NCBI GenBank assembly: GCA_963767005.1
Contig: CAVYCN010000003.1
Coordinates: forward strand, 96,001-160,000
DNA: 64,000 nucleotides
Reading direction: 5' to 3'
Source: an uncultured Actinomycetes bacterium
Lineage (GTDB): Bacteria; Actinomycetota; Thermoleophilia; UBA2241
Under the pieces are notes generated by a model. That model ran no database searches. It saw nothing but the letters and a program-made list of their open reading frames with translations, and was not told the DNA's origin. Of this stretch, positions 1 through 64,000 are shown piece by piece. Every line of letters begins with the position of its first letter. Position 1 is the first letter of the stretch. The position numbers were made by a program, and so were the translations under genes.

Positions 1-211
1 GGGCGATGGGCAGCTCCATCAGCGTGGCGAACAGACAGGCCATCCAGACTGAGCAGCCCGGGAAAGCCTCAGGCGCCCAGACGAACGTCCAGGGGAAGAT
101 CACCCCCATCGTAAGGAAGTTGTACGCGAACGCAGACCAAGGCGACATCACCCTGGACAGCCCCGAGGCCTTGCGGCTGAAGACTTCGGGCCTGGCGACA
201 CTGGACTCCAT
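1..211 (-). CDS. APC-family amino acid/amine permease, N-terminal part (runs off the left edge; missing from the ORF track)
   Basis: Manual translation from ATG at 211 gives MESSVARPEVFSRKASGLSRVMSPWSAFAYNFLTMGVIFPWTFVWAPEAFPG... The FxRxASGLxR N-terminus followed by hydrophobic helices is typical of APC permeases. GAGGGGG SD-like sequence upstream. Confidence 0.75.
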   Translation of the reverse strand, partial: MESSVARPEVFSRKASGLSRVMSPWSAFAYNFLTMGVIFPWTFVWAPEAFPGCSVWMACLFATLMELPIA

Positions 212-908
212 CGATGTCACCCCCTCGACCGAAGATATGAAGACGCCTCCAGGATCGGCTCCTTGTCGACCTGTCTTACGCTCGTCTGACCCATGACGCC
301 CCTTTCAGAGACAATCGACAGGTCGGGAGGTTATCACTCAGGATCGCTCATGTAAAGCACAATAGTGCCTCTTTCTGCTAGCTCAGTGAAACGGGAGTTA
401 GACAGCACACGTCGCTGGGGCAGGACGTCGCTGCGATCTGTCTCGAGATCTCAACGCTTGCGAAAGAAAGTGACGATTTGCAGGTACTAACAACATCTCA
501 TCGGGGCGTCGCCCTGAAGACCCCTAACTCGCCCATAGACATTCTGATACTCACTTCGGGCCGAGAACACATCTGGCTGGGGGAGTCATCTCCGATGTGG
601 GGCAATCCCACCAGCGCGCACGTGACTGGCCTCTGCTCGCTTCTGACTGTCGCTGTCAGTCGCGTGGCGCCCCTGCGATGCGGGTGGAGAGGTATGGCGC
701 AGGCGCGCGCCCCCTGACCGATAGCACATCGTACCCGAGCGCGCGCCTCAGCGTTCTCGCATGTCCGTAAGCTCCCTGATCAGCTCATGAAGAAGCGATG
801 CAGGCGCGACTTGGAAAGCGGCCGCCGGAAGGGAGCCGAGCACGACTGCAGAGCGCGAGGTGAGGTCGTGGCGCCAGGCAGTCGTGAAACGGCGGTAAAC
901 GAGTTGAT

Positions 909-1907
909 CTAGCCTGACGTCATCTGATAGCCCACCACCTTGCCGGGCTCGAGCGTGATGATGCAGCCCCGGATGATGCCCTCGCCGTACTCGCTGCCGG
1001 GGTTGATGACGGTCGTGCGACCGAGGTTCACAAGGCCGCGCGACTCGTGGATGTGTCCCGTAAGGGCGAGCAGGGGCGCGTGCTTCTCGATGATCTTGCG
1101 CACCGCCGTGCTGCCGGCCGGCGCCGACTGCGGCACGCCGGCGATGACGATGGGCGAGGGCGGGTCGGTCGACCAGTCGAGCTTGGGGCAGTCGTCGAGC
1201 GTGCAGTCGTAGGGCGGCACGTGCATGTTGAAGATGGCGCTCGTGAAGTCGTCGATGCCGTCGACCGCCTGCTCGAGCAGCGTGTAGAGGGACTCCTCAT
1301 CGGTCTCGCGCGGCGTCGCCCAGGGCGTCGGGTTGCTGTGGCCGCAGTTGGCCATGGGGTAGAAGTCGTCGAACAGCACGACCCGGCCCTCGCAGTTGAC
1401 TACATGCTCGCTCTGCACCTCGTCGAAGACGGTGAGCACGTCGGGCGGGTCGTCGTTGCCGCCGGTCACGTACCACTTGATCGGCGTGTCGGCGAGGCGC
1501 TCGTCGGCCAGCGCGATCCAGCGCTCGATGCGCTCGCGCGCCAGGCGATGGAACGTGCCGTCGACCTGTGACTGGTCCGCCTGCATGGCGTGGAGCTCGT
1601 CCTCGGCCATCGTCACGTGGTAGAAGCCGAGCGTCTCGATGCGCTCCTTGATGGCGGCCAGGGCGTCGTCGCCCTCGATGTGCTCGGTCGTGCCCTGGAG
1701 CGTCACGCGGTAGTGGCTGTCGTGCTCATGGACGATGGGCACGAGGAACTTGCCCATGATGTCGCCGCCCATGATGATGTGGTCGACCTTGTAGAACTTG
1801 GCGCAGTTCACGAACTTGCGGAACGTGCGCTCCGAGCCGTGCACGTCGGTCGCATAGAACAGGCGCACGCGTTTGGCCCCGCCGTCCTTCTTCTTGAACA
1901 GTCCCAT
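909..1907 (-). CDS. Calcineurin-like (Icc-type) metallophosphoesterase
   Basis: Motifs TDVHG, GGDIMG, GGNDD, HVPP, GHIHES, INPGS. Start moved to ATG 1907 (MGLFKK). Confidence 0.85.
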   Translation of the reverse strand: MGLFKKKDGGAKRVRLFYATDVHGSERTFRKFVNCAKFYKVDHIIMGGDIMGKFLVPIVHEHDSHYRVTLQGTTEHIEGDDALAAIKERIETLGFYHVTMAEDELHAMQADQSQVDGTFHRLARERIERWIALADERLADTPIKWYVTGGNDDPPDVLTVFDEVQSEHVVNCEGRVVLFDDFYPMANCGHSNPTPWATPRETDEESLYTLLEQAVDGIDDFTSAIFNMHVPPYDCTLDDCPKLDWSTDPPSPIVIAGVPQSAPAGSTAVRKIIEKHAPLLALTGHIHESRGLVNLGRTTVINPGSEYGEGIIRGCIITLEPGKVVGYQMTSG

Positions 1908-1923
1908 GGCGTGACCCGTCCTC

Positions 1924-2736
1924 TCAGTCGATCTCGTTGTACCACTTGACCTTGTCGCCGACCTTGGAGCGCAGGCGCCAGCGGGTGCCCTTGGGCTCAT
2001 CGTCCATCGCCTTGAGCAGCTCGCCGACGCGCTGCGCCACGACGGCGCGGTCTTCGTCGGACAGGTCGACGTGCGGCAGGTAGTCGCGTACCTTGCCGAG
2101 GTTCATCGAGCTCGTGCGCCACAGGCCCCACTCGCCGGCGCACAGGGTGGCGATCCGGGCCGCGTTTATGTGATCGGCGTCGTCGCGCGCGATCTCGTGC
2201 TCGCGCAGCAGCATGATGGTGTCGATGATGTCCTTCTCGTTGATCTTGACGATCTGCATCTTCTCCAGGACGAGCTCGGCCAGCGGGATGGTGGGGCTGT
2301 CGACGGCGAGCCGGTCCTTCCAGGGGATGGGGTGGCAGAAGTCGAGCCGGTCCATGAAGACGTCGACGTGGATGTGCTTGACCGGGTGGTTGAAGATCAG
2401 GCGCCCGGCCTCGGCGTGGAAGCTGTTGATCTCGACGTCCTCGTCGTAGCCGAGCGCGATGAAGAGGTCGCGGATCGGCTTTGACTGCTTGCCGTAGCCG
2501 GCGAAGTCGATGTCGGTGTACACGCGGTTGAGCTTGGCCTGGATCCAGCCGAACTGCGGGCAGTGATGGTGGAAGGCAAGGGCGCCGATCACGCGCAGCG
2601 CCACGCCGGCCTGCTGACCCGCCTGGACGACCCGCAGGGCCTCGTCCTCGAACACCCGCGCGAGGTCGGCGTCGGGCTGGCCGACGCCGACCTGCGCGCC
2701 GACCTCGCCGGCGGGGTGGGTGCCTTCGTCACTCAT
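1924..2736 (-). CDS. Uncharacterised nucleotidyltransferase-fold protein
   Basis: RVIGALA...YTDIDF (G[GSA]...DxD) plus HVDVF as third acidic residue and LEKMQI helix. Lies 16 bp from the phosphoesterase. Confidence 0.65.
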   Translation of the reverse strand: MSDEGTHPAGEVGAQVGVGQPDADLARVFEDEALRVVQAGQQAGVALRVIGALAFHHHCPQFGWIQAKLNRVYTDIDFAGYGKQSKPIRDLFIALGYDEDVEINSFHAEAGRLIFNHPVKHIHVDVFMDRLDFCHPIPWKDRLAVDSPTIPLAELVLEKMQIVKINEKDIIDTIMLLREHEIARDDADHINAARIATLCAGEWGLWRTSSMNLGKVRDYLPHVDLSDEDRAVVAQRVGELLKAMDDEPKGTRWRLRSKVGDKVKWYNEID

Positions 2737-3264
2737 AGCTTGCTCCCACATGTCTCGAGACGATGACCAGCTCGCTCGCGGTGCTCCAATCGTGAGCGTC
2801 CAGAACCAAGAACGATGCGAGCAGATGGCCGCCCAACGTCTGCTTGGAGGTAAACTGATCAGTGTCGTGCATGGTAACGGAAAGTTGAGCGAAGTTGACG
2901 ACAGTCTAGGCTCTCCTTGCTACTCGTCAAGCTCAGCCAGTTCTTCCATCGCGGGTTTGAGGTCACTGTCCGGGCTTGTGGGGCCGCGGGCTCGCAGTCT
3001 TGAGGTGGAGCGACGGCGGCATCGCCGCCGCTCCACCGTTCGGACAGCTGGCTTGCACTCTGGGGGCAGCACGCAAGTTGTCCGCACTCGCCAGCAACCG
3101 GGGGAGACAGAGGCTGCTGGCAAGCTTTGCCTTGTTGTTGGGAGGTTTGGTCGCGTCGGGAGGCTGACCAGGGGCACGCCAACCCAGCGATGTACCCCGA
3201 CGGCACCTCAGGAACCCCGCCGTCCGTGCATTGCTCGCAAGTGTGGCGCGTTCCAGGACACGGA

Positions 3265-4659
3265 TCAGACGAGACCCTGGTCGAGCATGCTGTCGGCGAC
3301 CTTGACGAAACCGGCGATGTTCGCGCCGTTCACGTAGTTGCCGGGCGTGTCGTACTCGTTGGCCGCGTCGACGCACTGCTTGTGGATGGCCTTCATGATC
3401 CCGTGGAGACGGGTGTCGACCTCTTCGCGCGTCCAGGCCAGGCGCAGGCTGTTCTGGCTCATCTCGAGACCGGAGGTGGCCACGCCGCCGGCGTTGGCGG
3501 CCTTGCCGGGGCCGTAGAGGATGCCGGCCTTGACGAACTGCTCGACGCCTTCGGGGACCGTCGGCATGTTGGCGCCTTCGGAGACCACGTACACGCCGTT
3601 CTTCAGCAGGTTGGCGGCGTCCTTGGCGTTGATCTCGTTCTGGACGGCGCTCGGGAAGGCCGCGTCGGCCTTGATGTCCCACAGCGGGTTGTGGTCGGCG
3701 TTCCTGTCGATCGGGTAGAACTTGGCGCCGAACTTGTCGGCGTACTCCTTGATGCGGCCGCGCTTGACGTTCTTGAGCTCGAGCAGGAAGGCGAGCTTCT
3801 CGCGATCGATGCCCTCGGCGTCATGAATGAAGCCGCTCGAGTCGGACAGCGTGACGGCCTTGCCGCCCAGGTCGAGGATCTTCTCGACGGTGTACTGGGC
3901 GACGTTGCCCGAACCGCTGACCAGGCAGGTCTTGCCCTCGAGGGTGTCGTCGCGCGTGTTCAGCATCTCCTCGGCGAAGTAGACCGCGCCGTAGCCGGTC
4001 GCCTCGGGACGGATCAGCGAGCCGCCCCAGTTGAGGCCCTTGCCCGTCAGCACGCCGACGAACTCGTTGCGGATGCGCTTGTACTGGCCGAACATGAAGC
4101 CGATCTCGCGACCGCCGACGCCGATGTCGCCGGCGGGGACATCGGTGAACTGGCCGATGTGCCGGCTGAGCTCGGTCATGAAGCTCTGGCAGAAGCGCAT
4201 GACCTCGCCGTCGCTCTTGCCCTTGGGGTCGAAGTTCGAGCCGCCCTTGCCGCCGCCCATGGGGAGCGTGGTGAGAGCGTTCTTGAAGACCTGCTCGAAG
4301 GCGAGGAACTTGAGCATGCCGAGGTAGACGGTCGGATGGAAGCGCAGGCCGCCCTTGTAGGGGCCGATGGCGCTGTTCATCTCGATGCGGAAGCCCTTCT
4401 GGATCTGGATCTCGCCCTTGTCGTCGACCCAGGGGACACGGAACATGATGACGCGCTCGGGCTCGATGATGCGCTCGAGGATCTTGGCTTCGCGGTACTT
4501 GGGATGGCGCGCGAGCACGGGCTCGAGCGACTCGGCGACTTCCTGGACGGCCTGGTGGAACTCGAGCTCGCCCTGGTTCTTGGCCACGACGTCGGCCATG
4601 AGCTTCTTCACGTACTCGGTCTTCGGTGCGGTAACCACGCTCACTTCAGAGCCCTCCAT
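3265..4659 (-). CDS. gdhA: NADP-specific glutamate dehydrogenase
   Basis: GPYKGGLRFHP, MGGGKGGSNFDPKGKS, DVPAGDIGVG, RPEATGYG, GSGNVA, GKAANAGGVATSGLEM. Confidence 0.97.
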   Translation of the reverse strand: MEGSEVSVVTAPKTEYVKKLMADVVAKNQGELEFHQAVQEVAESLEPVLARHPKYREAKILERIIEPERVIMFRVPWVDDKGEIQIQKGFRIEMNSAIGPYKGGLRFHPTVYLGMLKFLAFEQVFKNALTTLPMGGGKGGSNFDPKGKSDGEVMRFCQSFMTELSRHIGQFTDVPAGDIGVGGREIGFMFGQYKRIRNEFVGVLTGKGLNWGGSLIRPEATGYGAVYFAEEMLNTRDDTLEGKTCLVSGSGNVAQYTVEKILDLGGKAVTLSDSSGFIHDAEGIDREKLAFLLELKNVKRGRIKEYADKFGAKFYPIDRNADHNPLWDIKADAAFPSAVQNEINAKDAANLLKNGVYVVSEGANMPTVPEGVEQFVKAGILYGPGKAANAGGVATSGLEMSQNSLRLAWTREEVDTRLHGIMKAIHKQCVDAANEYDTPGNYVNGANIAGFVKVADSMLDQGLV

Positions 4660-4975
4660 TTTTGAACAGCAAGAGCTGATCTAGCCTGCGACATAGCATT
4701 GCGGCACCGCCGCGCCGCCCACAAGACTGGCCTATGCCGCCGTTCGCTCTTCTCCAACCTGCACTCAAAACTCTCATGAGTTGGCAGTGTCGAGAAAAGA
4801 GTTAGCCACAATCGAAGGGCACGGGCCGGCGATCATCGCTATGTCGCTTGTTCTGACGTGAGCGATCAGGCTGACGTGCTGATGATTGGGATGCGCATAC
4901 TCTCACGGGTCCAGACGGAAGCGACCCAACCACTATCACATGGCCGACTGCCTTGCCCGAGATCAGACGGACGCG

Positions 4976-6196
<1,221 letters not shown>

Positions 6197-6210
6197 CTAA
6201 CTCGTGCTGG

Positions 6211-7329
6211 TTACTCAAGGGACGCGGCTTTCAAATCATCCAGAGTGCCGCTTAACTCAAACAGCATGGACTCGCAGTCGTCGGCGGTGATGCATCCCAT
6301 AGTAGCTACTTGGAACATGTTCTGGCCTTCGAACACGCCCTTGCCTGGGTAGACAATGAATCCTCGTTCCTCAAACCTGTCGATGAACTCGTCGAGAGAC
6401 ACGCCTTGAGGGAGGAACGCCGACGTGACTGTGTTGCTTGAGAGCTCCTCTGGAAGAAGCAGGCGCAACCCAAGCGATGATAACCCGTCTCTCACAACTT
6501 TGCGGCATCCTTGATACCGTTTAATCCTCGTATCTAAGCCTTCGTCTAGCAAGTCTTCGACAGCCTGGTCAAGAGCGATAATCATTGTGACTGACGGTGT
6601 GTTTGGTGTCTGTTCGCATCGCTCTGCCCACATAATATGTGACTGCAAGTTAAGATATATATTGCGACGACGTATTCCGCTATCTGCATCAGGAATACTG
6701 CTACGCTTAGCTATCACGAATGACGTGCCGGTCATTCCACCGATAGCTTTATTGCCGACACCCGTCAATATATCTATCTGGTCCCTGATCACATCTATGT
6801 CTTCGCCGCCGACAGCACTGACACAATCTAGGAAAGTTCTGCATCCGTGGCGTTTCGCGATACTGGTTACGGAGGCAATCGGATTGCGCATCCCGGAACT
6901 AGTCTCGTGGTAGACCATGCAGACTAGATTTACTCGAGGATGTTTCTCAAGAGCGGCCTCGATATCGTCGACCGCAGGAGGTTCGCCCCAAGCATACTCA
7001 AGCCGGTAGACGCTCATGTCGTAGCATGTAAGGATGTCGTCGAGCCGCTGTCCAAAGGCACCGTTCTTTATCAGAAGAACTTCATCGGAGTCTCTGACAA
7101 TCGACGAAAGCGCGGTCTCATTGGCTGCAGTCCCGGAACCGCTGATGACCACGGCAGTGTAGTTCTCGTCGGCTCTGACGAGGCGAAGCAGGTTCTTTCG
7201 AAGCCGAGCGAGGATGGCTTCGAAATCCGACCGCCTATGTGCCATGTCTGGGTGGCACAGGGCTCGCTTCAAAGCACCCGTCGTCATGACGGGTCCGGGC
7301 GTAAAGAGTGTCTTCGCGTTCGTAATCAT
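6211..7329 (-). CDS. Class V PLP aminotransferase, 2-aminoethylphosphonate:pyruvate transaminase (PhnW)-like
   Basis: LFTPGP, SGSGTAANE, NGAFGQR, HETSSG, DCVSA, GNKAIGG (PLP lysine), FIVYPGK. Visibly lower GC than its flanks. Confidence 0.8.
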   Translation of the reverse strand: MITNAKTLFTPGPVMTTGALKRALCHPDMAHRRSDFEAILARLRKNLLRLVRADENYTAVVISGSGTAANETALSSIVRDSDEVLLIKNGAFGQRLDDILTCYDMSVYRLEYAWGEPPAVDDIEAALEKHPRVNLVCMVYHETSSGMRNPIASVTSIAKRHGCRTFLDCVSAVGGEDIDVIRDQIDILTGVGNKAIGGMTGTSFVIAKRSSIPDADSGIRRRNIYLNLQSHIMWAERCEQTPNTPSVTMIIALDQAVEDLLDEGLDTRIKRYQGCRKVVRDGLSSLGLRLLLPEELSSNTVTSAFLPQGVSLDEFIDRFEERGFIVYPGKGVFEGQNMFQVATMGCITADDCESMLFELSGTLDDLKAASLE

Positions 7330-7519
7330 AGTTCACCTAGCAAACCTTCAAGCCGGCGAGCTCTTCGCGCGCGCCGCCGCGTCGGGAATCGCACCGGCGT
7401 CCGCCCAACGATCAATGCCTTCGCGGCAACCCTTCTCATGCGAACCACCATGCCTTCGTAGCCGACCTCGAGCGCCGCCGACCTCGGGGATCGAAGACCC
7501 CTCTTGTCGGCTCGCCGGC

Positions 7520-7548
7520 ATTACAACACGCAGATTCGGTCATGTCAA
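7520..7548 (-). promoter_or_regulatory. Sigma70-type promoter for the aminotransferase
   Basis: Minus strand reads TTGACA-17 nt-TGTAAT. The palindrome GTTAT-gattg-ATAAC lies just upstream of the -35. Confidence 0.65.
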
Positions 7549-7689
7549 CTTTTGTTATGATTGATAACGCGCGAAGCGTCTGGTGAGTCAGCGGCGGCCG
7601 AGGCGGTGCTCGGGGGATGGTGCAGGGAGATCTGGCAGAAGCCGGATGCACGCTCGATGTCGCCGCGCTGAACGCGGGCACCGGCGCAG

Positions 7690-8130
7690 CAGCGCCAGCA
7701 TCAACGACCTCGGGGGCTACGAGCCTTCGTGGCGGCGCTGCGGCCGCTTGCGCGGGCGTGCGTGCTGCTCGCCCGCGAGCTCGGCGGCGCCGGCCTGGCC
7801 GTGGCCGACGTCAACTCGCACCGGTGCGCAACCTCGCCCACGCCGTGGCACGCTCGCCAAGACCGACCACCTCGATACACGCCTGCTCGCCGAGCTTGCC
7901 GTCCGTGCTTTGCGCCTGCGAGGACCTCGCCCGCTTCCTGCGCCCGTGAGTCGGGCGTCTGGCGCGAACGCCGGAGGGTCGGGCGGCCGTGACCAGGTGT
8001 GCCGCACGCTCTACATGGCCACCCTGCGGCGTCGCGCTACCATCCCACCATCCGCGCCTTCTACGAGCGGCTTGTTGGCGGCCAGCAAGCTCTGGAGTGT
8101 CCTGCGCCAGCGCTCGCCATGGCGTAACAC
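7690..8130 (+). pseudogene. Degraded IS110-family transposase
   Basis: Fragments in shifting frames: GGYE, LAVADVN, AKTDHLDTRLLAELA, GGRDQVCRTLYMATL, IRAFYERL. Frameshifts and a large internal deletion. Ends approximate. Confidence 0.8.
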
Positions 8131-8503
8131 ATACGAAGAGGGGCACGGTCAGGCCAGACTGACCCAAACTCATGAGTCGGCGTCTCAATGGGAGTCGTTA
8201 CGTCGCGCTGGGCTCTCAGGTCAGAGCTGATCGCTGGTCTTGTGGCCAGCCTAGTCGACGTGGGCGACCCTGGTCCCGGATGTTCGTAAGACGGTGGTTG
8301 AGCCGGCGCTGTAGCCGTCCCACCTCTCACGGTCGGTCCTCCTACGCACTCGCTCGTAGTAGCCAGCTCGAGGGCACGTCTACAGCCCATCAGGGGTGAC
8401 GACGTTCCTCTTCACAACGCCGTCACCCCCTCAAGGGCGTCCTTTTGGGCAAAGGCTCGCGCCATGGCAGAGACGCTAATCGGGCTCTGCACTCGGCGGT
8501 CAT

Positions 8504-9922
8504 TCAGGCCAACGCGTATCCCAACTCGCGCAGCTCTCGACGAGCGTCTTGGAGCGTAGCTTCGTAGTCGGGGTTGACCATGCGGCCCGTCGTTCGGTCG
8601 TACACCTCTCCGAAGATCCAGCCCGACTCTCCTTGCTCAAGCCGGTCGCTGTACTCCGAGTAAAGGCGGCTCACCACCTCGTTGGCCCGCTCGCGTGAGA
8701 ACGAGGCAGCTGCGATGCCGATCTCGGCCTGGAGCTGATGGTCGTCAGGAAGCAAGGAATCCATCTTAGCCGCTCTGGCGGGGTGGCCGGTGTATACCTG
8801 CGCCCCCGACGCCACGACCGAAGTCAAGTAGGCAGCGTCTTCGAGATGCGACATCCGGCTCCCGGCCTCGCCAGCAAGATAGGAGGTATTGAAGATAGAC
8901 ATGTTCATGTTGCGAGTCGCCGCCTGATTGGCCAGGGAGTTCGCCCAGATGATGGGGTGCGCCGTCGATACCAAGAGGCGCTGGTGAAGAGCCATGTTGA
9001 AGTGGTAGCGGGCCCTGAAAATCATCCAGCCGCCGATGATGTAGGCGGTGCACAAGATCGCAACGTTCTCGGCACCACCGGCGTACCCACCATACATTGG
9101 AGCCCCGACCGTGGCCACCGCTGCACCGAGACTGGCATAGAAAGCGGCGCGTTGCAGCGAAGCGTAGTTGACGACCATCTCGGATACGAAATCGATGAGA
9201 TAGCCGTCGGTAAGGCGCGCGCCGAACGCCGGATGACTGGCTGCGAACATAGAGCTGGACGCGATGGCGCTCGAGACGCAGTTGATAATGGGCATCCCCG
9301 GACGTCCTGCCCGGCGCAGACCCTCACGTGCTACGGACATGGCGCGAATTGCCGCCAGGATCTCCTGAGGCGAGCCGACCCTTGCCGGCACCCCATCGAC
9401 CGTCGGCAGCGAGGGTGCAGCTAGCGAGTCGGCAATCGGGATCGAGGCCATCTTCTCGACCATGCGGAGGCACGTAATCTCATCCGAGTGGTTCATGCCG
9501 CCGCCGACGTGAACCCACGGCCGCTGCTTGCTGTCCGGGCGACGAGGGATCATCGTCTTGCGGTCGACACCTTCCCCGAAGCCCACGGAGGGGAGCATGC
9601 TGGCGACGGCGCTCTCGATCTCGGCCTTGGTGAACTCCATGACCCGGTTCGTGTCGGAGCAGTAGAAGCCGACGAGCGAAATGAGCTCGACGGCGGCAGC
9701 GAACACCCGATCCGCCAGCTCGTCATCGCTGTTGACGAAGGCCTTGTGGTCCCACTCGATGCCGTTGTTCTTCACGGCCGATTTCAGCCCGGGAAGCAGG
9801 CGCGAAGAGATGAAGTCCTCCTGCCTAGTCAGGGGTCCTTCTTCGGCCCGTGCGAAGACCTCCGACAAGCTCATCCCATGCGTCACCGGCGACTTCTCTG
9901 GCAACGAGACGACGGACATCAC
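8504..9922 (-). CDS. Monomethylamine:corrinoid methyltransferase (MtmB) family protein without pyrrolysine
   Basis: Resembles MtmB over its whole length (RAEEGP, GFYCSDTNRVMEFT, AGRPGM, PMYGGYAGG, ARRELRELG). The archaeal GRPGMGV-Pyl site reads GRPGMPI-I and there is no internal TAG. Confidence 0.85.
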   Translation of the reverse strand: MMSVVSLPEKSPVTHGMSLSEVFARAEEGPLTRQEDFISSRLLPGLKSAVKNNGIEWDHKAFVNSDDELADRVFAAAVELISLVGFYCSDTNRVMEFTKAEIESAVASMLPSVGFGEGVDRKTMIPRRPDSKQRPWVHVGGGMNHSDEITCLRMVEKMASIPIADSLAAPSLPTVDGVPARVGSPQEILAAIRAMSVAREGLRRAGRPGMPIINCVSSAIASSSMFAASHPAFGARLTDGYLIDFVSEMVVNYASLQRAAFYASLGAAVATVGAPMYGGYAGGAENVAILCTAYIIGGWMIFRARYHFNMALHQRLLVSTAHPIIWANSLANQAATRNMNMSIFNTSYLAGEAGSRMSHLEDAAYLTSVVASGAQVYTGHPARAAKMDSLLPDDHQLQAEIGIAAASFSRERANEVVSRLYSEYSDRLEQGESGWIFGEVYDRTTGRMVNPDYEATLQDARRELRELGYALA

Positions 9923-10590
9923 CGACCTCCTGCCTGCGTCTTAGGTCGAAACAGTTGCTTGGCCATCTCCACGGCTTCATATGCCGTGGCGGAGAAGCCG
10001 TCAGCCCCGATGGCCTCTGCCCACTCCGCGGTCGTGGCTCCCCCACCTACGATCACTTTGTAGGCGCCGCGCTTGCCACTCCCTGCCAAGACATCGATGA
10101 CGTCCTTCTGACCGGACAGCGTCGTTGTCAGCAAGGCCGAGCATGCGATGATGTCGGCGTCGACCTCTTCGGCCTTCGAGACGAAGTCGAAGGGTGCCAC
10201 ATCGACGCCCAGATCATGAACGGAGAAGCCGGCAATACGGAGCAACAGCCCGAGGATGTTCTTGCCGATCGAGTGTATGTCGCCCCGAACCGTGCCGAGG
10301 ACGACGACACCCGCCTTGACCACCGACTGACCTGAGGCTTCAAGAGCCGGCTCAAGCAGCGACATAGCTCGCTCAAAGGCGACCGCAGATTGCATCATCT
10401 CCGGAAGGAACAGCTCATCCGCCAGGAAGAGTCGTCCCACTTCGTCCATCGCGGGCACCAGTGCGTCATCTATGATCTCCCTGGGACCGATGCCGGCTGC
10501 CAAGGACTCTCGCACGCACGTCTCAACGGCCTCCGCATCTCCAGCGATTACGGCCCTGCGCGTGCCGCTCTCTGGCTCCTTTGCGCTCAT
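9919..10590 (-). CDS. Methyltransferase cognate corrinoid protein (MtmC/MtbC/MttC-like)
   Basis: Cap domain (LVPAMDEVGRLF, FLPEM) and B12 motif GDIHSIGKNI, DLGVDV, SALLTTT, IVGGG. Its stop overlaps the mtmB-like start. Confidence 0.93.
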   Translation of the reverse strand: MSAKEPESGTRRAVIAGDAEAVETCVRESLAAGIGPREIIDDALVPAMDEVGRLFLADELFLPEMMQSAVAFERAMSLLEPALEASGQSVVKAGVVVLGTVRGDIHSIGKNILGLLLRIAGFSVHDLGVDVAPFDFVSKAEEVDADIIACSALLTTTLSGQKDVIDVLAGSGKRGAYKVIVGGGATTAEWAEAIGADGFSATAYEAVEMAKQLFRPKTQAGGR

Positions 10591-10888
10591 TCAGCTCATC
10601 ACCCTCTCTCACGCCACGCCAGCGGATTACCGGCGTACTCCGTCTCCGCGCATTGAAGCACATCAATATCACTCACGTCAATCAGTATTCTGCTCGATTC
10701 CGACTGATGCACAGGCCAAGTTCCGGCCGTGAAGTGGCCGGAAACGAGACTAGAACGATCGTCGATGACGATAGGGATGAGCACCGATTGCATGGGGTGC
10801 CGACGCTGCACCGACCGTCGCCACGCGTCAGACACCCTCAAGACGAGGGGGGACCGAAGAAAGGTGCCTTCAGAAGCCGTCCAGTGGG

Positions 10889-11686
10889 TTATTGTGCGGA
10901 TGCGACCTGGTCGTCGGTCGGAAACACAAAATCCACGCCTGCGCTCTTCAGCGCTTCTCGGAAGTCTGAGGGTAGCGATGTGGCCACAAGTTCGTCGACT
11001 TCCGACCAGTCAAGGATCCTGACCCGAGCATCTCGTCCTACCTTGCCCGACGATGCGAGGACCACCGTTCGGTCCGCATGTCGGGACATGGCTCGAGCCA
11101 CCGCCGCGTCCTCGACGCTGTTCGAGCGGACCCCTCCGTCCATAGTCACTCCGTCGACGCCTATCGCCGCGACGTCGGCATGCAGCACGCCAATCGCATC
11201 GACGGCAAGCGGCCCGTCTGTGCCGAAGGAAGTCCCTCTGAGGCTGCCGCCGATCACAATCACTTCGATCTTCGAGAAGGCCGACAGGAACTGAGCGATG
11301 TTAAGACCCGAGGTGATGACGGTCAAGCTGCGACGTGACAGCCATTGGGCCATCGCGTAGGTCGAGCTTCCGTCATTGAGGAAGATCGTGGCCCCCTCGG
11401 GAATTCGATCCACGGCCAGCTTGCCGACTAGGAGCTTCTCGCGACGATCCCGTCCTCGACGGATCTCGAACTCCTCGTCAAGACTGCTCTGCCTGGTGAT
11501 CACTCTTGCCCCCCCTCTGGTCCGGTGCAGGCTCCCTTGGCTCTCCAGGAGCACAAGATCCCGGCGAGCCGTCGCCTCACTGGAGTGGGTGAGCTGCATG
11601 ACCTCGGCAATGGACGCGAAGCTTTGATGGCTGAGGAGGTCGAGGATACTCTGTCTTCTCTCTTCGGCGACTACACGATCGCTCAC
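10889..11686 (-). CDS. DeoR/GlpR-family transcriptional regulator
   Basis: ERRQSIL, SEATARRDL, RTRGGA, IFLNDGSST. GTG start at 11686 is inferred. Confidence 0.9.
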   Translation of the reverse strand: MSDRVVAEERRQSILDLLSHQSFASIAEVMQLTHSSEATARRDLVLLESQGSLHRTRGGARVITRQSSLDEEFEIRRGRDRREKLLVGKLAVDRIPEGATIFLNDGSSTYAMAQWLSRRSLTVITSGLNIAQFLSAFSKIEVIVIGGSLRGTSFGTDGPLAVDAIGVLHADVAAIGVDGVTMDGGVRSNSVEDAAVARAMSRHADRTVVLASSGKVGRDARVRILDWSEVDELVATSLPSDFREALKSAGVDFVFPTDDQVASAQ

Positions 11687-12212
11687 GCCGGACTTCCTTG
11701 GTGTGCGGTTCAGGGTGCCGAGGCTCAGACGCATGAGGGCCTCAGCCTTGATCACCAACACGTCAGGGGCCAATCTACCGGCCCGGGCCCGCAGCGTCCA
11801 GTGGCGCGCAATCAAGCTGAGCGCTCAGCCCTCGGAATCGACCGCGGCAGTCACCCGACGAGCTGATTTACGCACATTACGCACAAGTGGCTGGCTGTCC
11901 TTTCGTCGAAGTCCGAACCGTCTAGCGAAGCGAGCTCGTTTACGCCGGCTACGTCAAGCCTCCCATGCCACCTACGGCGCCGCCTCGGCTGCCGTGCGCC
12001 CTCGTTCCGGAGATGAGACGATTATGCTCGCCGTTAGCTCCGCCTCGAGTTGGAGCGAGACGGCGCTTGAGCTCAGATCATCGTTCGCTAACTCCCGCAG
12101 GACAGAGTCTGAAACTCAGCGACTGCATTGAGCCGCCCCGGGTTCAGCGGAGACTCCCTCGTTTGAGTCTTTCCTCTTCAATCGTTGCGGTGGTGATGGC
12201 CGACTTCTGAGC

Positions 12213-13025
12213 TCAAACCTCGAAGTCCGCCACGATCGGCACATGGTCCGACATCGCGAACCGCTCGTCGCAGGCCAGCGCCTCACAGCGTACGAGCATC
12301 GCTGCCAGGGCCGCTGAGGCAAACAGGTAGTCAGTCTGGTAGGCGGTCTCCGGGTGTGCCCGGTCGGTGCGCGTGCGCACGTGAAGGCAGTGTTCGCCAT
12401 CGAGACACTGACAGCCCTTGAGCCGACCTGGAGGACGTTCGGCCAGCAGACAGTCGACGAGGCCGAGCGATTCGATGCGCTCAAGGACGCTGCGATCTCG
12501 TGCGTTCCAGCGCGCGTCCCGCGCCGGCCACTGCGTGCTGGTGTTGAGGTCGCCGCCGAGGAGCACGAGCTGGTTGTAGCGGGGGTCGTCGAGGACGGGA
12601 CTGAGCTCGGATAGCGAGCGGTGGACCGAGGCGTCGGAGAGCTCGTCCATCAGGCCGTAGAGCGAGATCGCGCTGACCGGTCCGATCGGAGTCTCCACAA
12701 GGGCCGCCACCCAGGAGCCCGGTCGCGAGCACTCGAATGGCACACCGCGCCTGCGTCCGCGAAACTCGGGCCGTGCGTCTGTGATGCAGGAGAGCGGCAG
12801 GTCGCTCATCACGGCCGCACTCCAGGCCCGCCGCCCCAGGTCTCGACCCTGCGTGCCGGCCCTGTTCCAGACTCCCATGCTGCCCGCCGGGACGATCGCT
12901 TCGTTTAGCAGGGCGATATCGGGCGCAAGAGACGCGAGGGGCTGCCAGGCCGACTGCCTCTGCGCCACGTTCCAGACCACGACCCGCAGAATCCCGTCGT
13001 GCGAACGGGCGGTCTGTGCCTCCAC
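12213..13025 (-). CDS. Endonuclease/exonuclease/phosphatase (EEP) family protein
   Basis: VVVWNV, DIALLNEA, LGGDLN, TDYLF, SDHVPI. GTG start 1 nt after the upstream TGA. Confidence 0.85.
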   Translation of the reverse strand: MEAQTARSHDGILRVVVWNVAQRQSAWQPLASLAPDIALLNEAIVPAGSMGVWNRAGTQGRDLGRRAWSAAVMSDLPLSCITDARPEFRGRRRGVPFECSRPGSWVAALVETPIGPVSAISLYGLMDELSDASVHRSLSELSPVLDDPRYNQLVLLGGDLNTSTQWPARDARWNARDRSVLERIESLGLVDCLLAERPPGRLKGCQCLDGEHCLHVRTRTDRAHPETAYQTDYLFASAALAAMLVRCEALACDERFAMSDHVPIVADFEV

Positions 13026-13026
13026 G

Positions 13027-14316
13027 TCAGCTCCCAGATCCGGTTGCCGCAAGAAGCGCGTCCCGAGACGCGTCTGTGTGCACCCACACAGTCTCGGTCG
13101 CGCCGATGGTCTCGACCAGCCGCTTGAGGTCCTCCGGCCAGGCGTGCCCGCCGCTGTGCGCGAAGCGCGGTTCCACGCCCTCACGCGTCGCCCAGTCGCG
13201 CAGTGCGCTGCTGCGCTCCCAGTAGCCACGCCACAGCGACCAGACCAGCACGGCGTGTTCGGATCCGACCTTGTCCAGAAGCTTGGTGAGCTTCGAGCTG
13301 CCGCGGGTGCACAGCAGGAAGCGCCCGGGCTGGGCGGCGAGCTCGTCACTGGTCACATGCCCCTCGTCGCGCATCTGGCAGACGAGGCGCATGAGGCCGG
13401 CCTGGCGCAGGCGCTCGACCTGGTGATGCAGGAAGGTGACCCGCACCGCGTCCCAGGAGAACTGCGGGATGTTGGCCGAGAGCGGCGCGAGCCTCATCAG
13501 CACGTAGGCCTGGTAGGCGTCGATCACGAGCTGACGACCGGAGCGCCGCGCGGCCTTGTAGCAGGAGACCAGACGATCGACGTTCTGGCCTGAGGCGGCC
13601 ACCGCGAGGAGCTTGTCGCCGTTGGCACGGGCCAGGCCGAGCAACTCCTCCTCGACGTCGAGTTCGCTAGGCAGCCCGTGGCTGCCGCCCGAGCTGCCCA
13701 GCGTCGTGCCCTCGCAGAGCAGCCAGTCGACGCCGCGGAGGCGCTCGTCTGCGAGCAGCCGCTCGAAGCGAAAGCCGGTGCGGCCGTGGGCCCGCAGGTC
13801 GCCGGTGTAGAGCAGCCGCTGACCGTCGCCCTCGACGAGCAAAGCACGCGAGTCGGGCGCGGCGTGGTCGACGGGGATGGCGGTCACGGTGAGACCGCCG
13901 AGCACGACCGGCTCGTCGGTCGGCAGTTCGAGCAGCGTGCCCGGCAGCCCGGCGTCGGGGAAGAAGACGCGGCCGACCTCGAGGATCGCGATTGTGCCCC
14001 GGCTGGCGAAGACGGGGATGGCCGGGTGGGCGTGGTGGGCGAGGCCGTAGTGATCGAGGTGGGCGTGGGTGAGCACGATCGCATCGACATCTGGCGCCGT
14101 CGGGTCGTGCGGATGGAGGCCGGGGACATCCGGCAGGACACCCTCAGCGATCAGCTCCTGCGCGGGCCGCTGCGCCGTGCCGCGGGGAAAGTCGCCGCCG
14201 TCGGGCGCCACGAGCGGCATGCCGAGGTCGAACAGGATGCGGGTGCCGTCATCGGCTGCGACCTCGATGCACATATGCCCGATCTCGTGCTGACCGCTGC
14301 GGATCTGGTAGTTCAC
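13027..14316 (-). CDS. MBL-fold beta-CASP (RNase J-like) nuclease
   Basis: EIGHMC, THAHLDHYG, VDHAAPDS, YTGDLRAHG, CEGT, HSGGHA, VWVHT. Confidence 0.88.
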   Translation of the reverse strand: MNYQIRSGQHEIGHMCIEVAADDGTRILFDLGMPLVAPDGGDFPRGTAQRPAQELIAEGVLPDVPGLHPHDPTAPDVDAIVLTHAHLDHYGLAHHAHPAIPVFASRGTIAILEVGRVFFPDAGLPGTLLELPTDEPVVLGGLTVTAIPVDHAAPDSRALLVEGDGQRLLYTGDLRAHGRTGFRFERLLADERLRGVDWLLCEGTTLGSSGGSHGLPSELDVEEELLGLARANGDKLLAVAASGQNVDRLVSCYKAARRSGRQLVIDAYQAYVLMRLAPLSANIPQFSWDAVRVTFLHHQVERLRQAGLMRLVCQMRDEGHVTSDELAAQPGRFLLCTRGSSKLTKLLDKVGSEHAVLVWSLWRGYWERSSALRDWATREGVEPRFAHSGGHAWPEDLKRLVETIGATETVWVHTDASRDALLAATGSGS

Positions 14317-15293
14317 TAGACGAGCACCCGCCGGTGCTCCTCGAACGCTGCCAGGTCGAGCACCTCGTCTCGGCGCAGCCGAAGCTCCGCATCCACATCG
14401 TCTGCTCGCGGCAGCTGGACGAAGCGCAGCAGTTCAAGACCCTCGGGGTGCTTCCCGGCGGCGGCCAGGAGCCGGGCCAGTGGCGTGCGCAACGAGGCAT
14501 CACGGGCGTCGAAACCAGCGAAGACTATGAAGTACAGCGGCGACTGCGGCGAGAACCCCTCGAAGGGCAGGTCCGCAGACAGCAGACCGAGGCGCTTCTT
14601 CTGCTCGACGACTCCCTCAAGCTCTCGCCTGATCTTCTCGACGTGCCGGCCTTCCTCGGCACCAAGCAGCGCCGCGAAGTCGGTGCCGTGGCCCTCGAGG
14701 CCGCACTTGCCATCGATGGCGCCCCGGTTGCACTTCAGCTCGGCGAGCACGAGGCGGGGTCGCGGCAGCTCGTGCATGTCGATCAGGACCAGGTCGAAGC
14801 GGATACGGGCATAGCCGTACTCGATGTCGACCACCACGAAATCGCCGGCTTCGGCCAGGGTGCGCGCGTCGTTGGCGCGGGCGATAGCCTGCTCGCAGCG
14901 CAGCTCTTCGTGGCGGTGGGCGTCCTTGTCGTGCGCCTGCATGTCTGCCTGACGTCTCGGCAAAGCCGCGACCAGTCGAGCCACGTCCTCGGCGCTTCTC
15001 AACGGCGATGACTCCGGCCCGCTGCCTGCGATGTAGCGCGAGTCGAAGACCTCCTCGAAGTGCTGGGGGTCACGGCCCTGCAGCCTGAGCAGGCTGCCGC
15101 CGCCGAAGTAGAGGTTGGCTTTGGCAGGCCTGATCTCGAGCCGCACCTCGTCGTGAGCGAGCACGTAGTCGAGAAGAGGCCGAAGATGTCCCCCGCTCAG
15201 CGCCTTCATCTGCGGCTCACTGAGCCTGCGGCGAGCCTTCCTGTATTTCGACCAGCCGAACTGGTCCTTGGGGCACGACTTGTTGGTCGCCAC
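14316..15293 (-). CDS. Putative PD-(D/E)xK nuclease-fold protein
   Basis: DIEY...RFDLVL...LAELK pattern. Its TAG overlaps the GTG of the MBL gene (TAGTG). Confidence 0.6.
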   Translation of the reverse strand: MATNKSCPKDQFGWSKYRKARRRLSEPQMKALSGGHLRPLLDYVLAHDEVRLEIRPAKANLYFGGGSLLRLQGRDPQHFEEVFDSRYIAGSGPESSPLRSAEDVARLVAALPRRQADMQAHDKDAHRHEELRCEQAIARANDARTLAEAGDFVVVDIEYGYARIRFDLVLIDMHELPRPRLVLAELKCNRGAIDGKCGLEGHGTDFAALLGAEEGRHVEKIRRELEGVVEQKKRLGLLSADLPFEGFSPQSPLYFIVFAGFDARDASLRTPLARLLAAAGKHPEGLELLRFVQLPRADDVDAELRLRRDEVLDLAAFEEHRRVLV

Positions 15294-15473
15294 GATTCGA
15301 CCTCCTGGAGCACCGACTGCACATGGTAGGTAATCGGGCCGCTCGTCTCGTCGCTTGAGGCACGGGCGGCAGTCTGACCCTCAGAACGCCCCTCCAGGAT
15401 CCCATCAGGCGCGCAGGGCACCGCCGAGCAGGCAGGTGGATCGGCGCGCGCCAAACAGCGTAGAACGCAACCT

Positions 15474-15878
15474 CTAGTGGCCCATCAGGAGGGCAGAAGG
15501 CGACCCCTTGGCCGCGTCGATCTCCCACGCGAAGTAGTCGACGAGCTGAATTGGCCAGTCGTTGGCGGCGTCGAGGGTGCGCAGCTCTTCGGCAAGCTGG
15601 CGCAGTCGCGCAAGGTATCGTCGATACTCGGGCAGCTCGAACATCGACTGCTCCTCGTCGAAGAGCTGGCGCCATCCTCGGAAGTCGATGACCGCGTAGT
15701 CTCCCGGATAGCAGAGAGCCCGGATGGCAGAGGCCACGCCCATGCCCACGCCAGGCAGCACACGCAGCAGGCTGACGCGAGCCTCCATCTCGAAGTCGGG
15801 GTCTGCGTCACGGAAGCCGAGTGCGACTGCGGTGAGGCGCTCCACTCGCGCAGGGGGGCTCTGGGTGTCCGTCGACAC
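15474..15878 (-). CDS. Helix-hairpin-helix DNA-glycosylase-like protein, possibly N-terminally truncated
   Basis: LLRVLPGVGMGVASAI (HhH), YAVIDFR (Asp), VDYFAW. Shorter than typical members. Confidence 0.5.
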   Translation of the reverse strand: MSTDTQSPPARVERLTAVALGFRDADPDFEMEARVSLLRVLPGVGMGVASAIRALCYPGDYAVIDFRGWRQLFDEEQSMFELPEYRRYLARLRQLAEELRTLDAANDWPIQLVDYFAWEIDAAKGSPSALLMGH

Positions 15879-15991
15879 GACGCCGACCGTCCGGGTGGCG
15901 GTGGGGCCGCCGCCCAGAGACAGGCTGACCGACGGTTAGCCCTATCGTCGTAGTGTGATGCTCGTCGCCTCCGGGTATCTCGTCGTACGTC

Positions 15992-16963
15992 ATGATGAAG
16001 ACGCCGCGACGGGTCCTGGTCGCGCTGATCACCGCCTCGTTCCTGGTGACTGGCGTGAGCGGCCTCGTCCTTGCCTTTCCCGGGCGACTCCTCCCGCTGG
16101 TCGGCGGCTCGCTGCTGACCTGGCGCTCGATCCACGAGTGGAGCGCGCTCGCCTTCGCGGTCACCGTCGCGGCGCACCTGGCGCTGAACCGCCGCCGTAT
16201 CGTCGAGCTGTTCTACACGCGCGAGGCGTCTGGACGGCCCGGTCGGGCCGCTGCTGCGTCCAGGCCACGGCCGGTCGTTGTCGAGAGGCCCGAGGAGATG
16301 GCCGACGAGGCGGCCTATGTGCGGTACCGCCAGCGCCTCAGCCGGCGCCGTTTCCTGCTCGTCGCGGGCGGCGCCGCTACGGCCCTGGTCGCGGCCGTCT
16401 TCTTCGGCCGCGGCAGGTCGCACCACAGCGGGTCGCAGACAGTCGACCCGCTTGCCGGCTTCCCCGTGCTCAACATCGAATCCGATCCGCCGGCGGTTAG
16501 TGCGGCCGACTGGCAGCTCACCGTCGATGGACTGGTGACCACGCCGCTGCAGCTCGACCATGCCGCCTGGCTTGCCCTGCCGCGCACCACCGAGACGCGC
16601 GACTTCCACTGTGTCGAGGGCTGGAGCGTCGACAAGCTGAGCTGGTCAGGGGTGGCTGTGGCGGAGCTGCTCCGGCGCGCTGCGCCCCAGGCCCAAGGCC
16701 AGTTCGTCACCTTCCACGCCTACGGCGGCGGCTACTCGGACAGTCTCACGCTGGCCGAGGCGCAGGCGCCCGACACGCTGCTGGCAGACAGCGTCGACGG
16801 CGGGGCGCTGCCGGCTGCCCACGGTGGGCCGCTGCGCCTCGTGATCCCGACGCAGCTCGGCTACAAGAACGTCAAGTGGGTCGTGCGTCTCGAGGTCACT
16901 GCCACCCGGGCGCAGGGCTACTGGGAGACCAACGGCGACTACCCGTCAGAGGCGAGAGTCTGA
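15992..16963 (+). CDS. Sulfite-oxidase-family molybdopterin oxidoreductase (MsrP-like) with an N-terminal two-helix membrane domain
   Basis: DFHCVEGWS, HGGPLRLVIP, GYKNVKW, GYWE. Internal Tat-like SRRRFL. N-terminal WRSIHEW...AHLALN. Confidence 0.85.
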   Translation: MMKTPRRVLVALITASFLVTGVSGLVLAFPGRLLPLVGGSLLTWRSIHEWSALAFAVTVAAHLALNRRRIVELFYTREASGRPGRAAAASRPRPVVVERPEEMADEAAYVRYRQRLSRRRFLLVAGGAATALVAAVFFGRGRSHHSGSQTVDPLAGFPVLNIESDPPAVSAADWQLTVDGLVTTPLQLDHAAWLALPRTTETRDFHCVEGWSVDKLSWSGVAVAELLRRAAPQAQGQFVTFHAYGGGYSDSLTLAEAQAPDTLLADSVDGGALPAAHGGPLRLVIPTQLGYKNVKWVVRLEVTATRAQGYWETNGDYPSEARV

Positions 16964-16974
16964 GGCAACGAGGG

Positions 16975-16992
16975 GCTGCTTAAGAACTTCGA
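16975..16992 (+). repeat. 18-bp direct repeat, copy 1 (gctgcttaagaacttcga)
   Basis: Identical to 19031-19048. Confidence 0.85.
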
Positions 16993-17123
16993 CTCATGCA
17001 AGCCGACCAGAAGACCTGCTCACCCGAGCTTGGCCGACCGGACGCCGACGAGACGTTGAGCCCGGCGGGTGCGGCTCAGGTACTTGTCTCTAGTCCACTA
17101 GGGTGTCCCGGGGCGACCGCGCC

Positions 17124-18821
17124 CTACTTGTTGATCCAGTAGTGCTCGTAGTCGTAGATCCAGACCGGGTGGAAGTAGAAGCCACCGACGCGCTTGGTGC
17201 GCAGCGTCGAGTCCAGCGGTTGGTAGAGCGGCACGATCGGCGCCTGACTCATGATGTAGGTCTGCATCCGGTCGAAGAGCGCAAGCCGGGCGGTCGGATC
17301 GGACATGAGTTGCGCGGCAGCGAGTTGCCTCTCCACTTTCGGATCCCACCAGAAGCTCGGATCGCTGCCCCCGTTGATCGCCTCGCCCTTGCTGAACATG
17401 CCATAGACGAAGTCGAAGGGATCGGGATAGTCCATGTACCAGTAGTTCAAGCCGACGCCGATGGCGCCCGGCTTGGTGATGAGCGTCGCATACGAGGGCT
17501 GGTCCATGAGCTTGAGGTTGGCCTTGATCCCGATTAGGGCGAGATCGTATTGGACGGACTGGATCAGGGTAGGCCAGGGCGCCACGTTGTAGGAGTAGAG
17601 CGTCGTTGAGAAGCCGTGGGGGAAACCGGCCTGAGCGAGAAGCTGCTTGGCCTTGGCCGGGTCGTAGCCGTAGAAGCTACCGGCCGCGCCCGGGACGTAG
17701 CCCGGCATGCCGGACGGGTAGATCTGGTTGAGCGCCTGCGCGGTGCCCGAGAGCAGCTTGACGATCTTGTCGCGATCGACGGCCCAGGCGATCGCCTGGC
17801 GCACCAGGAGGTTGTTGAAGGGCTTCACCGTCATGTTCATGAACAGACAGTCGATCGCGATGGCTGGTTCGGTCACCACCTGGCTCTTCCACTGCGGGCT
17901 GGCGATCAGGCCGGGGTAGTCCGAGGGCGGGATGTAGTCGCCGAGGAGATCCACATCGCCGTCTTGTACCTTCAAGACTGCCGTGGTCGGCGTGATCGAG
18001 AACTCGAAATGGACGGCGTCGAGGTAGCCCGCCGTCGTTCCCGTGTAGTTCGGATTGCGCCTGATGAGGAGGTCCTCAGACGGAGTCCAGTGGTCGAACA
18101 TGTACGGGCCGGTCCCCAGGGGATGCCGGCCGACGTGTGCACCCCATTTGGCGACCCACTCCTTGGCCACCGGCGCAGTGAACGGCATGGCCATGATCTC
18201 CAGAAAGGTGGCGAGCGGTTGCTCGAGTCTGACCTCGAGCGTGTACTTGCCGATCGCCTCATAGCCGCTGATTGTCTTGGCCTTGCCGTCCAGGAAGGCC
18301 TGCGCCCCGACGATATCTGTGTAGAAACCCTTCCCCGGCGCCGTGGGCAGTCTCATCATGCGCTGGAAGCTGTAGACGAAGTCGGCCGCCGTGCACTCCC
18401 GGCTCACCGGCGGGGCGAACCTGATGCCGGGCCTGAGGTGGAAGGTGTAAGTCTTGCCGCCGTTGGTGATGCCGCCGTTGGTCACGGTCGGCACCGCGGT
18501 CGCCATGTCGGGCACCAGTACCGCGCCTGCGGTCCCGGGCGCGGTCGCGTAGTTGAGCAGGTTGCCGAAGATGGCGTGCTCGATGGCCCAGCCGTTGGTC
18601 TCCCAGTCGATCGCCGGGTCGAGCGTCTGCGGCTCGCCCTGGTAGGTCACGACCAGCGTGCCGCCTCGTTGCGGTGCGCTGGATTGGACCGAACTCGCAC
18701 CGCCACCGCTGCTCCCGCCGCAAGCCGACAGCCCTGCGACAAGCACGGCCGCCAAGACCAGGAGGAGTCCAGCGAGTGCGGCCCGATGCGGCGTCGAGTG
18801 TGGGAATGCGGTGCGCTTCAT
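17124..18821 (-). CDS. Orphan family 5 ABC substrate-binding lipoprotein (OppA/DppA-like)
   Basis: Lipobox LSAC, RGGTL, TLDPA, YTFHLRPGIRF, GTGPY, VRQAI. No permease or ATPase nearby. Confidence 0.9.
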   Translation of the reverse strand: MKRTAFPHSTPHRAALAGLLLVLAAVLVAGLSACGGSSGGGASSVQSSAPQRGGTLVVTYQGEPQTLDPAIDWETNGWAIEHAIFGNLLNYATAPGTAGAVLVPDMATAVPTVTNGGITNGGKTYTFHLRPGIRFAPPVSRECTAADFVYSFQRMMRLPTAPGKGFYTDIVGAQAFLDGKAKTISGYEAIGKYTLEVRLEQPLATFLEIMAMPFTAPVAKEWVAKWGAHVGRHPLGTGPYMFDHWTPSEDLLIRRNPNYTGTTAGYLDAVHFEFSITPTTAVLKVQDGDVDLLGDYIPPSDYPGLIASPQWKSQVVTEPAIAIDCLFMNMTVKPFNNLLVRQAIAWAVDRDKIVKLLSGTAQALNQIYPSGMPGYVPGAAGSFYGYDPAKAKQLLAQAGFPHGFSTTLYSYNVAPWPTLIQSVQYDLALIGIKANLKLMDQPSYATLITKPGAIGVGLNYWYMDYPDPFDFVYGMFSKGEAINGGSDPSFWWDPKVERQLAAAQLMSDPTARLALFDRMQTYIMSQAPIVPLYQPLDSTLRTKRVGGFYFHPVWIYDYEHYWINK

Positions 18822-18853
18822 GAAGCCCCCCCCATCAGTGGCGACTCGGCGCG

Positions 18854-18872
18854 ATAATGAGGTCCCATTATA
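18854..18872 (-). promoter_or_regulatory. TATAAT -10 box overlapped by the palindrome ataatg-N6-cattat
   Basis: About 45 bp upstream of the substrate-binding protein start. Confidence 0.45.
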
Positions 18873-18954
18873 GGACGAGCTTCCGGGCGATTGGGATGCC
18901 ACGACGGTGCATAACCGACTGACGATGAGCCACTCCCTCTGCTCTGCGACCTTG

Positions 18955-18995
18955 GCGAAGCCGCCGCGATGTCTCTGCCATCGCGGCGGCTTCGC
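18955..18995. terminator. Perfect 17-bp stem hairpin
   Basis: gcgaagccgccgcgatg / catcgcggcggcttcgc with a 7-nt loop. Confidence 0.55.
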
Positions 18996-19030
18996 TGTCG
19001 GCTAACGGCCTCTTGGGGACTGGTCAGTCA

Positions 19031-19048
19031 GCTGCTTAAGAACTTCGA
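19031..19048 (+). repeat. 18-bp direct repeat, copy 2
   Basis: Identical to 16975-16992. Confidence 0.85.
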
Positions 19049-19211
19049 AACCTCGGCCGGTCTGGAAGACTGAGGATTTGCAGCAGCACGGCCAAATGCG
19101 CCGACAAACAGCCGACACGCTAGAGACGCTAGGTTGCGAAGCGCGATAACCCTGTCCCGGCCACGAGGCCACCAAGTCGTGCCGGACCGCCCATCTGGGT
19201 GCACCCGGCGG

Positions 19212-19727
19212 CTAGCCGACCTCTGGTTCCGCAGCGACTACAGCAGCGGGCTGGGCCATCCGCGTGGCAGCCAGTGAGCCCGCAGTCCCGGCCGCGGCCG
19301 CTGCGGCCAACCAGACAAGACCCGAGCGTTCAATGCCGAGAGCGCGATCGAGCGACCAGCACCCCGGTCCTACCTCGGCCAGCCCCAGCAGGGCGCTGAT
19401 CAGCACGATGTTGTACTCATAGCCGCCGTTGGTGGCCCAGGGTCCCTTCTTCCAGTGCACGGTGCGGATCGCGGTCAGCATCACCGAGACAAGCACCGCT
19501 TCTGCCAGCGGCGTAGCCAGTCCCGAGGCAAGCAGCGCGCCGCCGCCACTTTCGGCCAGTCCGGCGACCAGGGCGTTGCGGCGGCCGGGCACCAGCCCGA
19601 TCGCTTCGAAGCCCTTACCGGTGGCATCCAGACCACCACCCCCAAACCAGCCGAAGAGCTTCTGCGTTCCGTGGCCGATGAACAGAACACCAATCACAGA
19701 GCGCACGAGCAATCGTCCCACACCCAT
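19212..19727 (-). CDS. DoxX-family membrane protein
   Basis: HGTQKLFGWFGGGG, GGYEYN, GPGCWSLD. Confidence 0.9.
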   Translation of the reverse strand: MGVGRLLVRSVIGVLFIGHGTQKLFGWFGGGGLDATGKGFEAIGLVPGRRNALVAGLAESGGGALLASGLATPLAEAVLVSVMLTAIRTVHWKKGPWATNGGYEYNIVLISALLGLAEVGPGCWSLDRALGIERSGLVWLAAAAAAGTAGSLAATRMAQPAAVVAAEPEVG

Positions 19728-19906
19728 GAGACCCCCTTCGCAGTAGATGAGGCCGCTTTCCCCGCCAGACCCTGCGGAGAAACCCGGCCCCAACGTACGT
19801 GTAGAGGGAGCCTTGTCGTCACGCCGGTGACGGATGATCAGGCGTGTCGGCTAGGCCCGCCAGCACGACTCTAGAGACCAGCGTCGGCAACTCGACAGCG
19901 GCAGGT

Positions 19907-20926
<1,020 letters not shown>

Positions 20927-21129
20927 CTGGAGACCTCCTGAACGGCGGATAGCACGTCGGCCTTCTGGCCTGTCGGCCGCCACGGCCAGACCGGCTCACG
21001 CACCGCGCCCCGCGCCGGCGTTGCCCTGCCGCGAACCCGCCCCGATCCATGGTGGGGTCGGTCCATCGTGGGCGCGTTGTTTCATTGCTCCCCTCGAGGA
21101 GGAGCGGACTCGACAAACGACTGCGAGCG

Positions 21130-21603
21130 TCAGCGAGCGACCGGCAGTCGCACTTCCGTGACGTAGTCGGCCGGCGCTGCACCGCTGTCGCTGCCCACCA
21201 GATAGACCTCACTGGCCGGGCCGGCGACCCCATAGCCCAGGGCGTTCAGTTCTTCAGTGAGCGCGGCGTAGCCTGCACCGATCTCCTCGTAGGGGCCCTT
21301 GTGGGTGGTCACGAGGGCGTAGTGAGCGGGCATCGTGTCAGAGCGCACGTCTGTGGCGTTGTCGGGCATCATGCCGTTGGGACCGAGGGCGATCGGGACG
21401 GCGACCTCATAGTCGGCGTCGTCGGGATCAGCGAGGTTCAGATCGAAGCGCGCCATCGGCGGCCCGGCTGTCGACAGGCCAGCCTTGGCGAGGGCGGCGA
21501 AGAGTCGCGCAAAGGGCTCTCGCATTTGTCGCACCGAACCGTGCACGGACAGGTAGGCAATAGGTTGTTCGGGTATCGCGATGAGTTCGACTGCGTTGGA
21601 CAC
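21130..21603 (-). CDS. GyrI-like small-molecule-binding protein
   Basis: HKGPYEEI, EVYLVG, YVTEVRLP. GTG start inferred. Confidence 0.8.
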   Translation of the reverse strand: MSNAVELIAIPEQPIAYLSVHGSVRQMREPFARLFAALAKAGLSTAGPPMARFDLNLADPDDADYEVAVPIALGPNGMMPDNATDVRSDTMPAHYALVTTHKGPYEEIGAGYAALTEELNALGYGVAGPASEVYLVGSDSGAAPADYVTEVRLPVAR

Positions 21604-21641
21604 CAGGGCTCCTCTGCGCGAGCGACGTGTTGTTGGCCCCC

Positions 21642-22055
21642 TCAAGCGGCCGCTTCGACCATCTTCTTGAACTCCTCGAGACCCCGCTCGACGCGGCGGT
21701 TCATCCAGTGGCGTACGGTGTCGGCTTTGCCCTCCCAAGCCTTCGGGTCGTACTCGAGCTGGTAGGTCACCTTCGTTTTGTCGGCACCGAGCTTCTCGAA
21801 ACGGACCTCGCCGGTCTCGCGACCGTCGATTGCCCGCCAGGAGACTTTCTCGTCGGGCACGTGCTCGACGACGTCGGCATCCCACTCATAGGTGTCGTCC
21901 TCGACCACGGCTACCCAGTGGATGCGGTCCTCCTGGACGAGCGTCACCGTCTCGATGGTCTCCATGAAGCTCGGATAGTCCTCGAAAGCCGTCCAGGCCC
22001 CATAGACGTCCTGGACGTCTGCCGCTATCTCGGTTGTCTTGTCTACGAGCGCCAT
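21642..22055 (-). CDS. SRPBCC (polyketide cyclase-like) protein
   Basis: VYGAWTAFEDYPSFM, HWVA, EWDA, GEVRF, LEEFK. Confidence 0.85.
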   Translation of the reverse strand: MALVDKTTEIAADVQDVYGAWTAFEDYPSFMETIETVTLVQEDRIHWVAVVEDDTYEWDADVVEHVPDEKVSWRAIDGRETGEVRFEKLGADKTKVTYQLEYDPKAWEGKADTVRHWMNRRVERGLEEFKKMVEAAA

Positions 22056-22266
22056 ATCCCCTCCTAGCCGTGCCGCAAAGTGCCACGAAGGTACCCTTGA
22101 ACGGTGCCTGCAAATCTGGGCTGGTGTTCGCGGGGAAGTGACGGGGAAGTGACCCTACGGCGCAGTCCTCGGGCGTCGGAACGCGTGGCGCCCATGACTC
22201 CACGACCTGGGGGCCTTTGTACCTTGCTGCACCAGTCGCCTGTGCCGACGCGCCGCCGCCGCCCCG

Positions 22267-22728
22267 TTAGACGGAGGTGCCCTCGTGGCCGAGTTCCACG
22301 ACGGTCCTGTAGCGGTGCTCCACCAGGAAGCGCCGGATGCGTGCCTCGATCTCGTCGCGCGCCTGGCGGAACCTCTCCAGACGCTCCTCGGCGCTGCCCT
22401 CGGTCGTCCCGGGGTCTTCAAGAGGCCAGTACTCGCGCGTACCCGGGCCTGGGAACATGGGGCAGTCCTTCTCGGCTCGGTCGCAGACCGTGATGAGAAA
22501 CTCAAAGCGCGCCTTGCCCATGAACTCCTGCAGGCCCTTCGGCCGCTGGTCGGCGATATCGATCCCGCGTTCGGCCATGACGGCGATCGCCAAGGGGTCG
22601 ACGGCGCACGGCGCGGTGCCGGCGCTGTAGGCCGCAAAGGCATCTCCGGCCAGGGCCCCCAGGAAGCCCTCGGCCATCTGGCTGCGCGCGCTGTTGGCGC
22701 TGGAGAGAAAGAGGACCTTCTTGACCAC
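22267..22728 (-). CDS. ArsC/LMW-PTP-fold protein with the catalytic Cys replaced by Ser
   Basis: VLFLSSANSARSQMAE, SAGTAP, ITVCDRAEKDCP, WPLEDP, FRQARDEI. Confidence 0.85.
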   Translation of the reverse strand: MVKKVLFLSSANSARSQMAEGFLGALAGDAFAAYSAGTAPCAVDPLAIAVMAERGIDIADQRPKGLQEFMGKARFEFLITVCDRAEKDCPMFPGPGTREYWPLEDPGTTEGSAEERLERFRQARDEIEARIRRFLVEHRYRTVVELGHEGTSV

Positions 22729-23212
22729 GTCTGCCTCCGCTGGATGGACCCGGTGAGGAGCATCCTACTCGTCCCCGACCAGATGCGACGGCGCGCAGGC
22801 AAGCGAAAGCCCGCCGCAACCTCGGGGGCGCTAGCAAGCCAGCCGTGCTAAGACGTGCCTGCCTTGTCGCGCTTCAGACGTGTCACGCCGAGCCGCGATT
22901 CGGTTCGTCGTGCCACGCCTTGCCATACCGATGGCTACAACGGGCACCTGAAGTATTCGCGCAACAGCCCACTTCTACACGCGTTGTCGCGGCCGATTGC
23001 TCTACGGATGACGGCGACCCCGGCGGATCGCGGCGCGCAGTGATGCCGGCTGTTTCCGGCAAACACAGGTCACGCGAACCGGTGCGACCTCCAAGTCCCC
23101 TGCTGACGAGCCTGCGGCTGACAGGCTGCCGACGCCTCCCAGGGTCGGCACAAGCCGGATGGGGGAGAATTGAGGCAAGAGACCGCCCAGGCACAGCCCG
23201 AAGGGAGCCGCC

Positions 23213-24154
23213 ATGACCACCACCGAGCTCTTCCCAAGCCGATGGCAACCCCAGGTCGTGTTGATGGCGGCCCTGCGGGTCGGCTTGATCGCCGAGTTGC
23301 TCGACGAGCCGCACACACCCGGCGATGTGGCGGCTGCCCTCTCCCTGGACGAGCGCGCCACCCTGCGCGTGGTCGCCGTGCTGCTCGATGCGGGCTGGCT
23401 CGAACGTCGTGGCGATGGCCTTGTCGTGGCCCCCGAGGTCCGGCCACTGCTCGACCGCCGCAGCGAGGAGTACATGGGCGACCGCCTGCTCCATCTCCAC
23501 GACCTGCTCGGCCGCTGGGTGCAGCTACCGGAGGTGCTGCATCACGGCGGCCCGGCGAGCTTCGAGCGGACCGCGGAGTCGCTGCAAGCCTTCATCGGCT
23601 CGATGCGCGCCGGCGCCCGCGAACGCGCCGAGCCACTGGCCGAACGTCTCGCGACGCTCTTTCCGCGAGTCAGGACCGTGTTGGATGTCGGCGGCGGGCC
23701 CGGTACCCAGGCCTTCGCCTTCAAGCGGCGGGGCTGGCAGGCGACGGTACTCGACTTTCCCGAGGTGATCGAGCTCATGGCAGACGACCTCGCAAGGGCC
23801 GGCATCGCCACGATCAAGGCGGACGCGACGCAGGGCATCCCGGCGGCGGGCTTCGACCTCGTCTTCTGCGGCAACCTCTTTCACTCGATGTCGCCGAGCC
23901 AGTGCGCCGCCGTGGTGGCGAGCTGCGCCGGTGTGCTCGATGCCGGCGGGGTACTGGCCATCCTCGACTTCCTGCGCGGTGAGGGTCTGCACGCCTCGCT
24001 CTTTGGGGTCAACATGCTGGTGGCCACAAGCGCCGGCGACGCCTACGGCGAGGACGACTATCGTCGCTGGTGTGAGGATGCCGGACTGGAGAGCTTCACC
24101 GTCCAGCAGACGCCCGGGCAGGGCCAGAAGCTGCTGACCGCCATCAAGTCCTGA
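23213..24154 (+). CDS. SAM-dependent O-methyltransferase with an N-terminal wHTH dimerisation domain
   Basis: VLDVGGGPG, LDFPEV, FDLVFCGNLFH, GGVLAILDF. Confidence 0.85.
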   Translation: MTTTELFPSRWQPQVVLMAALRVGLIAELLDEPHTPGDVAAALSLDERATLRVVAVLLDAGWLERRGDGLVVAPEVRPLLDRRSEEYMGDRLLHLHDLLGRWVQLPEVLHHGGPASFERTAESLQAFIGSMRAGARERAEPLAERLATLFPRVRTVLDVGGGPGTQAFAFKRRGWQATVLDFPEVIELMADDLARAGIATIKADATQGIPAAGFDLVFCGNLFHSMSPSQCAAVVASCAGVLDAGGVLAILDFLRGEGLHASLFGVNMLVATSAGDAYGEDDYRRWCEDAGLESFTVQQTPGQGQKLLTAIKS

Positions 24155-24374
24155 TTGCGGGGCATAGGTCTGCCGGTTCTGTGGGCGCGTGAGAAGCGCA
24201 GCACTGAGCGGATGCTGCCGACTGAACGCCGACGCTGCGAGCCAGCACTGTGCCCCTGACGTGTCGGTTCGTCTCGGTACTCCTTCTCCACCTTTCCGGT
24301 GCCTCGACTCGCCTTGCTCGGGCTTCCGACCCGAGTGCATGTCTTCCTGTCGGCACAAGGTCAGGAGGAACATC

Positions 24375-25610
24375 ATGCAAGGTCACATCAGGCGTCGCGG
24401 CAAGGGCGGCAGTCTCGAGTACATCATCGACATCGGCGAGGCTCAGGCGCAGCGCTGCCAGGAGTGCGGGCGGCGCTTCTGGCTGGAGCGCCAGCCGCTC
24501 GCGGCCTGCCCGCGCTGCGGCGGCAAGCTGCAGCTCGGCGCGGAGCGCCGCCGCCAGACGAAGGCGGGCTTCGCCACTCGCAAGGAGGCGCGGACGGCGA
24601 TGAACAAGGTGCTGGCGGCGGTGTCAGAGCGCAGCTACGTGGTACCGACCAAGGTCACGCTCGAGCAGTTCCTCACCGACGAGTGGCTGCCGGCGATCGA
24701 GTCCACGGTGCGCCTCACCACCTACCGCTCCTACGTGCAGCACGTGAAGTGGCACATCGCACCGCACCTCGGGGAGGTGGCGCTGTCGTCGCTCTCAGGC
24801 GCCCAGATCAACGGTCTCTATGCGACCCTGGCCAGTCACGGGCGGCGGGGCGGTAAGGCCGGCCTTTCACCCCAGACCGTGCGCCACGTGCACGCCGTGC
24901 TGCACCGCGCGCTGCGCGACGCGGTGCGCTGGGGGCTGATCGGTCGCAACCCGATCGACTCAGCCGACCCACCGCGGCCTTCAAGCTCTCGCGAGATGCA
25001 CACCTGGAACCCCCGGCAGCTTGAGGCCTTCCTGGCCTTCACCGCGAGCGACCGCCTCCACGCGATGTGGCAGCTACTGTCGTTGACCGGCATGCGCCGA
25101 GGCGAGGCCTGCGGGTTGCGCTGGTGTGACTGTGACTTGGAGCAGGGACGGATCGCCGTCTGCCGCGCCCTGGTACCGGTGGCCCGCACCGTGCTCGTCA
25201 CAGAACCGAAGACGGCGCGCGGCAGGCGCTCGATCGCCCTCGATGAGAAGACGGTGGCGGAGCTACGGGCGCACGCCGAACGCCAGGTAGCCGAGCGTGG
25301 GTCCGCCAAGAGCTGGACCGAGACGGGACTTGTCTTTGCCGGCAAGGACGGGCAGGCGCTGCCGCCCAACTCGGTGAGCCGGTGCTTCGTGCGGGCGGTC
25401 AAGCAGGCCAAGCTGCCGCAGATCCGCCTACACGACCTGCGGCACAGTCACGCCACGCTTGCACTGCGAGCGGGCATCCATCCTAAGGTCATCTCCGAGC
25501 GGCTTGGCCATGCCACGGTGGCAATCACGCTGGACACCTACTCACACGCCATTCCGGCACTGCAGGAAGAGGCGGCGACACGGATCGCAAGACTGGTGTT
25601 CAGTAGGTGA
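24375..25610 (+). CDS. Phage/ICE-type tyrosine integrase with a zinc-ribbon insert
   Basis: TGMRRGE, PKT, HDLRH, RLGH, DTYSH catalytic set. AGGAGG SD before ATG 24375. Confidence 0.93.
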   Translation: MQGHIRRRGKGGSLEYIIDIGEAQAQRCQECGRRFWLERQPLAACPRCGGKLQLGAERRRQTKAGFATRKEARTAMNKVLAAVSERSYVVPTKVTLEQFLTDEWLPAIESTVRLTTYRSYVQHVKWHIAPHLGEVALSSLSGAQINGLYATLASHGRRGGKAGLSPQTVRHVHAVLHRALRDAVRWGLIGRNPIDSADPPRPSSSREMHTWNPRQLEAFLAFTASDRLHAMWQLLSLTGMRRGEACGLRWCDCDLEQGRIAVCRALVPVARTVLVTEPKTARGRRSIALDEKTVAELRAHAERQVAERGSAKSWTETGLVFAGKDGQALPPNSVSRCFVRAVKQAKLPQIRLHDLRHSHATLALRAGIHPKVISERLGHATVAITLDTYSHAIPALQEEAATRIARLVFSR

Positions 25611-25820
25611 GCGCACGACGAAGGTCCGCCCCTACCCGTCGCAGGAGTGGCGCATTCTGCGACACTCACGACACTAGACGTGATGCGGGGAAGCTGGATC
25701 GAGGCCGCGTTGGAGCCTGGTCGCCACGCTCCCGCCGACGATGAAGATTCGGGAGGCACTACAGAATCCGACCGGAGTAGAGTACAAGTGCCGATTGGCC
25801 GTCTAAGGGGGAGGTGGCTA

Positions 25821-27662
25821 GTGCCGCAGGTTCCCTACGAAGCGATCGTCTCTTCGACCGACCGACCCACGCTCGTCTTGGCCGGGCCGGGGGCTGGGAA
25901 GACGTACCTCCTGGGCGATCGAGTCAGCCGTCTACTCAGCGACGGCAGCGATCACGGAGCGATGACGCTCCTCACGTTCGCGAAAGACGCCACACAGAAC
26001 ATGCGGACCAAGTTGCAGGACCGGGCTCATGGATTCGGCATCCCTCATGATCAGCTTCCTCACGTCTCCACGTTGCACGCGCTCGGATACGAGATCGTCG
26101 GTAGGGACCCGCACGCGGTCAACCTCCGGAAGACGAACCTGGGCGTTCAGCCAGATCAACACGTTGCTGACCTCATCTTCAGAGACGCGGCGATGGCCGA
26201 AGGCCTGTCGGGGAGTCTCGCCGGCGATGCAAAGATGTGCAAGGCGCACGGCGACTGCACCCCGAGCACGTCCGAACAACGGTGCGCCGTATGTCGCTCG
26301 TACTGGCGAATCATGTCGAAATGCAACCGCGTCGACTACGACGATCAGGTACTTCTCGCCTGCCGGATCCTCGAAGCCAACGACAGCCTCCTGGGCGAGT
26401 ACCAAGCCCGGTGTCATCACCTGCTCGTTGACGAGTATCAGGACATCAACGCGGCCCAGTTCAGGCTCATCAAGCTGCTCAGCGGGGAGAACGTCGCTGG
26501 ACTCTTCGCCGTCGGCGATGACGCTCAAAGCATCTATAGCTTTCGCGGCGCCAGCCCCGACTTCATACTCAGGTTTGCAGAAGACTTCTCAGACGCCTGG
26601 ACGCCGCCTTTGGCCTACAGCCGTCGGTGCCACGAGGGCATCCTTGACGTCGCCCAATCCACCCTTCATTGCTTGTGTCCAGGGTGGAGCCCACCGCCCG
26701 ACATCGAGTACACCGTGGAGAGTGAACGCGGGCCGAGGGTCTGGAAGGCGCGCAGCGAGAAGGCCGAGGCGATGTGGGTTGCGCGCCTCGCTCGGCAAGC
26801 CGTGACAGAACACAAGACCGTCCTGGTGCTCGTGCCGAAGAGAGCGTTCTTCCCCCTTATCTCGGCCACCCTTGCCAGGTTTGGCGTGGCGCACGACTGC
26901 CAGGACGACCTGCTCTCGAACTCCACCCGTCAGAGGCTAACGGTCGCATGCCAGCTTCTCCGCTGGGTGCGGAATCCGGAGGACAACTTCGCAACGCGAC
27001 TGGCCATCGAGTGCGTCTTGGACCATGCGATGGTTCGCGTGCCTGGCGCCGGAGGGAGAGGTCGACTGAAGAAAGAGACCATCGAACGGCGAATCGCAGT
27101 TGAGAAAGAGATTGGCGATCTCTGGCGTCGCGTCTCGTCTCGCAGAAAGCTGATCGGGGTTCTGGATGGGCTCGACGACCCTTCGGCTGATCTTGCAGCC
27201 ATCCGCGCAGCGCTCAGTCTGCTCCGGACTACATACGGCGAGCGCGAGGGCGACTTCGCCAAGGCCCTGGCTCAGGCCTGCGGTGAGTGGATGAGGCCGC
27301 AAGACCTGGCTGCCGACCTGCTTGCTCTTGAGGCTGAGATCGACGGTGCTGCTATCCCTGGCTTCAGCTCAGTCCAGCTGATGACGCTACGAAAATCAAA
27401 GGGGCTGGAGGCGGATGTCGTCGTGCTAGTTGGTCTGGAGGACGACATCATGCCCGCTGAAGACGGCGACGAGGAGGAGCAAGCCAGGCTCTTCTACGTC
27501 GGGATGACCCGTGCCAAGCACGAGGTTCACATGATCCATTCAATCAGACGCCCGAGGAACGTCTCCTTTGGGCAGGACATCACCAACAAGCCACGGAGCC
27601 GATTCCTGGACGCCGCAGGAATCGAGAGCGATTGGACCCCTTACGACCTCGACACCGCGTGA
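25821..27662 (+). CDS. UvrD/Rep-like SF1 helicase
   Basis: AGPGAGKT, DEYQD, VGDDAQSIYSFRGA, KGLEAD, RLFYVGMTRAK. GGAGGT SD before GTG 25821. Confidence 0.9.
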   Translation: MPQVPYEAIVSSTDRPTLVLAGPGAGKTYLLGDRVSRLLSDGSDHGAMTLLTFAKDATQNMRTKLQDRAHGFGIPHDQLPHVSTLHALGYEIVGRDPHAVNLRKTNLGVQPDQHVADLIFRDAAMAEGLSGSLAGDAKMCKAHGDCTPSTSEQRCAVCRSYWRIMSKCNRVDYDDQVLLACRILEANDSLLGEYQARCHHLLVDEYQDINAAQFRLIKLLSGENVAGLFAVGDDAQSIYSFRGASPDFILRFAEDFSDAWTPPLAYSRRCHEGILDVAQSTLHCLCPGWSPPPDIEYTVESERGPRVWKARSEKAEAMWVARLARQAVTEHKTVLVLVPKRAFFPLISATLARFGVAHDCQDDLLSNSTRQRLTVACQLLRWVRNPEDNFATRLAIECVLDHAMVRVPGAGGRGRLKKETIERRIAVEKEIGDLWRRVSSRRKLIGVLDGLDDPSADLAAIRAALSLLRTTYGEREGDFAKALAQACGEWMRPQDLAADLLALEAEIDGAAIPGFSSVQLMTLRKSKGLEADVVVLVGLEDDIMPAEDGDEEEQARLFYVGMTRAKHEVHMIHSIRRPRNVSFGQDITNKPRSRFLDAAGIESDWTPYDLDTA

Positions 27663-27896
27663 TACCGAAGCCGGGTGGGGTCCGCGTAAGATGATGGGCT
27701 CGCCGAGGATCACGGCGCGCAATGCCTGACAAAGCTACCCCCTGAATCGCAGGACTCTGCTATCTGGCGCATCCGGCTGGCGCTCGCCTCATTCGCCGAC
27801 ATCCCTGATGCCTTCACTCTCGACGGAGCGTCCGCGACCGCGACACCGCTTGGCGAACAGCCGAACGGCGGCTCGCTGGTCCGGGTCGATCTCACC

Positions 27897-28802
27897 GTGA
27901 CTGCCGCGACTGTGAGAGATGCTCTGACGTGCGCAATCGACCTAAATGACGCCCTTCAGGATCGCGTCGCCTATCTGACCTTCGGTCCTGCGGCTTCCAC
28001 CATTCTGTCCGTGACGCCGCCGAGAGCGAGATATGGGGAGCCGTTTCCCATCGCCGTTCCCATCCCTGGGTACCGTCGAAGCCGCGTCGTCTTGACGCCG
28101 GCGGATATCTCGGCCTTGGACGCTGAAGTAACCGCAGAAGTCGCGACTGCGCTCAGATCTTTCCGTCAGGGCGTGAACTCGCCACTGCCCTTCGACTACT
28201 TCATCAACCTCTGGTCGGGCGTCGAGGCGCTCGCCAACGCTGACGCAGTCGCGGCCGACGACTACGTCCTCTCCGCTTGCCCAAACTGTGGCGCTGAAAT
28301 CAAGGGTGGACCGGCAAGCCACCAGCAAATCCGGCGCATGTTCACTGAAGGAGTCCCGGACGGCCTAAGGCCACCGAGGAGACTTGCGGACGAGACGCGG
28401 AAGACACGAGGGGCACTGGCTCACGGCGGAAGACGCCACACCTCTGACTTCCTCGAGGACGTGTCCGCCAAGGGTACAGGTCTGCAATCGGTGCTCGCGT
28501 CGACGCTTTCGACGCGTCTCGCTGCATCGCCTGTGGCCGGTACTTCCCCGCGAGTTGAGACCCCTTGGGGCCTCCTCACAATCTCGGTCCCCGGCCCAGT
28601 CGGCTCCGACTTCCAGGTGTCGCCTCTGGAGGTCGACTGTCGCTTCGGTCTTGCGATCGTGCCAGACGGTCGACACCGGGGACAGCTCGTCGACGCCAAG
28701 ATCGGCGCCTTCTTCCCGATCCCGGTCCAAGCGCTTGCTCTTCCCGACTTCGAACCGTCAGGCGGCAGGTCCGCTGTTCAAGGAGACGACCCTCAACGCT
28801 AG
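27897..28802 (+). CDS. ApeA/MauJ-like HEPN-domain protein with a CxxC insert
   Basis: FINLWSGVEAL helix, CPNCG, RGALAH (R-X4-H). The frame is open back to 27690, so the true start may lie upstream (e.g. CTG 27726). Confidence 0.55.
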   Translation: MTAATVRDALTCAIDLNDALQDRVAYLTFGPAASTILSVTPPRARYGEPFPIAVPIPGYRRSRVVLTPADISALDAEVTAEVATALRSFRQGVNSPLPFDYFINLWSGVEALANADAVAADDYVLSACPNCGAEIKGGPASHQQIRRMFTEGVPDGLRPPRRLADETRKTRGALAHGGRRHTSDFLEDVSAKGTGLQSVLASTLSTRLAASPVAGTSPRVETPWGLLTISVPGPVGSDFQVSPLEVDCRFGLAIVPDGRHRGQLVDAKIGAFFPIPVQALALPDFEPSGGRSAVQGDDPQR

Positions 28803-28926
28803 CCATGGTGCGAGTCCCCGCCAGCGATGCAGTGCCAGACGACCGGACTCACCTTCACTCTCCCCGCGAGCCTCGGCTCCGTCAGACCCCAGTGATACGC
28901 TGGCTTTCATCGAGCAGGGGGGCTGC

Positions 28927-29718
28927 ATGGCCGACGACGACACTCCAACCGAACCGCCGGTCGACGACGACGTCGCGGCTGAGCCGTCAACCGACGAGGA
29001 GTCCTCCCGAGGCGACGACGAGCCAGAGGCCCCGAGCGCCGACGCAAAGCCGTGTCCCGAGGCGGCCGACCCGGTGCGTACCTTCGCGAATCTCTACCGC
29101 GGCGCCATGCAGGATCCGGCGAAGTTCTCACTGTTCGGCCTCGACAAGGTCGGATTGCAGAAGCTCGCTGGGGCTGACCCGACGCTGTTCAAGCGAGTCA
29201 CCGGCGTCAACGACGCACTCCTGAAGCTCGGCCAACTCGGGGCAATCAAGAACGTCGGGATCAGCAACGCTGCCATCAAGGCCATGAGCCAAGCGGGCAA
29301 GTTCAAGACACCCGGCCTGATCGACCCCAAGCTGTTCGCGAAGGTCGCCGCGATGCCCCGGACACCAGCGTTCGATTCGGACGCCACCAACTCGCTTCTG
29401 CGGGGCTACGACCCCCACCCCGAGTACAAGCTCCTCCGAGAACAGACCACCCTCCTTGAGGTCATGACCGACCTTCAGAGGAATTCCCTCGAGCTCATGA
29501 GCAAGACGGGCGACATGAACGAGGAGACGCTCTCGATCAACCGGCAGATGGCGAGCAGCTCCAAGTGGATGATGCGCCTAACGATCGTCGTCTGTATCGC
29601 CACGCTGTTCACGTTGGCCGTATCTGCCGCAACGTGTTCGCGGACCTCGCAGACGGTCGTCGTGCGGCCGGTCGTGACACTCGCACCGTCGGCAGTCCCG
29701 AGCGCCTCCCAGCCGTAA
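28927..29718 (+). CDS. Hypothetical protein: acidic N-terminus, coiled coil, C-terminal membrane helix
   Basis: High-GC3 codon pattern from ATG 28927. Hydrophobic stretch LTIVVCIATLFTLAVSA. Confidence 0.55.
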   Translation: MADDDTPTEPPVDDDVAAEPSTDEESSRGDDEPEAPSADAKPCPEAADPVRTFANLYRGAMQDPAKFSLFGLDKVGLQKLAGADPTLFKRVTGVNDALLKLGQLGAIKNVGISNAAIKAMSQAGKFKTPGLIDPKLFAKVAAMPRTPAFDSDATNSLLRGYDPHPEYKLLREQTTLLEVMTDLQRNSLELMSKTGDMNEETLSINRQMASSSKWMMRLTIVVCIATLFTLAVSAATCSRTSQTVVVRPVVTLAPSAVPSASQP

Positions 29719-29957
29719 CGTCGCGGACAACCGTTACCGCGAGCGGGGGTTCTTCGCCGACAGCTCAGACCGGCTTCAGGACCGGAGGAGCCGCGTCGCA
29801 TTCGAACACGCCGAGTCGCGCCGACTCAGGCGCTCCTCCTGCCGACAGGGAGCCGCACACGGGCAGCTAGCGACAGATGTCGGCGCGAATGTCGGCATAT
29901 TGCCCTCTGCCGAGCGTGCACCGGTCCGAGAAGATGGCCGGGTGCAGGAAATTCTTC

Positions 29958-30031
<74 letters not shown>

Positions 30032-30151
30032 TCGGCGCTCTGGCTGTGTGCGCAGCCGGCCGCCAGTGGCGGCCGGCCCGCCGCTCCCCCCGCCAGACGA
30101 TAGGCAGACGCCGGCGCCGATACGCCGTCGTCTGCTCATGCGAAGCGAATC

Positions 30152-30228
30152 TGGAGCGGGTGAAGGGACTTGAACCCTCGACCTTCTGCATGGCAAGCAG
30201 ACGCTCTAGCCAACTGAGCTACACCCGC
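30152..30228 (-). tRNA. tRNA-Gly(GCC)
   Basis: GCGGGTGTAGCTCAGTTGGCTAGAGCGTCTGCTTGCCATGCAGA...GGTTCAAGTCC...GCTCCA. Confidence 0.97.
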
Positions 30229-30349
30229 GCAGACGGGTAGTGTACACGACCCCGGCGCGGCCCGGCAAATCGCGCAGACGGCCCGGCGGAGCGTGAGCGA
30301 GAGGGCGCCGAGAGGACCGCCGAGAGCGCCCGTGTGCGTGCTGTTCAGG

Positions 30350-31918
30350 TCAGCGAGCGGCGCCGTCGAGCGCCCTGTTCACCAGGCGGTCGGCCTCGGC
30401 GTTCTCTTCGCGGCGCACGCACTTGATCTCGACTTCCTGGAACTGCTCGAGCAGGGCGCGCGCCTGGGCATGGTAGCCGCGCATGTTCTCGTCCTTCACC
30501 TTGTAGCGCCCGGTGAGCTGACGGCAGATGAGCTCGCTGTCGGAGCAGACCGTGAGCTTGCGCACCCGGCGGTCGAGCGCCAGCTCGAGGCCTGCGATCA
30601 TGGCCTGATACTCGGCGACGTTGTTGGTGGCGACGCCGATCGTGTCGGCGAACTCCTCTTCGACCTCGCCCGCGGGGTTGAGCAGCCGTCCGCCGATCGC
30701 CGCCGGTCCGGGGTTGCCCCGCGAGCCGCCGTCGACGTACAGCAGCAGGTGGTCGTCGCTGTGGTTGTGCCTGGGGGCGAGGCCGTCCGTGGCCTCGCCG
30801 GCCTCGGCCGTCACGGCCAGGCGGCGCCACACGCGGCGGGGCTGCTCGAGAAAGCTCACCTTGACGTGCCCGGGTCGCAGCTCGTCGGCGAGCTGCCGAC
30901 ACCAGCGCTCCATCGCGAAGCTCTCGACGACCTCGTGCGGCACGTCGATCAGGGCGAGGCCCAGACGCTCGGCGCGCTCGGCGTCGTGGTACTTGATGTC
31001 GCCGGTCACGAGCGCGCCGACCCCGGCGGCCGCGGCCCGATCGATCAGCGAGGCGCCCGAGCCCGGCACCACCGCCACGCCCTCGATCAGCTGCTCGGGC
31101 TCGCCGGTGTGACGGATCGCCGGCAGGCCGAACAGCGCCGCGACGTCGGCGGCGAAGGCCGCGAGCTCCCGGGGCGCCGGCAGAAACCCGATGCGGCCGA
31201 GGCCCAGCGTGCGCACCTCGTCCTCGACCGGGTAGACGTCGAAGGCCGGCTCCTCGTAGGAGTGGGCCGCGACGAACGCGTCGACCACCCGCTGGCGCAG
31301 CGCGCGCGGGAACACGCTCTCGAGACGGAGCTCGCTCGTGGTCTGCTCGACGCCGATCTCGCCGACGGCCGGGTGCGAGCGGTCGCCGGGACGGAACGTC
31401 CCCTGACCGGGGATGCCGAAGGAAACGTGGATGTACTCACCGATCGTGCCGGCGCCGGCCGCGAAGATGGCGGCGCGCACGGACTCGATGTCGCCCTCGG
31501 GCACGAAGCCGACGAGCTTGAGCCAGTCCACGCGGGCCGGCGCGAGCGGCACGACGCCCTCGAGGTCGAGAGCCGCGCAGACGATCTCGGCCAGGCCACC
31601 GTGGGCCTTGTCGACGTTGGTGTGGGCGGCGACCACCGCCACGCCCGCGCGCGCCGCGCGCAGCACGAGCTCGCCGGGCCAGACATCGGCCGTGACGGCG
31701 ACAAGTGGGTCGCGCACGAGCGGGTGATGGACGAGCAGGAGCTGGCAGTCGCGCCGCGCGGCGTGGTCGACCGCGGCGACCGTGGAGTCGAGGGTCACGA
31801 GGATCCCATGCACCTCGCTCTCGCGGTCGCCGACCTGCAGCCCCACGCTGTCCCAAGGCTCGGCGAGCTCGAAGGGAGCAAGGCGGTCGACGGCGGCGAG
31901 GACGTCCGCGAGTTTCAT
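30350..31918 (-). CDS. Nif3-like dinuclear metal protein fused to a C-terminal RNase HI
   Basis: Nif3: WDSVGLQVG, HHPL, AHTNVD, HSYEEPA, TGDIKYH. RNase H: YVDGGSRGNPGPA, TNNVAEY, SDSEL, NAEADRL. One continuous ORF. Confidence 0.88.
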   Translation of the reverse strand: MKLADVLAAVDRLAPFELAEPWDSVGLQVGDRESEVHGILVTLDSTVAAVDHAARRDCQLLLVHHPLVRDPLVAVTADVWPGELVLRAARAGVAVVAAHTNVDKAHGGLAEIVCAALDLEGVVPLAPARVDWLKLVGFVPEGDIESVRAAIFAAGAGTIGEYIHVSFGIPGQGTFRPGDRSHPAVGEIGVEQTTSELRLESVFPRALRQRVVDAFVAAHSYEEPAFDVYPVEDEVRTLGLGRIGFLPAPRELAAFAADVAALFGLPAIRHTGEPEQLIEGVAVVPGSGASLIDRAAAAGVGALVTGDIKYHDAERAERLGLALIDVPHEVVESFAMERWCRQLADELRPGHVKVSFLEQPRRVWRRLAVTAEAGEATDGLAPRHNHSDDHLLLYVDGGSRGNPGPAAIGGRLLNPAGEVEEEFADTIGVATNNVAEYQAMIAGLELALDRRVRKLTVCSDSELICRQLTGRYKVKDENMRGYHAQARALLEQFQEVEIKCVRREENAEADRLVNRALDGAAR

Positions 31919-32026
31919 GGCCGGAGTCTACCACCCGGGGAGCGTGCCCAAGCGGTCGCGCCAGAGTAGACTCGGGGACCGGCGTGCTTGCGGGGGGTCG
32001 CCCGGCAGGCAAGCGAGGAGAACGGC

Positions 32027-33022
32027 ATGAAGAGATGGCTCTGGGTCGCGGCGGCGCTCGCGGCGGCCGCCGTCGTCGCGCTCGGCGCCTGGGCCGCGTT
32101 CGGGCGCGGTGGCGCGGGCGGCCCTGCCACCGGCTCAGCGACCGTCGCGGCGACGGGCTCGCCGGGCGCGACGCCGGGCACGGCGACGATTCCCGGCTCA
32201 CCATCGTCGTCGCTCTCGCCGGGCGCGCCCGGAGCCGGCTCGCCCGCGGCCACGCCCTCGCCGGCCCCGTCGTCGTCGGCCACCCTGTTGGCGCTGCCGC
32301 ACGGCGTCGGTCACTTCCGCCGCGCGCCGGTGCACCGCGTCGTGAGCGGCCCGCGCGGCCGTCCGGTGCCGATCCTCATGTACCACGTGATCGGCACGCC
32401 GCCGTCGACCGAGCCCTACCCTGAGCTGTTCGTGTCGCTCGCCGACTTCGCGGCCCAGATGCGCTACCTCGAACACGATGGCTACACGGCGGTCACGCTC
32501 GACCAGGTCTACGCCTTCTGGCACGGCCACGGCACGCTGCCGGCCAAGCCGGTCGTGCTGAGCTTCGACGACGGCTACCGCAGCGACTGGACCGACGTGG
32601 CGCCGATCCTGCAGCGGATCGGCTGGCCGGGCGTGCTGGACCTGTGCATGAACGCCGTGGGGCCTCACCGCGACCTGCCCGTGGGCCTGGTGCACGGCCT
32701 GGTGCGGGCCGGCTGGGAGATCGACGACCACACCCTCACCCACCCCGACCTGACGACGCTCGACGCGGCCGGGCTGCACCGCGAGATCGTCGGCTCGCGC
32801 GCCGTGATCCGGCATCTCACCGGCGAGCCCGTCTCGTTCTTCTGCTACCCCGCCGGCAAGTACGACGCCCAGGTCATCGCGGTCGTGCGCGCGGCCGGCT
32901 TCCTGGGCGCCACGACGGAGATCGAGGGCGCCGCGACCCGGCAGGACAGGTTCACGCTCGCGCGCCTGCGGGTGCCGGGCGGCGAGAGCCTCACGGAGTT
33001 CGCGGCGACGCTCGCCGGATAG
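32027..33022 (+). CDS. Secreted/anchored polysaccharide deacetylase
   Basis: Signal anchor, Pro/Ser linker, PILMYH, SFDDGY, HTLTHPDL, FCYPAG. Confidence 0.9.
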   Translation: MKRWLWVAAALAAAAVVALGAWAAFGRGGAGGPATGSATVAATGSPGATPGTATIPGSPSSSLSPGAPGAGSPAATPSPAPSSSATLLALPHGVGHFRRAPVHRVVSGPRGRPVPILMYHVIGTPPSTEPYPELFVSLADFAAQMRYLEHDGYTAVTLDQVYAFWHGHGTLPAKPVVLSFDDGYRSDWTDVAPILQRIGWPGVLDLCMNAVGPHRDLPVGLVHGLVRAGWEIDDHTLTHPDLTTLDAAGLHREIVGSRAVIRHLTGEPVSFFCYPAGKYDAQVIAVVRAAGFLGATTEIEGAATRQDRFTLARLRVPGGESLTEFAATLAG

Positions 33023-33023
33023 C

Positions 33024-33057
33024 GCGAGGGGGCGGGCCGTGCGGCCCGCCCCCTCGC
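33024..33057. terminator. GC-rich hairpin between convergent genes
   Basis: gcgagggggcgggcc / ggcccgccccctcgc. Confidence 0.6.
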
Positions 33058-33082
33058 AACGTGCGTGGTCGTCTCGCGGCTG

Positions 33083-33322
33083 CTAGCGCACGCGAGAGCG
33101 CTCGCTCTCCCGCTCGCTGTCGATCATCTCGCGCTCCAGACGGCGGAGCTGATCGTCTTGCCGGGTGCGCAAGAACTCGCGACGCTCGCGCTCGAACTCG
33201 CGCTGCAGCCGCTCGAGCCGTTCCACCCGCTCCGCCTCTTGCCGGCGGCGTTCGATGAGCCGACGGCGCTCCTCGGCGTCCTCCCGCCACAGGTCAGAGT
33301 AGCCCCTGTAGCCAGTGCACAT
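33083..33322 (-). CDS. Small E/R-rich helical protein (79 aa)
   Basis: AAGGAGG SD before ATG 33322. Bounded by a hairpin downstream. Confidence 0.6.
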   Translation of the reverse strand: MCTGYRGYSDLWREDAEERRRLIERRRQEAERVERLERLQREFERERREFLRTRQDDQLRRLEREMIDSERESERSRVR

Positions 33323-33487
33323 GGGAGCCTCCTTTCGAACGATTTGCAGGAGTTTCCCAATGTGCACGCAACGAAACCGCGAACCTGCGCGCCAGGTGGC
33401 GGCGCGCCGCGGGCGACGGTTCTCAGGCGAGCCGGGCAGATCCGGCCTGCCGGCGGGCCGGCGCGGGCGGATCGAGCGGCGGCCCGC

Positions 33488-35101
<1,614 letters not shown>

Positions 35102-35315
35102 GGCTCCCCAGTCTGCTCGTTGGGCTGGTCTGCTGCGGTGCGGCGCCACCGCGCGCGGCCGCGCCGGCTCCCATGCTCGAGTATAGCGGAGGCAGGCGCG
35201 GCCACGGAATGCGACGGGCCGCAGCGGGCGCGGCGCGGACCGGCGGCCGTCGAGCGGACCGCCGCGCGTCCGGCTGGCCGGCGGGCGCGGACCGCCCGAG
35301 GGCGGCCGCCTGCGC

Positions 35316-37559
35316 CTACAACGAGCGGCCGAGCGCGAAGCCGGCCTTGACCGCGTCGACGACGCGGCCCACGGCGAACGAGTCGCCGATGTTGAAGAGC
35401 TCGGGGGCGACGCGCCGGCGCAGGCACTCGTCGTGCAGGGCGGCGGCCGGCCGCAGGCCGGCCGCCAGCACCACGAGGTCGGCGGCGAGCGTATCGTCGA
35501 CCTCGTCGACCGGCAACGGCCGAGCGAGCGGGTTGCGGATGTTGGCCGGCAGCAGGGGCGCCCAGGTCACGTACGGGTCGGGCACCGCGGGCGCGGCGTT
35601 GCGTCTTACGGCGACCGACGTCTGGCCGACGGCCGCGAGACGCGTGCAGTTGAGCAGCCGCACGCCGTGGCGCTCGAGGTAGTGCAGCAGGTAGCCGCGG
35701 TTGGCGGTGCATGTACCGGCCATGAAGTGGGGCAGCATCTCGACCACCGTGACATCCTTGCCGTGCTCGGCGGCCAGCCAGAAGGCGACCTCGCAGCCCA
35801 CGGCGCCGCCGCCGACCACGACGACGCGGCGGGCGTCGGCGGCGCCCTCGGGGCGCCGCAGCAGGTCGACCGCCGCCACCACGTGGTCGGCGTCGATGCC
35901 GTCGACCGGCGGCCGCACGGTCTCGGCGCCCGTGCAGGTCACGACCACGTCGAAGCTCTCGCCGGCGAGCGTGTCGGGGCCGGCGTCCGTCTCGCAGCGC
36001 ACGTGCAGCTCGTGGGCGGCGGCGGTGCGGTCGAGCAACCCGCCGAGGTAGTCGAGGTAGTTGGCCACGTCGAGCTTGGCGCGCGGTACGGAGCCGGGCA
36101 CCAGCATGCCCCCCGGCCGGTCGAGCCGCTCGTACAGCGTCACGTCGTGCCCACGCTCGGCCGCCGCGCAGGCGCAGGCCACGCCGGCCGGCCCGGCGCC
36201 GACGACGGCCACGCGGCGCGGCGGCGCGGCCGGCGGCGCCACGGCCGGCACAAGGTGCTCGAAACCGGCCCGCGGATTGACGGCGCACTGCGGGTGGCCG
36301 GCCTCGACGATCTCGTTGAGGCACCCTTCCTGGTCGCCGATGCAGGGCACGATCTCGGCGACGCGTCCGGCGTAGGCCTTGAGCGGCCACTGCGGGTCGG
36401 CCAGCAGGGGGCGCGCCAGCATGACCATGTCGCAGGCCTCGTCGCGCAGCGCCTGCTCGCACAGGTCGGGGTTGCCGAGCTTGCCGACCGCGACGACCGC
36501 CACCTCGAAACCGGCGTTCGAGCGCACGCCGCGCGTTCGCAAGTGGTCGCGAGCGACGCGCGCGACCTCAAGGAAGCAGCCCGGCGGCATGAAGGTCGGC
36601 GGGTGCGGCAGCCACCAGTCGTCGTAGCAGCCGAGGTCGACGTCGAAGGCATCGACCCCGGCGGCCACGAGGTCGGCCATGAAGGCGAGCGTCATCTCGG
36701 CCGTGCGCTCGCCGCGCAGGCGGCGCAGCCCGCCCACCGTGCTCATGCGCTCGCCGTAGGTCTCGTCGAGCGCACTCGTCAGGTCGAGCCGGTACATGAT
36801 CGGGTAGCGTGGGCCCGTGCGCCGCCGTACCTCGGCCACGAGGTCGAGCCCGAAGCGGCGCCAGTCGGCGTAACGCCCGTGGCGTCGACGGTTGAAGGCG
36901 GGGCTCGTGAGCTGGTCGAGCAGGTAGCCCTCGTGGCCGTGCAGGTAGACGCCGTCGACCTGCATCGCCCGGGCGTCGGCGGCCGCCTGCCCGGCGGCCT
37001 TCACGATGGCCCGGCACTCACGGTCGAGCAGCGGCCGGCAGGGCACCGTCGGCAGGTAGAAGTTGCGGTTCCACGACGCCGACACCGGCAGCCGGTGCCT
37101 GGAGAGCAGGCACTCGGGCGAGCCCACCCGTCCGAGGCCGGCGGTGAGCTGTACGAAGAACCGCGCGCCGTGGGCGTGGCAGGCCGTCGTGATGTCGCGC
37201 CAGCCGGCGAACACCGAACGCGAGCGGTCGATGCGCGGGAAGTACGACAGGCCGCCGGGCTCGGTGACCGCCGGGTCGATGCCGTGGCTCACCGGCACGA
37301 GACCCGAGGTGATGAGACCGGCGCCGCCGCGCGCCCGCTCGGCGAACCAGCTTACCATGCGGTCGCTCGGCCGGCCCGTCTCGTCGGCCGACGAGAGGTT
37401 GCCCATGGGGCCCATCACGATGCGGTTCTTGATCGTGACCGCATTGATCGCGACCGGCGAGAACAGGCGCTCGAACGGGTGCAGCGTCGCGGTCATGCGG
37501 CCCTGCGCGAGGCGCTCGTCGCGCAGGAACCAGTCGCCGTAGTCGTCGGTGAAGCGCAC
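35316..37559 (-). CDS. FMN/FAD/Fe-S oxidoreductase of the enoate reductase / 2,4-dienoyl-CoA reductase family
   Basis: IKNRIVMGPM, ERARGGAGL, HGHEGYLLDQ, ARPLLADP, CIGDQEGC...CAVNP, VVGAGPAG, VGGGAVGCE. Confidence 0.88.
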   Translation of the reverse strand: MRFTDDYGDWFLRDERLAQGRMTATLHPFERLFSPVAINAVTIKNRIVMGPMGNLSSADETGRPSDRMVSWFAERARGGAGLITSGLVPVSHGIDPAVTEPGGLSYFPRIDRSRSVFAGWRDITTACHAHGARFFVQLTAGLGRVGSPECLLSRHRLPVSASWNRNFYLPTVPCRPLLDRECRAIVKAAGQAAADARAMQVDGVYLHGHEGYLLDQLTSPAFNRRRHGRYADWRRFGLDLVAEVRRRTGPRYPIMYRLDLTSALDETYGERMSTVGGLRRLRGERTAEMTLAFMADLVAAGVDAFDVDLGCYDDWWLPHPPTFMPPGCFLEVARVARDHLRTRGVRSNAGFEVAVVAVGKLGNPDLCEQALRDEACDMVMLARPLLADPQWPLKAYAGRVAEIVPCIGDQEGCLNEIVEAGHPQCAVNPRAGFEHLVPAVAPPAAPPRRVAVVGAGPAGVACACAAAERGHDVTLYERLDRPGGMLVPGSVPRAKLDVANYLDYLGGLLDRTAAAHELHVRCETDAGPDTLAGESFDVVVTCTGAETVRPPVDGIDADHVVAAVDLLRRPEGAADARRVVVVGGGAVGCEVAFWLAAEHGKDVTVVEMLPHFMAGTCTANRGYLLHYLERHGVRLLNCTRLAAVGQTSVAVRRNAAPAVPDPYVTWAPLLPANIRNPLARPLPVDEVDDTLAADLVVLAAGLRPAAALHDECLRRRVAPELFNIGDSFAVGRVVDAVKAGFALGRSL

Positions 37560-37561
37560 CG

Positions 37562-38461
37562 TCAGACCTCGATCGTCCCCTCGCTCACGAGCACGCACTC
37601 GCCGCCGATCCAGGCGCCGACGACCGCGCCGGCGCGCTTCTCGGCGCGCGCCTCGAGCACGCTCGGACGGCCCATCTCGACGCCCTGGGCGATGCGCCAG
37701 GCGAAGCTGCCGTCGGCCGCCGGGTCGAGCCTGGCAAGGAGCGCGGCGAGCGCGCAGTTCGCGCTGCCGGTGGCCGGGTCCTCGGGAATGCCGTCGAGCG
37801 GCGAGAACATGCGGGCGCGCAGGTCGTACTCGTCGCCGCTGCGCACGTACAGGTGGACGTCGGGCGGCTGCACGCCGGCCGCGACGAGCGCCTCGATGCC
37901 GGCGCCGTCGGGTCGCGCCCGCTCCAGCGCAGCGCGATCCGTGAGCTCGGCGATCACGAACGGCAGGCCGACGGACGCGACCACCGGCGCGTGCGCACCG
38001 GTCGCGAGATCGGCGGGCGTGAGCGAGACCGCGCGGGCGAGGAGGTCGACCGGCACCTCGCGACCGAGCGTGAGCCCCTGGGGCGCGGTCAGCTCGCACC
38101 TGACGCGACCGTCGGCGCCAGAGCGCACCGTCACCGGTACGAGACCGGCCTCCTCCTCGAAGGTCACGGTCGTCTCGGTCGTGAGCGGACCCAGTGCCCC
38201 GGTCGCGGCCAGCACGAAGGCCGTGCCGACGTTGGGGTGGCCGGCGAACGGCACCTCGCTCATCGGCGTGAAGATGCGCACCCGGCGGGTGTGGCCGGCC
38301 TCGGGGACGAGCACGAAGGTGCTCTCGGAGAAGTTGAACTCGCGGGCGATCTGCTGCATGCGCCGGCCGTCGAGGCCGTCGGCCTCGGGCAGCACGGCGA
38401 GCTGGTTGCCGCCGAAGCGGGTGTCGGTGAAGACGTCGCAGGTGTAGTAGCGCACACGCAT
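37562..38461 (-). CDS. PhzF-family isomerase
   Basis: DVFT..FGGNQLAV, SESTF, EVPFAGHP, EDPATGSA, QGVEMGRPS. Confidence 0.93.
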   Translation of the reverse strand: MRVRYYTCDVFTDTRFGGNQLAVLPEADGLDGRRMQQIAREFNFSESTFVLVPEAGHTRRVRIFTPMSEVPFAGHPNVGTAFVLAATGALGPLTTETTVTFEEEAGLVPVTVRSGADGRVRCELTAPQGLTLGREVPVDLLARAVSLTPADLATGAHAPVVASVGLPFVIAELTDRAALERARPDGAGIEALVAAGVQPPDVHLYVRSGDEYDLRARMFSPLDGIPEDPATGSANCALAALLARLDPAADGSFAWRIAQGVEMGRPSVLEARAEKRAGAVVGAWIGGECVLVSEGTIEV

Positions 38462-38662
38462 ACCGGATGCTCCCTCTCGCTGCCGTGGTGGGGCCATGAT
38501 ACGTCGCGCGGCCGGTCCAGGTTGTCCCGCTGCGCGACCGCCTTCTGCCACCCTGTCCATCTCCCTGCGACGGCGGTCGTACGCTTTTCCGTTCTTTGAG
38601 TTGCGCGCGCCTCGACGACGCATTACCTTACGCCGTTGGACACGTGGCTCGGGGGGCAGTCG

Positions 38663-40282
38663 ATGGCAGAAGACGTCGTCCAGATCGTCGTGGGCACGGC
38701 AGCCCACCTCACGGCGAGTCTGCGAGAGGACCAGGTGCTGAGCGCGGCCGTGCACGACGTCGGGCAGGGGACGCGTGCCGCCAGTTGCTGCGTCTACGAC
38801 TACTCGCAGACGTACGACCTGCTGACGCTGAAGGCAGCCTGGAGCTGCGACGACGACGACGACCTGCAGGCGCTCGTCGGCGCCTCGTTCGGGCCGGCCG
38901 ACCGCCCGAGCCTCTTCCCCGCGGTACGCGAGCGTCGCACGGCCGAGACCCACGTCAACGACCCCGGCCTGTCGCAGTCGCTGCGCGACGACCTGTGGAG
39001 CGACCTCACGGTCGTCGCCACCCCGCTCAGCGCAGGCGCCGAGCTGCTCGGCCTGCTCGTCGTGACCGAGAAGTCGATCAGACACTTCGCCGCGGGCGAG
39101 CGCGAGCTGCTCGAGGCGCTGGCCGCGCTGGTCGGCCCCGCTCTCGCCAACGCCCGGCTGTTCGGACGGCAGGCCGACCAGAACCGCTACCTCGCGGCGC
39201 TCCTCGAGTCGAGCCGCGCCCTGAGCTCCGTGGTCGTGCTCGACAAGGTCCTCGAGACGGTCGCCAGCAAGACCGCCGAGGCTCTCGACGTCGTGCGCTG
39301 CCGCATCTGGGAGTACGACCAGGCGGCCGACCGGTTCGACGAGCGCACCGACTTCATCGCCCCCGCCTACGACGGCCCGCTCCCCGAACCGGCCTCACCC
39401 GACGACCCGTCGTCGGTCGTGCGCCGGGCCGTCGCCACGGGCGAGCTCGCCAGCGAGCGGCTCGTCGCGGAGCAGCAGCCGCCGCACAAGCTGTTCCGGC
39501 GCGAGACGCTGCCCACCCAGGCACTGACCCGCATGGCGCTGCCGCTGCTGTTCGCCGGCGCGCCGGTCGGCGTGATCGTGCTCGTCGAGCCGCGCGGCGA
39601 GCGCGAGTTCAGCGCCGCCGAGCTCGACCTGGCGCGCGGCCTGGCCGAGCAGGCGGCGGCAGCCATCCAGAACGCCCACCTCTACCACCATCTCGAGGAG
39701 CAGGCCATCACCGACGGCCTGACCGGCCTCGCCAACCACCGCCACTTCTACGACCGGCTCCACGAAGAGGTCGCGCGCGCGCGGCGCTACCGCTTTCCGC
39801 TGTCGCTGCTCATGCTCGACATCGACGACTTCAAGCGCTTCAACGACGCTCACGGCCATCAGGCCGGCGACGAGGCGCTGCGCCTGGTCGCCGCGATCCT
39901 GCGGCTGGGCCTGCGTCAGAAGATCGACCTGGCGGCGCGCTACGGCGGCGAGGAGTTCACCGCCATCCTGCCCAACACCGCCCTCGGCGGCGCCACAGTG
40001 GCCGGCACGCGCCTGGCCAACGAGATCGCGCAGCTCGTCTCGGACCATTCCTCGGGCGACAGCCACCAGGAGGGCGCCGCCAACGTCGGCGAGCGCCTGC
40101 GCCAGAGCATCGCCGACGCGTCTGCCACGACCACGTCCATCCTGCCGGAGCGCATCACGGTGAGCGTCGGCGTGGCGGAGCTCGGCGACGAGCACGGCGC
40201 CGACGAGCTCGTCGCCGCGGCCGACGCCGCCCTCTACGTCGCCAAACGCACGGGCAAGAACAAGGTCTGCGTCACGCCGTAG
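38663..40282 (+). CDS. GAF-GAF-GGDEF diguanylate cyclase
   Basis: Two GAF-like repeats, DGLTGLAN, DIDDFKRFND, RYGGEEF, ADAALYVAK. Confidence 0.92.
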   Translation: MAEDVVQIVVGTAAHLTASLREDQVLSAAVHDVGQGTRAASCCVYDYSQTYDLLTLKAAWSCDDDDDLQALVGASFGPADRPSLFPAVRERRTAETHVNDPGLSQSLRDDLWSDLTVVATPLSAGAELLGLLVVTEKSIRHFAAGERELLEALAALVGPALANARLFGRQADQNRYLAALLESSRALSSVVVLDKVLETVASKTAEALDVVRCRIWEYDQAADRFDERTDFIAPAYDGPLPEPASPDDPSSVVRRAVATGELASERLVAEQQPPHKLFRRETLPTQALTRMALPLLFAGAPVGVIVLVEPRGEREFSAAELDLARGLAEQAAAAIQNAHLYHHLEEQAITDGLTGLANHRHFYDRLHEEVARARRYRFPLSLLMLDIDDFKRFNDAHGHQAGDEALRLVAAILRLGLRQKIDLAARYGGEEFTAILPNTALGGATVAGTRLANEIAQLVSDHSSGDSHQEGAANVGERLRQSIADASATTTSILPERITVSVGVAELGDEHGADELVAAADAALYVAKRTGKNKVCVTP

Positions 40283-40350
40283 CGCCGCCGGGCGGGTTCT
40301 GCGGGACCGGACCCTTGGGGCGGCTCAGACGCCCCGGCCGGCCCTGACGC

Positions 40351-41037
40351 CTACTCGGGTCGGCAACCCTGCTCGAGGAGCGCCGCCGTCTCGACCGCGA
40401 ACCGCTCGAGCGCCTCGGCCGACGGCGCGGCGCTGCCCGGTGGCACGGCGGTCTCCAGGAAGAACGCCTCGGCCAGCCCGATGACGCTCCACGCCAGCGC
40501 ACGTTCGATGCCGGGCCGCAGGCGCCCGCGGGCGCTCCAGGTCGAGAGGTAGTCGGTGAGCGCGGCGCACGCCCGGGCGCGCTGCGCCTGGAGCAGCGCC
40601 GCGATGTCGGGGTCGGTGAGCCGCTGGCTCTCGATGATGAGCGTGGTCACGCGATGCTCCGAGAGCGCGTTCACGATCTGGCGCAGGCCCTCGGCCAGCA
40701 GCTCGCACAGCGTGAGGTGCTCCCACGGCTCCTCGAGCAGCGACATCACGGTCGAAGGGCCGCGCTCGGTGGCGAGGGCCACGAGCATCTCGTACTTGCC
40801 CGGGAAGTAGCGGTAGATGAGACCGGGCGTCACGCCGGCCCGGGTGGCGATGTCGCGCACGGTGGTCGCCCCGTAGCTGCGCGCCAGGAACTCGGCCGCG
40901 GCGGCGTCGAGCAGCCGCTCACGCCGCTCCTCGGGCCGCAGCCGCACCCGGCGCGGCCGCTCGTGCGGCCCCTCGTGCTGTCGCTGTCCGCCCGTCGCAT
41001 CCACCTGTCGCTCCAGTCTAGCCGAGGGCCGCCCCAT
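40351..41037 (-). CDS. TetR-family regulator
   Basis: RRERLLDAA, TTVRDIA, GVTPGLIYRYFPGK. ATG overlaps the MFS TGA. Confidence 0.9.
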   Translation of the reverse strand: MGRPSARLERQVDATGGQRQHEGPHERPRRVRLRPEERRERLLDAAAAEFLARSYGATTVRDIATRAGVTPGLIYRYFPGKYEMLVALATERGPSTVMSLLEEPWEHLTLCELLAEGLRQIVNALSEHRVTTLIIESQRLTDPDIAALLQAQRARACAALTDYLSTWSARGRLRPGIERALAWSVIGLAEAFFLETAVPPGSAAPSAEALERFAVETAALLEQGCRPE

Positions 41038-43673
41038 CAGAAGGCCTCGACCGCGACGGCGTCCGCCTCGCCCTGCGGCAGGGTCCTGCCGAGCGGGACG
41101 GCGAGCGGCAGGCAGAGGAACGCGGCGACGGCCGCCAGCCAGAAGGACGCATCGAAGGAGCTCGTGGCGGCGTCGAGGATGACCTTCTTGACGTGGGCGG
41201 CGGCGTCCATGAGGGCGGCGCCCGACGTAGCCTGGCTCATCCTGCCGGTCGCCGCGGCCGCCGCCGCCGTCCCCTTGTCGAGCTTGCGGGCCCCGGCGCT
41301 GACCCGCTGCGCGCCCGCATCCACCCTGTGGGCTCCACCAGCCGCACCGGCAACGCCGCTGTGGAGTGCGGCCGCGCCGGCGGCCGCCTGGGAGGCGGCG
41401 CTCGACAGCGACGAGGCGCCACGTGCGGCCGTGACGAGACCGTTGCTCAGGCTGCCGCTCCCGGCCGCAAGGCTGCGGGAGCCGGCAGCGAGGGCGCCCG
41501 CACTGGTGCTCGCGGTCGCGAGCGCGGCGCCGAGGCGCGAAGCGCCCACGGCGACGCTCGAAGCGCCGCCGGCGACCTGCGTCGCGCCGGCGGCCAGCGC
41601 GCCGCTCTGCATGCTCGCCTGGTCGAGGCCCGCGACGAGCTGGCCGGCGCCGCCGTCCAGGGCCTGGGCGGTGCCCACAGCCTGCTGGAACCGAGCGTCG
41701 CCCGCAAGCGACGGGTCGGACGCCGCCAGGGACGCGAGCAGGCTCTCGAGCGATTGCGCGCCGGACTGGAGCTGCCCGGCGGAGCTCGCGAGCGTGCCGA
41801 GCCCGCCGGAAAGCGACGCCGTGCCGCTCGCGACCCGCCTCGCGCCGATGCTTACCTTTCGCGAAGCGGCGCTCAGCCGGTCGCTGCTCGCTCCCGCCGC
41901 CGACAGACCGCCGGCCAGGCGGATCGCCCCGGCGCTCAGCCGGCTGCCGCCCGACGCCAAGGCGGCCGCCTGCGGCGCGGCGCCGGCGAGGCTGCCGGCG
42001 AACGTCGACGCTCCTGCGCTGACCTGCGCCGTCCCGGAGCTGAGCGACCCGGCGGCCGTCTGCAGCTTCGTCATGCCGCGCGAGAGGTCGCGACTGCCAC
42101 CGGCTCCGGCGGTCGAGCCGGCGGCGAGCCTGCTCGACGCGGCACTGAGCTGGCGCAGGCCGCCGGCGAGCTTGCCGGACTGCTGCACCAGCGTGTCGAG
42201 ACCGCCGCCCATCCGGCTGAGCGCCGCCACCTCGGCGGGCACGCCTTTGGTCGGCGTGGTCATGGCCGCGGCGCTGAGCTTGCTGTCGCCGCCGAGCTTG
42301 CCCGGCACCTGGGCGATCGCCCGGGTGAGCTGAGCCCTGCCCTGGGTCGCCAGGGCCGCGTTGCCGGCGACGTACCTGCCGGCCGCGGCCTTGGCGCTCG
42401 GCAGACGCGTCCCGCTCGACGCGGTCAGGATCGACACGAGCACGGCGACCCCCACGGCAAAGCCGACCTGCCGGGCCGTGTTGAGGGCGCCGGAGCCGGC
42501 GCCGCCGACACCTTCCGGCAGGCTCAGCAGACCGACCGTCATGAGCGGCACCATCATGAGCGCGAGGCCGGCGCCGATGACCATCGTGCGCACGACGATG
42601 TCGAGGACCGACGAAGACGGCGACAGCATCGTGAGCGAGGCCAGGCCGACGGCCATCGCCACGGCGCCGAGGCCGGTCGACAGGCGCGGCCCTGCCGTGC
42701 GGATCAGTTTCGGGACGACCGGCATGAGCGCCATCGCGACGATCGGCATCGGCGTGATGCACATCGCCGCCTTGAGCTCGGAGAAGCCGAGGATGCCGGT
42801 CATGAACAAAATCAGCATGAGCTGGGCACCCATCACGCCCACGCTCAGGGCGAACAGGCCACCGCTCGCCGCGGCGAAGGGCCGCACCCTGAACAGGCGC
42901 AGGTCGAAGAGCGGCGAGGACGTGTGCAGCTCCCACAGGATGAAACCGCCGAGCAGCGCGCCGGCGCCGACGAACGACCCGACGATCGCCGGCGAGCGCC
43001 AGCCCCAGTCGTTACCCTGGACCAGCGCGAGCACGAGCAGGAAGAGGCCGCCCGACACGAGCGCCGTGCCGGGCACGTCGAACCGCTCCTCGGAAGCGAC
43101 CCGGCGCTCGGGGACGAACGCCAGCCCGAGCAGCACGGCCGCAAACCCGACGGGGACGTTGACGAAGAAGATCCAGTGCCACGAGGCGTACTGGGTGAGG
43201 ATGCCGCCGAGCGTCGGGCCGAGCGCCGCCGCGGCGGCCGAGAGCGCGCCGTAGAAGCCGGTGACGGCGGTCTGCTGCGCCCGGTCCGTGAAGCCCGCCA
43301 CCAGGATCGAGAAGCTGAGCGGGATCAGCGCCGCCGCGCCGAGCGACTGCACGGCGCGGAAGGCGATGAGCTCGTCGATCGAGCCCGAAAGACCGCAGGC
43401 GAGCGACGCCAGCGTAAAGACGACGAGCCCGATGACGAACACCCGCTTCTGGCCATGATGGTCGGCGATGCGGCCCACCGAGAGCAGCAGCGCCGCGACA
43501 CCGAGCGTGTAGGCGTTCAGCACCCAGGTCGCCCGCGTGAGCGTCGTGCCGAGGTCGGCGATGATCGTCGGCATCGCGATGTTGGTGATCGTCAGGTCGA
43601 GGAAGGTGACGAACGAGCCGAGCGAGACGGTCAGCAGCAGGAGCCACTGTCGCCGGGTGAAGCCTGTGCGCAT
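41037..43673 (-). CDS. DHA2 (EmrB/QacA) MFS efflux pump with a long Ala/Gly/Ser heptad-repeat insert
   Basis: LDLTITNIA, GRIADHHGQKR, GPTLGG, WIFFVNVP, RQVG. About 350 aa of xxxLxxG-like repeats before the last TM helix. Confidence 0.88.
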   Translation of the reverse strand: MRTGFTRRQWLLLLTVSLGSFVTFLDLTITNIAMPTIIADLGTTLTRATWVLNAYTLGVAALLLSVGRIADHHGQKRVFVIGLVVFTLASLACGLSGSIDELIAFRAVQSLGAAALIPLSFSILVAGFTDRAQQTAVTGFYGALSAAAAALGPTLGGILTQYASWHWIFFVNVPVGFAAVLLGLAFVPERRVASEERFDVPGTALVSGGLFLLVLALVQGNDWGWRSPAIVGSFVGAGALLGGFILWELHTSSPLFDLRLFRVRPFAAASGGLFALSVGVMGAQLMLILFMTGILGFSELKAAMCITPMPIVAMALMPVVPKLIRTAGPRLSTGLGAVAMAVGLASLTMLSPSSSVLDIVVRTMVIGAGLALMMVPLMTVGLLSLPEGVGGAGSGALNTARQVGFAVGVAVLVSILTASSGTRLPSAKAAAGRYVAGNAALATQGRAQLTRAIAQVPGKLGGDSKLSAAAMTTPTKGVPAEVAALSRMGGGLDTLVQQSGKLAGGLRQLSAASSRLAAGSTAGAGGSRDLSRGMTKLQTAAGSLSSGTAQVSAGASTFAGSLAGAAPQAAALASGGSRLSAGAIRLAGGLSAAGASSDRLSAASRKVSIGARRVASGTASLSGGLGTLASSAGQLQSGAQSLESLLASLAASDPSLAGDARFQQAVGTAQALDGGAGQLVAGLDQASMQSGALAAGATQVAGGASSVAVGASRLGAALATASTSAGALAAGSRSLAAGSGSLSNGLVTAARGASSLSSAASQAAAGAAALHSGVAGAAGGAHRVDAGAQRVSAGARKLDKGTAAAAAATGRMSQATSGAALMDAAAHVKKVILDAATSSFDASFWLAAVAAFLCLPLAVPLGRTLPQGEADAVAVEAF

Positions 43674-43689
43674 GAGACCCTCCGGTCGC

Positions 43690-43741
43690 TAATGAACAGA
43701 ACGTCACTAGTAATTGAACGACTGTTCATTAACGCTGTCAA
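43690..43741 (-). promoter_or_regulatory. Promoter (TTGACA-17-TTCAAT) with an inverted-repeat operator, probably bound by the TetR
   Basis: taatgaacag (43690-99) / ctgttcatta (43722-31), plus an inner tgaac-N4-gttca. Confidence 0.65.
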
Positions 43742-43914
43742 GCGGCCCCGCGATGGGGCGACCTTACCGAAGAGGGCGAAGGGGTTCTCGTGCCGCGATA
43801 GGGGAAAGGACGGCACCACGGACGTTGCATCCTGAACAAACAGCGCCGGTGGGGCTTGCGGCAAGTCCGGGAGCGTGCCGCATGATCGAGCCGAACAAGA
43901 CAAGGAGCGAGCCG

Positions 43915-44442
43915 ATGGCAGCCATCGACGGTGAGAGAAGCGGCGGCGCCGACCCGGGCCCGTTCATCGTGTCGCAGCCGTGCCCGGTGTGTGAGGGGCA
44001 GGGCGTGATCGAGGAGCGGCCCTGCCTCGCCTGCCACGGCACCGGTGTGCAGCGCTTCTTCCACGGCACGAAGGCGGACCTGAAGCCGGGCGACCTGATC
44101 AAGCCCGGCCATCCGCCGAACTTCGGCCCGCCGGAGAGAAGAACGACCTCCGTCTATCTGACTGGCACCATGGATGCGGCCATCTGGGGAGCGGAGCTGG
44201 CCCTCGGCGAAGGTCCCGGCAGGATCTACGCCGTGGAGCCGACCGGCCCGATCGAGGACGACCCCAATCTGACCGGCAAGAAGTTCCCGGGTAATCCGAC
44301 GAAGTCATACCGCTCCCGGGAGCCGCTGCACGTCACGGGCGAGGTCACGAATTGGCGGGGGCACTCCCACGAATCGCTCAAGGCCATGAAGGACGGCATC
44401 GAGCAGGCCAAACGCCAAGGTCTCGAGCCGATCGACGACTGA
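43915..44442 (+). CDS. arr: Rifamycin ADP-ribosyltransferase with an N-terminal CxxCxGxG zinc finger
   Basis: FFHGTKADLKPGDLI, VYLT, AIWGAELA, EDDPNLT.KKFPGNPTKSYRS. AAGGAG SD. Confidence 0.9.
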   Translation: MAAIDGERSGGADPGPFIVSQPCPVCEGQGVIEERPCLACHGTGVQRFFHGTKADLKPGDLIKPGHPPNFGPPERRTTSVYLTGTMDAAIWGAELALGEGPGRIYAVEPTGPIEDDPNLTGKKFPGNPTKSYRSREPLHVTGEVTNWRGHSHESLKAMKDGIEQAKRQGLEPIDD

Positions 44443-44556
44443 GTCGCTCCCCGCATCGTCCAGTCACTCTGCTTGTCAGTGCCGCACCGATCGGGCAGGC
44501 GAGCGGACACCGAGCCGCGGTCATGTACAAGGAGAACGTCGTCGTTCTGACAACGC

Positions 44557-44633
44557 TGGTGGGCCCAGCAGGACTCGAACCTGCGACCGGCCGATTATGA
44601 GTCGGCTGCTCTAACCAGCTGAGCTATGGGCCC
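44557..44633 (-). tRNA. tRNA with CAT anticodon, most likely tRNA-Ile2 (lysidine)
   Basis: GGGCCCATAGCTCAGCTGGTTAGAGCAGCCGACTCATAATCGGC...CCCACCA. Resembles ileX-type tRNAs. Confidence 0.9.
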
Positions 44634-44723
44634 ACACGGCCATGATACGCTGCGCCTCGTGCTGGGCGCGCGCCGTGTGAGCCTCCGCTGCACGAGCGGA
44701 CGGCGCGCCGGCAGGGGGATTCT

Positions 44724-45833
44724 ATGACGGGCACGGGCGGCTCCGATAGCGCAAGGCCGGCGGGCGACCTCGCGCGGCGCACGGTCGTCGTGCTCGCGGT
44801 GGTCCTGGCGTTCGCGGCCGGCGCCTGGCTCCTCCTGCAGGTCCGCGAGATCGTCCTGTGGCTGGTCATCGCCGTGGTGCTCGCGATGGCGCTCGAGCCG
44901 GCCGTGGCCTGGCTCACCCGCCACCGGTTCCGGCGCGGTCTGGCGGCCGTGCTCGTCAGCCTGATCGCGATCGTCGTGCTGCTCGTGATCGTCGCGCTGC
45001 TCGCGGTGCCCCTCGTCAACCAGGCCCGCCAGCTGGTCGACGACCTGCCCGGTTACGTGCGCGACCTGACGAAGCCCGGCAGTCCCTTCGGCAGCCTCGA
45101 GACGCGCTTCCACGTCGTCGAGCGCCTGAAGGCGCTGGCGCCGCGGATGCTCACGCTGCTGGCCGGCGCCGGTACGCCGGCGCTCCAGGCCTTGCGGACG
45201 ACCTTCACGCTGATCGCCGCCGTCATCTCGATCCTCACCATGACGGTGCTGCTACTGATCGACGGGCCGCGTGCCTGGCGGTGGTCGCTCACGCTGCTGC
45301 CAGACGGCCGCCGCCCGCTCGCCCGCGACTTGGCCGCGCGCCTGCTCGCCTCGATCGGCGGCTACGTGCGCGGCAACCTGCTGATCAGTCTGATCGCCGG
45401 CGTCACGGCCTACGTCGCCATGCTCGTCGCCGGCGTGCCGTTCGCCCTGCCGCTGGCCGTGGCCGTCGCCGTCCTCGACCTGATCCCCCTCGTCGGCGCC
45501 ACCCTCGGCGCGATCCTCTGCGTGATCGTGGCGCTGGCCGGCGCCGGCTGGCTGCCGGCGCTGGGGCTGGCCGTGTACTTCATCGTCTACCAGCAGATCG
45601 AGAACAACCTGATCCAGACGGCCGTCTACTCCCGGACCGTAGCGCTTTCGCCGCTGGCCGTCCTGCTGGCGACCCTCTGCGGCGCCGCCATCGCCGGCAT
45701 CGTCGGCGTGCTGCTCGCGATCCCGGTCGCCGCCGCCGTGACGATCACCATCGTCGAGCTCCGCACGCTGCGCGCCGTGACGGTACCGGCCGGGTCGCTC
45801 GCGACCGTCGACGAGCGCGGCGGCGGCGACTGA
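44724..45833 (+). CDS. AI-2E (PerM-like) transporter
   Basis: GGYVRGNL, LIPLVGA, YQQIENNLI, GVLLAIP. Confidence 0.9.
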   Translation: MTGTGGSDSARPAGDLARRTVVVLAVVLAFAAGAWLLLQVREIVLWLVIAVVLAMALEPAVAWLTRHRFRRGLAAVLVSLIAIVVLLVIVALLAVPLVNQARQLVDDLPGYVRDLTKPGSPFGSLETRFHVVERLKALAPRMLTLLAGAGTPALQALRTTFTLIAAVISILTMTVLLLIDGPRAWRWSLTLLPDGRRPLARDLAARLLASIGGYVRGNLLISLIAGVTAYVAMLVAGVPFALPLAVAVAVLDLIPLVGATLGAILCVIVALAGAGWLPALGLAVYFIVYQQIENNLIQTAVYSRTVALSPLAVLLATLCGAAIAGIVGVLLAIPVAAAVTITIVELRTLRAVTVPAGSLATVDERGGGD

Positions 45834-46078
45834 CGCACCGTCGCGGGCGACTCGTCCAGCCGCGCGTCAATCGCTTGTCCACTCCGTCCAAGTCCGCCGT
45901 TTGCGGGCGCGATGGCGAAGATAGAGACTAGGCAGATCGGGGAGGGTCGCGGGGTCGAGGGATATCCCCCACGGACTTCCGAAGTGCTCACGGCGAGCGG
46001 GGTCGGCCTGGCCATAGTGACCACCTTCCTACGCCTGCCCGCTCCGTGCTGCCCTGAGCGAACTCCAAGGAGGAGTGG

Positions 46079-47308
46079 ATGGTCGGGCACGTGAACTCAG
46101 GAGACACGGCGTTCATCCTGATCTGCGCGGCACTGGTCGCGCTGATGACGCCGGGGCTCGCGTTCTTCTACGGCGGCCTCGTGCGCCGCAAGAACTTCCT
46201 CGCGATCATGATGCAGTCGTTCATCTCGATGGGCGTCGTGACCACGATCTGGGTGTTCTTCGGCTACTCGCTCGCCTTTTCGGGCGGCGCCGGCGGGGTC
46301 ATCGGCAACTTCCACTGGGCCCTGCTCAGCCACGTCGGCCAGTTGCCCGGCCCGTGGGCGCCGACCATCCCGGCGCAGGCGCACTTCGTCTATCAGGAGA
46401 TGTTCGCCATCATCACCCCGGCGCTCATCACCGGCGCCTTCGCCGACCGCGTCAAGTTCAAGAGTTACCTCTGGTTCCTCGTGCTGTGGAGCATCATCGT
46501 CTACATCCCGTTCGTGCACTGGATCTGGGGCGGCGGCTGGCTCGCCCAGCACGGCGTACGCGACTGGGCCGGCGGCGCGGTCGTCCACATGAGCGCCGGC
46601 TACGCGGCCCTCGCCTCAGTGTTCGCCGTCGGCAAGCGCCGCTTCGCTCCGGGTGAGCGCAGCCTGCCGCACAACGTCGCCTTCGTGGCTCTCGGCACCG
46701 GCCTGCTGTGGTTCGGCTGGTTCGGCTTCAACGGCGGCGACGGATCGGCCGCCAACGGCTTCGCGGCCCAGGCCTGGGTCAACACCGACATCGCCGGCTC
46801 GATCGCGATGTGCACCTGGCTCGCCATCGGCTGGTGGCACGACGGCAAGCCCAGCCTGGTCGGCGCCCTCACCGGCGCTGTGGCCGGCCTCGCCACGATC
46901 ACGCCGTGCGCCGGCTTCGTGCCAACGTGGGCGTCGTTCATCATCGGCGTGAGCGCCGGTTCGGTGGCCTTCTTCGCCGTGATCTTCAAGCAGAAGATGC
47001 AGTGGGACGACGCGCTCGACGTGTGGGCCGCCCACGGTGTGGGCGGCACGCTGGGGATCATCCTGCTGGGCGTCTTTGCCGAATTCGCCATCAACCCCTC
47101 AGGCGGCCAGGGGCTGATTACCGGCCACGTCAGCTTCTTCGGCTGGCAGGTGCTGACCGCCGTCATCGTCGCCGCCTACGCGTTCGTGGCGACGTTCCTC
47201 ATTCTCAAGCTGATCAACCTCTTCGGACCGATCCGCGTGCCCGACTCGGTCGAGCTCAAGGGGCTCGACGAGAGCGAGTTCGGCGAGGCAGCGTACGACC
47301 TGATCTAA
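46079..47308 (+). CDS. amtB: Ammonium transporter (Amt), copy 1
   Basis: MTPGLAFFYGG, YQEMFA, HWIWGGG, VVH, WFGFNGG, DDALDV..HG. Confidence 0.93.
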   Translation: MVGHVNSGDTAFILICAALVALMTPGLAFFYGGLVRRKNFLAIMMQSFISMGVVTTIWVFFGYSLAFSGGAGGVIGNFHWALLSHVGQLPGPWAPTIPAQAHFVYQEMFAIITPALITGAFADRVKFKSYLWFLVLWSIIVYIPFVHWIWGGGWLAQHGVRDWAGGAVVHMSAGYAALASVFAVGKRRFAPGERSLPHNVAFVALGTGLLWFGWFGFNGGDGSAANGFAAQAWVNTDIAGSIAMCTWLAIGWWHDGKPSLVGALTGAVAGLATITPCAGFVPTWASFIIGVSAGSVAFFAVIFKQKMQWDDALDVWAAHGVGGTLGIILLGVFAEFAINPSGGQGLITGHVSFFGWQVLTAVIVAAYAFVATFLILKLINLFGPIRVPDSVELKGLDESEFGEAAYDLI

Positions 47309-47397
47309 GGGGTCAGCAAGCACGGCGCGGGGCGCCTGCGGCCGGCAAGCGCAAGGAGCCGGCCGACCCGCACCGACCGTGCGAACGTGCCGCTCAC

Positions 47398-47438
47398 GGG
47401 GGCGGGGCGAAAGCCTGCAAGGCTTTCGCCCCGCCCCC
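47398..47438. terminator. Perfect 19-bp stem hairpin between the two amt genes
   Basis: gggggcggggcgaaagcct / aggctttcgccccgccccc. Confidence 0.6.
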
Positions 47439-47592
47439 TCGATTTGCAGCCAAAACGTAGTGGGCGACCGGCACCGCGTGGCCATCCCGTGGCACCCGGC
47501 CGGTTGACCACGGCGGCGCCCGACGAGAGGGTGTCGAGAGGTGACAAGCCGCGAGTCGAGACGGAGCAACCCGCGAGGGAGGGAGCATCTCC

Positions 47593-48816
47593 ATGAACCA
47601 CATCAACCCGGGCGACACGGCCTTCGTCCTGATCTGCGCCGCCTTCGTCGCAATCATGACTCCCGGTCTTGCCTTCTTCTACGGCGGCCTCGTGCGGCGC
47701 AAGAACGTGATCACCATCATGATGCAGAGCTTCGTGTCGCTCGGCGTGGTCACGCTCATCTGGATCGTCTGCGGCTTCAGCCTGGCGTTCGGTCCCGACG
47801 TGCACGGCGTGATCGGCAACCTGCACCTCGCCTTCCTCAACCACGTGGGCCAGGCGCCGAACCCGCAGTACGCGACCACCGTGCCGTTCCTCGCGTTCTT
47901 CGTCTTCCAGCTCACCGTCGCGGCGCTGACGCCGGCCCTCATCACCGGCGCCTTCGCCGACCGCGTGCCGTTCAAGAGCTACATCGCCTTCCTCACGCTC
48001 TGGAGCCTGCTCGTCTACGTGCCGCTCGCCCACTGGATCTGGGGCGGCGGCTTCTTGCAGCAGTGGGGCGTGCTCGACTTCGGCGGCGGCATGGTGGTCC
48101 ACGCGAGCGCCGGCTTTGCCGCCCTGGCGTCGGTGTGGGTGATCGGCAAGCGCGTCTTCGCGCCGGGCGAAGAGGAGCGGCCCAGCAACATCCCGCTGAT
48201 CGCGATCGGCCTCGGCCTGCTGTGGTTCGGCTGGCTCGGCGACAACCCGGCGAACGCGATGCACGCGAACGGCGTCGCGGCGCAAGCCTGCGTCAACACC
48301 TTCATCGCCGGCGGCTTGGCGATGCTGGTCTGGATGTTCACCGACTGGGTGCGCACCGGCAAGGCCAGCATGGTCGGCGCCCTCACCGGTGTGCTCGCCG
48401 GTCTCGTCGCCGTGACTCCGGAGGCCGGCTACGTGCCGACCTGGGCGGCGGCCTTCACCGCCCTCGCGGCCGGCTGGATCTGCTACGGCGCGACCCACCT
48501 GCGCGCCAAGCGCGGCTGGGACGACTCGCTCGATGTCTGGGGCGTGCACGGCATCGGCGGCCTGTTCGGCACGCTGTGCGTGGGCTGGTTCGCCTACGCC
48601 TCGGTCGGCGGCCACAACGGCATGCTCGCCGGGAACGGCCACCAGTTCGTGCTGCAGTGCGCCGGCGTGGGCATCGCGGTCGGCTACGCCTTCGGTGTGA
48701 GCTTCGCCATCCTCAAGGTCGTCGACCTCGTGGCGAGCGTTCAGCTGTCACACCAGGTGCAGCTCGCCGGTCTGGACGAGGAGCTCCACGGCGAGTCGGC
48801 CTACGACCTCGTCTGA
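47593..48816 (+). CDS. Amt-family transporter, copy 2, with an altered Phe gate
   Basis: Full Amt fold with both His retained, but FQLTVA and WLGDNPAN replace FQxxFA and WFGFNxGS. Confidence 0.9.
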   Translation: MNHINPGDTAFVLICAAFVAIMTPGLAFFYGGLVRRKNVITIMMQSFVSLGVVTLIWIVCGFSLAFGPDVHGVIGNLHLAFLNHVGQAPNPQYATTVPFLAFFVFQLTVAALTPALITGAFADRVPFKSYIAFLTLWSLLVYVPLAHWIWGGGFLQQWGVLDFGGGMVVHASAGFAALASVWVIGKRVFAPGEEERPSNIPLIAIGLGLLWFGWLGDNPANAMHANGVAAQACVNTFIAGGLAMLVWMFTDWVRTGKASMVGALTGVLAGLVAVTPEAGYVPTWAAAFTALAAGWICYGATHLRAKRGWDDSLDVWGVHGIGGLFGTLCVGWFAYASVGGHNGMLAGNGHQFVLQCAGVGIAVGYAFGVSFAILKVVDLVASVQLSHQVQLAGLDEELHGESAYDLV

Positions 48817-48890
48817 CAGTGGCCCTGTAGCGACGGTCGGGGCGGGGCGCCTGCGGCGCCCCGCCCCCGCACGCTGGTAGACTGACGGCC

Positions 48891-49994
48891 ATGACGGCCG
48901 GTGAGGAGAACGTGCGGATCGGCGTGCTGCTGGCGGGCGGCACGGGTCGCCGGGCCGGCGTCGACAAGCGCTTCCTGGTGCTCGACGGCCGTACCCTGCT
49001 GCAACGCAACCTCGCCTTCCTGCACGAGCGGTTTGAGACGCTCGTGGTCTCGCTCGGACAGGACCAGCGGCTCGACCTGGGCGACGCCGCCGCGCTCGGT
49101 GCCGAGGTGCTCACCGACGCCTGGCCCGGCTCGTCGCCGATGGCCGGCATCGCGACGGCGCTCCGGCGCCACCGCGCACCCGTCTTCGCGCTGGCCGTCG
49201 ACCTCGTCCATCCCGCTGCCGGCGCCCGCGAACGGGTGCTCGGCGCGCTGCCCGGCCATGACCTCGCGTTGCCCGCGATCGAGGGCCACTACCAGCCGCT
49301 CTTCGCCGCGTACGGGCCACGCTGCCTGCCGGTCATGGCCGGCCTGCTCGAAAGCGGTCGCCACAGCCTGCTCGACGTGCTGCCCGAGACTCGTGTCGCG
49401 GCGGTGCCGTTCGACGGCGACGAGCCCTTCCATAACGTCAACACGATGGACGACTTCGACGCGGCCCGGCAGCGGTCCGCCGGCGCCACGGTGGGGCCCG
49501 CGCTCGTCGCGATCGTCGGCAAGAGCGACTCCGGCAAGACCACGCTCATCGAGAAGCTCGTGCCCGAGCTCCTGCGGCTCGGGCTGCGGGTCGGCACCGT
49601 GAAGCACGACGCCCACAGCTTCGAGATCGACCACCCCGGCAAGGACTCCTGGCGCCACGGCCAGGCCGGCGCGCACGCCTACGTCGTGGCCTCGCGCGAG
49701 CGCCTCGCCTACATCGCGCGCCTCGACGGCGAGCTGGCCCTCGCCGACATCGCGCGACGCTACTTCGCCGACTTCGATCTGGTGGTGGCCGAAGGCTATA
49801 AGGCCACGGCGCCGCACCGCGTCGAGATCTTCCGCAGCGGGGCCGGCCACGCCGCGCCCCTCTGCGCGCCGGGCGAGGCCCTCGCGCTCGTCAGCGACGC
49901 GGCGCTCGAGCACGACCACCGCTTCGGTCTCGACGACGGCGCAGCCCTCGCCCGCTTCCTGGTCACCCGGCTCGACACCCTCCGCGCTTACTAG
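48891..49994 (+). CDS. mobAB: Fused molybdenum cofactor guanylyltransferase MobA / MobB
   Basis: LLAGG..RR.GVDK, NVNTMDD, then GKSDSGKTT, KHDAHSFEIDHPGKDSWRH, EGYK. Confidence 0.9.
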   Translation: MTAGEENVRIGVLLAGGTGRRAGVDKRFLVLDGRTLLQRNLAFLHERFETLVVSLGQDQRLDLGDAAALGAEVLTDAWPGSSPMAGIATALRRHRAPVFALAVDLVHPAAGARERVLGALPGHDLALPAIEGHYQPLFAAYGPRCLPVMAGLLESGRHSLLDVLPETRVAAVPFDGDEPFHNVNTMDDFDAARQRSAGATVGPALVAIVGKSDSGKTTLIEKLVPELLRLGLRVGTVKHDAHSFEIDHPGKDSWRHGQAGAHAYVVASRERLAYIARLDGELALADIARRYFADFDLVVAEGYKATAPHRVEIFRSGAGHAAPLCAPGEALALVSDAALEHDHRFGLDDGAALARFLVTRLDTLRAY

Positions 49995-50142
49995 GCGCGC
50001 GACGTAGTCACGCCTGCCTGAGCGTCGATGACGCAGTCGATCGGGGGACTAGGCGCGCGACGTAGTCACGCCTGCCTGAGCGTCAGCGACGTAGTCTCCT
50101 GACGGACTAGGCGCGCGACGCAGTCACGCCTGCCTGAGCGTC
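49990..50142 (+). repeat. Three 37-bp direct repeats at a 58-bp period (REP/MIRU-like)
   Basis: actaggcgcgcgacgYagtcacgcctgcctgagcgtc at 49990, 50048 and 50106, with related 21-nt linkers. Confidence 0.9.
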
Positions 50143-50164
50143 GGCGAGGGAGTTGCTCGCCGGC

Positions 50165-50896
50165 CTAAGGTCGACGCAGCGCCACGAAGCCGGCGACGAC
50201 GCCGGCGGCGAAGCGGCGCCGGGCGACGACGGCGAACCCGGCCTCCTCGAGGTGCGCGGCGACGCGGTCGCCCGTCCCCAGCGCTCGAGTCGAGGCGGCG
50301 AGCAGCTCATACAGCTCGGCGCTGCCCGCAAGCGCTGCACCCAGACGGGGCGCGATCTCGAAGAAGTACAGCCCGGCGGGTGTGCCGAGCAGACTGGGAG
50401 CCGGCGTCACCGAGTCGAGGACCACTAGCCGGCCACCGGGCACGAGCAGCTCGCGCACGGCACGGAGCGGCACGTCCGGCGAGGCGAAGTAGCGCAACCC
50501 GAAGCCGAGCGTCGCCGCCGCGAACGGTCCGTCGATCCCTGCCACGGCGGCGCGGTCGGCCAGGTCGGCGACGACCGTGCGGGCCGGCAGCCCCTCGGCC
50601 GCAAGACGCGCGGCGGCGAGGGCGAGCGCCGCCGGGGCGACGTCGACAGCAGTCACGTCGGCGCCACGCCGGGCGAGGGCCAGGGCGAGCAAGCCGGTGC
50701 CGGCGCAGGCGTCGAGCACTCGTGGACGGTCGGCCGCGGCGACCGCCTGGCGCGCCACCCAGCGCCGCCAGCCGGCGTCGCGCCCGCCGGTGAGCACGGT
50801 GTTCACCCGGTCGTAGGTCGCGGCGCTCTGGTCGAACAGGCGGGCGATGCCCGCCGCGTCGCGCTCCACCGCCGGTCCGGCCGGCGTCCGCGTCAC
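50165..50896 (-). CDS. UbiE/MenG-family methyltransferase
   Basis: LFDQSAATYDRVNTVLT, VLDACAGTG, GFGLRY, PGGRLVVLD. GTGA overlap with the prenyltransferase. Confidence 0.85.
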   Translation of the reverse strand: MTRTPAGPAVERDAAGIARLFDQSAATYDRVNTVLTGGRDAGWRRWVARQAVAAADRPRVLDACAGTGLLALALARRGADVTAVDVAPAALALAAARLAAEGLPARTVVADLADRAAVAGIDGPFAAATLGFGLRYFASPDVPLRAVRELLVPGGRLVVLDSVTPAPSLLGTPAGLYFFEIAPRLGAALAGSAELYELLAASTRALGTGDRVAAHLEEAGFAVVARRRFAAGVVAGFVALRRP

Positions 50897-51870
50897 GCCG
50901 TCACCGCGAGGCCGACCAGCAGGGCGGCCAGCATGAGGTCCGGATACAGGCTGCCGCGATTGAAGAACGACGCCGCCTGCGCCGGCGTGGGGCGACGCAC
51001 CAGACGGACGGCGGGGGCGCCGAGCGCCCACACGCCGAGCGCCAGGGCGAGCGCTATCGAGAGCGCCGGCATGGGCAGGAGCACGGTCGCGGCCAGGCAG
51101 GCGCCCGAGACGGCGGCCGCGGCCCGGGCCGCGGCCGCCGCGCCGTGCACCGTGGCCACTGTGCAGATGCCGACGGCAGCGTCGCTCGCGACGTCGCTTA
51201 AATCGTTGACGATGTTGCGGCCGCCGACCTCCCAGAGGGCGAGCACGACGAAGAGTGCGAGGGCGCTCGGCCGCAAGGGCGCGACCGCGGCCCAGCCGGC
51301 CAGGCCGCCGCAGCCCACCATCACGCCAGACAGCACCGTCTTCCAGGGGGTCACCGACCGTAGCGCGCAGTACACGACCTGCGTGGCACCGGCTGCGGCG
51401 AAGAAGGCGAGCGCAAGCGGGCTGAGAGCGGCGGTGCCGAGCGCGCCGAGCGCCGCCAGGCCGACCACCCAGGCGACCGACAGGCGCAGGCTCAGCAGGC
51501 CGCGCGCCAGCGGGTGCCGCACGAAGGCGGTGTCGACGTCGTGCTCGGGGACGGCGCTCTTGCCGGCGCCGAGCGACGCTTCGTCGACCCTGCGGTCGAG
51601 CAGATCGTTCAGCGCGTACAGCGAGAACGATGCCGCGCAGGCGGCCGGCAGACCAATCGCGACGACGCGCAACGGCGGCAGGCCGCCGAGGGCCAGTACG
51701 ACGCCGAGCGCCGGCTGAGCGACGGTGAGGAGGGCCTGCTTGCCGCGCGAGAAGTCGAAGATCACGGCGGCGAGACCCGGCGTCATCGCGGGCGCGCCCT
51801 CGGCGATACGCCCGGCGGCCGCGGCCGTCCCTGCCCGGCCGTCCACAGGCCCGACCCGTGCGCCCTTCAT
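50893..51870 (-). CDS. UbiA-family prenyltransferase
   Basis: NDLLDRRVD, RHPLARG, NDLSDVASD, multiple TM helices. Start uncertain (51870 or 51786). Confidence 0.85.
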   Translation of the reverse strand: MKGARVGPVDGRAGTAAAAGRIAEGAPAMTPGLAAVIFDFSRGKQALLTVAQPALGVVLALGGLPPLRVVAIGLPAACAASFSLYALNDLLDRRVDEASLGAGKSAVPEHDVDTAFVRHPLARGLLSLRLSVAWVVGLAALGALGTAALSPLALAFFAAAGATQVVYCALRSVTPWKTVLSGVMVGCGGLAGWAAVAPLRPSALALFVVLALWEVGGRNIVNDLSDVASDAAVGICTVATVHGAAAAARAAAAVSGACLAATVLLPMPALSIALALALGVWALGAPAVRLVRRPTPAQAASFFNRGSLYPDLMLAALLVGLAVTA

Positions 51871-52070
51871 CGCGACCCCCACCCCCCGGCGCCGCCCCTC
51901 GCGCCGTCGCAACCACCGGCTCGCCGGCCGGATGCACCGCTTGCTTCCCCGGCCGAGCGCCGTTCACACCGCAGCGAGCGGCAGCGAGCGGCACGAGGCC
52001 AGAACGAGCGCGCGGGCGGGCCGGCGTCAGATGACGCCGGCCCGCCCGCGCGGGGGCCTCAGGCTGTCGG

Positions 52071-53018
52071 CTACAGCGCCTGGAGTCGCTCGACGAGGGC
52101 CGGCACGACCTTGTACAGGTCGCCGACGATGCCGTAGTCGGCGAGGGCGAAGATGGGCGCGTCCTTGTCGGTGTTCACGGCCGCGATCACCTTGGCCTGC
52201 GAGACGCCGACGGTATGCTGCACCTGGCCCGAGATGCCGATCGCAAGGTAGACGTCGGGCACGGTCTTGGCGCCCGACAGTCCGACGATGCGGTCCTCGG
52301 GCAGCCAGCCGAAGTCGGCCAGGCTCTTCGTGCAGGCGAGCTCGGCGGCGAGCGCGGCCGCGAGGCCCTCGCCGAGCGTCACGTCCTCGCGCTTGCCGAG
52401 GCCCCGGCCGATGCCGACGATGCGCGGCGCGGCCGACAGGTCGACCGACTCGCCCTCCTTGGGCCGCCGGTCCGCCACTGTCACGGCCGGCGCCGTGAGC
52501 GCGGGCGACACGGCGACGACGTCGCCGCCGCCCGCCGGCGCGCCGGCCTCGAAGACCTTGGGCATGACCGCCACGACCTGGGTGGCCGAGGTGACCGCCT
52601 CGCGCTGGACCGTCGCGCCGCCCAGGTTGTAACGGCCGGCGACCAGGCGGCCGTCCTCGACGGCGAGCGACGTGGCGTCGGTGACACAGCCGGCGCCGAG
52701 GCGCTGGGCCAGGCGGCCGGCGAGCTCGCGGCCGCGACGGGTCGAGCCGAGCAGCACGACCGTCGCGCCCGCCTCGGCGGCGATGTGAGCCAGGGCCTGG
52801 GCGACGACCGCGGGGTCGAGGCCGGCCAGGGCCGGGTCGGCACAGGTGAAGACCGCCGCGGCACCGTGCGCGGCGAGGGCCGGCGCGGCCGCGGCGGCGT
52901 CGGGACCAAGCGCCGCGGCGCACACAGAGAGGCCGAGCTGCGGCGCGAGGCCATGGGCGGCGGCCAGGAGCTCGAGCGCGGTGTCGGGTTGCTCGCTGTA
53001 GACGAGGATCGATGCCAT
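52071..53018 (-). CDS. fixB: Electron transfer flavoprotein alpha subunit
   Basis: GIGRG, VGLSG, YLAIGISGQVQH, NTDKDAPIF..ADYGIVGDL. Confidence 0.92.
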   Translation of the reverse strand: MASILVYSEQPDTALELLAAAHGLAPQLGLSVCAAALGPDAAAAAPALAAHGAAAVFTCADPALAGLDPAVVAQALAHIAAEAGATVVLLGSTRRGRELAGRLAQRLGAGCVTDATSLAVEDGRLVAGRYNLGGATVQREAVTSATQVVAVMPKVFEAGAPAGGGDVVAVSPALTAPAVTVADRRPKEGESVDLSAAPRIVGIGRGLGKREDVTLGEGLAAALAAELACTKSLADFGWLPEDRIVGLSGAKTVPDVYLAIGISGQVQHTVGVSQAKVIAAVNTDKDAPIFALADYGIVGDLYKVVPALVERLQAL

Positions 53019-53023
53019 CGCCG

Positions 53024-53806
53024 CTACCTCCCCAGGACGCCTTCGGCGACCAGCGCGTTGACCAGGGCCTCGGCCTGGGCGGCCGGCTCGCCGTCGAACA
53101 GCACGTGCTTGCGGGCCTGTTCCTCGGCCAGGTTCGAGCGCACCTCGCGCAGCGGCGCGAGAGCCGCGGCGTCGAGTCCGAGGTCGGCGAGGCCGAGCTC
53201 GGCCACCGGCTTCTTGCCGGCCTTCATGATGCTCATCAGCGAGGGGATGCGCGGCTCGTTGATCTCGCTCACCACGGTGGCGGCCGCCGGCAGCGGCACC
53301 TCGAGGGTCTCGACGACGTCGCCCATGCTGCGCTCGGCGCGCAGGCAGCCGTCGGCCACGGTGACCGCGCGCGCGTAGCCGATCTGGGGCAGGCCCAGCA
53401 GCTCGGCGGTGCGCGACGGCACCTGGCCCGAGTAGCCGTCGGTCGAGCCCTCGCCGAACAGCACGAGGTCGAACGGGCCCGACTTCTCGATGGCGCGCGC
53501 CAGCACGAGCGCGACGCCGGCCTGGTCGGCCGCTTCGAGCGCCGGGTCCGAGACGATGACCGCCTCGTCGGCGCCGATCGCGAGGGCCTCCTTCATGGTC
53601 TCGCGCGCCTTGCGATCGCCCTGCGCCGCCGCGACCGCCACGATGCGACCACCGCCGGCCGCCTCGACCAGCCGCAGGGCCGCCTCGAGCGCGTTCTTCT
53701 CGAGGTCGCCCACCTTGAAGGGCACCGCCTCGAGCAGCGGCCTGCGGTCCTTGACGCGCACGAGCTGCAGGTCGGGATTGGTCTTGACGCACACCGCGAT
53801 GTCCAC
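53024..53806 (-). CDS. fixA: Electron transfer flavoprotein beta subunit
   Basis: IAVCVK, NALEAAL, ALAIGAD, STDGYSGQVP, NEPRIPS. Confidence 0.92.
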   Translation of the reverse strand: MDIAVCVKTNPDLQLVRVKDRRPLLEAVPFKVGDLEKNALEAALRLVEAAGGGRIVAVAAAQGDRKARETMKEALAIGADEAVIVSDPALEAADQAGVALVLARAIEKSGPFDLVLFGEGSTDGYSGQVPSRTAELLGLPQIGYARAVTVADGCLRAERSMGDVVETLEVPLPAAATVVSEINEPRIPSLMSIMKAGKKPVAELGLADLGLDAAALAPLREVRSNLAEEQARKHVLFDGEPAAQAEALVNALVAEGVLGR

Positions 53807-53906
53807 GGCTTACGCACCTCCGCAGGTCGACGTTTGCCCAAACGACGGGACGGCCTTTCGTGCGGGGGCGGGGCGGGCCTTGCGGCCCGCCCCGCCCCCG
53901 CACGCT

Positions 53907-54194
53907 CTAGCTCATGCGATACTGCACCCCGAAGCCACCCCTCGGGTAGGTCCACGACAGCGCCTGCGGCTCGCAGCAGATCAGGCAGGTGCCGCACTCG
54001 AGGCAGCCCTCCCAGTTGACGGTCATGTCGCCCTGATCGCTGCGCTCGTACAGATCGGCCGGGCACACCTGCAGGCAGGCGCGACGCACGCAGACCGTGC
54101 GGCACTTCTCGACGTCGATCACGATGTGCGGTTCCTGGTCGAGCTTGAAGACGTCGAGGCCGAGCTTGGCGTCGACCTTGCCGGGTTCGCTCAT
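53907..54194 (-). CDS. fixX: Ferredoxin-like FixX
   Basis: CLQVCPA, GCLECGTC, WTYPRGGFGV. Confidence 0.92.
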   Translation of the reverse strand: MSEPGKVDAKLGLDVFKLDQEPHIVIDVEKCRTVCVRRACLQVCPADLYERSDQGDMTVNWEGCLECGTCLICCEPQALSWTYPRGGFGVQYRMS

Positions 54195-54206
54195 GACGGC
54201 ATCACC

Positions 54207-55496
54207 TCACACCTTGCGCAGCGACCACAGGTCTTTGAGCGTCGCCAGTTTGAGGAACTCGCGGCGGGCCCCGCGCAGGCCGGTGCTCACCAGCCGCTCG
54301 CCGCCCTCGTCGCCGATCGCGAAGACGTCCTCGAGCAGACGCGCCACGGCGCCGGGGTACTCACTGAACAGTCGGCGGTTCTCGATCGCCTGCGGCACCG
54401 CGCGACCGGCCTCCATCGCGCGCATGACGAAGGTCTCGCGCAGGTAGCGGTCGTAGCAGGCGAGCGAGCTCCCCGAGAAGGAGCCAGCCGCACGCGCCGC
54501 CAGGGCCGCCTGCGCCGCCGCCCAGCCGCTCGCCACGGCGAGGTCCATGCCGCGCACGGTGACGAGGGCGTTCAGGGCAAAACCGGCCGTCTCGCCGGCC
54601 AGCAGGTAGCCGTCGCCCCAGGGCCGCGGCAGATGGTCGTAGCCACCCTCGAACACCGCGTGCGCCGAGTACTCGGCAAGCTCGCCGCCGCGCAGGAGCG
54701 GCTTGACCTGGGCCGCCTCCTTGAAGGCGTCGAGCAGCTGCCACGACTCGAGGCCGTCGGTGCGCTCGCGCAGCTGCGCCATGCTCACCACGACGCCGAG
54801 GGCGATCGACTCGCAGTTGGTGTACAGAAAACCGCCGCCGGTCATGCCGCGCGTGACCTCGCCCATGAAGAGCTGGGCCGCGCCCTCGCCCTCAGCCAAA
54901 TTCCAGCGGTCCTCGATCACGCCGGCCGGCAGCTCGATGATCTCCTTGAAGCCGACGGCGTGGTCGGCGGCGCGGGGCTGCTCGCGCAGCCCCGCGCCGC
55001 CGGACAGCAGGCCGAGCACACCCTCGGCCACGATCGTGACGTCGGCGCCGACCTCGTCGTCGCCGGCCCGGACGCCGATCACGCGGTCGCCGTCGCGCAG
55101 CAGCTCGTCGGCCTTCATGTCGGTGACGACCATCGCGCCGGCGGCCGTGACCTTGTCGGCCAGCCACTGGTCGAACCGCGCGCGCTGCACCGTGTACGAC
55201 AGCGGCGTCGGCGTGAGGAACTTCTCGGAGGCGAGCTCGATGGTCGTCGCCGCGCCGTCGGCCAGCAGCGTCACGAGCTCACGCGCGACGGGCCGCTCGT
55301 AGGGCGCGTCGTCCCAAAGCTCGGGGTAGAGGCGGCGCAGAGGCCGCACGTAGAGCCGGCCGCCGGTGACGTTCTTGGCGCCGGCGTAGTTGCCGCGCTC
55401 GAGCACCATCACCTCGACGCCCTGCGTGGCAAGCCCGTAGGCGGCGGCCAGGCCGGCCGGACCGCCGCCGACCACGATGCACTCGACCTTCTCCAT
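54207..55496 (-). CDS. fixC: FixC-like ETF:quinone oxidoreductase flavoprotein
   Basis: VGGGPAG, ERGNYAGAKNVTGG, GGGFLYTN, RGMDLA. Confidence 0.92.
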   Translation of the reverse strand: MEKVECIVVGGGPAGLAAAYGLATQGVEVMVLERGNYAGAKNVTGGRLYVRPLRRLYPELWDDAPYERPVARELVTLLADGAATTIELASEKFLTPTPLSYTVQRARFDQWLADKVTAAGAMVVTDMKADELLRDGDRVIGVRAGDDEVGADVTIVAEGVLGLLSGGAGLREQPRAADHAVGFKEIIELPAGVIEDRWNLAEGEGAAQLFMGEVTRGMTGGGFLYTNCESIALGVVVSMAQLRERTDGLESWQLLDAFKEAAQVKPLLRGGELAEYSAHAVFEGGYDHLPRPWGDGYLLAGETAGFALNALVTVRGMDLAVASGWAAAQAALAARAAGSFSGSSLACYDRYLRETFVMRAMEAGRAVPQAIENRRLFSEYPGAVARLLEDVFAIGDEGGERLVSTGLRGARREFLKLATLKDLWSLRKV

Positions 55497-55599
55497 GTCA
55501 GCCCTCCCTCAGGCGAAGCGGGCTACCGCGCCGGGGCGCCGGCGGGCGGGGCGCGCCGCACACGCGCCCGCCCGCCGTTCCGGCCGGCGACCGGACTGG

Positions 55600-55708
55600 C
55601 CGCGCCTCGCGGCGCGCCTAGTCCCGCGATCGACTTCGTCGTCGCGGCTCAGGCTAGCGTGACTTCGTCGCGCGCTCAATGCGCGCGACTCCGCGGCGCG
55701 CCTAGTCC
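55600..55708 (-). repeat. Diverged copy of the 50-kb repeat family, starting at the acyl-CoA dehydrogenase stop
   Basis: Minus strand reads gactaggcgcgc...gcgcgcgacgaagtcacgctagcctgagccgcgacgacgaagtcgatcgcgggactaggcgcgc. Confidence 0.75.
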
Positions 55709-56934
55709 TTGAACGGGTTGTGCGTCTCGCCCCACTCGTCGCGGGCGATGATGCCGCGCATGATCATGAGGCCGCCCTCGGCGCCGACCTCGTAGCTCAT
55801 GACGCCGCGGAGCAGCATCTCGAGGGGGGTCTCCTTCGTGTAGCCGAAGGCGCCGTGGTACATCATGCCGTGCCGCGCGATGTCGTGGCAGAGGGCCGGC
55901 GACAGGCACTTGCAGGTGCTGATGATCTTGTTGATCTCGCGCCGGTCGAACGTGCCCGGATTGGCGTGCTCCTGGCCGATCATCCAGGCGCCGCGCAGCA
56001 GGTTCAGCTTGAGCATGTCGAGCTGCATCCAGTCGTCGGCCATCTCGAACGAGATGCCCTCCCACTTGCCGAGCGGCTTGCCGAAAGTGCTGCGCTGCGC
56101 GGTGTACTCGCCGCTGATCTCGAGCCCCCGCTCGGCGCCGCCCAGGCAGGCGGCCGCCACGAGCACGCGGGCGGCGTTGAAGCCGTCCATGTTCACGTAG
56201 AAGCCCTTGCCCTCTTCGCCGAGGACGTACTTGCGGGGCAGCTCGACGTCCTTGTAGATCCAGCCGCCCGTCGACAGGCCCATGCGGCCCATGTCCTTGT
56301 AGGTGGTGTAGGTGATGCCGGGCAGGTGGGCGGGCACCCAGATGAAGGTCATGCCCTTGTGGCCCTGGTTCGGGTCGGTCTTGACCAGGGTGCAGTGGCC
56401 GCTCGGCGGACCCCACTTCGCGCACTCCTTGGGGCCGGAGACGTAGGCCTTCTCGCCGTTCATGACGAAGGCCTGCTTCTCTTCGTTCCAGGGGGCGATC
56501 GTCTTGATGGCGGACAGGTCGGAGCCGCCGCCCGGCTCGGTCGTGTTGATGCCGGCGAAGGCCTTGCCGGCGGCCACGGCCGGCAGGACCTCCTGCTTGA
56601 GCTCCTCGGTGCCGTAGCGGTTGATCATGTACGACCAGCCGATGGTGAGCAGCGTGTAGACCGGGGTGCTCATCGACAGGTCGGCGCGGGCGATCTCGTG
56701 CACCGTGATCATCGCGTAGATCAGGCGCTCGTCGTCGGGCAGCGGCATGCCGCCGTACTCCTCGGGAATCGTCACACCGAAGATGCCGAGCTCGGCCATG
56801 CCGGCCGTGATGTCGTCGGGGATGCCGTCCTCGGCCTCGTCGATCGCGCGGGCGCGCGGCTCGAGGTTCTTGGCCAGCCACTCGCGGATGGCCTGGCGGT
56901 AGAGGTTCTGCTCGGTCGTGTACCTGAAGTCCAT
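55702..56934 (-). CDS. Acyl-CoA dehydrogenase family protein
   Basis: IPEEYGG, TEPGGGSD, NGEKAYVS, RSTFGKPL, HGAFGY, GAEGG. GAGGAG SD before ATG 56934. Confidence 0.92.
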   Translation of the reverse strand: MDFRYTTEQNLYRQAIREWLAKNLEPRARAIDEAEDGIPDDITAGMAELGIFGVTIPEEYGGMPLPDDERLIYAMITVHEIARADLSMSTPVYTLLTIGWSYMINRYGTEELKQEVLPAVAAGKAFAGINTTEPGGGSDLSAIKTIAPWNEEKQAFVMNGEKAYVSGPKECAKWGPPSGHCTLVKTDPNQGHKGMTFIWVPAHLPGITYTTYKDMGRMGLSTGGWIYKDVELPRKYVLGEEGKGFYVNMDGFNAARVLVAAACLGGAERGLEISGEYTAQRSTFGKPLGKWEGISFEMADDWMQLDMLKLNLLRGAWMIGQEHANPGTFDRREINKIISTCKCLSPALCHDIARHGMMYHGAFGYTKETPLEMLLRGVMSYEVGAEGGLMIMRGIIARDEWGETHNPFKD

Positions 56935-57178
56935 CGGCTCCTCCTCGTGCGACCGCCGGCCGGCCGCGTCGTCGCTTGTCCCCTCGCGTACCGGCGTCTC
57001 CCTCAAGAACGAGAAACGCCCCCAGGGGTGCGCCTGTGGCGCGCTCGCTGGGGGCTCATGGCCGTGGCGACCGCGGCCGAAGGACCGCCGTCGAGCCATG
57101 CGTGCAGCTCGCGCCAATCATATAGGGGCCGCTCCGGCCGCGACAACCGGCCAGGCCGTCCAAGCCTGCGTCCGACGC

Positions 57179-57520
57179 TTATGCGTCGCGGCCCTTGGCG
57201 CGAAACGGCGCCGACAGGTCGACCGCCTCGAACACCTGGTGCAGGGCGAACAGCAGCGCGGCCTGCGAGTGGCCCAGGTAGAACTCGCGCACCGTGGCCT
57301 CGATCTCGCGGCGCTCGCAGACCACGGAGCGGCCGATCAGCAGGCGCGCGAAGAAGTCGCGGGCGAGGTCCATGAGCAGGGTGCTCGAGCAGGCGGTGAC
57401 GACGCCCTGCTCGTCGACCTCGACCACGATGCCGACGCGACGGTGGAGGTTCTGGTGCGACACGTCCTGCGGCAGGCGGGCGTAGCCCGAGAAGAGGTAG
57501 CTCTTCACGTCGTTCGTCAC
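57179..57520 (-). CDS. Small conserved protein, DUF3870-like
   Basis: SGYARLP, CSSTL, YLGHSQAAL pattern. GGAGG overlaps the GTG start. Confidence 0.6.
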   Translation of the reverse strand: MTNDVKSYLFSGYARLPQDVSHQNLHRRVGIVVEVDEQGVVTACSSTLLMDLARDFFARLLIGRSVVCERREIEATVREFYLGHSQAALLFALHQVFEAVDLSAPFRAKGRDA

Positions 57521-57825
57521 CTCCGGCGACGGCCTCGTTTCGGTCGCGACGCCGACAGTCTACCGCGTCGCGTCACCCATCGGGCCAGTACTGCGCGCGC
57601 GGCTTGGCAGGGCCGTCCGCTGATGCGGCCTTGCGCCGCCGGGGCGAGGCGGTAGGATGACGGCGCTGCATCCGCGACCTGCGACCGTCCGACAGCCGGT
57701 CGCGCCGGCCGTGGGCCCCCAGCAGGTGCGTACGGCCGCCTGGGGGCTTTTCGCGTTCGGAGGCCGTTCCCGCGCCTTCACAAGGGCAAGCTCAAGCGGC
57801 AGGCGACACGACAAGGAGGGCGGTC

Positions 57826-58818
57826 GTGACCCCATCGTCCGGCGCCGGCGGCGCTCCGACCGGGGCCAGGTTCATGAGCCTCGGCGAGGCCGTCGCGCGC
57901 TTCGTGCCCGACGGCGCGGTGGTCGCCCTCGGCGGTTTTACCATCAACCGCAACCCGATGGCCTTCGTCTACGAGATGGCGCGCCGCGGCGTGCGCGACC
58001 TGCACCTCGTGGCGCACTCCAACGGCCAGGCGCTCGACACGCTCGTCGGCTGCGGCTGCGTGAGCCGCATCGAGGTCGCCTACGGCGGCAACGGCCGCTT
58101 CGCCCCCACCTGCGTGCGCTTCCGCCGCGCGGTCGAGCGCGGCGAAGTCGCGGTCGAGGACTACTCGAACTACCAGATGGCCCTGCGTTTTCTGGCCGGC
58201 GCTCTCAACGTGCCGTTCATCCCGACCAAGTCGGGGCTGCACACCGACCTCGTCGCGCGCCAGGGCTTCGGCGCCGACTACCGGGCGGCCCAGGGCCTGC
58301 CCGACAAGAAGCTCGTCGTCATGCCCGACCCCTTCGACGGCGACGGCGACGACGTCGTCCTGCTGCCGGCGCTCAAGCCCGACCTCGCCGTCGTCCACGC
58401 CCAGACCGTGGCCGACGACGGCACGGTGCGCATCAAGGGGCTCACCTTCGCCGATCTCGAGCAGGCCAAGGCGGCCCGCGCCGTGGTCGTCACCTGCGAG
58501 GAGATCGTGCCGGCCGCCGACCTGCGGCTCGACCCCGACCAGAACGCCCTGCCGCCGTTCCTGGTCGATGCCGTCGTGCTCGCGCCCCACGGCGCCCACC
58601 CGACCGCCTGCCGCTACTTCTACGACTACGACCCGACGTTCCTGAACGACTACCGCCGGGCCGCCCACGACGACGACGCCTGGGCGGCCTTCGTCGACGA
58701 GTGGATCCGCGGCCCCGCCGGCCACGAGGCCTACGTAGCCAAGCTGGGCGCCGAGCGCCTGGCGAAGATCAAGGCCGACCCGATGCGCGGCTACGCCATC
58801 GGGCTGGACAGGCGGTGA
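57826..58818 (+). CDS. Family I CoA-transferase subunit A (glutaconate CoA-transferase GctA-like)
   Basis: GGFTINRNPMA, EDYSNY, PDLAVVHAQ, GAHPTAC..YDYD. Confidence 0.88.
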   Translation: MTPSSGAGGAPTGARFMSLGEAVARFVPDGAVVALGGFTINRNPMAFVYEMARRGVRDLHLVAHSNGQALDTLVGCGCVSRIEVAYGGNGRFAPTCVRFRRAVERGEVAVEDYSNYQMALRFLAGALNVPFIPTKSGLHTDLVARQGFGADYRAAQGLPDKKLVVMPDPFDGDGDDVVLLPALKPDLAVVHAQTVADDGTVRIKGLTFADLEQAKAARAVVVTCEEIVPAADLRLDPDQNALPPFLVDAVVLAPHGAHPTACRYFYDYDPTFLNDYRRAAHDDDAWAAFVDEWIRGPAGHEAYVAKLGAERLAKIKADPMRGYAIGLDRR

Positions 58819-58822
58819 GACG

Positions 58823-59620
58823 ATGAGCGCGAGCCACCCGAGCACGCAGGCAACGGGCATCCCGCCCTTCACCTCGCGCGAGATGATGGCGATCGCGGCC
58901 GGCCGTTTCGTGCGCGACGGCGACATCCTGTTCGCCGGCACCGGTGTGGCGCTGCTGGCCGCCGGCTGCGCCAAGCGCGTGCACGCGCCCGGCGCCGTGG
59001 TGTTCGTCGAGACCGGCGGCATCGACCCCACGCTCGACGAGATCCCCATGGCGGTCGCCGACCCGCGCGTCATGGACGGCACCTGCATCAACGCCGGCAT
59101 CATCGAAGCCTTCTCGTACATCGCCAACCCGCGGCTGCACACGATCGCCTTTTTGGGCGCCGCCCAGATCGACCGCTACGGCAACCTGAACTCGACCTGT
59201 ATCGGCGACTACGACCACCCCACGGTGCGCTTCTCGGGCAGCGGCGGCGCCTGCGACGCCGCCTCGCTGGCCTCGGCCTTCATCGTGTTCATGCAGCACG
59301 GCCGGCGCAAGTTCGTGGAGCGCCTCGACTACCGCACGAGCCCCGGCTGGCTCGAGGGCGGCGAGCGGCGCCACGAGGCCGGCTTCGCCCGCGGCGGTCC
59401 GCTCGCGGTGGTCACCGACCTCTGCGTGCTGCGCTTCGACGAGACGACCCACGAGATGTACCTGGCCGAGCGCTACCCCGGCGTGACCGACGAGCAGGTC
59501 CAGGACAACACGGGCTTCCCCCTCGACGTGTCGCGCGCGGTCGACGCCGTGCCGCCGAGCGCCGAGGAGCTGCGCATATTGCGCGACGAGGTCGACCCGC
59601 AGCGCCTGATCCTGGGGTAG
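58823..59620 (+). CDS. Family I CoA-transferase subunit B (GctB-like)
   Basis: FAGTG, FVETG (catalytic Glu), AQIDRYGNLNST, GSGGA, VTDLCV, QDNTGF. Confidence 0.88.
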   Translation: MSASHPSTQATGIPPFTSREMMAIAAGRFVRDGDILFAGTGVALLAAGCAKRVHAPGAVVFVETGGIDPTLDEIPMAVADPRVMDGTCINAGIIEAFSYIANPRLHTIAFLGAAQIDRYGNLNSTCIGDYDHPTVRFSGSGGACDAASLASAFIVFMQHGRRKFVERLDYRTSPGWLEGGERRHEAGFARGGPLAVVTDLCVLRFDETTHEMYLAERYPGVTDEQVQDNTGFPLDVSRAVDAVPPSAEELRILRDEVDPQRLILG

Positions 59621-59722
59621 AGGTCCTCGGCTCAGCCTCGGGTTCCCACCCCCTGCTCTTGGCAAAGGCATCCCGAAGCATCGCCGATGCGCCCGACCCG
59701 TATACAGCGCCGGCAACACCCA

Positions 59723-60058
59723 TCAGTGCAGGAGGCTCGGCAGCACGAAGAAGCCGAGAAGAAACGTGACGGAAGCGGAGAGAACGACCACGCCCGCCAG
59801 GAGGGCGACTGCGCCCGCGATGAGTGGACCTCGCCGTCCAGCCGCTCGTCTCAGGATGGCGGCGGCCACGAGCAATCCGGCGGCCTGCATGGCAAATGCC
59901 GTGGCGAACGCCAGATACCCGGGGACCAATCGGCCGACCGGATAGGCCCAAAGCCCGACGAAAGCCGGGAGGCTCAGTAGCGAGCATGCCAGGCTGACCG
60001 CACATGCCCGTCCGACCGCTTGCGGGCGCGGCGCTGCGACAGGCATCGCACCCCTCAA
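59723..60058 (-). CDS. Small hypothetical membrane protein
   Basis: Three hydrophobic segments. No recognisable family. Start uncertain. Confidence 0.35.
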   Translation of the reverse strand: MRGAMPVAAPRPQAVGRACAVSLACSLLSLPAFVGLWAYPVGRLVPGYLAFATAFAMQAAGLLVAAAILRRAAGRRGPLIAGAVALLAGVVVLSASVTFLLGFFVLPSLLH

Positions 60059-60129
60059 GCTTCAGCCCTTCCTTGGAGCAGCCGGCGGCGAGTTCGAGGC
60101 GGCCGAGCCCATGTAGGCCGTCGCCACGG

Positions 60130-60861
60130 TCAGACTGGCCCCGGCGGCCCGCCCGGGTCGACGCCGGCCCGCCGAAAGGCGCGGTCGCGCAGCTCGCGCA
60201 CCACGCCCTCCCAGTAGTCGAACACGGCGTCGACGTCGAAATCGGGGTCGGCCGCGATCTGCTCGGCGAGGCCGTCGCAGACTGCGACGGTGATCGCGCA
60301 CAGCGGGTCGAGCTCGCGCTTGAGACGAGCGTCGACGTCGGGCGCGAGCGCCCACTCGTCGAGATCGCGGTACCAGCGGTACAGCTCAGCCATGCGCGTG
60401 CGCAGCTCGTCGTCGCGGATGAGCTGCGGGAACAGGTCCCAGAAACGCCGGTAGCCCACCTGCGCCTTGGTGCTGTGGCGATGCATGGCGAGCAGCATCT
60501 CGACGCGGTCGGCGCCGGCCACCTCGGGCTGGCGCAGCGCCCGCAGCAGCGCCATGTTGTCGTCGTGCACGACCGAGTCGGCAAGCGCCTCGACCAGGCC
60601 GGCCTTGTTGCCGAAGTGGTAGCGGATGCTCGCCTTGTTCTCGTGCGCCTCGGCGGCGATCGCCTCGAAGGTGAGGCCGCCGAAGCCGCGCTCGTCGAGC
60701 AGGCGCTTGCTGGCTTCGAGGATGCGCTGCGCGGTGGGCGACAGGTCGGCGGCCGGGTCGGCGCCGGCCGCCGGCCGGCCGCCCACCTCCCAGCGCCGCT
60801 TCGGCGGCGTCGCTCCGCTGTCGTCGGGCCGCCCAGCGGCGGCCTTGCGCTCCCGCGCCAT
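60130..60861 (-). CDS. TetR-family regulator, divergent from mtbB
   Basis: RILEASKRLL, LTFEAIA, SIRYHFGNKAGL. ATG at 60861. Confidence 0.9.
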   Translation of the reverse strand: MARERKAAAGRPDDSGATPPKRRWEVGGRPAAGADPAADLSPTAQRILEASKRLLDERGFGGLTFEAIAAEAHENKASIRYHFGNKAGLVEALADSVVHDDNMALLRALRQPEVAGADRVEMLLAMHRHSTKAQVGYRRFWDLFPQLIRDDELRTRMAELYRWYRDLDEWALAPDVDARLKRELDPLCAITVAVCDGLAEQIAADPDFDVDAVFDYWEGVVRELRDRAFRRAGVDPGGPPGPV

Positions 60862-60966
60862 CTCCAGCCTCCCGGTCAGTGCCGCAGTATACGACAGCGC
60901 GACGCCACGCACGCCGGCCCCGGCGGTGCGACCGGCGCGGGCCGTGTGCGCGGCGCCGCACCGTGC

Positions 60967-61023
60967 TTGACAGGCCGAACCGTCGCGGGCGAGACTACCA
61001 CAAGTCATTCATCCGACTGACTT
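60967..61023 (+). promoter_or_regulatory. mtbB promoter and candidate TetR operator
   Basis: TTGACA at 60967, weak -10 GAGACT at 60991, inverted repeat aagtca-N10-tgactt at 61002-61023. Confidence 0.55.
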
Positions 61024-61081
61024 AAAGGGCTCGCGCGGCGCGCTGCGCGGGAGCTCTGACGACACCGGCCGGGAGGGGCAG

Positions 61082-62521
61082 ATGGAGCAGAGCATCATCA
61101 CGCGACTGGCCGACGGATCGCTCGTGCGCATGACGCCGAGCGAGATCCACGCCGACCTCGAAGAGGGCAGCGCCGCCGGCGCCAAGAAGGCCAAGGCACC
61201 CCCGCTCGAACCCGACGAGCTCGACCGCCTGCTCGAGATCTTCGCCTCGAACGCCCACTTCACGGCGGTCGACATCGGCGACGAGCTCATCCTGTCGTGC
61301 GACGGCTCGGGCAACATGGACTCCGGCACGCGCATCGACGAGCTCTACAGCTACCAGAGCCACCGCGGCGCCGACATCGTCGAGCTGTACCACATCGACT
61401 ACTCGTACAAGGCCGTCAAGACGGTCATGTCGTTCGAGCAGCAGGTGATGAAGAACGCCCAGCTCAACCTGGTGGCGCCGCTGCAGTACGGGGCGATGCC
61501 CGACCTGGGCCGCTACTCGCAGCCCGACGGGCCCATTCCCAACTGGTCGGAGCTGCTGCCCCTGGGGCGCATCGACGAAGCGCGCGCCGCCCAGGAGGAG
61601 GCAGTCGAGCACGCCGTACGCGACATGGTCTTCGTCGCCGAGGGCATGATCGAGGCCGGCGCCGACGGCATGGACTTCGACACCTCGGGCGCCGCCGGCG
61701 ACGCCGACTTCCTCGCCACGCTGCTCGCCGTCGAGGAGATCAGGCGGCGCCATCCCGATATCGGCATCGAGCTCGGCATGGCGAGCGAGTTCGTGCTCGG
61801 CATGCACGGCGAGCTCGAGTTCCACGGCAAGCGCCTCGCCGGCCTGTGGCCGCGCGACCAGGTCGCCGTGGCGGCCGAGGCGGGCGCGACCATGTTCGGG
61901 CCGGCGGTCAACGTCAACACGACACGCTCCGTGGCCTGGAACGTGGCGCGCGCCCTGGCGATCGTCAAGCCCTGCGTGCAGGAGTCGCCCATCCCGGTGC
62001 ACATGAACGCCGGCATGGGCGTGGGCGGCGTGCCGATGACCGCATACCCGCCGACCGACGCCGTGTCGCGCATGGCGCGCGCGATGCGCGAGGTCGGCCG
62101 CCTGGACGGCTTATAGGTGGGTGTGGGTGACCCGCTCGGCATGGCGTGCAGCCATGCGCTCGCCGCGGGCATGGGCGGAATGCGGACCGCCGGAGACCTG
62201 GTGGCCCGCATGCAGATGACCCGCGGCATGCGACTCGAGCAGGCCAAGACCTACGTCGCCGAACGGCTCGGCGTGAGCGTCCTCGACCTCTGCGACCCGC
62301 TCGTCATGCACGACGTGCGGCGCGAGCTCGGCCTGGGGCTGATCCCCGTGCAGGAGCTCACCTACCCGAGCGAGCCCGGCTCGATCGAGGCCAAGTTCCA
62401 CATCGCCGAGGTGCTCGACGTGCCCATCAACTGCGTGCGGCAGTTCAAGAATCGCGTCGCCCCGCGCTCGCGCGCGCGGCAGGTCGGCGCGACGGCGACC
62501 AGACCGGAGGTGCCCGCGTGA
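61082..62521 (+). CDS. mtbB: Dimethylamine:corrinoid methyltransferase with pyrrolysine (TAG 62114-62116, codon 345 of 479 aa)
   Basis: Two ORF-track pieces are joined in frame across one TAG: LDGL-*-VGVGDPLGM...RTAGDLVARMQM, matching the MtbB DGI-Pyl-IGVGDPLGM site. Also YGAMPDLG, FDTSGAAGDADF, GMGVGGVPM. Confidence 0.93.
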
Positions 62522-63987
62522 AACGTAACCTCTTCGCCGGCCGGCCGCGCAGCGGCGGCCTGCGCCTGAACGTCTTCACCGAGGCCGAGGTCGACGACAT
62601 CCACTCGGCGACGCTCGAGGTGCTCGAACGCACCGGCGTGTTCGTCGAGGCCGACGAGGCGCTCGACATCTTCTCGGACGGCGGCTGCGACGTGGACCGC
62701 GAGACGCACGTGGTGCGCATCCCGCCGCACGCCGTCGAGGACGCGATCCGCTCGGCGCCCGCGAAGATCGTGCTCTGCGGCCGCGAGCCGAAGAACGATG
62801 TCGTGCTCGAGCCGGGCCGCGTCGCCTTCACCAACTTCAGCGAGGGCATCCGCGTAGTCGATCCGTGGTCGGGCGAGATCCGCGACTCGACCAAGGCCGA
62901 CATCGGCGACATCGCCCGCCTGAACGACTACCTGTCCGACATCGACACGCACGAGATCGCGGTCGGCGCCAGAGACGTGCCGCCCGAGACCTGCGCGGTG
63001 CACAACGCCGAGATGCAGTACCTGAACACGACCAAGCCGATCGGCATCGGACCGCTGTCGCGCACCGAGACGATCGCCATCTTCCGCATGGGCGCCGAGA
63101 TCGTCGGCGGCGCCGATGAGCTGCGCCGGCGCCCGATCGTCTACAACGGCGTCTGCCCGGTGAGTCCGCTCAAGCTGCCGCACGAGGCCACCGAGGTGAT
63201 CATCGAGACGGCCCGCTGGGGTATTCCCAACAACATCCTCTCGATGGCGATGGCCGGCGGCTCGTCGCCGGTCACCCTGGCCGGCACCCTGGTCACCCAC
63301 AACGCCGAGGTGCTGTCGGGCATCACGCTGGCGCAGCTCTCTGAGCGGGGCGCGCCCTGCATCTACGGCAGCTCGACGACGGCGATGGACCTCAAGCTGG
63401 CGGCGGCCTGCGTGGGCTCGCCCGAGCTCGCCATGATCTCGGCCGCCGTGGCCCAGATGGCCAGGCGCTACCTGCTGCCGAGCTTCGTGGCCGGCTTGTA
63501 GGCTGACTCGAAGCTCGGTGACGCCCAGGTCGGGCACGAGAAAACCCTCACCGGCATCATGGCAGCGTTGGCAGGGGCCAACCTGATCTACGGTTCGGGG
63601 ATGATCGAGTCGGGCGTCACCTTCGATTGCGGGCAGTTCGTCATGGACAACGAGTTCGCCCGCATGATCAAGCACTGCGTCGGCGGCATCACGGTGAGCG
63701 ACGACACGCTCGCCGTCGACGACATCGCGGCGGTGGGGTCGTTCGGCGACTTCCTGTCGCTCGACGCCACCCTGCGCCACATGCGCGAGCTCTCCCAGCC
63801 GGAGCTCCTCGACCGCCGCGTGCGCGAGGACTGGGAGGAGCGCGGCGCTACCGACCTGCACGCCCGTTGCCTGGCCAAGGCGCGCGAAATCCTCACAAAC
63901 TTCACGCCGGCGCAGCTCGACGACGACGTCAAGGGGCGCATTCGCGATATCGTGGTCGAGACCGATCGTCTGGTCGGTGTCGCCTGA
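62518..63987 (+). CDS. mttB: Trimethylamine:corrinoid methyltransferase with pyrrolysine (TAG 63499-63501, codon 328 of 489 aa)
   Basis: GTG start overlaps the mtbB TGA, with a GGAGG SD. PSFVAGL-*-ADSKLGDAQVGHEKT matches the MttB VAG.-Pyl-.D.K..D.Q.GHEK site. SPVTLAGTLVTHNAEVLSG, YGSST, GSPE. The frame stays open to TGA 63987. Confidence 0.94.
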
Positions 63988-64000
63988 AAGGAGAGGCCCA

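Follow-up and report, generated by a model that had tools for sequence, protein, structure and literature searches.

The DNA analysed here, referred to as the window, is a stretch of 64,000 nucleotides from an uncultured Actinomycetes bacterium of the class Thermoleophilia. Its features of interest are collected in Table 1. The earlier note on this DNA described a full-length MtmB-family gene with isoleucine at the pyrrolysine (Pyl) position, coupled to a corrinoid protein gene and preceded by a DeoR regulator, and all of this is borne out. The stop of the corrinoid frame overlaps the start of the MtmB-like gene (product P0001), and the gene of a class V PLP enzyme (P0002) is co-oriented with it. 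All frames of the locus are intact. No kinase, MttB or transporter gene is adjacent to the MtmB-like gene of the window.

Table 1. Genes and other features of the locus (positions in the window unless a contig is named)
Feature	Position	Strand	Basis or remark
DeoR-family regulator	10889..11686	-	profile match; nearest sampled relative is encoded at locus L104 (57%)
Corrinoid (B12-binding) protein, both domains	9919..10590	-	closest sampled match at L104 (67%)
Non-Pyl MtmB-family methyltransferase P0001, full length	8504..9922	-	profile and AlphaFold model
Ile codon ATC at the pyrrolysine position of P0001	9284..9286	-	alignment to 1L2Q
IS110-family transposase relic, degenerate, internally deleted	7600..8125 (ends approximate)	+	blastn
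Promoter-like element, ~190 nt upstream of the PLP gene	7520..7548	-	read directly from the sequence
Class V PLP enzyme P0002, uncharacterised subfamily related to PhnW/AepZ	6211..7329	-	profile and fold
gapA-like gene	4976..5998	-	99.8% identical copy on contig C2; name from ORF reading
gdhA-like gene	3265..4659	-	99.9% identical copy on contig C6; name from ORF reading
Unnamed protein, labelled "NTase-like" by eye	1924..2751	-	Pfam blank; 99.6% copy on C2
Metallophosphoesterase-like gene	909..1907	-	weak Pfam matches; 99.6% copy on C2
APC-family permease, 5' end only, leaves the window	1..148	-	gene neighbour
GlpK-like kinase, after the APC permease, outside the window	C3:92616-94100		

P0001 matches PF05369 with 205.9 bits (E 1.3e-60, profile positions 3-449 of 450), and its AlphaFold model superposes on 1L2Q with a TM score of 0.87. 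The frame contains no in-frame stop, including no TAG at the Pyl site, where Ile213 aligns to the Pyl residue of 1L2Q; across 63 members of the clade this position is Ile in 61 and Leu in 2. Translation starts either at 9922/9919, behind a GGAGG site, or at ATG 9874, where the homologs begin. In Pyl MtmB, Glu229 and Glu259 lie next to Pyl and have a catalytic role. The alignment places Leu242 and Val272 of P0001 at these positions, and Y348 is the kept equivalent of MtmB Tyr335. The putative pocket residues N214, D244, F245, E248, Y306, H307, N309, Y348 and H380 are common to P0001 and its sister clade. Over 215-235 and 240-281 the model is not reliable enough for a reading of the pocket, and a literature search for active-site residues found none. 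P0001 retains just 157 of the 235 positions conserved in the sister clade, and its substrate may therefore have shifted. Compared with its L104 homolog, the three codon positions differ at 31, 22 and 58%, which is the pattern of a constrained gene.

In the tree P0001 sits on a long branch (0.36) and groups with P0006 and P0007, the latter from locus L104, with a support of 1.0. This group is sister (support 0.947) to a 62-sequence clade, 43-50% identical to P0001, that includes a paralog on contig C2 of the same genome (C2:314109-315491); the members come from Thermoleophilia, from Desulfobacterota-like lineages and from other bacteria of sediments. With the Pyl MtmB of its own genome P0001 shares 24% identity, and it lies far from the Pyl clade in this tree, whose identified proteins do not include MtqB. 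When P0001 served as the sole query against the genome contigs, 36 pattern matches were obtained and none was confirmed.

The sister-clade operons run in the order DeoR, MthK-like kinase, non-Pyl MttB, corrinoid protein and MtmB-like protein. In 18 loci of the family, which are kin so that the counts are not independent, the corrinoid gene is present in 18, non-Pyl MttB in 17, DeoR in 16, a choline-kinase-family gene in 11, and APC and phosphoesterase genes in 10 each. A kinase of the MthK type, recognised by four short motifs from the MthK alignment (PMC12155760 Fig S5), lies within three genes of the methyltransferase in 16 of these 18 operons and at L104, and at the window locus there is none; the window genome carries its MthK-like kinase in trans, on C2. 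The C2 kinase has all four motifs, the L104 kinase two and the L124 kinase one, and 0 of 11 other kinases scanned has any. The closest relative of P0001 (60% identical) is also accompanied by an MthK-like kinase. Inside the subclade of P0001 itself the kinase link is one locus, L104, composed of DeoR, a GlpA-like oxidoreductase, the MthK-like kinase, an EamA transporter, the corrinoid protein and the MtmB-like protein. Identity between the L104 and L156 kinases is 41%. The L104 kinase as query retrieved 28 homologs, and none of the 8 clusters looked up among them carries an E. limosum name. In 399 Clostridia genomes, searched for a kinase gene paired with MttB with no positive control and with 2 more genomes unscored, there were 0 matches. 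In metagenomes, 33 of 39 MtmB loci contain the corrinoid gene and 2 of 39 an MthK-like kinase, many of the contigs being short or redundant.

P0002 is a fold type I, class V protein (PF00266) that keeps the PLP Lys194 and Asp168. The earlier description of it as PhnW-like holds for the fold, since its best structural matches are 2-aminoethylphosphonate (AEP) transaminases (TM 0.91-0.93 to PhnW/AepZ structures), but not for family membership, as it stays below all curated PhnW/AepZ HMM cut-offs (305.1 of 360.8, 235.9 of 296 and 234.3 of 400.8 bits). Arg240 and Arg339 of the 1M32 chain, which we take to be the substrate-binding arginines of PhnW, are replaced by Pro242 (156/156 in the family) and Gln340 (152/156). 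On these grounds, the proposal that the transaminase is PhnW is not supported. The family has instead an invariant His31-Arg32 pair (154/156), presumably resembling the phosphate site of SerC. The PLP gene has no close match in 60 relatives (best 28-30%). Across 37 loci of its family the neighbours include transaldolase-like (9), DMGDH-like (7), choline-kinase-family (7), GlpK-like (6), GpdQ-like (6) and MttB genes (5), three of the five MttB being 55-58% identical to the C2 MttB. At 6 loci the enzyme is fused to an NTP transferase, and several of these fusions adjoin a CDP-alcohol transferase-like gene (labels by eye).

The aminotransferase had been proposed as a conserved partner of the MtmB-like gene, and the sampled loci contradict this: MtmB occurs in 0 of 68 aminotransferase loci and a P0002-type aminotransferase in 0 of 57 MtmB loci, which within this sample is the outcome that the earlier note itself named as refuting. 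MtmB-family genes are present in 2 of 5 genomes behind aminotransferase loci, on other contigs and at 31-39% identity to P0001 and its sister clade. Three Anaerolineales clusters extended past MttB show HisC-like and GntR genes, with corrinoid and MtmB genes absent. The link holds at second order only: both families live in the same kind of gene neighbourhood, sharing DeoR, APC, phosphoesterase, NTase-like, choline-kinase-family, DMGDH-like, transaldolase-like, HisC-like and MttB genes. The window island repeats this set, and its own NTase-like and metallophosphoesterase-like genes recur beside both families.

Codon usage and the intergenic region also bear on the link. The lower-GC codon style ascribed to the genes jointly is real in that all four fall below the host GC3 of ~0.95, but it is not shared, since the PLP gene (0.58) differs from the MtmB-like (0.79; p 3e-10 between them), corrinoid (0.72) and DeoR (0.71) genes. 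It matches the GlpK-like gene 8 kb on (0.60, p 0.68). The promoter-like element has a perfect -35, a 17-nt spacer and a 5-of-6 -10; the consensus scan omitted it because its -10 is without the required A at position 2. The reported IS110 relic between the two genes is confirmed by blastn: it matches 4 plasmid records with a best E of 5e-7, and in 2 of these the match falls on an annotated IS110 transposase. Weak colinear pieces were also detected at 7847-8125. Its frames matched no Pfam family, its similarity to the genome's own IS110 was not above control, and the intergenic DNA, compared with 60 relatives, yielded nothing but short matches that are rich in GC and look like chance. Contigs from the sequencing runs of one study contain short stretches identical to parts of the PLP, MtmB and DeoR genes; among the pieces listed none spans the relic, which leaves the IS junction without independent confirmation. 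The PLP gene was likely acquired on its own, as part of a related pathway, and is not a fixed partner of the MtmB-like gene.

We consider there to be about an even chance that the P0001/corrinoid pair with its DeoR regulator removes N-methyl groups from a choline-type head group, and that the product of the PLP gene, likely acquired separately, acts on the resulting amino-alcohol phosphate. The occurrence of P0001 relatives in choline-kinase-like operons suggests that P0001 strips methyls from such head groups. Judging from the gene neighbourhoods, its most likely substrates would be phosphocholine or partly demethylated N-methylethanolamine phosphates. The earlier ideas of a phosphorylated ligand and of N-demethylation of an aminoethyl-type compound by a non-Pyl MtmB/corrinoid pair are supported, the latter as probable. 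In systems of this type, MtxB methylates the corrinoid protein at its Co(I), and the methyl group then passes to THF by way of a MeTr-type enzyme, of which a homolog is found at C3:328995. An MthK-like kinase (encoded on C2 in this genome and next to the MtmB gene in L104) would phosphorylate choline, non-Pyl MttB would take the first methyl by analogy with MthB, and the MtmB-like protein would take a further one, or the first where MttB is not adjacent. The PLP enzyme would convert phosphoethanolamine (or serinol/aminopropanediol phosphate) to a carbonyl phosphate. The locus in the window is probably a mosaic: a paralog of the native C2 operon, reduced and acquired horizontally, meets across the IS110 relic an aminotransferase/GlpK-like module whose codon style is another. 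The expected coexistence of Pyl and non-Pyl systems in one genome is confirmed by a PylS above cut-off and by TAG-interrupted mtmB, mtbB and mttB.

The original idea was that N-methyl-2-aminoethylphosphonate or N-methyltaurine is demethylated by MtmB/corrinoid and then transaminated by a PhnW-type enzyme within one operon. N-methyl AEPs are natural and not usable by PhnW (PMC10590968), AEP transaminases are the best structural and profile matches of P0002, and PhnS2-like binding proteins (258 bits, cut-off 393), compatible with phosphonates as well as phosphoesters, lie near the MtmB gene in 9 of the 39 metagenome loci. Against this stand the sub-cut-off scores of P0002, the family-wide loss of both PhnW arginines and the absent co-location in 68 and 57 loci. 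Neither PhnX (best 43.8 against 220 bits) nor PhnA (26.4 against 407.6) rises above cut-off in the genome, which is rated 100% complete, in a search of unproven sensitivity with no positive control genome; the neighbouring HADs do not match the phosphonatase model, and the recurrent neighbours scanned include no taurine/sulfonate genes. The neighbourhoods hold kinases, not C-P or C-S cleavage genes, and a kinase makes little sense for a substrate already bearing phosphorus. This pathway, with a phosphonate or taurine derivative as the substrate, is very unlikely.

An N-methylated C3-C5 amino-polyol, such as N-methylserinol, methylamino-propanediol or the methylated aminopentanetetrol head groups of lipids, is also an unlikely substrate. 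It would be phosphorylated by the GlpK-like kinase, demethylated by the MtmB-like protein and converted by the PLP enzyme to DHAP, glyceraldehyde 3-phosphate or a pentulose phosphate for GapA or transaldolase/transketolase. This reading presumes that N-methyl amino-polyols are in natural supply. A GlpK-like gene is found at 6 of 37 loci with the PLP family and also on this island, where the codon style is alike, and L104 has a GlpA-like gene, but glycerophosphocholine and glycerophosphoethanolamine explain glycerol genes equally (GpdQ-like 6/37), and the conserved kinase is MthK-like. The gapA-like gene immediately downstream of the PLP gene fits this reading, but it is a near-identical copy of the resident gene. 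A PLP enzyme that transaminates serinol phosphate/DHAP is described, in favour of it (PMC12409886). A rather doubtful possibility, though one to be reckoned with, is an accidental mosaic, in which MtmB, corrinoid and DeoR serve an unrelated or unphosphorylated quaternary amine (like MtqB) or represent a drifting spare paralog, and the PLP gene is unrelated. The intervening IS relic and promoter-like element, the unlike GC3, the lack of a close match to the PLP gene in relatives, the long branch of P0001 and the fact that the pair is adjacent nowhere else among the loci sampled agree with it; the shared neighbour types, their repetition on the island and the intact frames do not.

A wider and more tentative proposal, in which we place rather low confidence, is an anaerobic pathway, not described so far, in which the whole choline molecule is used. 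Kinase and MttB would yield dimethylethanolamine phosphate, and the MtmB clade phosphoethanolamine, assisted in the final demethylation by a DMGDH-like flavoprotein in some lineages. A HisC-like or arginine-less class V enzyme would form glycolaldehyde phosphate by transamination, and a 400-residue transaldolase-like protein would join it with a dihydroxyacetone unit to give xylulose 5-phosphate; trimethylamine and a B12 ammonia-lyase would not be required. Among family genomes, which are kin, the transaldolase-like gene occurs in 14 of 19 that have the sister MtmB and in 1 of 17 that lack it, and a HisC-like gene follows it in 17 of 17 family loci. In Chloroflexota it lies directly 5' of the gene for the class V enzyme, and at locus L151 the complete gene series forms one run. 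The ESM Atlas labels the protein "transaldolase family" only. If the scheme is true, soil and sediment bacteria can channel choline head groups into methyl-THF and pentose phosphates with no trimethylamine released, which bears on methanogen substrate supply, and two orphan families, the Gln340 class V PLP enzymes and the 400-aa transaldolase-like proteins, gain their first functions. The C2 operon, L151 and L104 are better test objects than the window locus.

Compared with MtmB/MtmC of Methanosarcina barkeri (1L2Q, 1NTH), P0001 shares the fold, a full-length alignment and the tyrosine, but Pyl202 and the two glutamates are replaced and the identity is 22-25%. P0002 and PhnW/AepZ (1M32, 9KK8, 6PD1; TIGR02326, TIGR03301) have in common the class V fold, the PLP Lys and Asp, a YPGK-type motif, ~30% identity and NTP-transferase fusions; scores, arginines, the N-terminal His-Arg and the genomic lack of PhnX/PhnA hits set P0002 apart. 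Cj1437 and Cj1436 of Campylobacter jejuni presumably have a HisC/CobD-like fold, not class V. These serinol-phosphate forming and phosphoserine-decarboxylating PLP enzymes provide a precedent for PLP catalysis on phosphates of serinol and ethanolamine; the likeness is one of chemistry, and they are biosynthetic, unlike the role proposed for P0002 (PMC12409886).

The earlier statement that no non-Pyl MtmB has an assigned substrate has to be corrected: one such enzyme is described in the literature found, MtqB of MtqB/MtqC from Methanococcoides methylutens Q3c, a tetramethylammonium and choline:corrinoid methyltransferase, so that choline demethylation by a non-Pyl MtmB has been observed in vitro (PMC13044021). 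P0001 resembles it in family, lack of Pyl, the adjacent cognate corrinoid gene and the likely choline-type substrate. MtqB is placed near the Pyl MtmBs in the published tree (PMC13044021), whereas P0001, far from the Pyl clade, belongs to a distant, kinase-tied bacterial clade, which speaks against a place in the MtqB clade; its methyl acceptor is presumably THF, compared with CoM for MtqB. The single anaerobic bacterial choline-demethylation pathway described in the literature found is that of Eubacterium limosum (MthK/MthB/MthC/MthA), with a choline kinase and a phosphocholine:corrinoid methyltransferase encoded in a cluster of kinase, EamA, corrinoid and MttB genes (PMC12155760). It ends after one methyl, at dimethylaminoethanol, and the MtmB-family gene is absent (PMC12155760). 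The sister-clade operons share with it the MthK-like kinase (by motifs), non-Pyl MttB and corrinoid protein, and L104 shares the kinase and EamA. MthB is of the MttB family and P0001 of the MtmB family: here, an MtmB-like gene is added, or stands where MthB would be expected (L104), and PLP and transaldolase-like genes appear in the wider set. For the later demethylation steps that are missing there, the MtmB-like clade offers candidate enzymes that can be named and a limited choice of substrates.

The four genes lie on the minus strand as the earlier note had placed them (see the table). P0001, the MtmB-like protein of the window, matches the PF05369 profile over its full extent, its predicted fold has a TM score of 0.87 against 1L2Q, and the alignment puts Ile213 in the pyrrolysine column, which agrees with the initial description of the ORF; with Ile213 at this column, MtmB proper is rejected. 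Methanosarcina Glu229, Glu259 and Tyr335 are presumably functional; P0001 has Leu and Val at the first two and retains the equivalent of the third. Similarity searches locate an IS110 relic, likewise noticed before, between the MtmB-like gene and that of the class V PLP enzyme P0002, while a Pfam scan of it was blank. A promoter-like element in this interval (7548-7520) was read directly and is absent from the promoter-scan output.

Features of the window locus and of the native operon
Feature	Position	Strand	Remark
DeoR regulator	10889-11686	minus	
Corrinoid protein (P0003)	9919-10590	minus	
MtmB-family ORF (P0001)	8504-9922	minus	PF05369 match
Class V PLP enzyme (P0002)	6211-7329	minus	
Gene-bounded copy, gapA-like	5007-5998		
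Gene-bounded copy, gdhA-like	3261-4657		
Gene-bounded copies, NTase-like and phosphoesterase	911-2736		
Native operon: DeoR, MthK-like kinase, non-Pyl MttB, corrinoid, non-Pyl MtmB	C2:309747-315491		Conserved family-wide

The lower-GC style said to be shared by the four genes holds in that all fall below the host genes (GC3 about 0.95), but the PLP gene (0.58) stands apart from the MtmB-like (0.79), corrinoid (0.72) and DeoR (0.71) genes and matches a GlpK-like gene 8 kb beyond it (0.60). Given this split, the island looks like two acquisitions rather than one; the P0002 gene was probably acquired separately and is probably transcribed separately too. Three stretches adjoining the locus, each bounded by gene ends, match genes on contigs C2 and C6 of the same genome at 99.6-99.9% identity; gene conversion, a recent duplication or an error of sequence polishing may account for them. 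The island around them is low in GC3, its APC gene being merely 73% identical to the C2 counterpart. Parts of the PLP, MtmB and DeoR genes occur unchanged in public contigs, and none of the pieces listed bridges the IS relic. Upstream of the DeoR gene (12213-15293) are accessory-looking endonuclease/phosphatase-like, metallo-beta-lactamase-fold and unnamed ORFs. Just past the island end, C3:86938-90168 carries DNA-methylase-like and terminase-like ORFs (by eye) and a 349-nt stretch 91% identical to the flank of the C2 IS110.

The genome (3.4 Mb, completeness rating 100%) has four MtmB-family genes: that of the window, a non-Pyl paralog on C2 (48%), a C19 copy (31%) and, on C3, one that contains TAG. 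Close homologs bear Thermoleophilia names. Its PylS exceeds the profile cut-off. The window genes mtbB (61082-62116) and mttB (62518-63999) each halt at TAG with the frame continuing (Pyl type), and the TAG-containing mtmB with its corrinoid gene (C3:78297-82497) adjoins carbamoyltransferase-like and amidinotransferase-like genes (labels by eye). Expression of Pyl mttB/mtbB is reported for peat Actinobacteriota (bioRxiv 2023.07.09.548291).

The suggestion that P0002 is PhnW is rejected, since it scores below the PhnW/AepZ profile cut-offs and both 1M32 arginine columns are changed. Across 156 family sequences, PLP Lys194 and Asp168 are invariant, the Arg240 column is always Pro (156/156), the Arg339 column is Gln in 152 and His31-Arg32 is retained in 154. 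We take Arg339, the last arginine, to bind the substrate acid group; in SerC, a His-Arg pair reportedly binds the phosphate of phosphoserine. The scores, Pro/Gln replacements and conserved His31-Arg32 mark a separate subfamily, whose substrate is plausibly a phosphate ester without a carboxylate. It may be a transaminase, phospho-lyase or decarboxylase, three chemistries that the sequence evidence does not separate. PMC12409886 describes PLP enzymes that act on serinol phosphate and ethanolamine phosphate. Elsewhere a Gln340 class V domain is fused behind an NTP-transferase (L061:2306-5685, L066:9242-12543, also L062-L065), in surface-polysaccharide loci that also encode another NTP-transferase and a CDP-alcohol transferase-like protein. 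The layout is PntC-AEPT-like, yet phosphonate genes are not visible there; these loci could perhaps serve CDP-serinol or CDP-ethanolamine synthesis.

Co-occurrence, the check that the earlier note had itself proposed, speaks against the aminotransferase as a conserved partner. MtmB and corrinoid queries matched none of 68 aminotransferase loci (genome_contigs), and the aminotransferase occurs in 0/39 metagenome MtmB loci (16 of them at least 10 kb, several redundant) and 0/18 sister-clade loci of relatives; two more fetched loci represent other MtmB clades and were excluded. A close copy is found in 0/60 relatives (best 28-30%). The proposed MtmB/aminotransferase operon is not conserved in the loci sampled.

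A tree of 211 sequences joins P0001 to P0006 and to P0007, the latter from locus L104 (support 1.0); the sister of this group is a 62-sequence clade including the C2 paralog (0.947). This sister clade is present in 19/36 family genomes (matches at E < 1e-130), with a fixed order of DeoR, kinase, non-Pyl MttB, corrinoid and MtmB-like genes. Its 18 loci contain corrinoid (18), MttB (17), kinase (16), DeoR (16), choline-kinase family (11), APC (10), phosphoesterase (10) and NTase-like (8) genes. Judged by motifs from a published MthK alignment, the operon kinase is MthK-like: the C2 kinase has 4/4, that of L104 two, that of L124 one and 11 others none. For testing, the C2 operon would suit better than the locus in the window. 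L104 is the best-match source for the window DeoR (57%), corrinoid (67%) and MtmB-like (60%) proteins; it runs DeoR, GlpA-like, second oxidoreductase, kinase, EamA, small ORF, corrinoid, MtmB-like, with MttB absent, and the window unit looks like this cluster with its middle missing. At L151:3339-14908 a single run comprises DeoR, MthK-like, MttB, corrinoid, MtmB-like, choline-kinase family, transaldolase-like, HisC-like and transketolase genes. Directly after the sister operon, 4/18 loci (L144, L146, L154, L156) and our genome (C2:316174-321226) have a GcvT/transketolase-like pair, here an 875-aa GcvT gene with an SHMT-like C-terminal part (by eye) and a divergent transketolase-like gene. One Anaerolineales genome (G064 C74, C96; L163-L169, L188) has tandem pairs of non-Pyl MtmB-family genes, six genes in all.

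The two families share neighbours. The 37 closer of the 68 aminotransferase loci include transaldolase-like (9), NTase-like (8), DMGDH-like (7), choline-kinase family (7), GlpK-like (6), GpdQ-like (6), MttB, APC, phosphoesterase and HisC-like genes (5 each); the 39 metagenome MtmB loci include DMGDH/GcvT-like (11), PhnS2-like (9), MeTr (9), AlaDH (8), transaldolase-like (7) and HisC-like (7) genes. NTase-like, phosphoesterase, APC and GlpK-like genes recur downstream of the PLP gene in the window island. An uncharacterised 400-aa transaldolase-like gene (C2:164058-168553, L190-L205), often with transketolase, is found in 14/19 family genomes with the sister MtmB vs. 1/17 without (Fisher p 4e-5, overstated since the genomes are kin). 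A HisC-like gene follows it in 17/17 family loci, including C2:164058 with transketolase; in Chloroflexota a class V gene takes the HisC-like position, some clusters having both. A PhnS2-like ABC binding protein and fused permease lie beside sister-clade MtmB, MeTr and DMGDH-like genes in L106-L113 and L129.

The enzymes of these neighbourhoods together point to choline/ethanolamine head groups: there are kinases of two choline-kinase types, a pair of corrinoid methyltransferases, a flavoprotein resembling DMG dehydrogenase, and two PLP families, both of which have their nearest characterised relatives among enzymes of aminoethyl-phosphorus compounds. We give an even chance to a scheme, all of whose chemical steps we infer, in which P0001/P0003 would strip N-methyl groups from phosphocholine or N-methylethanolamine phosphates, B12-dependently, and the amino-alcohol phosphate product would be the substrate of P0002. 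Against it stand the lack of a kinase at the window locus, the dependence of the P0001 subclade on one informative locus, the kinase in just 2/39 metagenome loci, the retention by P0001 of 157/235 sister-clade positions, an unreadable pocket in its predicted structure and the empty Clostridia search given below. An accidental mosaic, or another amine as substrate, is possible though rather unlikely; the missing co-occurrence stands on one side and the shared neighbours on the other. An N-methyl amino-polyol is a doubtful substrate; the serinol phosphate chemistry speaks for it and the MthK-like type of the conserved kinase against it. N-methyl-AEP or taurine appears the least probable: P0002 is not PhnW, and a profile search with no positive control gave no PhnX or PhnA above cut-off in the genome. 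FAD enzymes oxidise N-methyl-AEP (PMC10590968), and PhnWX/PhnWAY routes are described (PMC10574752).

The head-group scheme might extend from choline to phosphoethanolamine, glycolaldehyde phosphate and a transaldolase-like step, a route that we regard as tentative and on balance unlikely. Literature searches for this route and for later demethylation of methylethanolamines, in a library with few subscription papers, gave no paper describing the proposed pathway. From the wider gene set, a specific and testable proposal can be framed for the later steps that are still missing from anaerobic choline demethylation.

In the mth system, as reported in PMC12155760, MthK is a choline kinase and MthB a phosphocholine methyltransferase of the MttB family, MthC and an EamA transporter also take part, and dimethylaminoethanol is the end product. 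A search of 399 Clostridia genomes for the kinase-MttB pair, run with no positive control, was empty. Dichloromethane induces a non-Pyl MtmB that lacks an assigned function (PMC9768040). For MtqB, a homolog of MtmB without Pyl, PMC13044021 shows demethylation of tetramethylammonium and choline and terms it the first such function, the remaining non-Pyl MtmBs being "of unknown function". P0001 probably falls outside the MtqB clade. The genes are real, and the P0001 system represents a variant form of the non-Pyl MtxB/corrinoid systems already known.

Follow-up and report, generated by a model that had tools for sequence, protein, structure and literature searches.

A probable pyrrolysine-dependent mtbB-mttB operon in an actinobacterial genome, and a candidate mRNA signal around its amber codons

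Organization of the mtbB-mttB-corrinoid locus

The window, by which we mean the whole 64,000-nucleotide stretch of DNA that was analysed, ends in a methylamine methyltransferase operon with the following features:

60130-60861, minus strand: divergent gene for a TetR-family regulator (PF00440, e-value 4.9e-13)
60967-60972, plus strand: putative -35 hexamer, picked out by eye
61002-61023, plus strand: 6-bp inverted repeat, a candidate operator, picked out by eye
61082-62521, plus strand: mtbB, pyrrolysine (Pyl)-type dimethylamine:corrinoid methyltransferase, 479 aa with TAG read as O (TIGR02368, PF09505)
62518-63987, plus strand: mttB, Pyl-type trimethylamine:corrinoid methyltransferase, 489 aa with TAG read as O (TIGR02369)
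63988-64000, plus strand: start of the cognate corrinoid gene (G000:C3:160000-160629), with its ribosome-binding site and first base

The two methyltransferase genes share a GTGA overlap, in which the GTG start of mttB runs into the TGA stop of mtbB, confirming the translational coupling noted in the first-pass annotation of this DNA. That annotation had also described a single in-frame TAG in each gene with family-like sequence continuing beyond it. Each gene indeed holds one such codon (62114-62116 in mtbB and 63499-63501 in mttB), and the read-through product of mtbB scores 438.6 bits against TIGR02368 (NCBIfam equivalog cut-off 369.1) and matches PF09505 with an e-value of 2.8e-170, while that of mttB scores 687 bits against TIGR02369 (NCBIfam equivalog cut-off 525). 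Both codons fall in the pyrrolysine column, as had been proposed: the mttB TAG aligns with the residue given as X (non-standard) in PDB chain 7xcl, and the mtbB TAG with the TAG column of 75/75 mtbB genes extracted from metagenomes, including archaeal-type ones. Moreover, all the mtbB/mttB family matches listed contain an in-frame TAG, and these codons are therefore not products of chance or of faulty assembly. The alternative of pseudogenes or errors of assembly, to which we give practically no credence, is refuted by the conservation of this column, identical in the family and in archaeal homologues, and is further opposed by a complete set of pyl genes. The GC3 of mtbB (0.95) and mttB (0.94) agrees with the genome median of 0.946, bearing out the impression that their codon style is that of the core genes.

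A corrinoid protein gene, suggested earlier as something to look for just right of the window, begins at its final base, followed 3' by a non-Pyl MttB homologue (C3:160909-162333); related mttB loci have a corrinoid neighbor in 22/29 cases and an mtbB neighbor in 20/29. The divergent TetR-family protein is likely to be the repressor of the operon. A scan upstream of the operon with the sigma-70 consensus recovered no full promoter, and a search for plasmid copies of MtbB/MttB gave zero matches. Inspection of the genome by eye also showed TetR-like or other regulator genes adjoining several more Pyl operons.

MttB and MtbB transfer a methyl group from tri- and dimethylamine, respectively, to a corrinoid protein, which is reactivated by RACo. 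Judging from family membership, the products of mttB and mtbB probably demethylate these two amines. The genome codes for a RACo/RamA-type activator, the presence of which had been suggested as a check, for a methyl-THF:corrinoid methyltransferase (MeTr), for MetF, FolD and Fhs, and for a Sec-containing molybdopterin enzyme together with Mvh-Hdr. Acetyl-CoA synthase (PF03598) was not found in this genome (100% complete by markers, 19 contigs), and we accordingly rejected the possibility of a methylotrophic acetogen using the carbonyl branch of the Wood-Ljungdahl pathway. Given this absence, we infer that the methyl group would instead pass to tetrahydrofolate and be oxidized via MetF, FolD and Fhs to formate/CO2, with the electrons flowing to the hydrogenase-Hdr complex.

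The pyrrolysine system and the meaning of TAG

The pyl genes that the earlier reading would predict are all present in the genome. The tRNA-Pyl gene (pylT; C3:242986-243058, detected with ARAGORN) has a CUA anticodon and the typical fold, with a small D loop, a long anticodon stem and a short variable loop, and pylSc and pylSn (as separate genes), pylB, pylC and pylD, five of five, score above their NCBIfam cut-offs. There are 16 TAG-interrupted methyltransferase genes, with one TAG each in 8/8 mtbB, 7/41 MTTB-family matches and 1/4 mtmB-family matches, in addition to more than 30 non-Pyl methyltransferases. A seemingly 'TGA-interrupted' MttB at C10:37067 was considered as a selenocysteine gene and rejected, its TGA being an upstream stop. 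Standard annotation splits such TAG-interrupted genes. We conclude that the locus is a native operon of mtbB, mttB and a corrinoid gene, that its genome has the whole pyrrolysine system, and that both internal UAGs are very likely read as pyrrolysine.

The nearest named relatives carry the labels Thermoleophilia/Actinomycetota, in agreement with the actinobacterial origin first surmised. Within the host's family pylSc is present in 73/79 genomes, and since the system is thus family-wide it is not a recent import, as the first-pass annotation had also held; a second family has pylSc in 9/61 genomes. Pyrrolysine in Actinobacteria, and in Thermoleophilia, is already published and is not new: passages of PMC9630628 report two genomes, one of them a Thermoleophilia bacterium, and passages of PMC10805028 describe Actinobacteriota MAGs that express Pyl mttB/mtbB. 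The near-universality in one family, the second family and the mRNA signal described below are absent from those passages. A whole family of Thermoleophilia is equipped to rival methanogens for methylamines.

TAG is the stop of 805/2476 called non-Pyl genes (33%) and also that of pylSc, pylSn and pylC themselves, and RF1 is present and looks intact. These 805 genes led us to reject a genome-wide reassignment of TAG (archaeal code 34). The idea of a 22nd-amino-acid code therefore stands with respect to the full Pyl machinery and falls with respect to the genetic code, which has not changed, given that about a third of the genes still stop at TAG. Avoidance of TAG after the gain of Pyl was likewise not seen, as in samples of 120-140 kb each TAG accounted for 24/56 stops in a Pyl-positive relative and for 12/73 and 18/78 in two relatives lacking pylSc. 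A naive extension scan for extra Pyl proteins was swamped by in-frame neighbors. A filtered read-through scan recovered 11/16 known Pyl sites and returned 188 coding-like TAG candidates in total; among those listed, none outside the methyltransferases had both of the marks described below, and no convincing new Pyl protein emerged.

A rare leucine codon and a predicted hairpin around the TAG

Two types of marks accompany the recoded codons in both genes:

62111-62116, plus strand: rare Leu codon TTA directly 5' of the mtbB Pyl amber codon (both codons)
63496-63501, plus strand: rare Leu codon TTG directly 5' of the mttB Pyl amber codon (both codons)
62180-62211, plus strand: predicted 13-bp hairpin in mtbB, +64 to +95 after the TAG, with tetraloop AGAC at 62194-62197
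63567-63582, plus strand: predicted 6-bp hairpin in mttB, +66 to +81 after the TAG, with tetraloop AGGG at 63573-63576

Among the leucine codons of this genome TTA makes up 0.1% and TTG 2%, and a leucine at position -1 of Pyl TAGs is always TTG/TTA. Relative to expectations computed from each gene's own codon use (in parentheses), the TTR form occurs at -1 Leu in 61/61 (1.6) and 23/23 (2.4) mtbB, 33/33 (0.7) mttB and 12/12 (0.5) mtmB; at true TAG stops it is seen in 1/53 -1 Leu. Comparable bias is observed further downstream: GGA at +26 of mtbB, one of the rare codons that hold its hairpin, in 142/142 (66/66, 23/23 and 53/53, with 1.7, 1.8 and 8.9 expected), GCA at +24 of mttB in 48/48 (1.2), 5/5 (0.3) and 16/19 (2.9), and the rare codon TTG in the mttB hairpin in 46/48 members of the family. 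The rare-codon excess is limited to the TAG surroundings (58 mtbB, 48 mttB) and the profile is flat in 32 non-Pyl MttB. There is nucleotide-level selection limited to approximately codons -2 to +45 around the Pyl TAG, and it is the 71% GC of this genome that reveals selected synonymous sites hidden in low-GC genomes.

A predicted hairpin with an AGRN tetraloop lies about 65-120 nt 3' of the TAG at 16/16 Pyl TAGs, figures that do not amount to 16 independent trials because the motif was defined on the very 16 genes scored, which represent three paralogue families. The background is 23/805 TAG stops, 41/1569 TGA stops and 90/5000 internal codons in this genome, and 0/54 TAG stops in three relatives. 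The strict motif is found in just 4/11 mtmB and in just 13/24 metagenome Pyl mttB, a set in which 5/24 belong to archaeal-type loci. The hairpin is missing in 40/41 non-pyrrolysine MttB/mtmB paralogues and in the archaeal clade. One MttB retains the hairpin with Leu replacing the TAG. The tetraloops, at +72, +78 and +114, lie a long way from the A site, and their spacing from it varies.

In mtbB the hairpin has a z-score of -3.9 against shuffles, and its helix is 91.4% paired across 113 sequences, with 120 cells changed on both sides and a covariation of 0.239 versus 0.114, which 0/500 shuffles reach; slid registers are all 30-46% paired. The archaeal clade is 65% paired at this helix without covariation, a bacteria-archaea contrast that amounts to one branch only. 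The pairing probabilities of native sequences and synonymous recodings are, respectively, 1.0 and 0.16 for mtbB, 0.97 and 0.03 for mttB, and 0.40 and 0.01 for mtmB. The mttB region shows no gain in stability over synonymous recodings (z +0.2; whole-region z -0.24), and its hairpin hardly any covariation (one double change in 72). There is, then, a conserved and selected structure specific to the recoded codons, the support for which is strong in mtbB, moderate in mttB and weak in mtmB. A hairpin directly behind the TAG was rejected for want of a consensus in 126 bacterial mtbB; one is found there in 18 archaeal-type mtbB (z -2.7), and mttB offers two alternative, unconvincing registers.

Possible roles of the signal and relation to known systems

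On balance we favor the reading that this is a native operon served by a full Pyl system, with UAGs that very likely encode pyrrolysine and are likely marked by the rare codon and the predicted hairpin. A bolder proposal, which we put forward tentatively, is that bacterial Pyl users employ a two-part mRNA code on sense UAGs, comprising a P-site codon of the TTG/TTA type and, further downstream, an AGRN-tetraloop hairpin read by a putative factor: a bacterial PYLIS shared by mtmB, mtbB and mttB, absent in methanogens and portable as a site-selective amber-suppression enhancer. Either a protein or the ribosome might recognize the hairpin loop, which, along with the P-site codon, might tilt the competition between RF1 and Pyl-tRNA to read-through at those sites only. 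As to such a factor, the genome has one SelB only, with no second copy, and no RNA-binding gene recurring in pyl clusters was found. A radical SAM gene beside pylSn was rejected because its presence does not track Pyl, as it occurs in 41/61 genomes of the second family (9 with pylSc) and was not found in four Pyl-positive genomes. Passages of PMC12626013 and bioRxiv 10.1101/2024.09.30.615893 state that Pyl insertion needs no motif and that no mechanism for its targeting is known.

The most serious alternative, which we nonetheless consider unlikely, is simple competition set by the supply of Pyl-tRNA, with a hairpin that, though genuine and under selection, would exert its effect on the mRNA around or after the decoding pause, by protecting the stretch free of ribosomes from nucleases or by promoting decay or transcription termination when UAG acts as a stop. 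The hairpin lies at a long and variable distance from the A site, as this would allow, and 65-120 nt may correspond to the stretch left bare by a stalled or terminating ribosome. Decay machinery, like release factors, differs between bacteria and archaea, which would fit the bacterial covariation and the archaeal lack of it equally well. Against it, selection is just as strong on the -1 codon, which occupies the P site while the UAG is decoded; what is conserved is a specific loop sequence and not stability, yet this favors neither of the two.

It is improbable that there is no cis signal and that the conserved nucleotides are by-products of conserved amino acids, shared ancestry or gene conversion between paralogues, as the PYLIS models of Rfam may be. 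Rfam PYLIS_2 and PYLIS_3 do match any homologue via its coding sequence, many of the positions in the helix coincide with the first or second base of a codon and are paired in archaea too, and passages of PMC3639795 describe structure as neither necessary nor discriminating. However, codons with a usage of 2-3% are held at synonymous sites across GC3 values of 0.36-0.98 and protein identities of 44-100% while elsewhere each gene has come to follow the codon usage of its host, the sites in question are free to vary in archaeal genes that encode the same residues, and pairing is kept through double changes. Marginally less probable still is a DNA-level site (bound by a protein or serving as an internal promoter) or a ribosome-binding site within the gene that restarts translation past the TAG. 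The mtbB motif does have GGAG five bases 5' of an in-frame GTG, but mttB and mtmB lack such an SD-start pair and their last loop base is free, the three stems are alike in shape rather than sequence, and the helix accepts G-U pairs, as RNA does.

If the two-part code holds, Pyl could no longer be regarded as independent of cis signals, there would be a rule by which to predict Pyl proteins in bacteria, and genetic-code expansion may gain a site-specific enhancer. The analysis names the exact bases whose synonymous change would probe this idea, leaving the protein untouched.

In comparison with the Pyl MtbB/MttB systems known from Methanosarcina and from bacteria whose PylS is split (TIGR02368, TIGR02369, TIGR02367, TIGR03912; 7xcl), the same families are found here above cut-off with the same Pyl column, a corrinoid partner, a RACo activator and split PylSc and PylSn; a split synthetase is given for all bacteria listed in passages of PMC9630628. 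The differences are the high-GC actinobacterial host, the large expansion to 16 Pyl and more than 30 non-Pyl methyltransferases, the use of TAG as a major stop, the THF-type methyl acceptor and the acetyl-CoA synthase that was not found. Extended 3' read-through stimulators, according to passages of PMC3159437, share the diagnostic of synonymous conservation, which extends 3' of the stop for no more than about 150 nt, and have the same proposed role; those are eukaryotic or viral, near-cognate and experimentally shown, whereas ours is bacterial, uses a cognate tRNA and is predicted from sequence. Bacterial SECIS/SelB is similar in placing a hairpin within the coding sequence 3' of a recoded stop, but the host's own SECIS begins about 12 nt after the UGA and has another loop, unlike the Pyl hairpin, 65-120 nt away and with no second SelB. 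The Rfam PYLIS models, reportedly traced to a published PYLIS study, are one per gene family and mix archaea and bacteria. PYLIS_2 (RF02509, mtbB) matches 62114-62213 with a score of 60.7 (gathering 36), and PYLIS_3 (RF02510, mttB) matches with 68.1 (gathering 38), scores that may come from coding conservation alone. The PYLIS_2 structure already draws the same distal mtbB hairpin; the mttB hairpin at +66 to +81 lies inside the PYLIS_3 match, but the helices of that model differ and the tetraloop hairpin is not drawn. In the literature we found no paper on selection for the mtbB hairpin or on a motif common to the three families. What is new beyond PYLIS is the loop motif common to three families, the rare-codon selection, the bacteria-only distribution and the -1 codon.

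Pyrrolysine operon, machinery and lineage

The operon consists of two genes, mtbB and mttB (di- and trimethylamine methyltransferase), which overlap by GTGA:

61082-62521: mtbB, 479 aa on TAG read-through, single TAG at 62114
62518-63987: mttB, 489 aa on TAG read-through, single TAG at 63499

The first-pass annotation had proposed one in-frame TAG per gene, GTGA coupling and decoding as pyrrolysine (Pyl). This was borne out: the read-through MtbB and MttB score above the cut-offs of TIGR02368 and TIGR02369 respectively, and in an alignment to PDB 7xcl the TAG of mttB falls on the non-standard residue, i.e. at the Pyl column. The pylB, pylC, pylD, pylT, pylSn and pylSc genes that it led us to look for are all present over cut-off ~80 kb downstream; elsewhere the genome has a corrinoid gene adjoining mttB and, for the RamA-type activator, RACo. 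We consider it almost certain that this is a true Pyl operon. The corrinoid gene starts at the last base of the window and is followed by a non-Pyl MttB; a divergent TetR gene lies upstream of the operon. Among 29 related mttB loci (1.5-kb flanks), mtbB is nearby in 20 and a corrinoid gene in 22. The window also contains a pair of tandem ammonium transporters upstream of the operon (46079-48816), a block of ETF/FixC-type, acyl-CoA dehydrogenase and two-subunit CoA-transferase genes just 5' of it (52071-59620), and a TAG-free MtmB-family gene adjoining a corrinoid gene (8519-9868, minus strand; G000:C3:104519-105868 in the source genome, G000).

The source genome (3.44 Mb in 19 contigs, 71% GC; marker-based completeness 100%, contamination 4.87%), in which the window spans G000:C3:96001-160000, contains TAG in all 8 of its mtbB genes, in 7 of 41 MTTB-family matches and in 1 of 4 matches to the mtmB (monomethylamine) family; its non-Pyl homologues comprise three MtmB and >30 MttB, and there are 13 corrinoid-protein matches. 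It encodes a methyl-THF:corrinoid methyltransferase, MetF, FolD, Fhs and an Mvh-Hdr cluster, and acetyl-CoA synthase was not found in this marker-complete genome; we infer that methyl groups would be oxidised via the folate branch and not by acetogenesis. A second pylB and pylD, without pylC, occur on another contig in a cluster of lower GC3, which looks to have been acquired more recently and whose Pyl mttB carries both mRNA marks, namely a rare Leu codon (TTG/TTA) at -1 and a predicted AGRN-tetraloop hairpin downstream of the TAG. SelABD and tRNA-Sec are also encoded and, with a selenocysteine-type enzyme alongside Pyl, the organism likely uses 22 amino acids. The additional loci are:

G000:C4:543000-555000 (L252): second cluster, GC3 0.80-0.89; TetR, Pyl mttB, corrinoid, two amino-acid permeases, non-Pyl MttB, pylB, pylD
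G000:C19:162081-163349, minus strand: selenocysteine-type molybdopterin enzyme, SECIS-like hairpin ~12 nt after in-frame TGA
G000:C3:239185-240063 (L003:11185-12063): radical SAM gene adjoining pylSn and a corrinoid gene

In relatives (L018-L036, L242-L244), pylBCD has recurring neighbors, which encode an aldehyde:ferredoxin oxidoreductase and its ferredoxin subunit, a MoaD-like protein and a nitroreductase.

Of 79 genomes in the source family (f1), 73 have PylSc; it was also found in 9 of 61 of a second family (f4), in none of 260 others of the class and in 1 of 400 from a phylum-wide sample. Within the source family (89 genomes, source included), mtbB occurs in 86, Pyl-type mttB in 84 and Pyl-type mtmB in 11. 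The 11 named relatives found for PylSc all carry the label Actinomycetota, Actinomycetes or Thermoleophilia, in keeping with the suspected actinobacterial host (order probably UBA2241), and four housekeeping neighbors of pylSc are 63-95% identical to their counterparts in the loci of named relatives. The view that the operon resembles core genes in codon style and is no recent import also stood (GC3 of operon and pyl genes 0.94-0.97, genome median 0.946; PylSc in most of the family): the Pyl system is old in this family. Two small members, G020 and G027 (L254-L267; 1.7-1.8 Mb, 98% complete), gave no match to pylSc, pylB, mtbB or Pyl mttB and are natural Pyl-negative controls. Pyl in an actinobacterial taxon is not new: PMC9630628 reports PylRS from two actinobacterial genomes, one of them in Thermoleophilia, and PMC10805028 the expression of Pyl mttB and mtbB by Actinobacteriota MAGs.

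Sequence marks around sense UAG codons

Using a codon-model gene caller built for this analysis, we found that 805 of 2476 called non-Pyl genes of the source genome end in TAG; RF1 is encoded, and the ribosome must separate 16 sense UAGs from some 800 stops. A Pyl-positive relative shows no depletion of TAG stops (24/56 stops, vs 12/73 and 18/78 in two relatives without pylSc). The pylSc, pylSn and pylC genes (G000:C3:236048-245240, L003) themselves use TAG as their stop, and neither mark was seen there; read-through of these stops is a possible feedback on the three genes. Tandem repeats of ~315 nt in at least 10 copies (G000:C10:69000-72600) turned up repeatedly among the read-through candidates, on the non-coding strand.

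Over the 50 codons 3' of the TAG in the 16 Pyl genes, GC3 drops from ~0.96 to 0.78-0.88. A comparison of 58 mtbB, 48 mttB and 11 mtmB (duplicates, matches not spanning the site and one gapped mtmB-family row removed) placed the rare codons at about -2 to +45, the mtmB profile being noisier (n=11); 32 non-Pyl MttB showed no such cluster in the same region. Where the -1 residue is Leu, it is coded by TTG/TTA in 61/61 mtbB (1.6 expected), 33/33 mttB (0.7) and 12/12 mtmB (0.5) of the family and in 23/23 mtbB of f4 (2.4), as against just 1/53 at true TAG stops; in some subfamilies the -1 residue is instead Ala, Gly or Tyr.

The predicted hairpin has the loop A-G-purine-N, starting at +78 (mtbB), +72 (mttB) or +114 (mtmB). 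By a strict test (this loop on a stem of ≥5 pairs), with a motif derived from the same genes that it describes, it follows 16/16 Pyl TAGs of the source genome vs 23/805 TAG stops, 41/1569 TGA stops, 3/102 TAA stops and 90/5000 internal codons. It recurs in related mtbB (52/58, 7/8 and 23/23 in three sets) and mttB (47/48 and 5/5), in only 13/24 metagenome Pyl mttB, and in 1/40 MttB and 0/3 mtmB among non-TAG homologues; the mtmB signal is weak (4/11). The mttB region showed no folding-energy gain over synonymous recodings, and its stem hardly varies. At locus L196 an MttB 57% identical to that of the window has a Leu codon, TTG, where the Pyl TAG would stand, a near-intact hairpin and a normal Pyl mtbB adjoining, reflecting either recent Pyl loss or a sequence error.

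Bacterial and archaeal-type loci

From the best 80 of 512 confirmed metagenome loci we obtained the mtbB TAG in 75, which were split by -1 codon into 22 with Ile-ATA (archaeal-type, e.g. L156, L176) and 53 others; because the -1 codon defined the split, counts at that position are circular here, and ATA necessarily precedes the TAG in all 22 (codon usage would predict 3.0). Ten of the 11 ATA loci scanned carry a marker gene: 7 encode MtbC above the cut-off of NF041607, which we take to be a methanogen-scope family, 2 a class I LysRS and 1 an archaeal-type sliding clamp; in others the neighbors are EF-G, FabH or MeTr. In the mtbB tree the 12 ATA rows form a single clade (support 1.0), and the contrast between bacterial and archaeal types is one branch. 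All 60 non-ATA rows keep the loop AGAY across GC3 of 0.36 to 0.97, and GGA at +26 is present in 142/142 non-ATA vs 9/22 ATA genes (5.6 expected in the latter).

In 113 distinct non-ATA sequences, pairing across the 13-pair mtbB helix reaches 91.4% (slid-register controls, 30-46%) and 120 double changes occur; its covariation is 0.239 vs 0.114 (0/500 shuffles, not a probability since shuffling ignores kinship); in the 22 ATA sequences it is 65% paired with covariation at shuffle level. In samples of 14 sequences per group (5 for archaeal mttB), native pairing probability exceeds that of synonymous recodings in bacterial mtbB (1.0 vs 0.16), mttB (0.97 vs 0.03) and mtmB (0.40 vs 0.01), as against archaeal-type mtbB (0.19 vs 0.16) and mttB (0.0 vs 0.05). 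Unlike the bacterial genes, archaeal-type mtbB has a long hairpin directly 3' of the TAG.

Possible role and relation to PYLIS

These patterns of sequence conservation make it very probable that RNA-level marks around bacterial Pyl codons are under selection, and lean modestly toward some role for them in read-through; that they constitute a bacterial PYLIS read by a factor is a more tentative proposition. No dedicated binding factor was found among SelB paralogues, pyl-cluster neighbors and the radical SAM gene; the last is confined within the class to f1 and f4 and was rejected as a Pyl factor, as it does not track Pyl (66/79 f1, 41/61 f4 genomes). Neither the bacterial tetraloop hairpin nor the -1 codon bias was found in the literature searched, which covered subscription journals thinly and lay outside the original PYLIS papers. 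In their accessible parts, PMC3639795 holds structure to be possibly influential but not necessary, PMC12626013 and bioRxiv 10.1101/2024.09.30.615893 state that the mechanism for targeted Pyl insertion is not known, and PMC13663744 and PMC8318568 describe none. Matches to Rfam PYLIS_2 (mtbB) and PYLIS_3 (mttB) start at each TAG, above thresholds; the PYLIS_2 structure includes the same distal mtbB hairpin, whereas that of PYLIS_3 does not include the mttB tetraloop hairpin predicted here. The read-through stimulators presented in PMC3159437 are a methodological and functional analogue of the hairpin marks.

Follow-up and report, generated by a model that had tools for sequence, protein, structure and literature searches.

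The window that we analysed (64,000 nucleotides from a Thermoleophilia-like genome) contains two adjacent genes, mtbB and mttB, each with a TAG codon in frame, and raises the question of how a UAG that is read as Pyl is told apart from a UAG that ends a gene. Both genes encode Pyl-containing methylamine methyltransferases, as they score above the cut-offs of their family HMMs (mtbB, 438.6 bits against TIGR02368, cut-off 369.1; mttB, 687 bits against TIGR02369, cut-off 525) and have an in-frame TAG at the Pyl site. The genome holds 16 Pyl genes and encodes tRNA-Pyl(CUA) (C3:242986-243058) as well as pylSn, pylSc, pylB, pylC, and pylD, with all five families (TIGR03912, 02367, 03910, 03909, and 03911) over their cut-offs; MiaA and Rho are also encoded. 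UAG is ambiguous in this genome because TAG terminates 829 of its 2196 long ORFs. In a phylum-wide sample, mtbB was found in 3 of 401 genomes. A search of viral contigs gave no match, and the best 15 of 195 plasmid matches were distant MttB homologs, each with less than 60% identity. We propose that a rare Leu codon directly before the UAG and a co-varying hairpin with an AG loop, 60-120 bases after it, together are likely to help the ribosome read through.

Features of the two Pyl genes (positions count from the first letter of the window)
Feature	Position	Strand	Remarks
mtbB, dimethylamine:corrinoid methyltransferase	61082..62521	+	479 aa; Pyl is codon 345; single in-frame TAG
-1 codon TTA (Leu) of mtbB	62111..62113	+	in the P site during UAG decoding
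Pyl UAG of mtbB	62114..62116	+	aligned Pyl position in 8/8 own paralogs
+15 stem of mtbB	62131..62169	+	can form; not conserved; excluded from the signal
Conserved co-varying hairpin of mtbB	62178..62213	+	+62..+97 nt after the TAG; tetraloop AGAC at 62194-62197
mttB, trimethylamine:corrinoid methyltransferase	62518..63987	+	489 aa; Pyl is codon 328
-1 codon TTG (Leu) of mttB	63496..63498	+	one of 2 TTR among the gene's 43 Leu codons
Pyl UAG of mttB	63499..63501	+	in-frame TAG at the aligned Pyl position
+15 stem of mttB	63516..63553	+	outer helix kept in the high-GC lineage only
Conserved co-varying hairpin of mttB	63563..63585	+	+62..+84 nt after the TAG; tetraloop AGGG at 63573-63576

The initial annotation had noticed that the two UAGs share a context, GGC TTA TAG G (62108-62117) in mtbB and GGC TTG TAG G (63493-63502) in mttB, and that TTR codons are rare in both genes. 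The letters and coordinates are correct, and so is the rarity: the TTA before the UAG is the sole TTR among the 42 Leu codons of mtbB, and the Table gives the count for mttB. The preference for TTR extends well beyond these two genes. Across the Pyl genes of this genome, a Leu before the UAG is encoded by TTR in 12 of 12 cases, as compared to a background of 3.7% and to 1 of 42 Leu codons at true TAG stops. Among high-GC representatives of mtbB, 38 of 39 have TTR in the -1 column (4 of 35 in the next Leu column), and the -1 Leu of mttB is TTR in 39 of 39; in MttB proteins that are free of Pyl, the Leu at the same site is CTC or CTG in 8 of 8. When we pooled mtbB, mttB, and mtmB genes that are putatively bacterial (a set without any labelled Firmicutes gene), the -1 Leu was TTR in 291 of 301. 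Leu codons that precede TAC or TAT sense codons are TTR in 1.3%. The -1 rule does have exceptions: it is broken by CTG in 3 of 4 held-out mtbB genes, and the tree holds five independent changes from TTR to CTN at this codon.

TTR is the part of the shared context that exceeds chance. GGC at -2 is present in just 7 of the 16 Pyl genes of the genome, and relatives use all four Gly codons there. The G after the TAG (190 G, 62 A, and 3 C among 255 mtbB) is determined by the protein, because it opens the next codon. We also set aside the idea that TTA was chosen as a slow, rare codon. Slowness is not a common feature, because the pooled TTR codons are mostly TTG (282, versus 9 TTA) and because GCG, which is a common codon, also occurs: GCG, GGG or GGA, and TAC are all in use before a Pyl UAG, with GCG and GGG serving in other subfamilies. 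(Where the -1 residue is Gly, its codon is GGR in 31 of 33 cases.) This variety of -1 codons, TTA included, also led us to reject TTG-TAG as a start-stop mini-ORF.

As the 3' half of a signal, a stem had been proposed 15 nt past each TAG. Both stems can form, and both begin at that offset, but neither is more stable than dinucleotide shuffles (z of -1.57 in mtbB and -0.73 in mttB) or synonymous recodings (z of -1.7 and -1.0). The full inner stem of mtbB is present in 3 of 40 representatives with high GC and in 0 of 76 with mid GC, and we rejected the mtbB stem as a signal. For mttB, 6 of 14 high-GC (null, 0.2) and 3 of 21 mid-GC representatives (z of -0.3) have the whole outer stem; this stem is one of three competing helices, the inner helix is not conserved, and the third-position pairs that we tested in this region rank low for covariation. 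Because the stems are not above shuffles and are poorly conserved, the identical offset in the two genes is most likely a coincidence.

As judged by comparing sequences, the constrained 3' element is instead a hairpin that is capped by an AG(A/G)N tetraloop. It starts about 62 nt past the UAG in mtbB and mttB and at +94 in mtmB, which places the loop at +78, +72, and +114 nt, respectively. Mutual information over all alignment columns was swamped by amino-acid phylogeny, and we reran it on third positions only. In mtbB, third-position pairs of the hairpin then ranked 1, 2, and 4 of 93,114 for covariation, and its 85 double-change cells were matched by 0 of 500 shuffles; the folding z is -5.19, and the helix extends, with covariation, to about 14-16 bp. 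In mttB, the pair +66/+81 ranked first of 95,280 (and first of 99,681 on the tree), and the core helix is intact in 9 of 9 and 10 of 14, versus 0.2 and 0.4 for the null. Thus, the hairpin co-varies in both genes. Raw counts of compensatory changes on the mtbB tree are unremarkable (94 to 3531 of 95,703 pairs are equally high), and only normalised counts put the hairpin pairs first.

The codons within the hairpin are also constrained. Gly +26 of mtbB is GGA in 121 of 121 representatives; in mttB, 36 of 37 use GCA for Ala +24 and 31 of 37 use TTR for Leu +23. In both genes, the most constrained synonymous site is the A of the loop, which is the freely chosen base, while the G beside it is fixed by the protein. 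The AG(A/G)N loop is present in 251 of 254 mtbB, 83 of 84 mttB, and 10 of 11 mtmB, and also in 9 of 9 genes that were fetched after the motif was defined. Pyl-free MttB that share the peptide motif have the loop A in 1 of 18 cases, versus 75 of 76. A hairpin with this loop and a stem of 6 bp or more follows the UAG in 15 of 16 Pyl genes of the genome, as compared to 6 of 574 TAG stops, 8 of 1019 TGA stops, and 47 of 6588 random coding windows. True TAG stops and Pyl-free homologs lack both the hairpin and the -1 codon, and both features are under selection at synonymous sites. This selection supports, in part, the initial annotation's view that a two-part cis context may mark sense UAGs, but the parts are different ones: the 5' part is the -1 codon alone, and the 3' part lies at about +62 rather than at +15.

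The hairpin does not extend to every gene or lineage. The 11 mtmB sequences are close relatives and show no covariation in it; just 4 of 11 have a stem of 5 bp or more, and the hairpin is missing from the single deltaproteobacterial Pyl-mtmB that we examined. Archaeal mtbB do not keep it (loop in 6 of 14, core helix in 2 of 9, z of 0.8). Scanning all TAGs of the genome for the hairpin plus a coding signal on both sides returned 12 known genes and 2 unconvincing frames; the output of a codon-score scan for additional Pyl genes was dominated by adjoining in-frame genes.

Could these patterns have no RNA function at all, and reflect protein conservation, shared ancestry, avoidance of DNA words (CTAG or CTRYAG), or an internal Shine-Dalgarno-like GGAG or AGGGG? 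CTAG is indeed under-represented in the genome (observed/expected of 0.27; 0.61 for CTGTAG), and part of the purine preference at -1 can come from this scarcity. The choice of TTG over CTG is not so explained, and CTG-TAG is used at 24 true stops, so we rejected word avoidance as the sole cause. Furthermore, the adjoining Gly at -2 is saturated, with all four codons in use, and the pattern is common to three different families. For the hairpin, the peptide does dictate part of the mtbB helix (4.7-4.9 of 6 pairs under the null), but compensatory double changes exist, and the covariation largely refutes this explanation. The GGAG of mtbB is followed 5 nt on by an in-frame GTG, as an internal restart would have it; this codon (+29) is GTC, GTA, or GTT in 25 of 108 and about 50 of 141 genes and therefore is not a start codon. 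We consider it very improbable that the patterns lack an RNA function.

The reading towards which we lean, by a modest degree, is that the -1 codon and the AG(A/G)N hairpin, 62-140 nt past the UAG, jointly favour Pyl-tRNA over release factor 1. The -1 codon would set which tRNA occupies the P site. The tRNA-Leu(CAA/UAA) have A37 in their anticodon loops and the tRNA-Leu(CAG/GAG) have G37, and the former may be picked over the latter because they weaken competition by release factor 1 or improve the accommodation of Pyl-tRNA. Any such context effect must be quantitative, since 97.7% of 4096 flanking-codon contexts allowed incorporation by an engineered archaeal pair in E. coli (10.64898/2026.04.16.718949). 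The hairpin is too distant for the mRNA entry channel, and its unpaired loop A sits at a freely variable codon position, so it probably serves as the binding site of a protein and loops back to the paused ribosome, as in SECIS, rather than being a mechanical barrier. Its effect on UAG decoding is what we infer from these patterns. The first candidate for its reader would be the free-standing bacterial PylSn/PylSc. A search of 32 pylSn neighbourhoods (about +/-9 kb, two phyla) turned up no dedicated reader gene, and the clusters that recurred across phyla consisted of pyl genes, the corrinoid protein, and shadow frames of these. The genome has a single SelB-sized factor, in an assembly without even EF-Tu.

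The varying distance of the loop from the UAG counts against this reading, as do the differing closing pairs of the loop (G-C, C-G, and U-G/C-G). A variable distance would fit a scenario in which the -1 codon tunes decoding while the hairpin acts on the mRNA and not on the ribosome: when a ribosome terminates or stalls at the UAG, the naked RNA behind it would fold. The hairpin might then counter Rho, as an anti-polarity signal or as a pause signal for RNA polymerase, block an exonuclease, or be the site at which a nuclease or regulator clears or represses non-productive transcripts. Rho is present, and polarity would matter because mtbB directly precedes mttB (they overlap at 62518-62521). 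Also consistent with action on the mRNA, the hairpin lies 60-115 nt from the UAG, the pattern is specific to bacteria, and AGNN tetraloops are described as a determinant of yeast RNase III substrates. On the other hand, the hairpin is linked to the UAG in 16 of 16 Pyl genes of the genome, at any operon position, and is absent from Pyl-free paralogs; this linkage fits any UAG-linked role and gives no preference to one at the mRNA level, which we regard as somewhat unlikely.

It is less likely still that the -1 codon and the fold are generic context effects, each slowing or weakening termination without a dedicated reader, with the loop A only stabilising an AGNN fold. Precedents are described: extended 3' structures in alphaviruses, found by a similar synonymous-site signal, lift readthrough by up to 10-fold (PMC3159437), and Pyl-tRNA works with ordinary EF-Tu (PMC2933860). 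The lack of a reader gene in the pylSn neighbourhoods would also fit. However, the viral stems described there begin 7-9 nt past the stop (PMC3159437), versus at least 62 nt here. Furthermore, the hairpin's stability relative to synonymous recodings is modest (mean z of -0.9 to -2.0), yet the loop base hardly varies, a contrast that suggests recognition and not stability.

Returning to joint action on decoding, a stronger version, which we offer tentatively and think rather doubtful, is a shared bacterial Pyl insertion element: the AG(A/G)N hairpin would have arisen in three unrelated coding sequences and would be read by a trans factor, possibly free PylSn that delivers PylS-charged tRNA locally, and, together with the selected P-site tRNA, would turn chosen UAGs into sense codons. 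If so, it would be a counterpart of SECIS that earlier searches missed, a portable, synonymous tag with which amber codons could be suppressed at selected sites, and the means by which sense UAGs are chosen in genomes where over a third of the genes stop at UAG. In any case, annotation can use the pair of features to tell a Pyl codon from a true TAG stop, and work on expanding the genetic code with Pyl systems of bacteria could draw on it. Because we can name single synonymous bases (TTG versus CTG at -1, the loop A, and compensable stem pairs), the question can be tested with the protein unchanged.

Of these elements, the mtbB helix is already known, as it is contained in Rfam's PYLIS_2 model (RF02509). 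Positions 62114-62213 of the window score 60.7 bits against this model (gathering threshold 36), and the 4-nt loop of its second helix (model positions 81-84) is the AGAC loop of our mtbB hairpin; the core of our hairpin is this second helix, which in our genes runs on to about 14-16 bp. Unlike the second helix, the first has many non-standard pairs and appears not to be conserved in bacteria. The model does not cover the -1 codon. Bacterial sequences hardly vary in the loop, unlike archaeal ones. For mttB, positions 63499-63598 match PYLIS_3 (RF02510) at 68.1 bits (gathering 38); this match arises through the coding sequence, and the structure of the model differs from the conserved hairpin. 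PYLIS of Methanosarcina mtmB (RF01982), an archaeal element, is confined to the first 100 nt. This 3' element is described as dispensable, although it increases the amount of full-length product (PMC2933860, PMC12626013). The genome's own mtmB scores 46.1 bits against this PYLIS_1 model, below the gathering threshold of 70, and its AG-loop hairpin (+94..+139) is nearly all outside the model. The mttB hairpin, the mtmB hairpin, and the common loop were not found in Rfam or in the literature that we searched. A manual search in bacteria is reported to have found "no obvious common structure", with the argument that one should exist (PMC1976440).

Bacterial SECIS is likewise a hairpin, in frame and downstream of a recoded stop, and is described as having a conserved G in its apical loop (PMC1976440), as the AG(A/G)N loop also has. 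It differs in lying immediately downstream of the UGA, whereas the base of our hairpin is at +62 or +94, and in having a dedicated factor, SelB, while we found no second SelB in this assembly, which lacks even EF-Tu, and no other dedicated gene in the pylSn neighbourhoods. The readthrough signals of viruses and Drosophila are eukaryotic, rely on near-cognate tRNAs, and have stems close to the stop, but as described (PMC3159437), they resemble the bacterial Pyl context in having two parts, a third-base preference at -1 (xxA-UAG), and synonymous conservation 3' of the stop.

mtbB and mttB, which encode the dimethylamine and trimethylamine methyltransferases, are the last genes in the window, whose named close relatives belong to the Thermoleophilia/Actinomycetota. 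The genome encodes tRNA-Pyl, pylSn, pylSc, pylB, pylC, and pylD, and has 16 pyrrolysine (Pyl) genes: 8 mtbB, 7 mttB, and 1 mtmB (the third family of Pyl methyltransferases). UAG is ambiguous in this genome because TAG ends 829 of the 2196 long open reading frames (about 13 Pyl genes included). The 100-nt regions of mtbB and mttB match the Rfam pyrrolysine insertion sequence models PYLIS_2 (60.7 bits) and PYLIS_3 (68.1 bits), respectively, above the gathering threshold.

Features of the mtbB-mttB region (positions are those of the window)
Feature	Position	Strand	Remarks
TetR-like regulator ORF (putative, read from sequence)	60130-60861	-	divergent from mtbB-mttB
mtbB	61082-62521		one in-frame TAG; above NCBIfam cut-off for Pyl enzyme
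mtbB +15 stem	62131-62169		
mtbB hairpin	62178-62213		loop AGAY
mttB	62518-63987		one in-frame TAG; above NCBIfam cut-off for Pyl enzyme
mttB helix enclosing UAG	63477-63519		-22 to +18; 11 bp, can form
mttB +15 stem	63516-63553		
mttB hairpin	63563-63585		loop AGGN
mttB, past the hairpin	63592-63618		codons +31 to +39; more synonymous constraint (Gly +33 GGR 18/18, Ser +37 TCG, Val +39 GTC)

pylSn is present in 82 of the 89 genomes of the order. At locus L326:4049-14371, genes for a corrinoid protein, a radical SAM protein, and a SulP-type transporter lie between pylSc/pylSn and pylBCD-pylT. The window's genome likely uses Sec as well as Pyl, because it contains tRNA-Sec and a SelB-like gene. 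On its contig C19 (position 163121, minus strand), a formate-dehydrogenase-like frame contains an in-frame TGA, and a short hairpin whose loop is of the GGUCU type comes after it. No EF-Tu scored above the cut-off in this assembly, although its completeness figure is 100; this is probably an assembly gap.

The initial annotation proposed that a shared GGC-TTR-TAG-G context and a hairpin starting 15 nt downstream mark UAG as Pyl in both genes. Both contexts and both stems are present as described. The GGC is not conserved, and the G after the TAG is set by the protein. In contrast, the codon directly before the UAG (-1) does distinguish Pyl codons from stops. Just 3.7% of the leucine codons in the genome's long ORFs are TTR (3058/82,455), while the -1 codons of its 16 Pyl genes are 9 TTG, 3 TTA, 3 GCG, and 1 TAC, so that leucine is encoded by TTR in 12/12 cases. 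Before true TAG stops (574 ORFs that have 200 or more codons and a good coding score), leucine is TTR in 1 of 42. At the aligned site in Pyl-free MttB, all 8 leucines are CTC or CTG.

The same preference is found in a de-duplicated pool, which comprised 72 GTDB loci (from the best 80 of 204 stretches); deltaproteobacterial and related genomes, mtmB searches, and loci added later; and at least 124 metagenome loci chosen by a pattern blind to the -1 codon. Orthologs do not mainly have CTS before the TAG: leucine at -1 is TTR in 241/251 mtbB, 39/39 mttB, and 11/11 mtmB, glycine is GGR in 31/33, and alanine is GCG in 13/14. The preference is specific to this position: in 41 high-GC mtbB representatives, TTR makes up 38/39 in the -1 column versus 4/35 in the next leucine column, and in 81 mid-GC representatives it makes up 76/81 versus a median of 28%. 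We refer to genes outside a clade with isoleucine or valine at -1 as bacterial, a clade-based label that takes in many metagenome loci. The Ile/Val clade is archaeal where named (Methanolobus, Methanosarcinaceae, and Methanomethylophilaceae, from 3 of the 6 sequences checked), and 12 of 13 isoleucines at -1 in its mtbB genes (such as L196, L200, and L202) are ATA.

Several observations count against the -1 rule. The mtbB tree has 5 independent changes from TTR to CTN, and 3 of 4 held-out mtbB have CTG at -1. Also, CTAG is avoided genome-wide (observed/expected 0.27), which also lifts GGG before true TAG stops (23 GGG to 31 GGC). In one deltaproteobacterial family, three copies of mtbB that lie close to pylSn (L327, L330, and L339) have CTG at -1 and keep the AG loop described below; these are natural exceptions to the rule. 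Overall, the data show that the -1 codon is under selection and that this selection is tied to Pyl UAGs. The -1 codon probably acts by selecting the tRNA in the P site. Base 37 is A in the favored leucine tRNAs and G in those that are avoided; tRNAs with A36-A37-A38 would carry ms2i6A and G37 tRNAs would carry m1G. The genome encodes miaA.

The stems at +15 fared less well. Compared to dinucleotide shuffles, their stability is unexceptional (z = -1.57 for mtbB and -0.73 for mttB), the 16 paralogs give no consistent signal, and in samples of mtbB and mttB orthologs the window from codon +4 has a mean z of -0.5 to 0.2. The inner stem of mtbB is complete in just 3/40 and 0/76 representatives. The outer stem of mttB is found in 6 of 14 high-GC genes (0.2 under the null), but not above the null in 21 mid-GC genes, and it shares its bases with two other possible, competing helices. 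The 11-bp helix that encloses the UAG competes with it for +15 to +18. This helix stays above the synonymous null in the high-GC mttB (14 genes, z = 5.1), though not in the mid-GC mttB (21 genes); it could be a lineage-specific switch that is released when the ribosome arrives.

The conserved 3' element lies further downstream. We scanned synonymous codon choice across whole genes (371 hits, or 348 without duplicates, short rows, and frameshifted rows), and in each family two places stood out above the rest, namely the -1 codon and a block spanning codons +21 to +29. Within this block, all 121 of 121 mtbB representatives encode Gly +26 as GGA, and the mttB representatives use GCA for Ala +24 in 36/37 cases and TTR for Leu +23 in 31/37. 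Both blocks fold as a hairpin from 62 nt after the TAG, with a tetraloop that opens with the constrained A. A loop of this kind also occurs in high-GC mtmB, at +114, where 10/11 genes have GCA, ATA, GTA, or CTA as codon +38; it sits on a long stem made of rare AAT, xCT, and CAT codons. The one deltaproteobacterial Pyl-mtmB in our set lacks it.

Covariation supports this hairpin. Among third-position pairs across the whole gene, its pairs rank 1, 2, and 4 of 93,114 in mtbB (147 representatives) and 1 of 95,280 in mttB (56 representatives). When the trees were built with the hairpin columns left out, normalized counts of pair-preserving double changes rank four mtbB pairs 1, 7, 211, and 541 of 95,703 and the mttB pair 1 of 99,681; raw counts give lower ranks. 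The mtbB hairpin is 84.5% paired (slid controls, 26-41%) with 85 double-change cells, and the mttB hairpin is 87.9% paired with 7 (0/500 shuffles for each). The mtmB hairpin is 91.4% paired, without covariation among 11 close sequences. Nulls that preserve the protein give a reference for the 6-bp core: all of its pairs are present in 33/40 and 61/76 mtbB (null 8.6 and 12.3), 9/9 and 10/14 mttB (null 0.2 and 0.4), and 2/9 archaeal mtbB (null 0.7). Directly behind the UAG, archaeal mtbB folds more stably than its recodings (mean z = -2.1, 14 genes), and archaea appear to use another 3' element.

Where the same peptide motif is encoded, the loop A is present in 1/18 Pyl-free MttB versus 75/76 (53 Pyl-free sequences without the motif were left out). 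A hairpin with an AG[AG]N loop and a stem of 6 bp or more, a pattern derived from these same genes, follows 15 of the genome's 16 Pyl UAGs, versus 6/574 TAG stops, 8/1019 TGA stops, and 47/6588 random coding windows; genes fetched after the pattern was defined have the loop in 9/9 cases. These comparisons show that selection acts on a hairpin fold and on one fixed base in its loop, and that it is tied to the Pyl UAGs of non-archaeal genes. The initial proposal of a cis signal points at something real: it holds for the -1 codon, but not for the GGC or the +15 placement.

Because a fixed unpaired base sits on a modestly stable and distant hairpin, we infer that this hairpin is more probably a binding site than a roadblock. 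Among the neighborhoods of pylSn in 13 deltaproteobacterial and 19 Thermoleophilia loci, we found no gene for a reader, which leaves PylSn/PylSc or general factors as candidates. As a serious alternative, the hairpin may act at the level of the mRNA, by anti-polarity or on decay; Rho is present in this genome.

PMC6266110, citing Xu et al., reports that in E. coli the M. mazei pair is subject to flanking-codon effects that reach 100-fold, and gives no rule for native genes; 64x64 context data accompany another E. coli study (10.64898/2026.04.16.718949). Among the titles and text passages that our literature search covered, none describes a UUG that is conserved ahead of bacterial Pyl codons, or an AG-loop hairpin that is shared between these genes. 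The roles of the hairpin and the -1 codon are directly testable by synonymous mutations. Judging from sequence comparisons, what is conserved 3' of the UAG is an AG-tetraloop hairpin that co-varies and has a putative function, a new form of the PYLIS idea.
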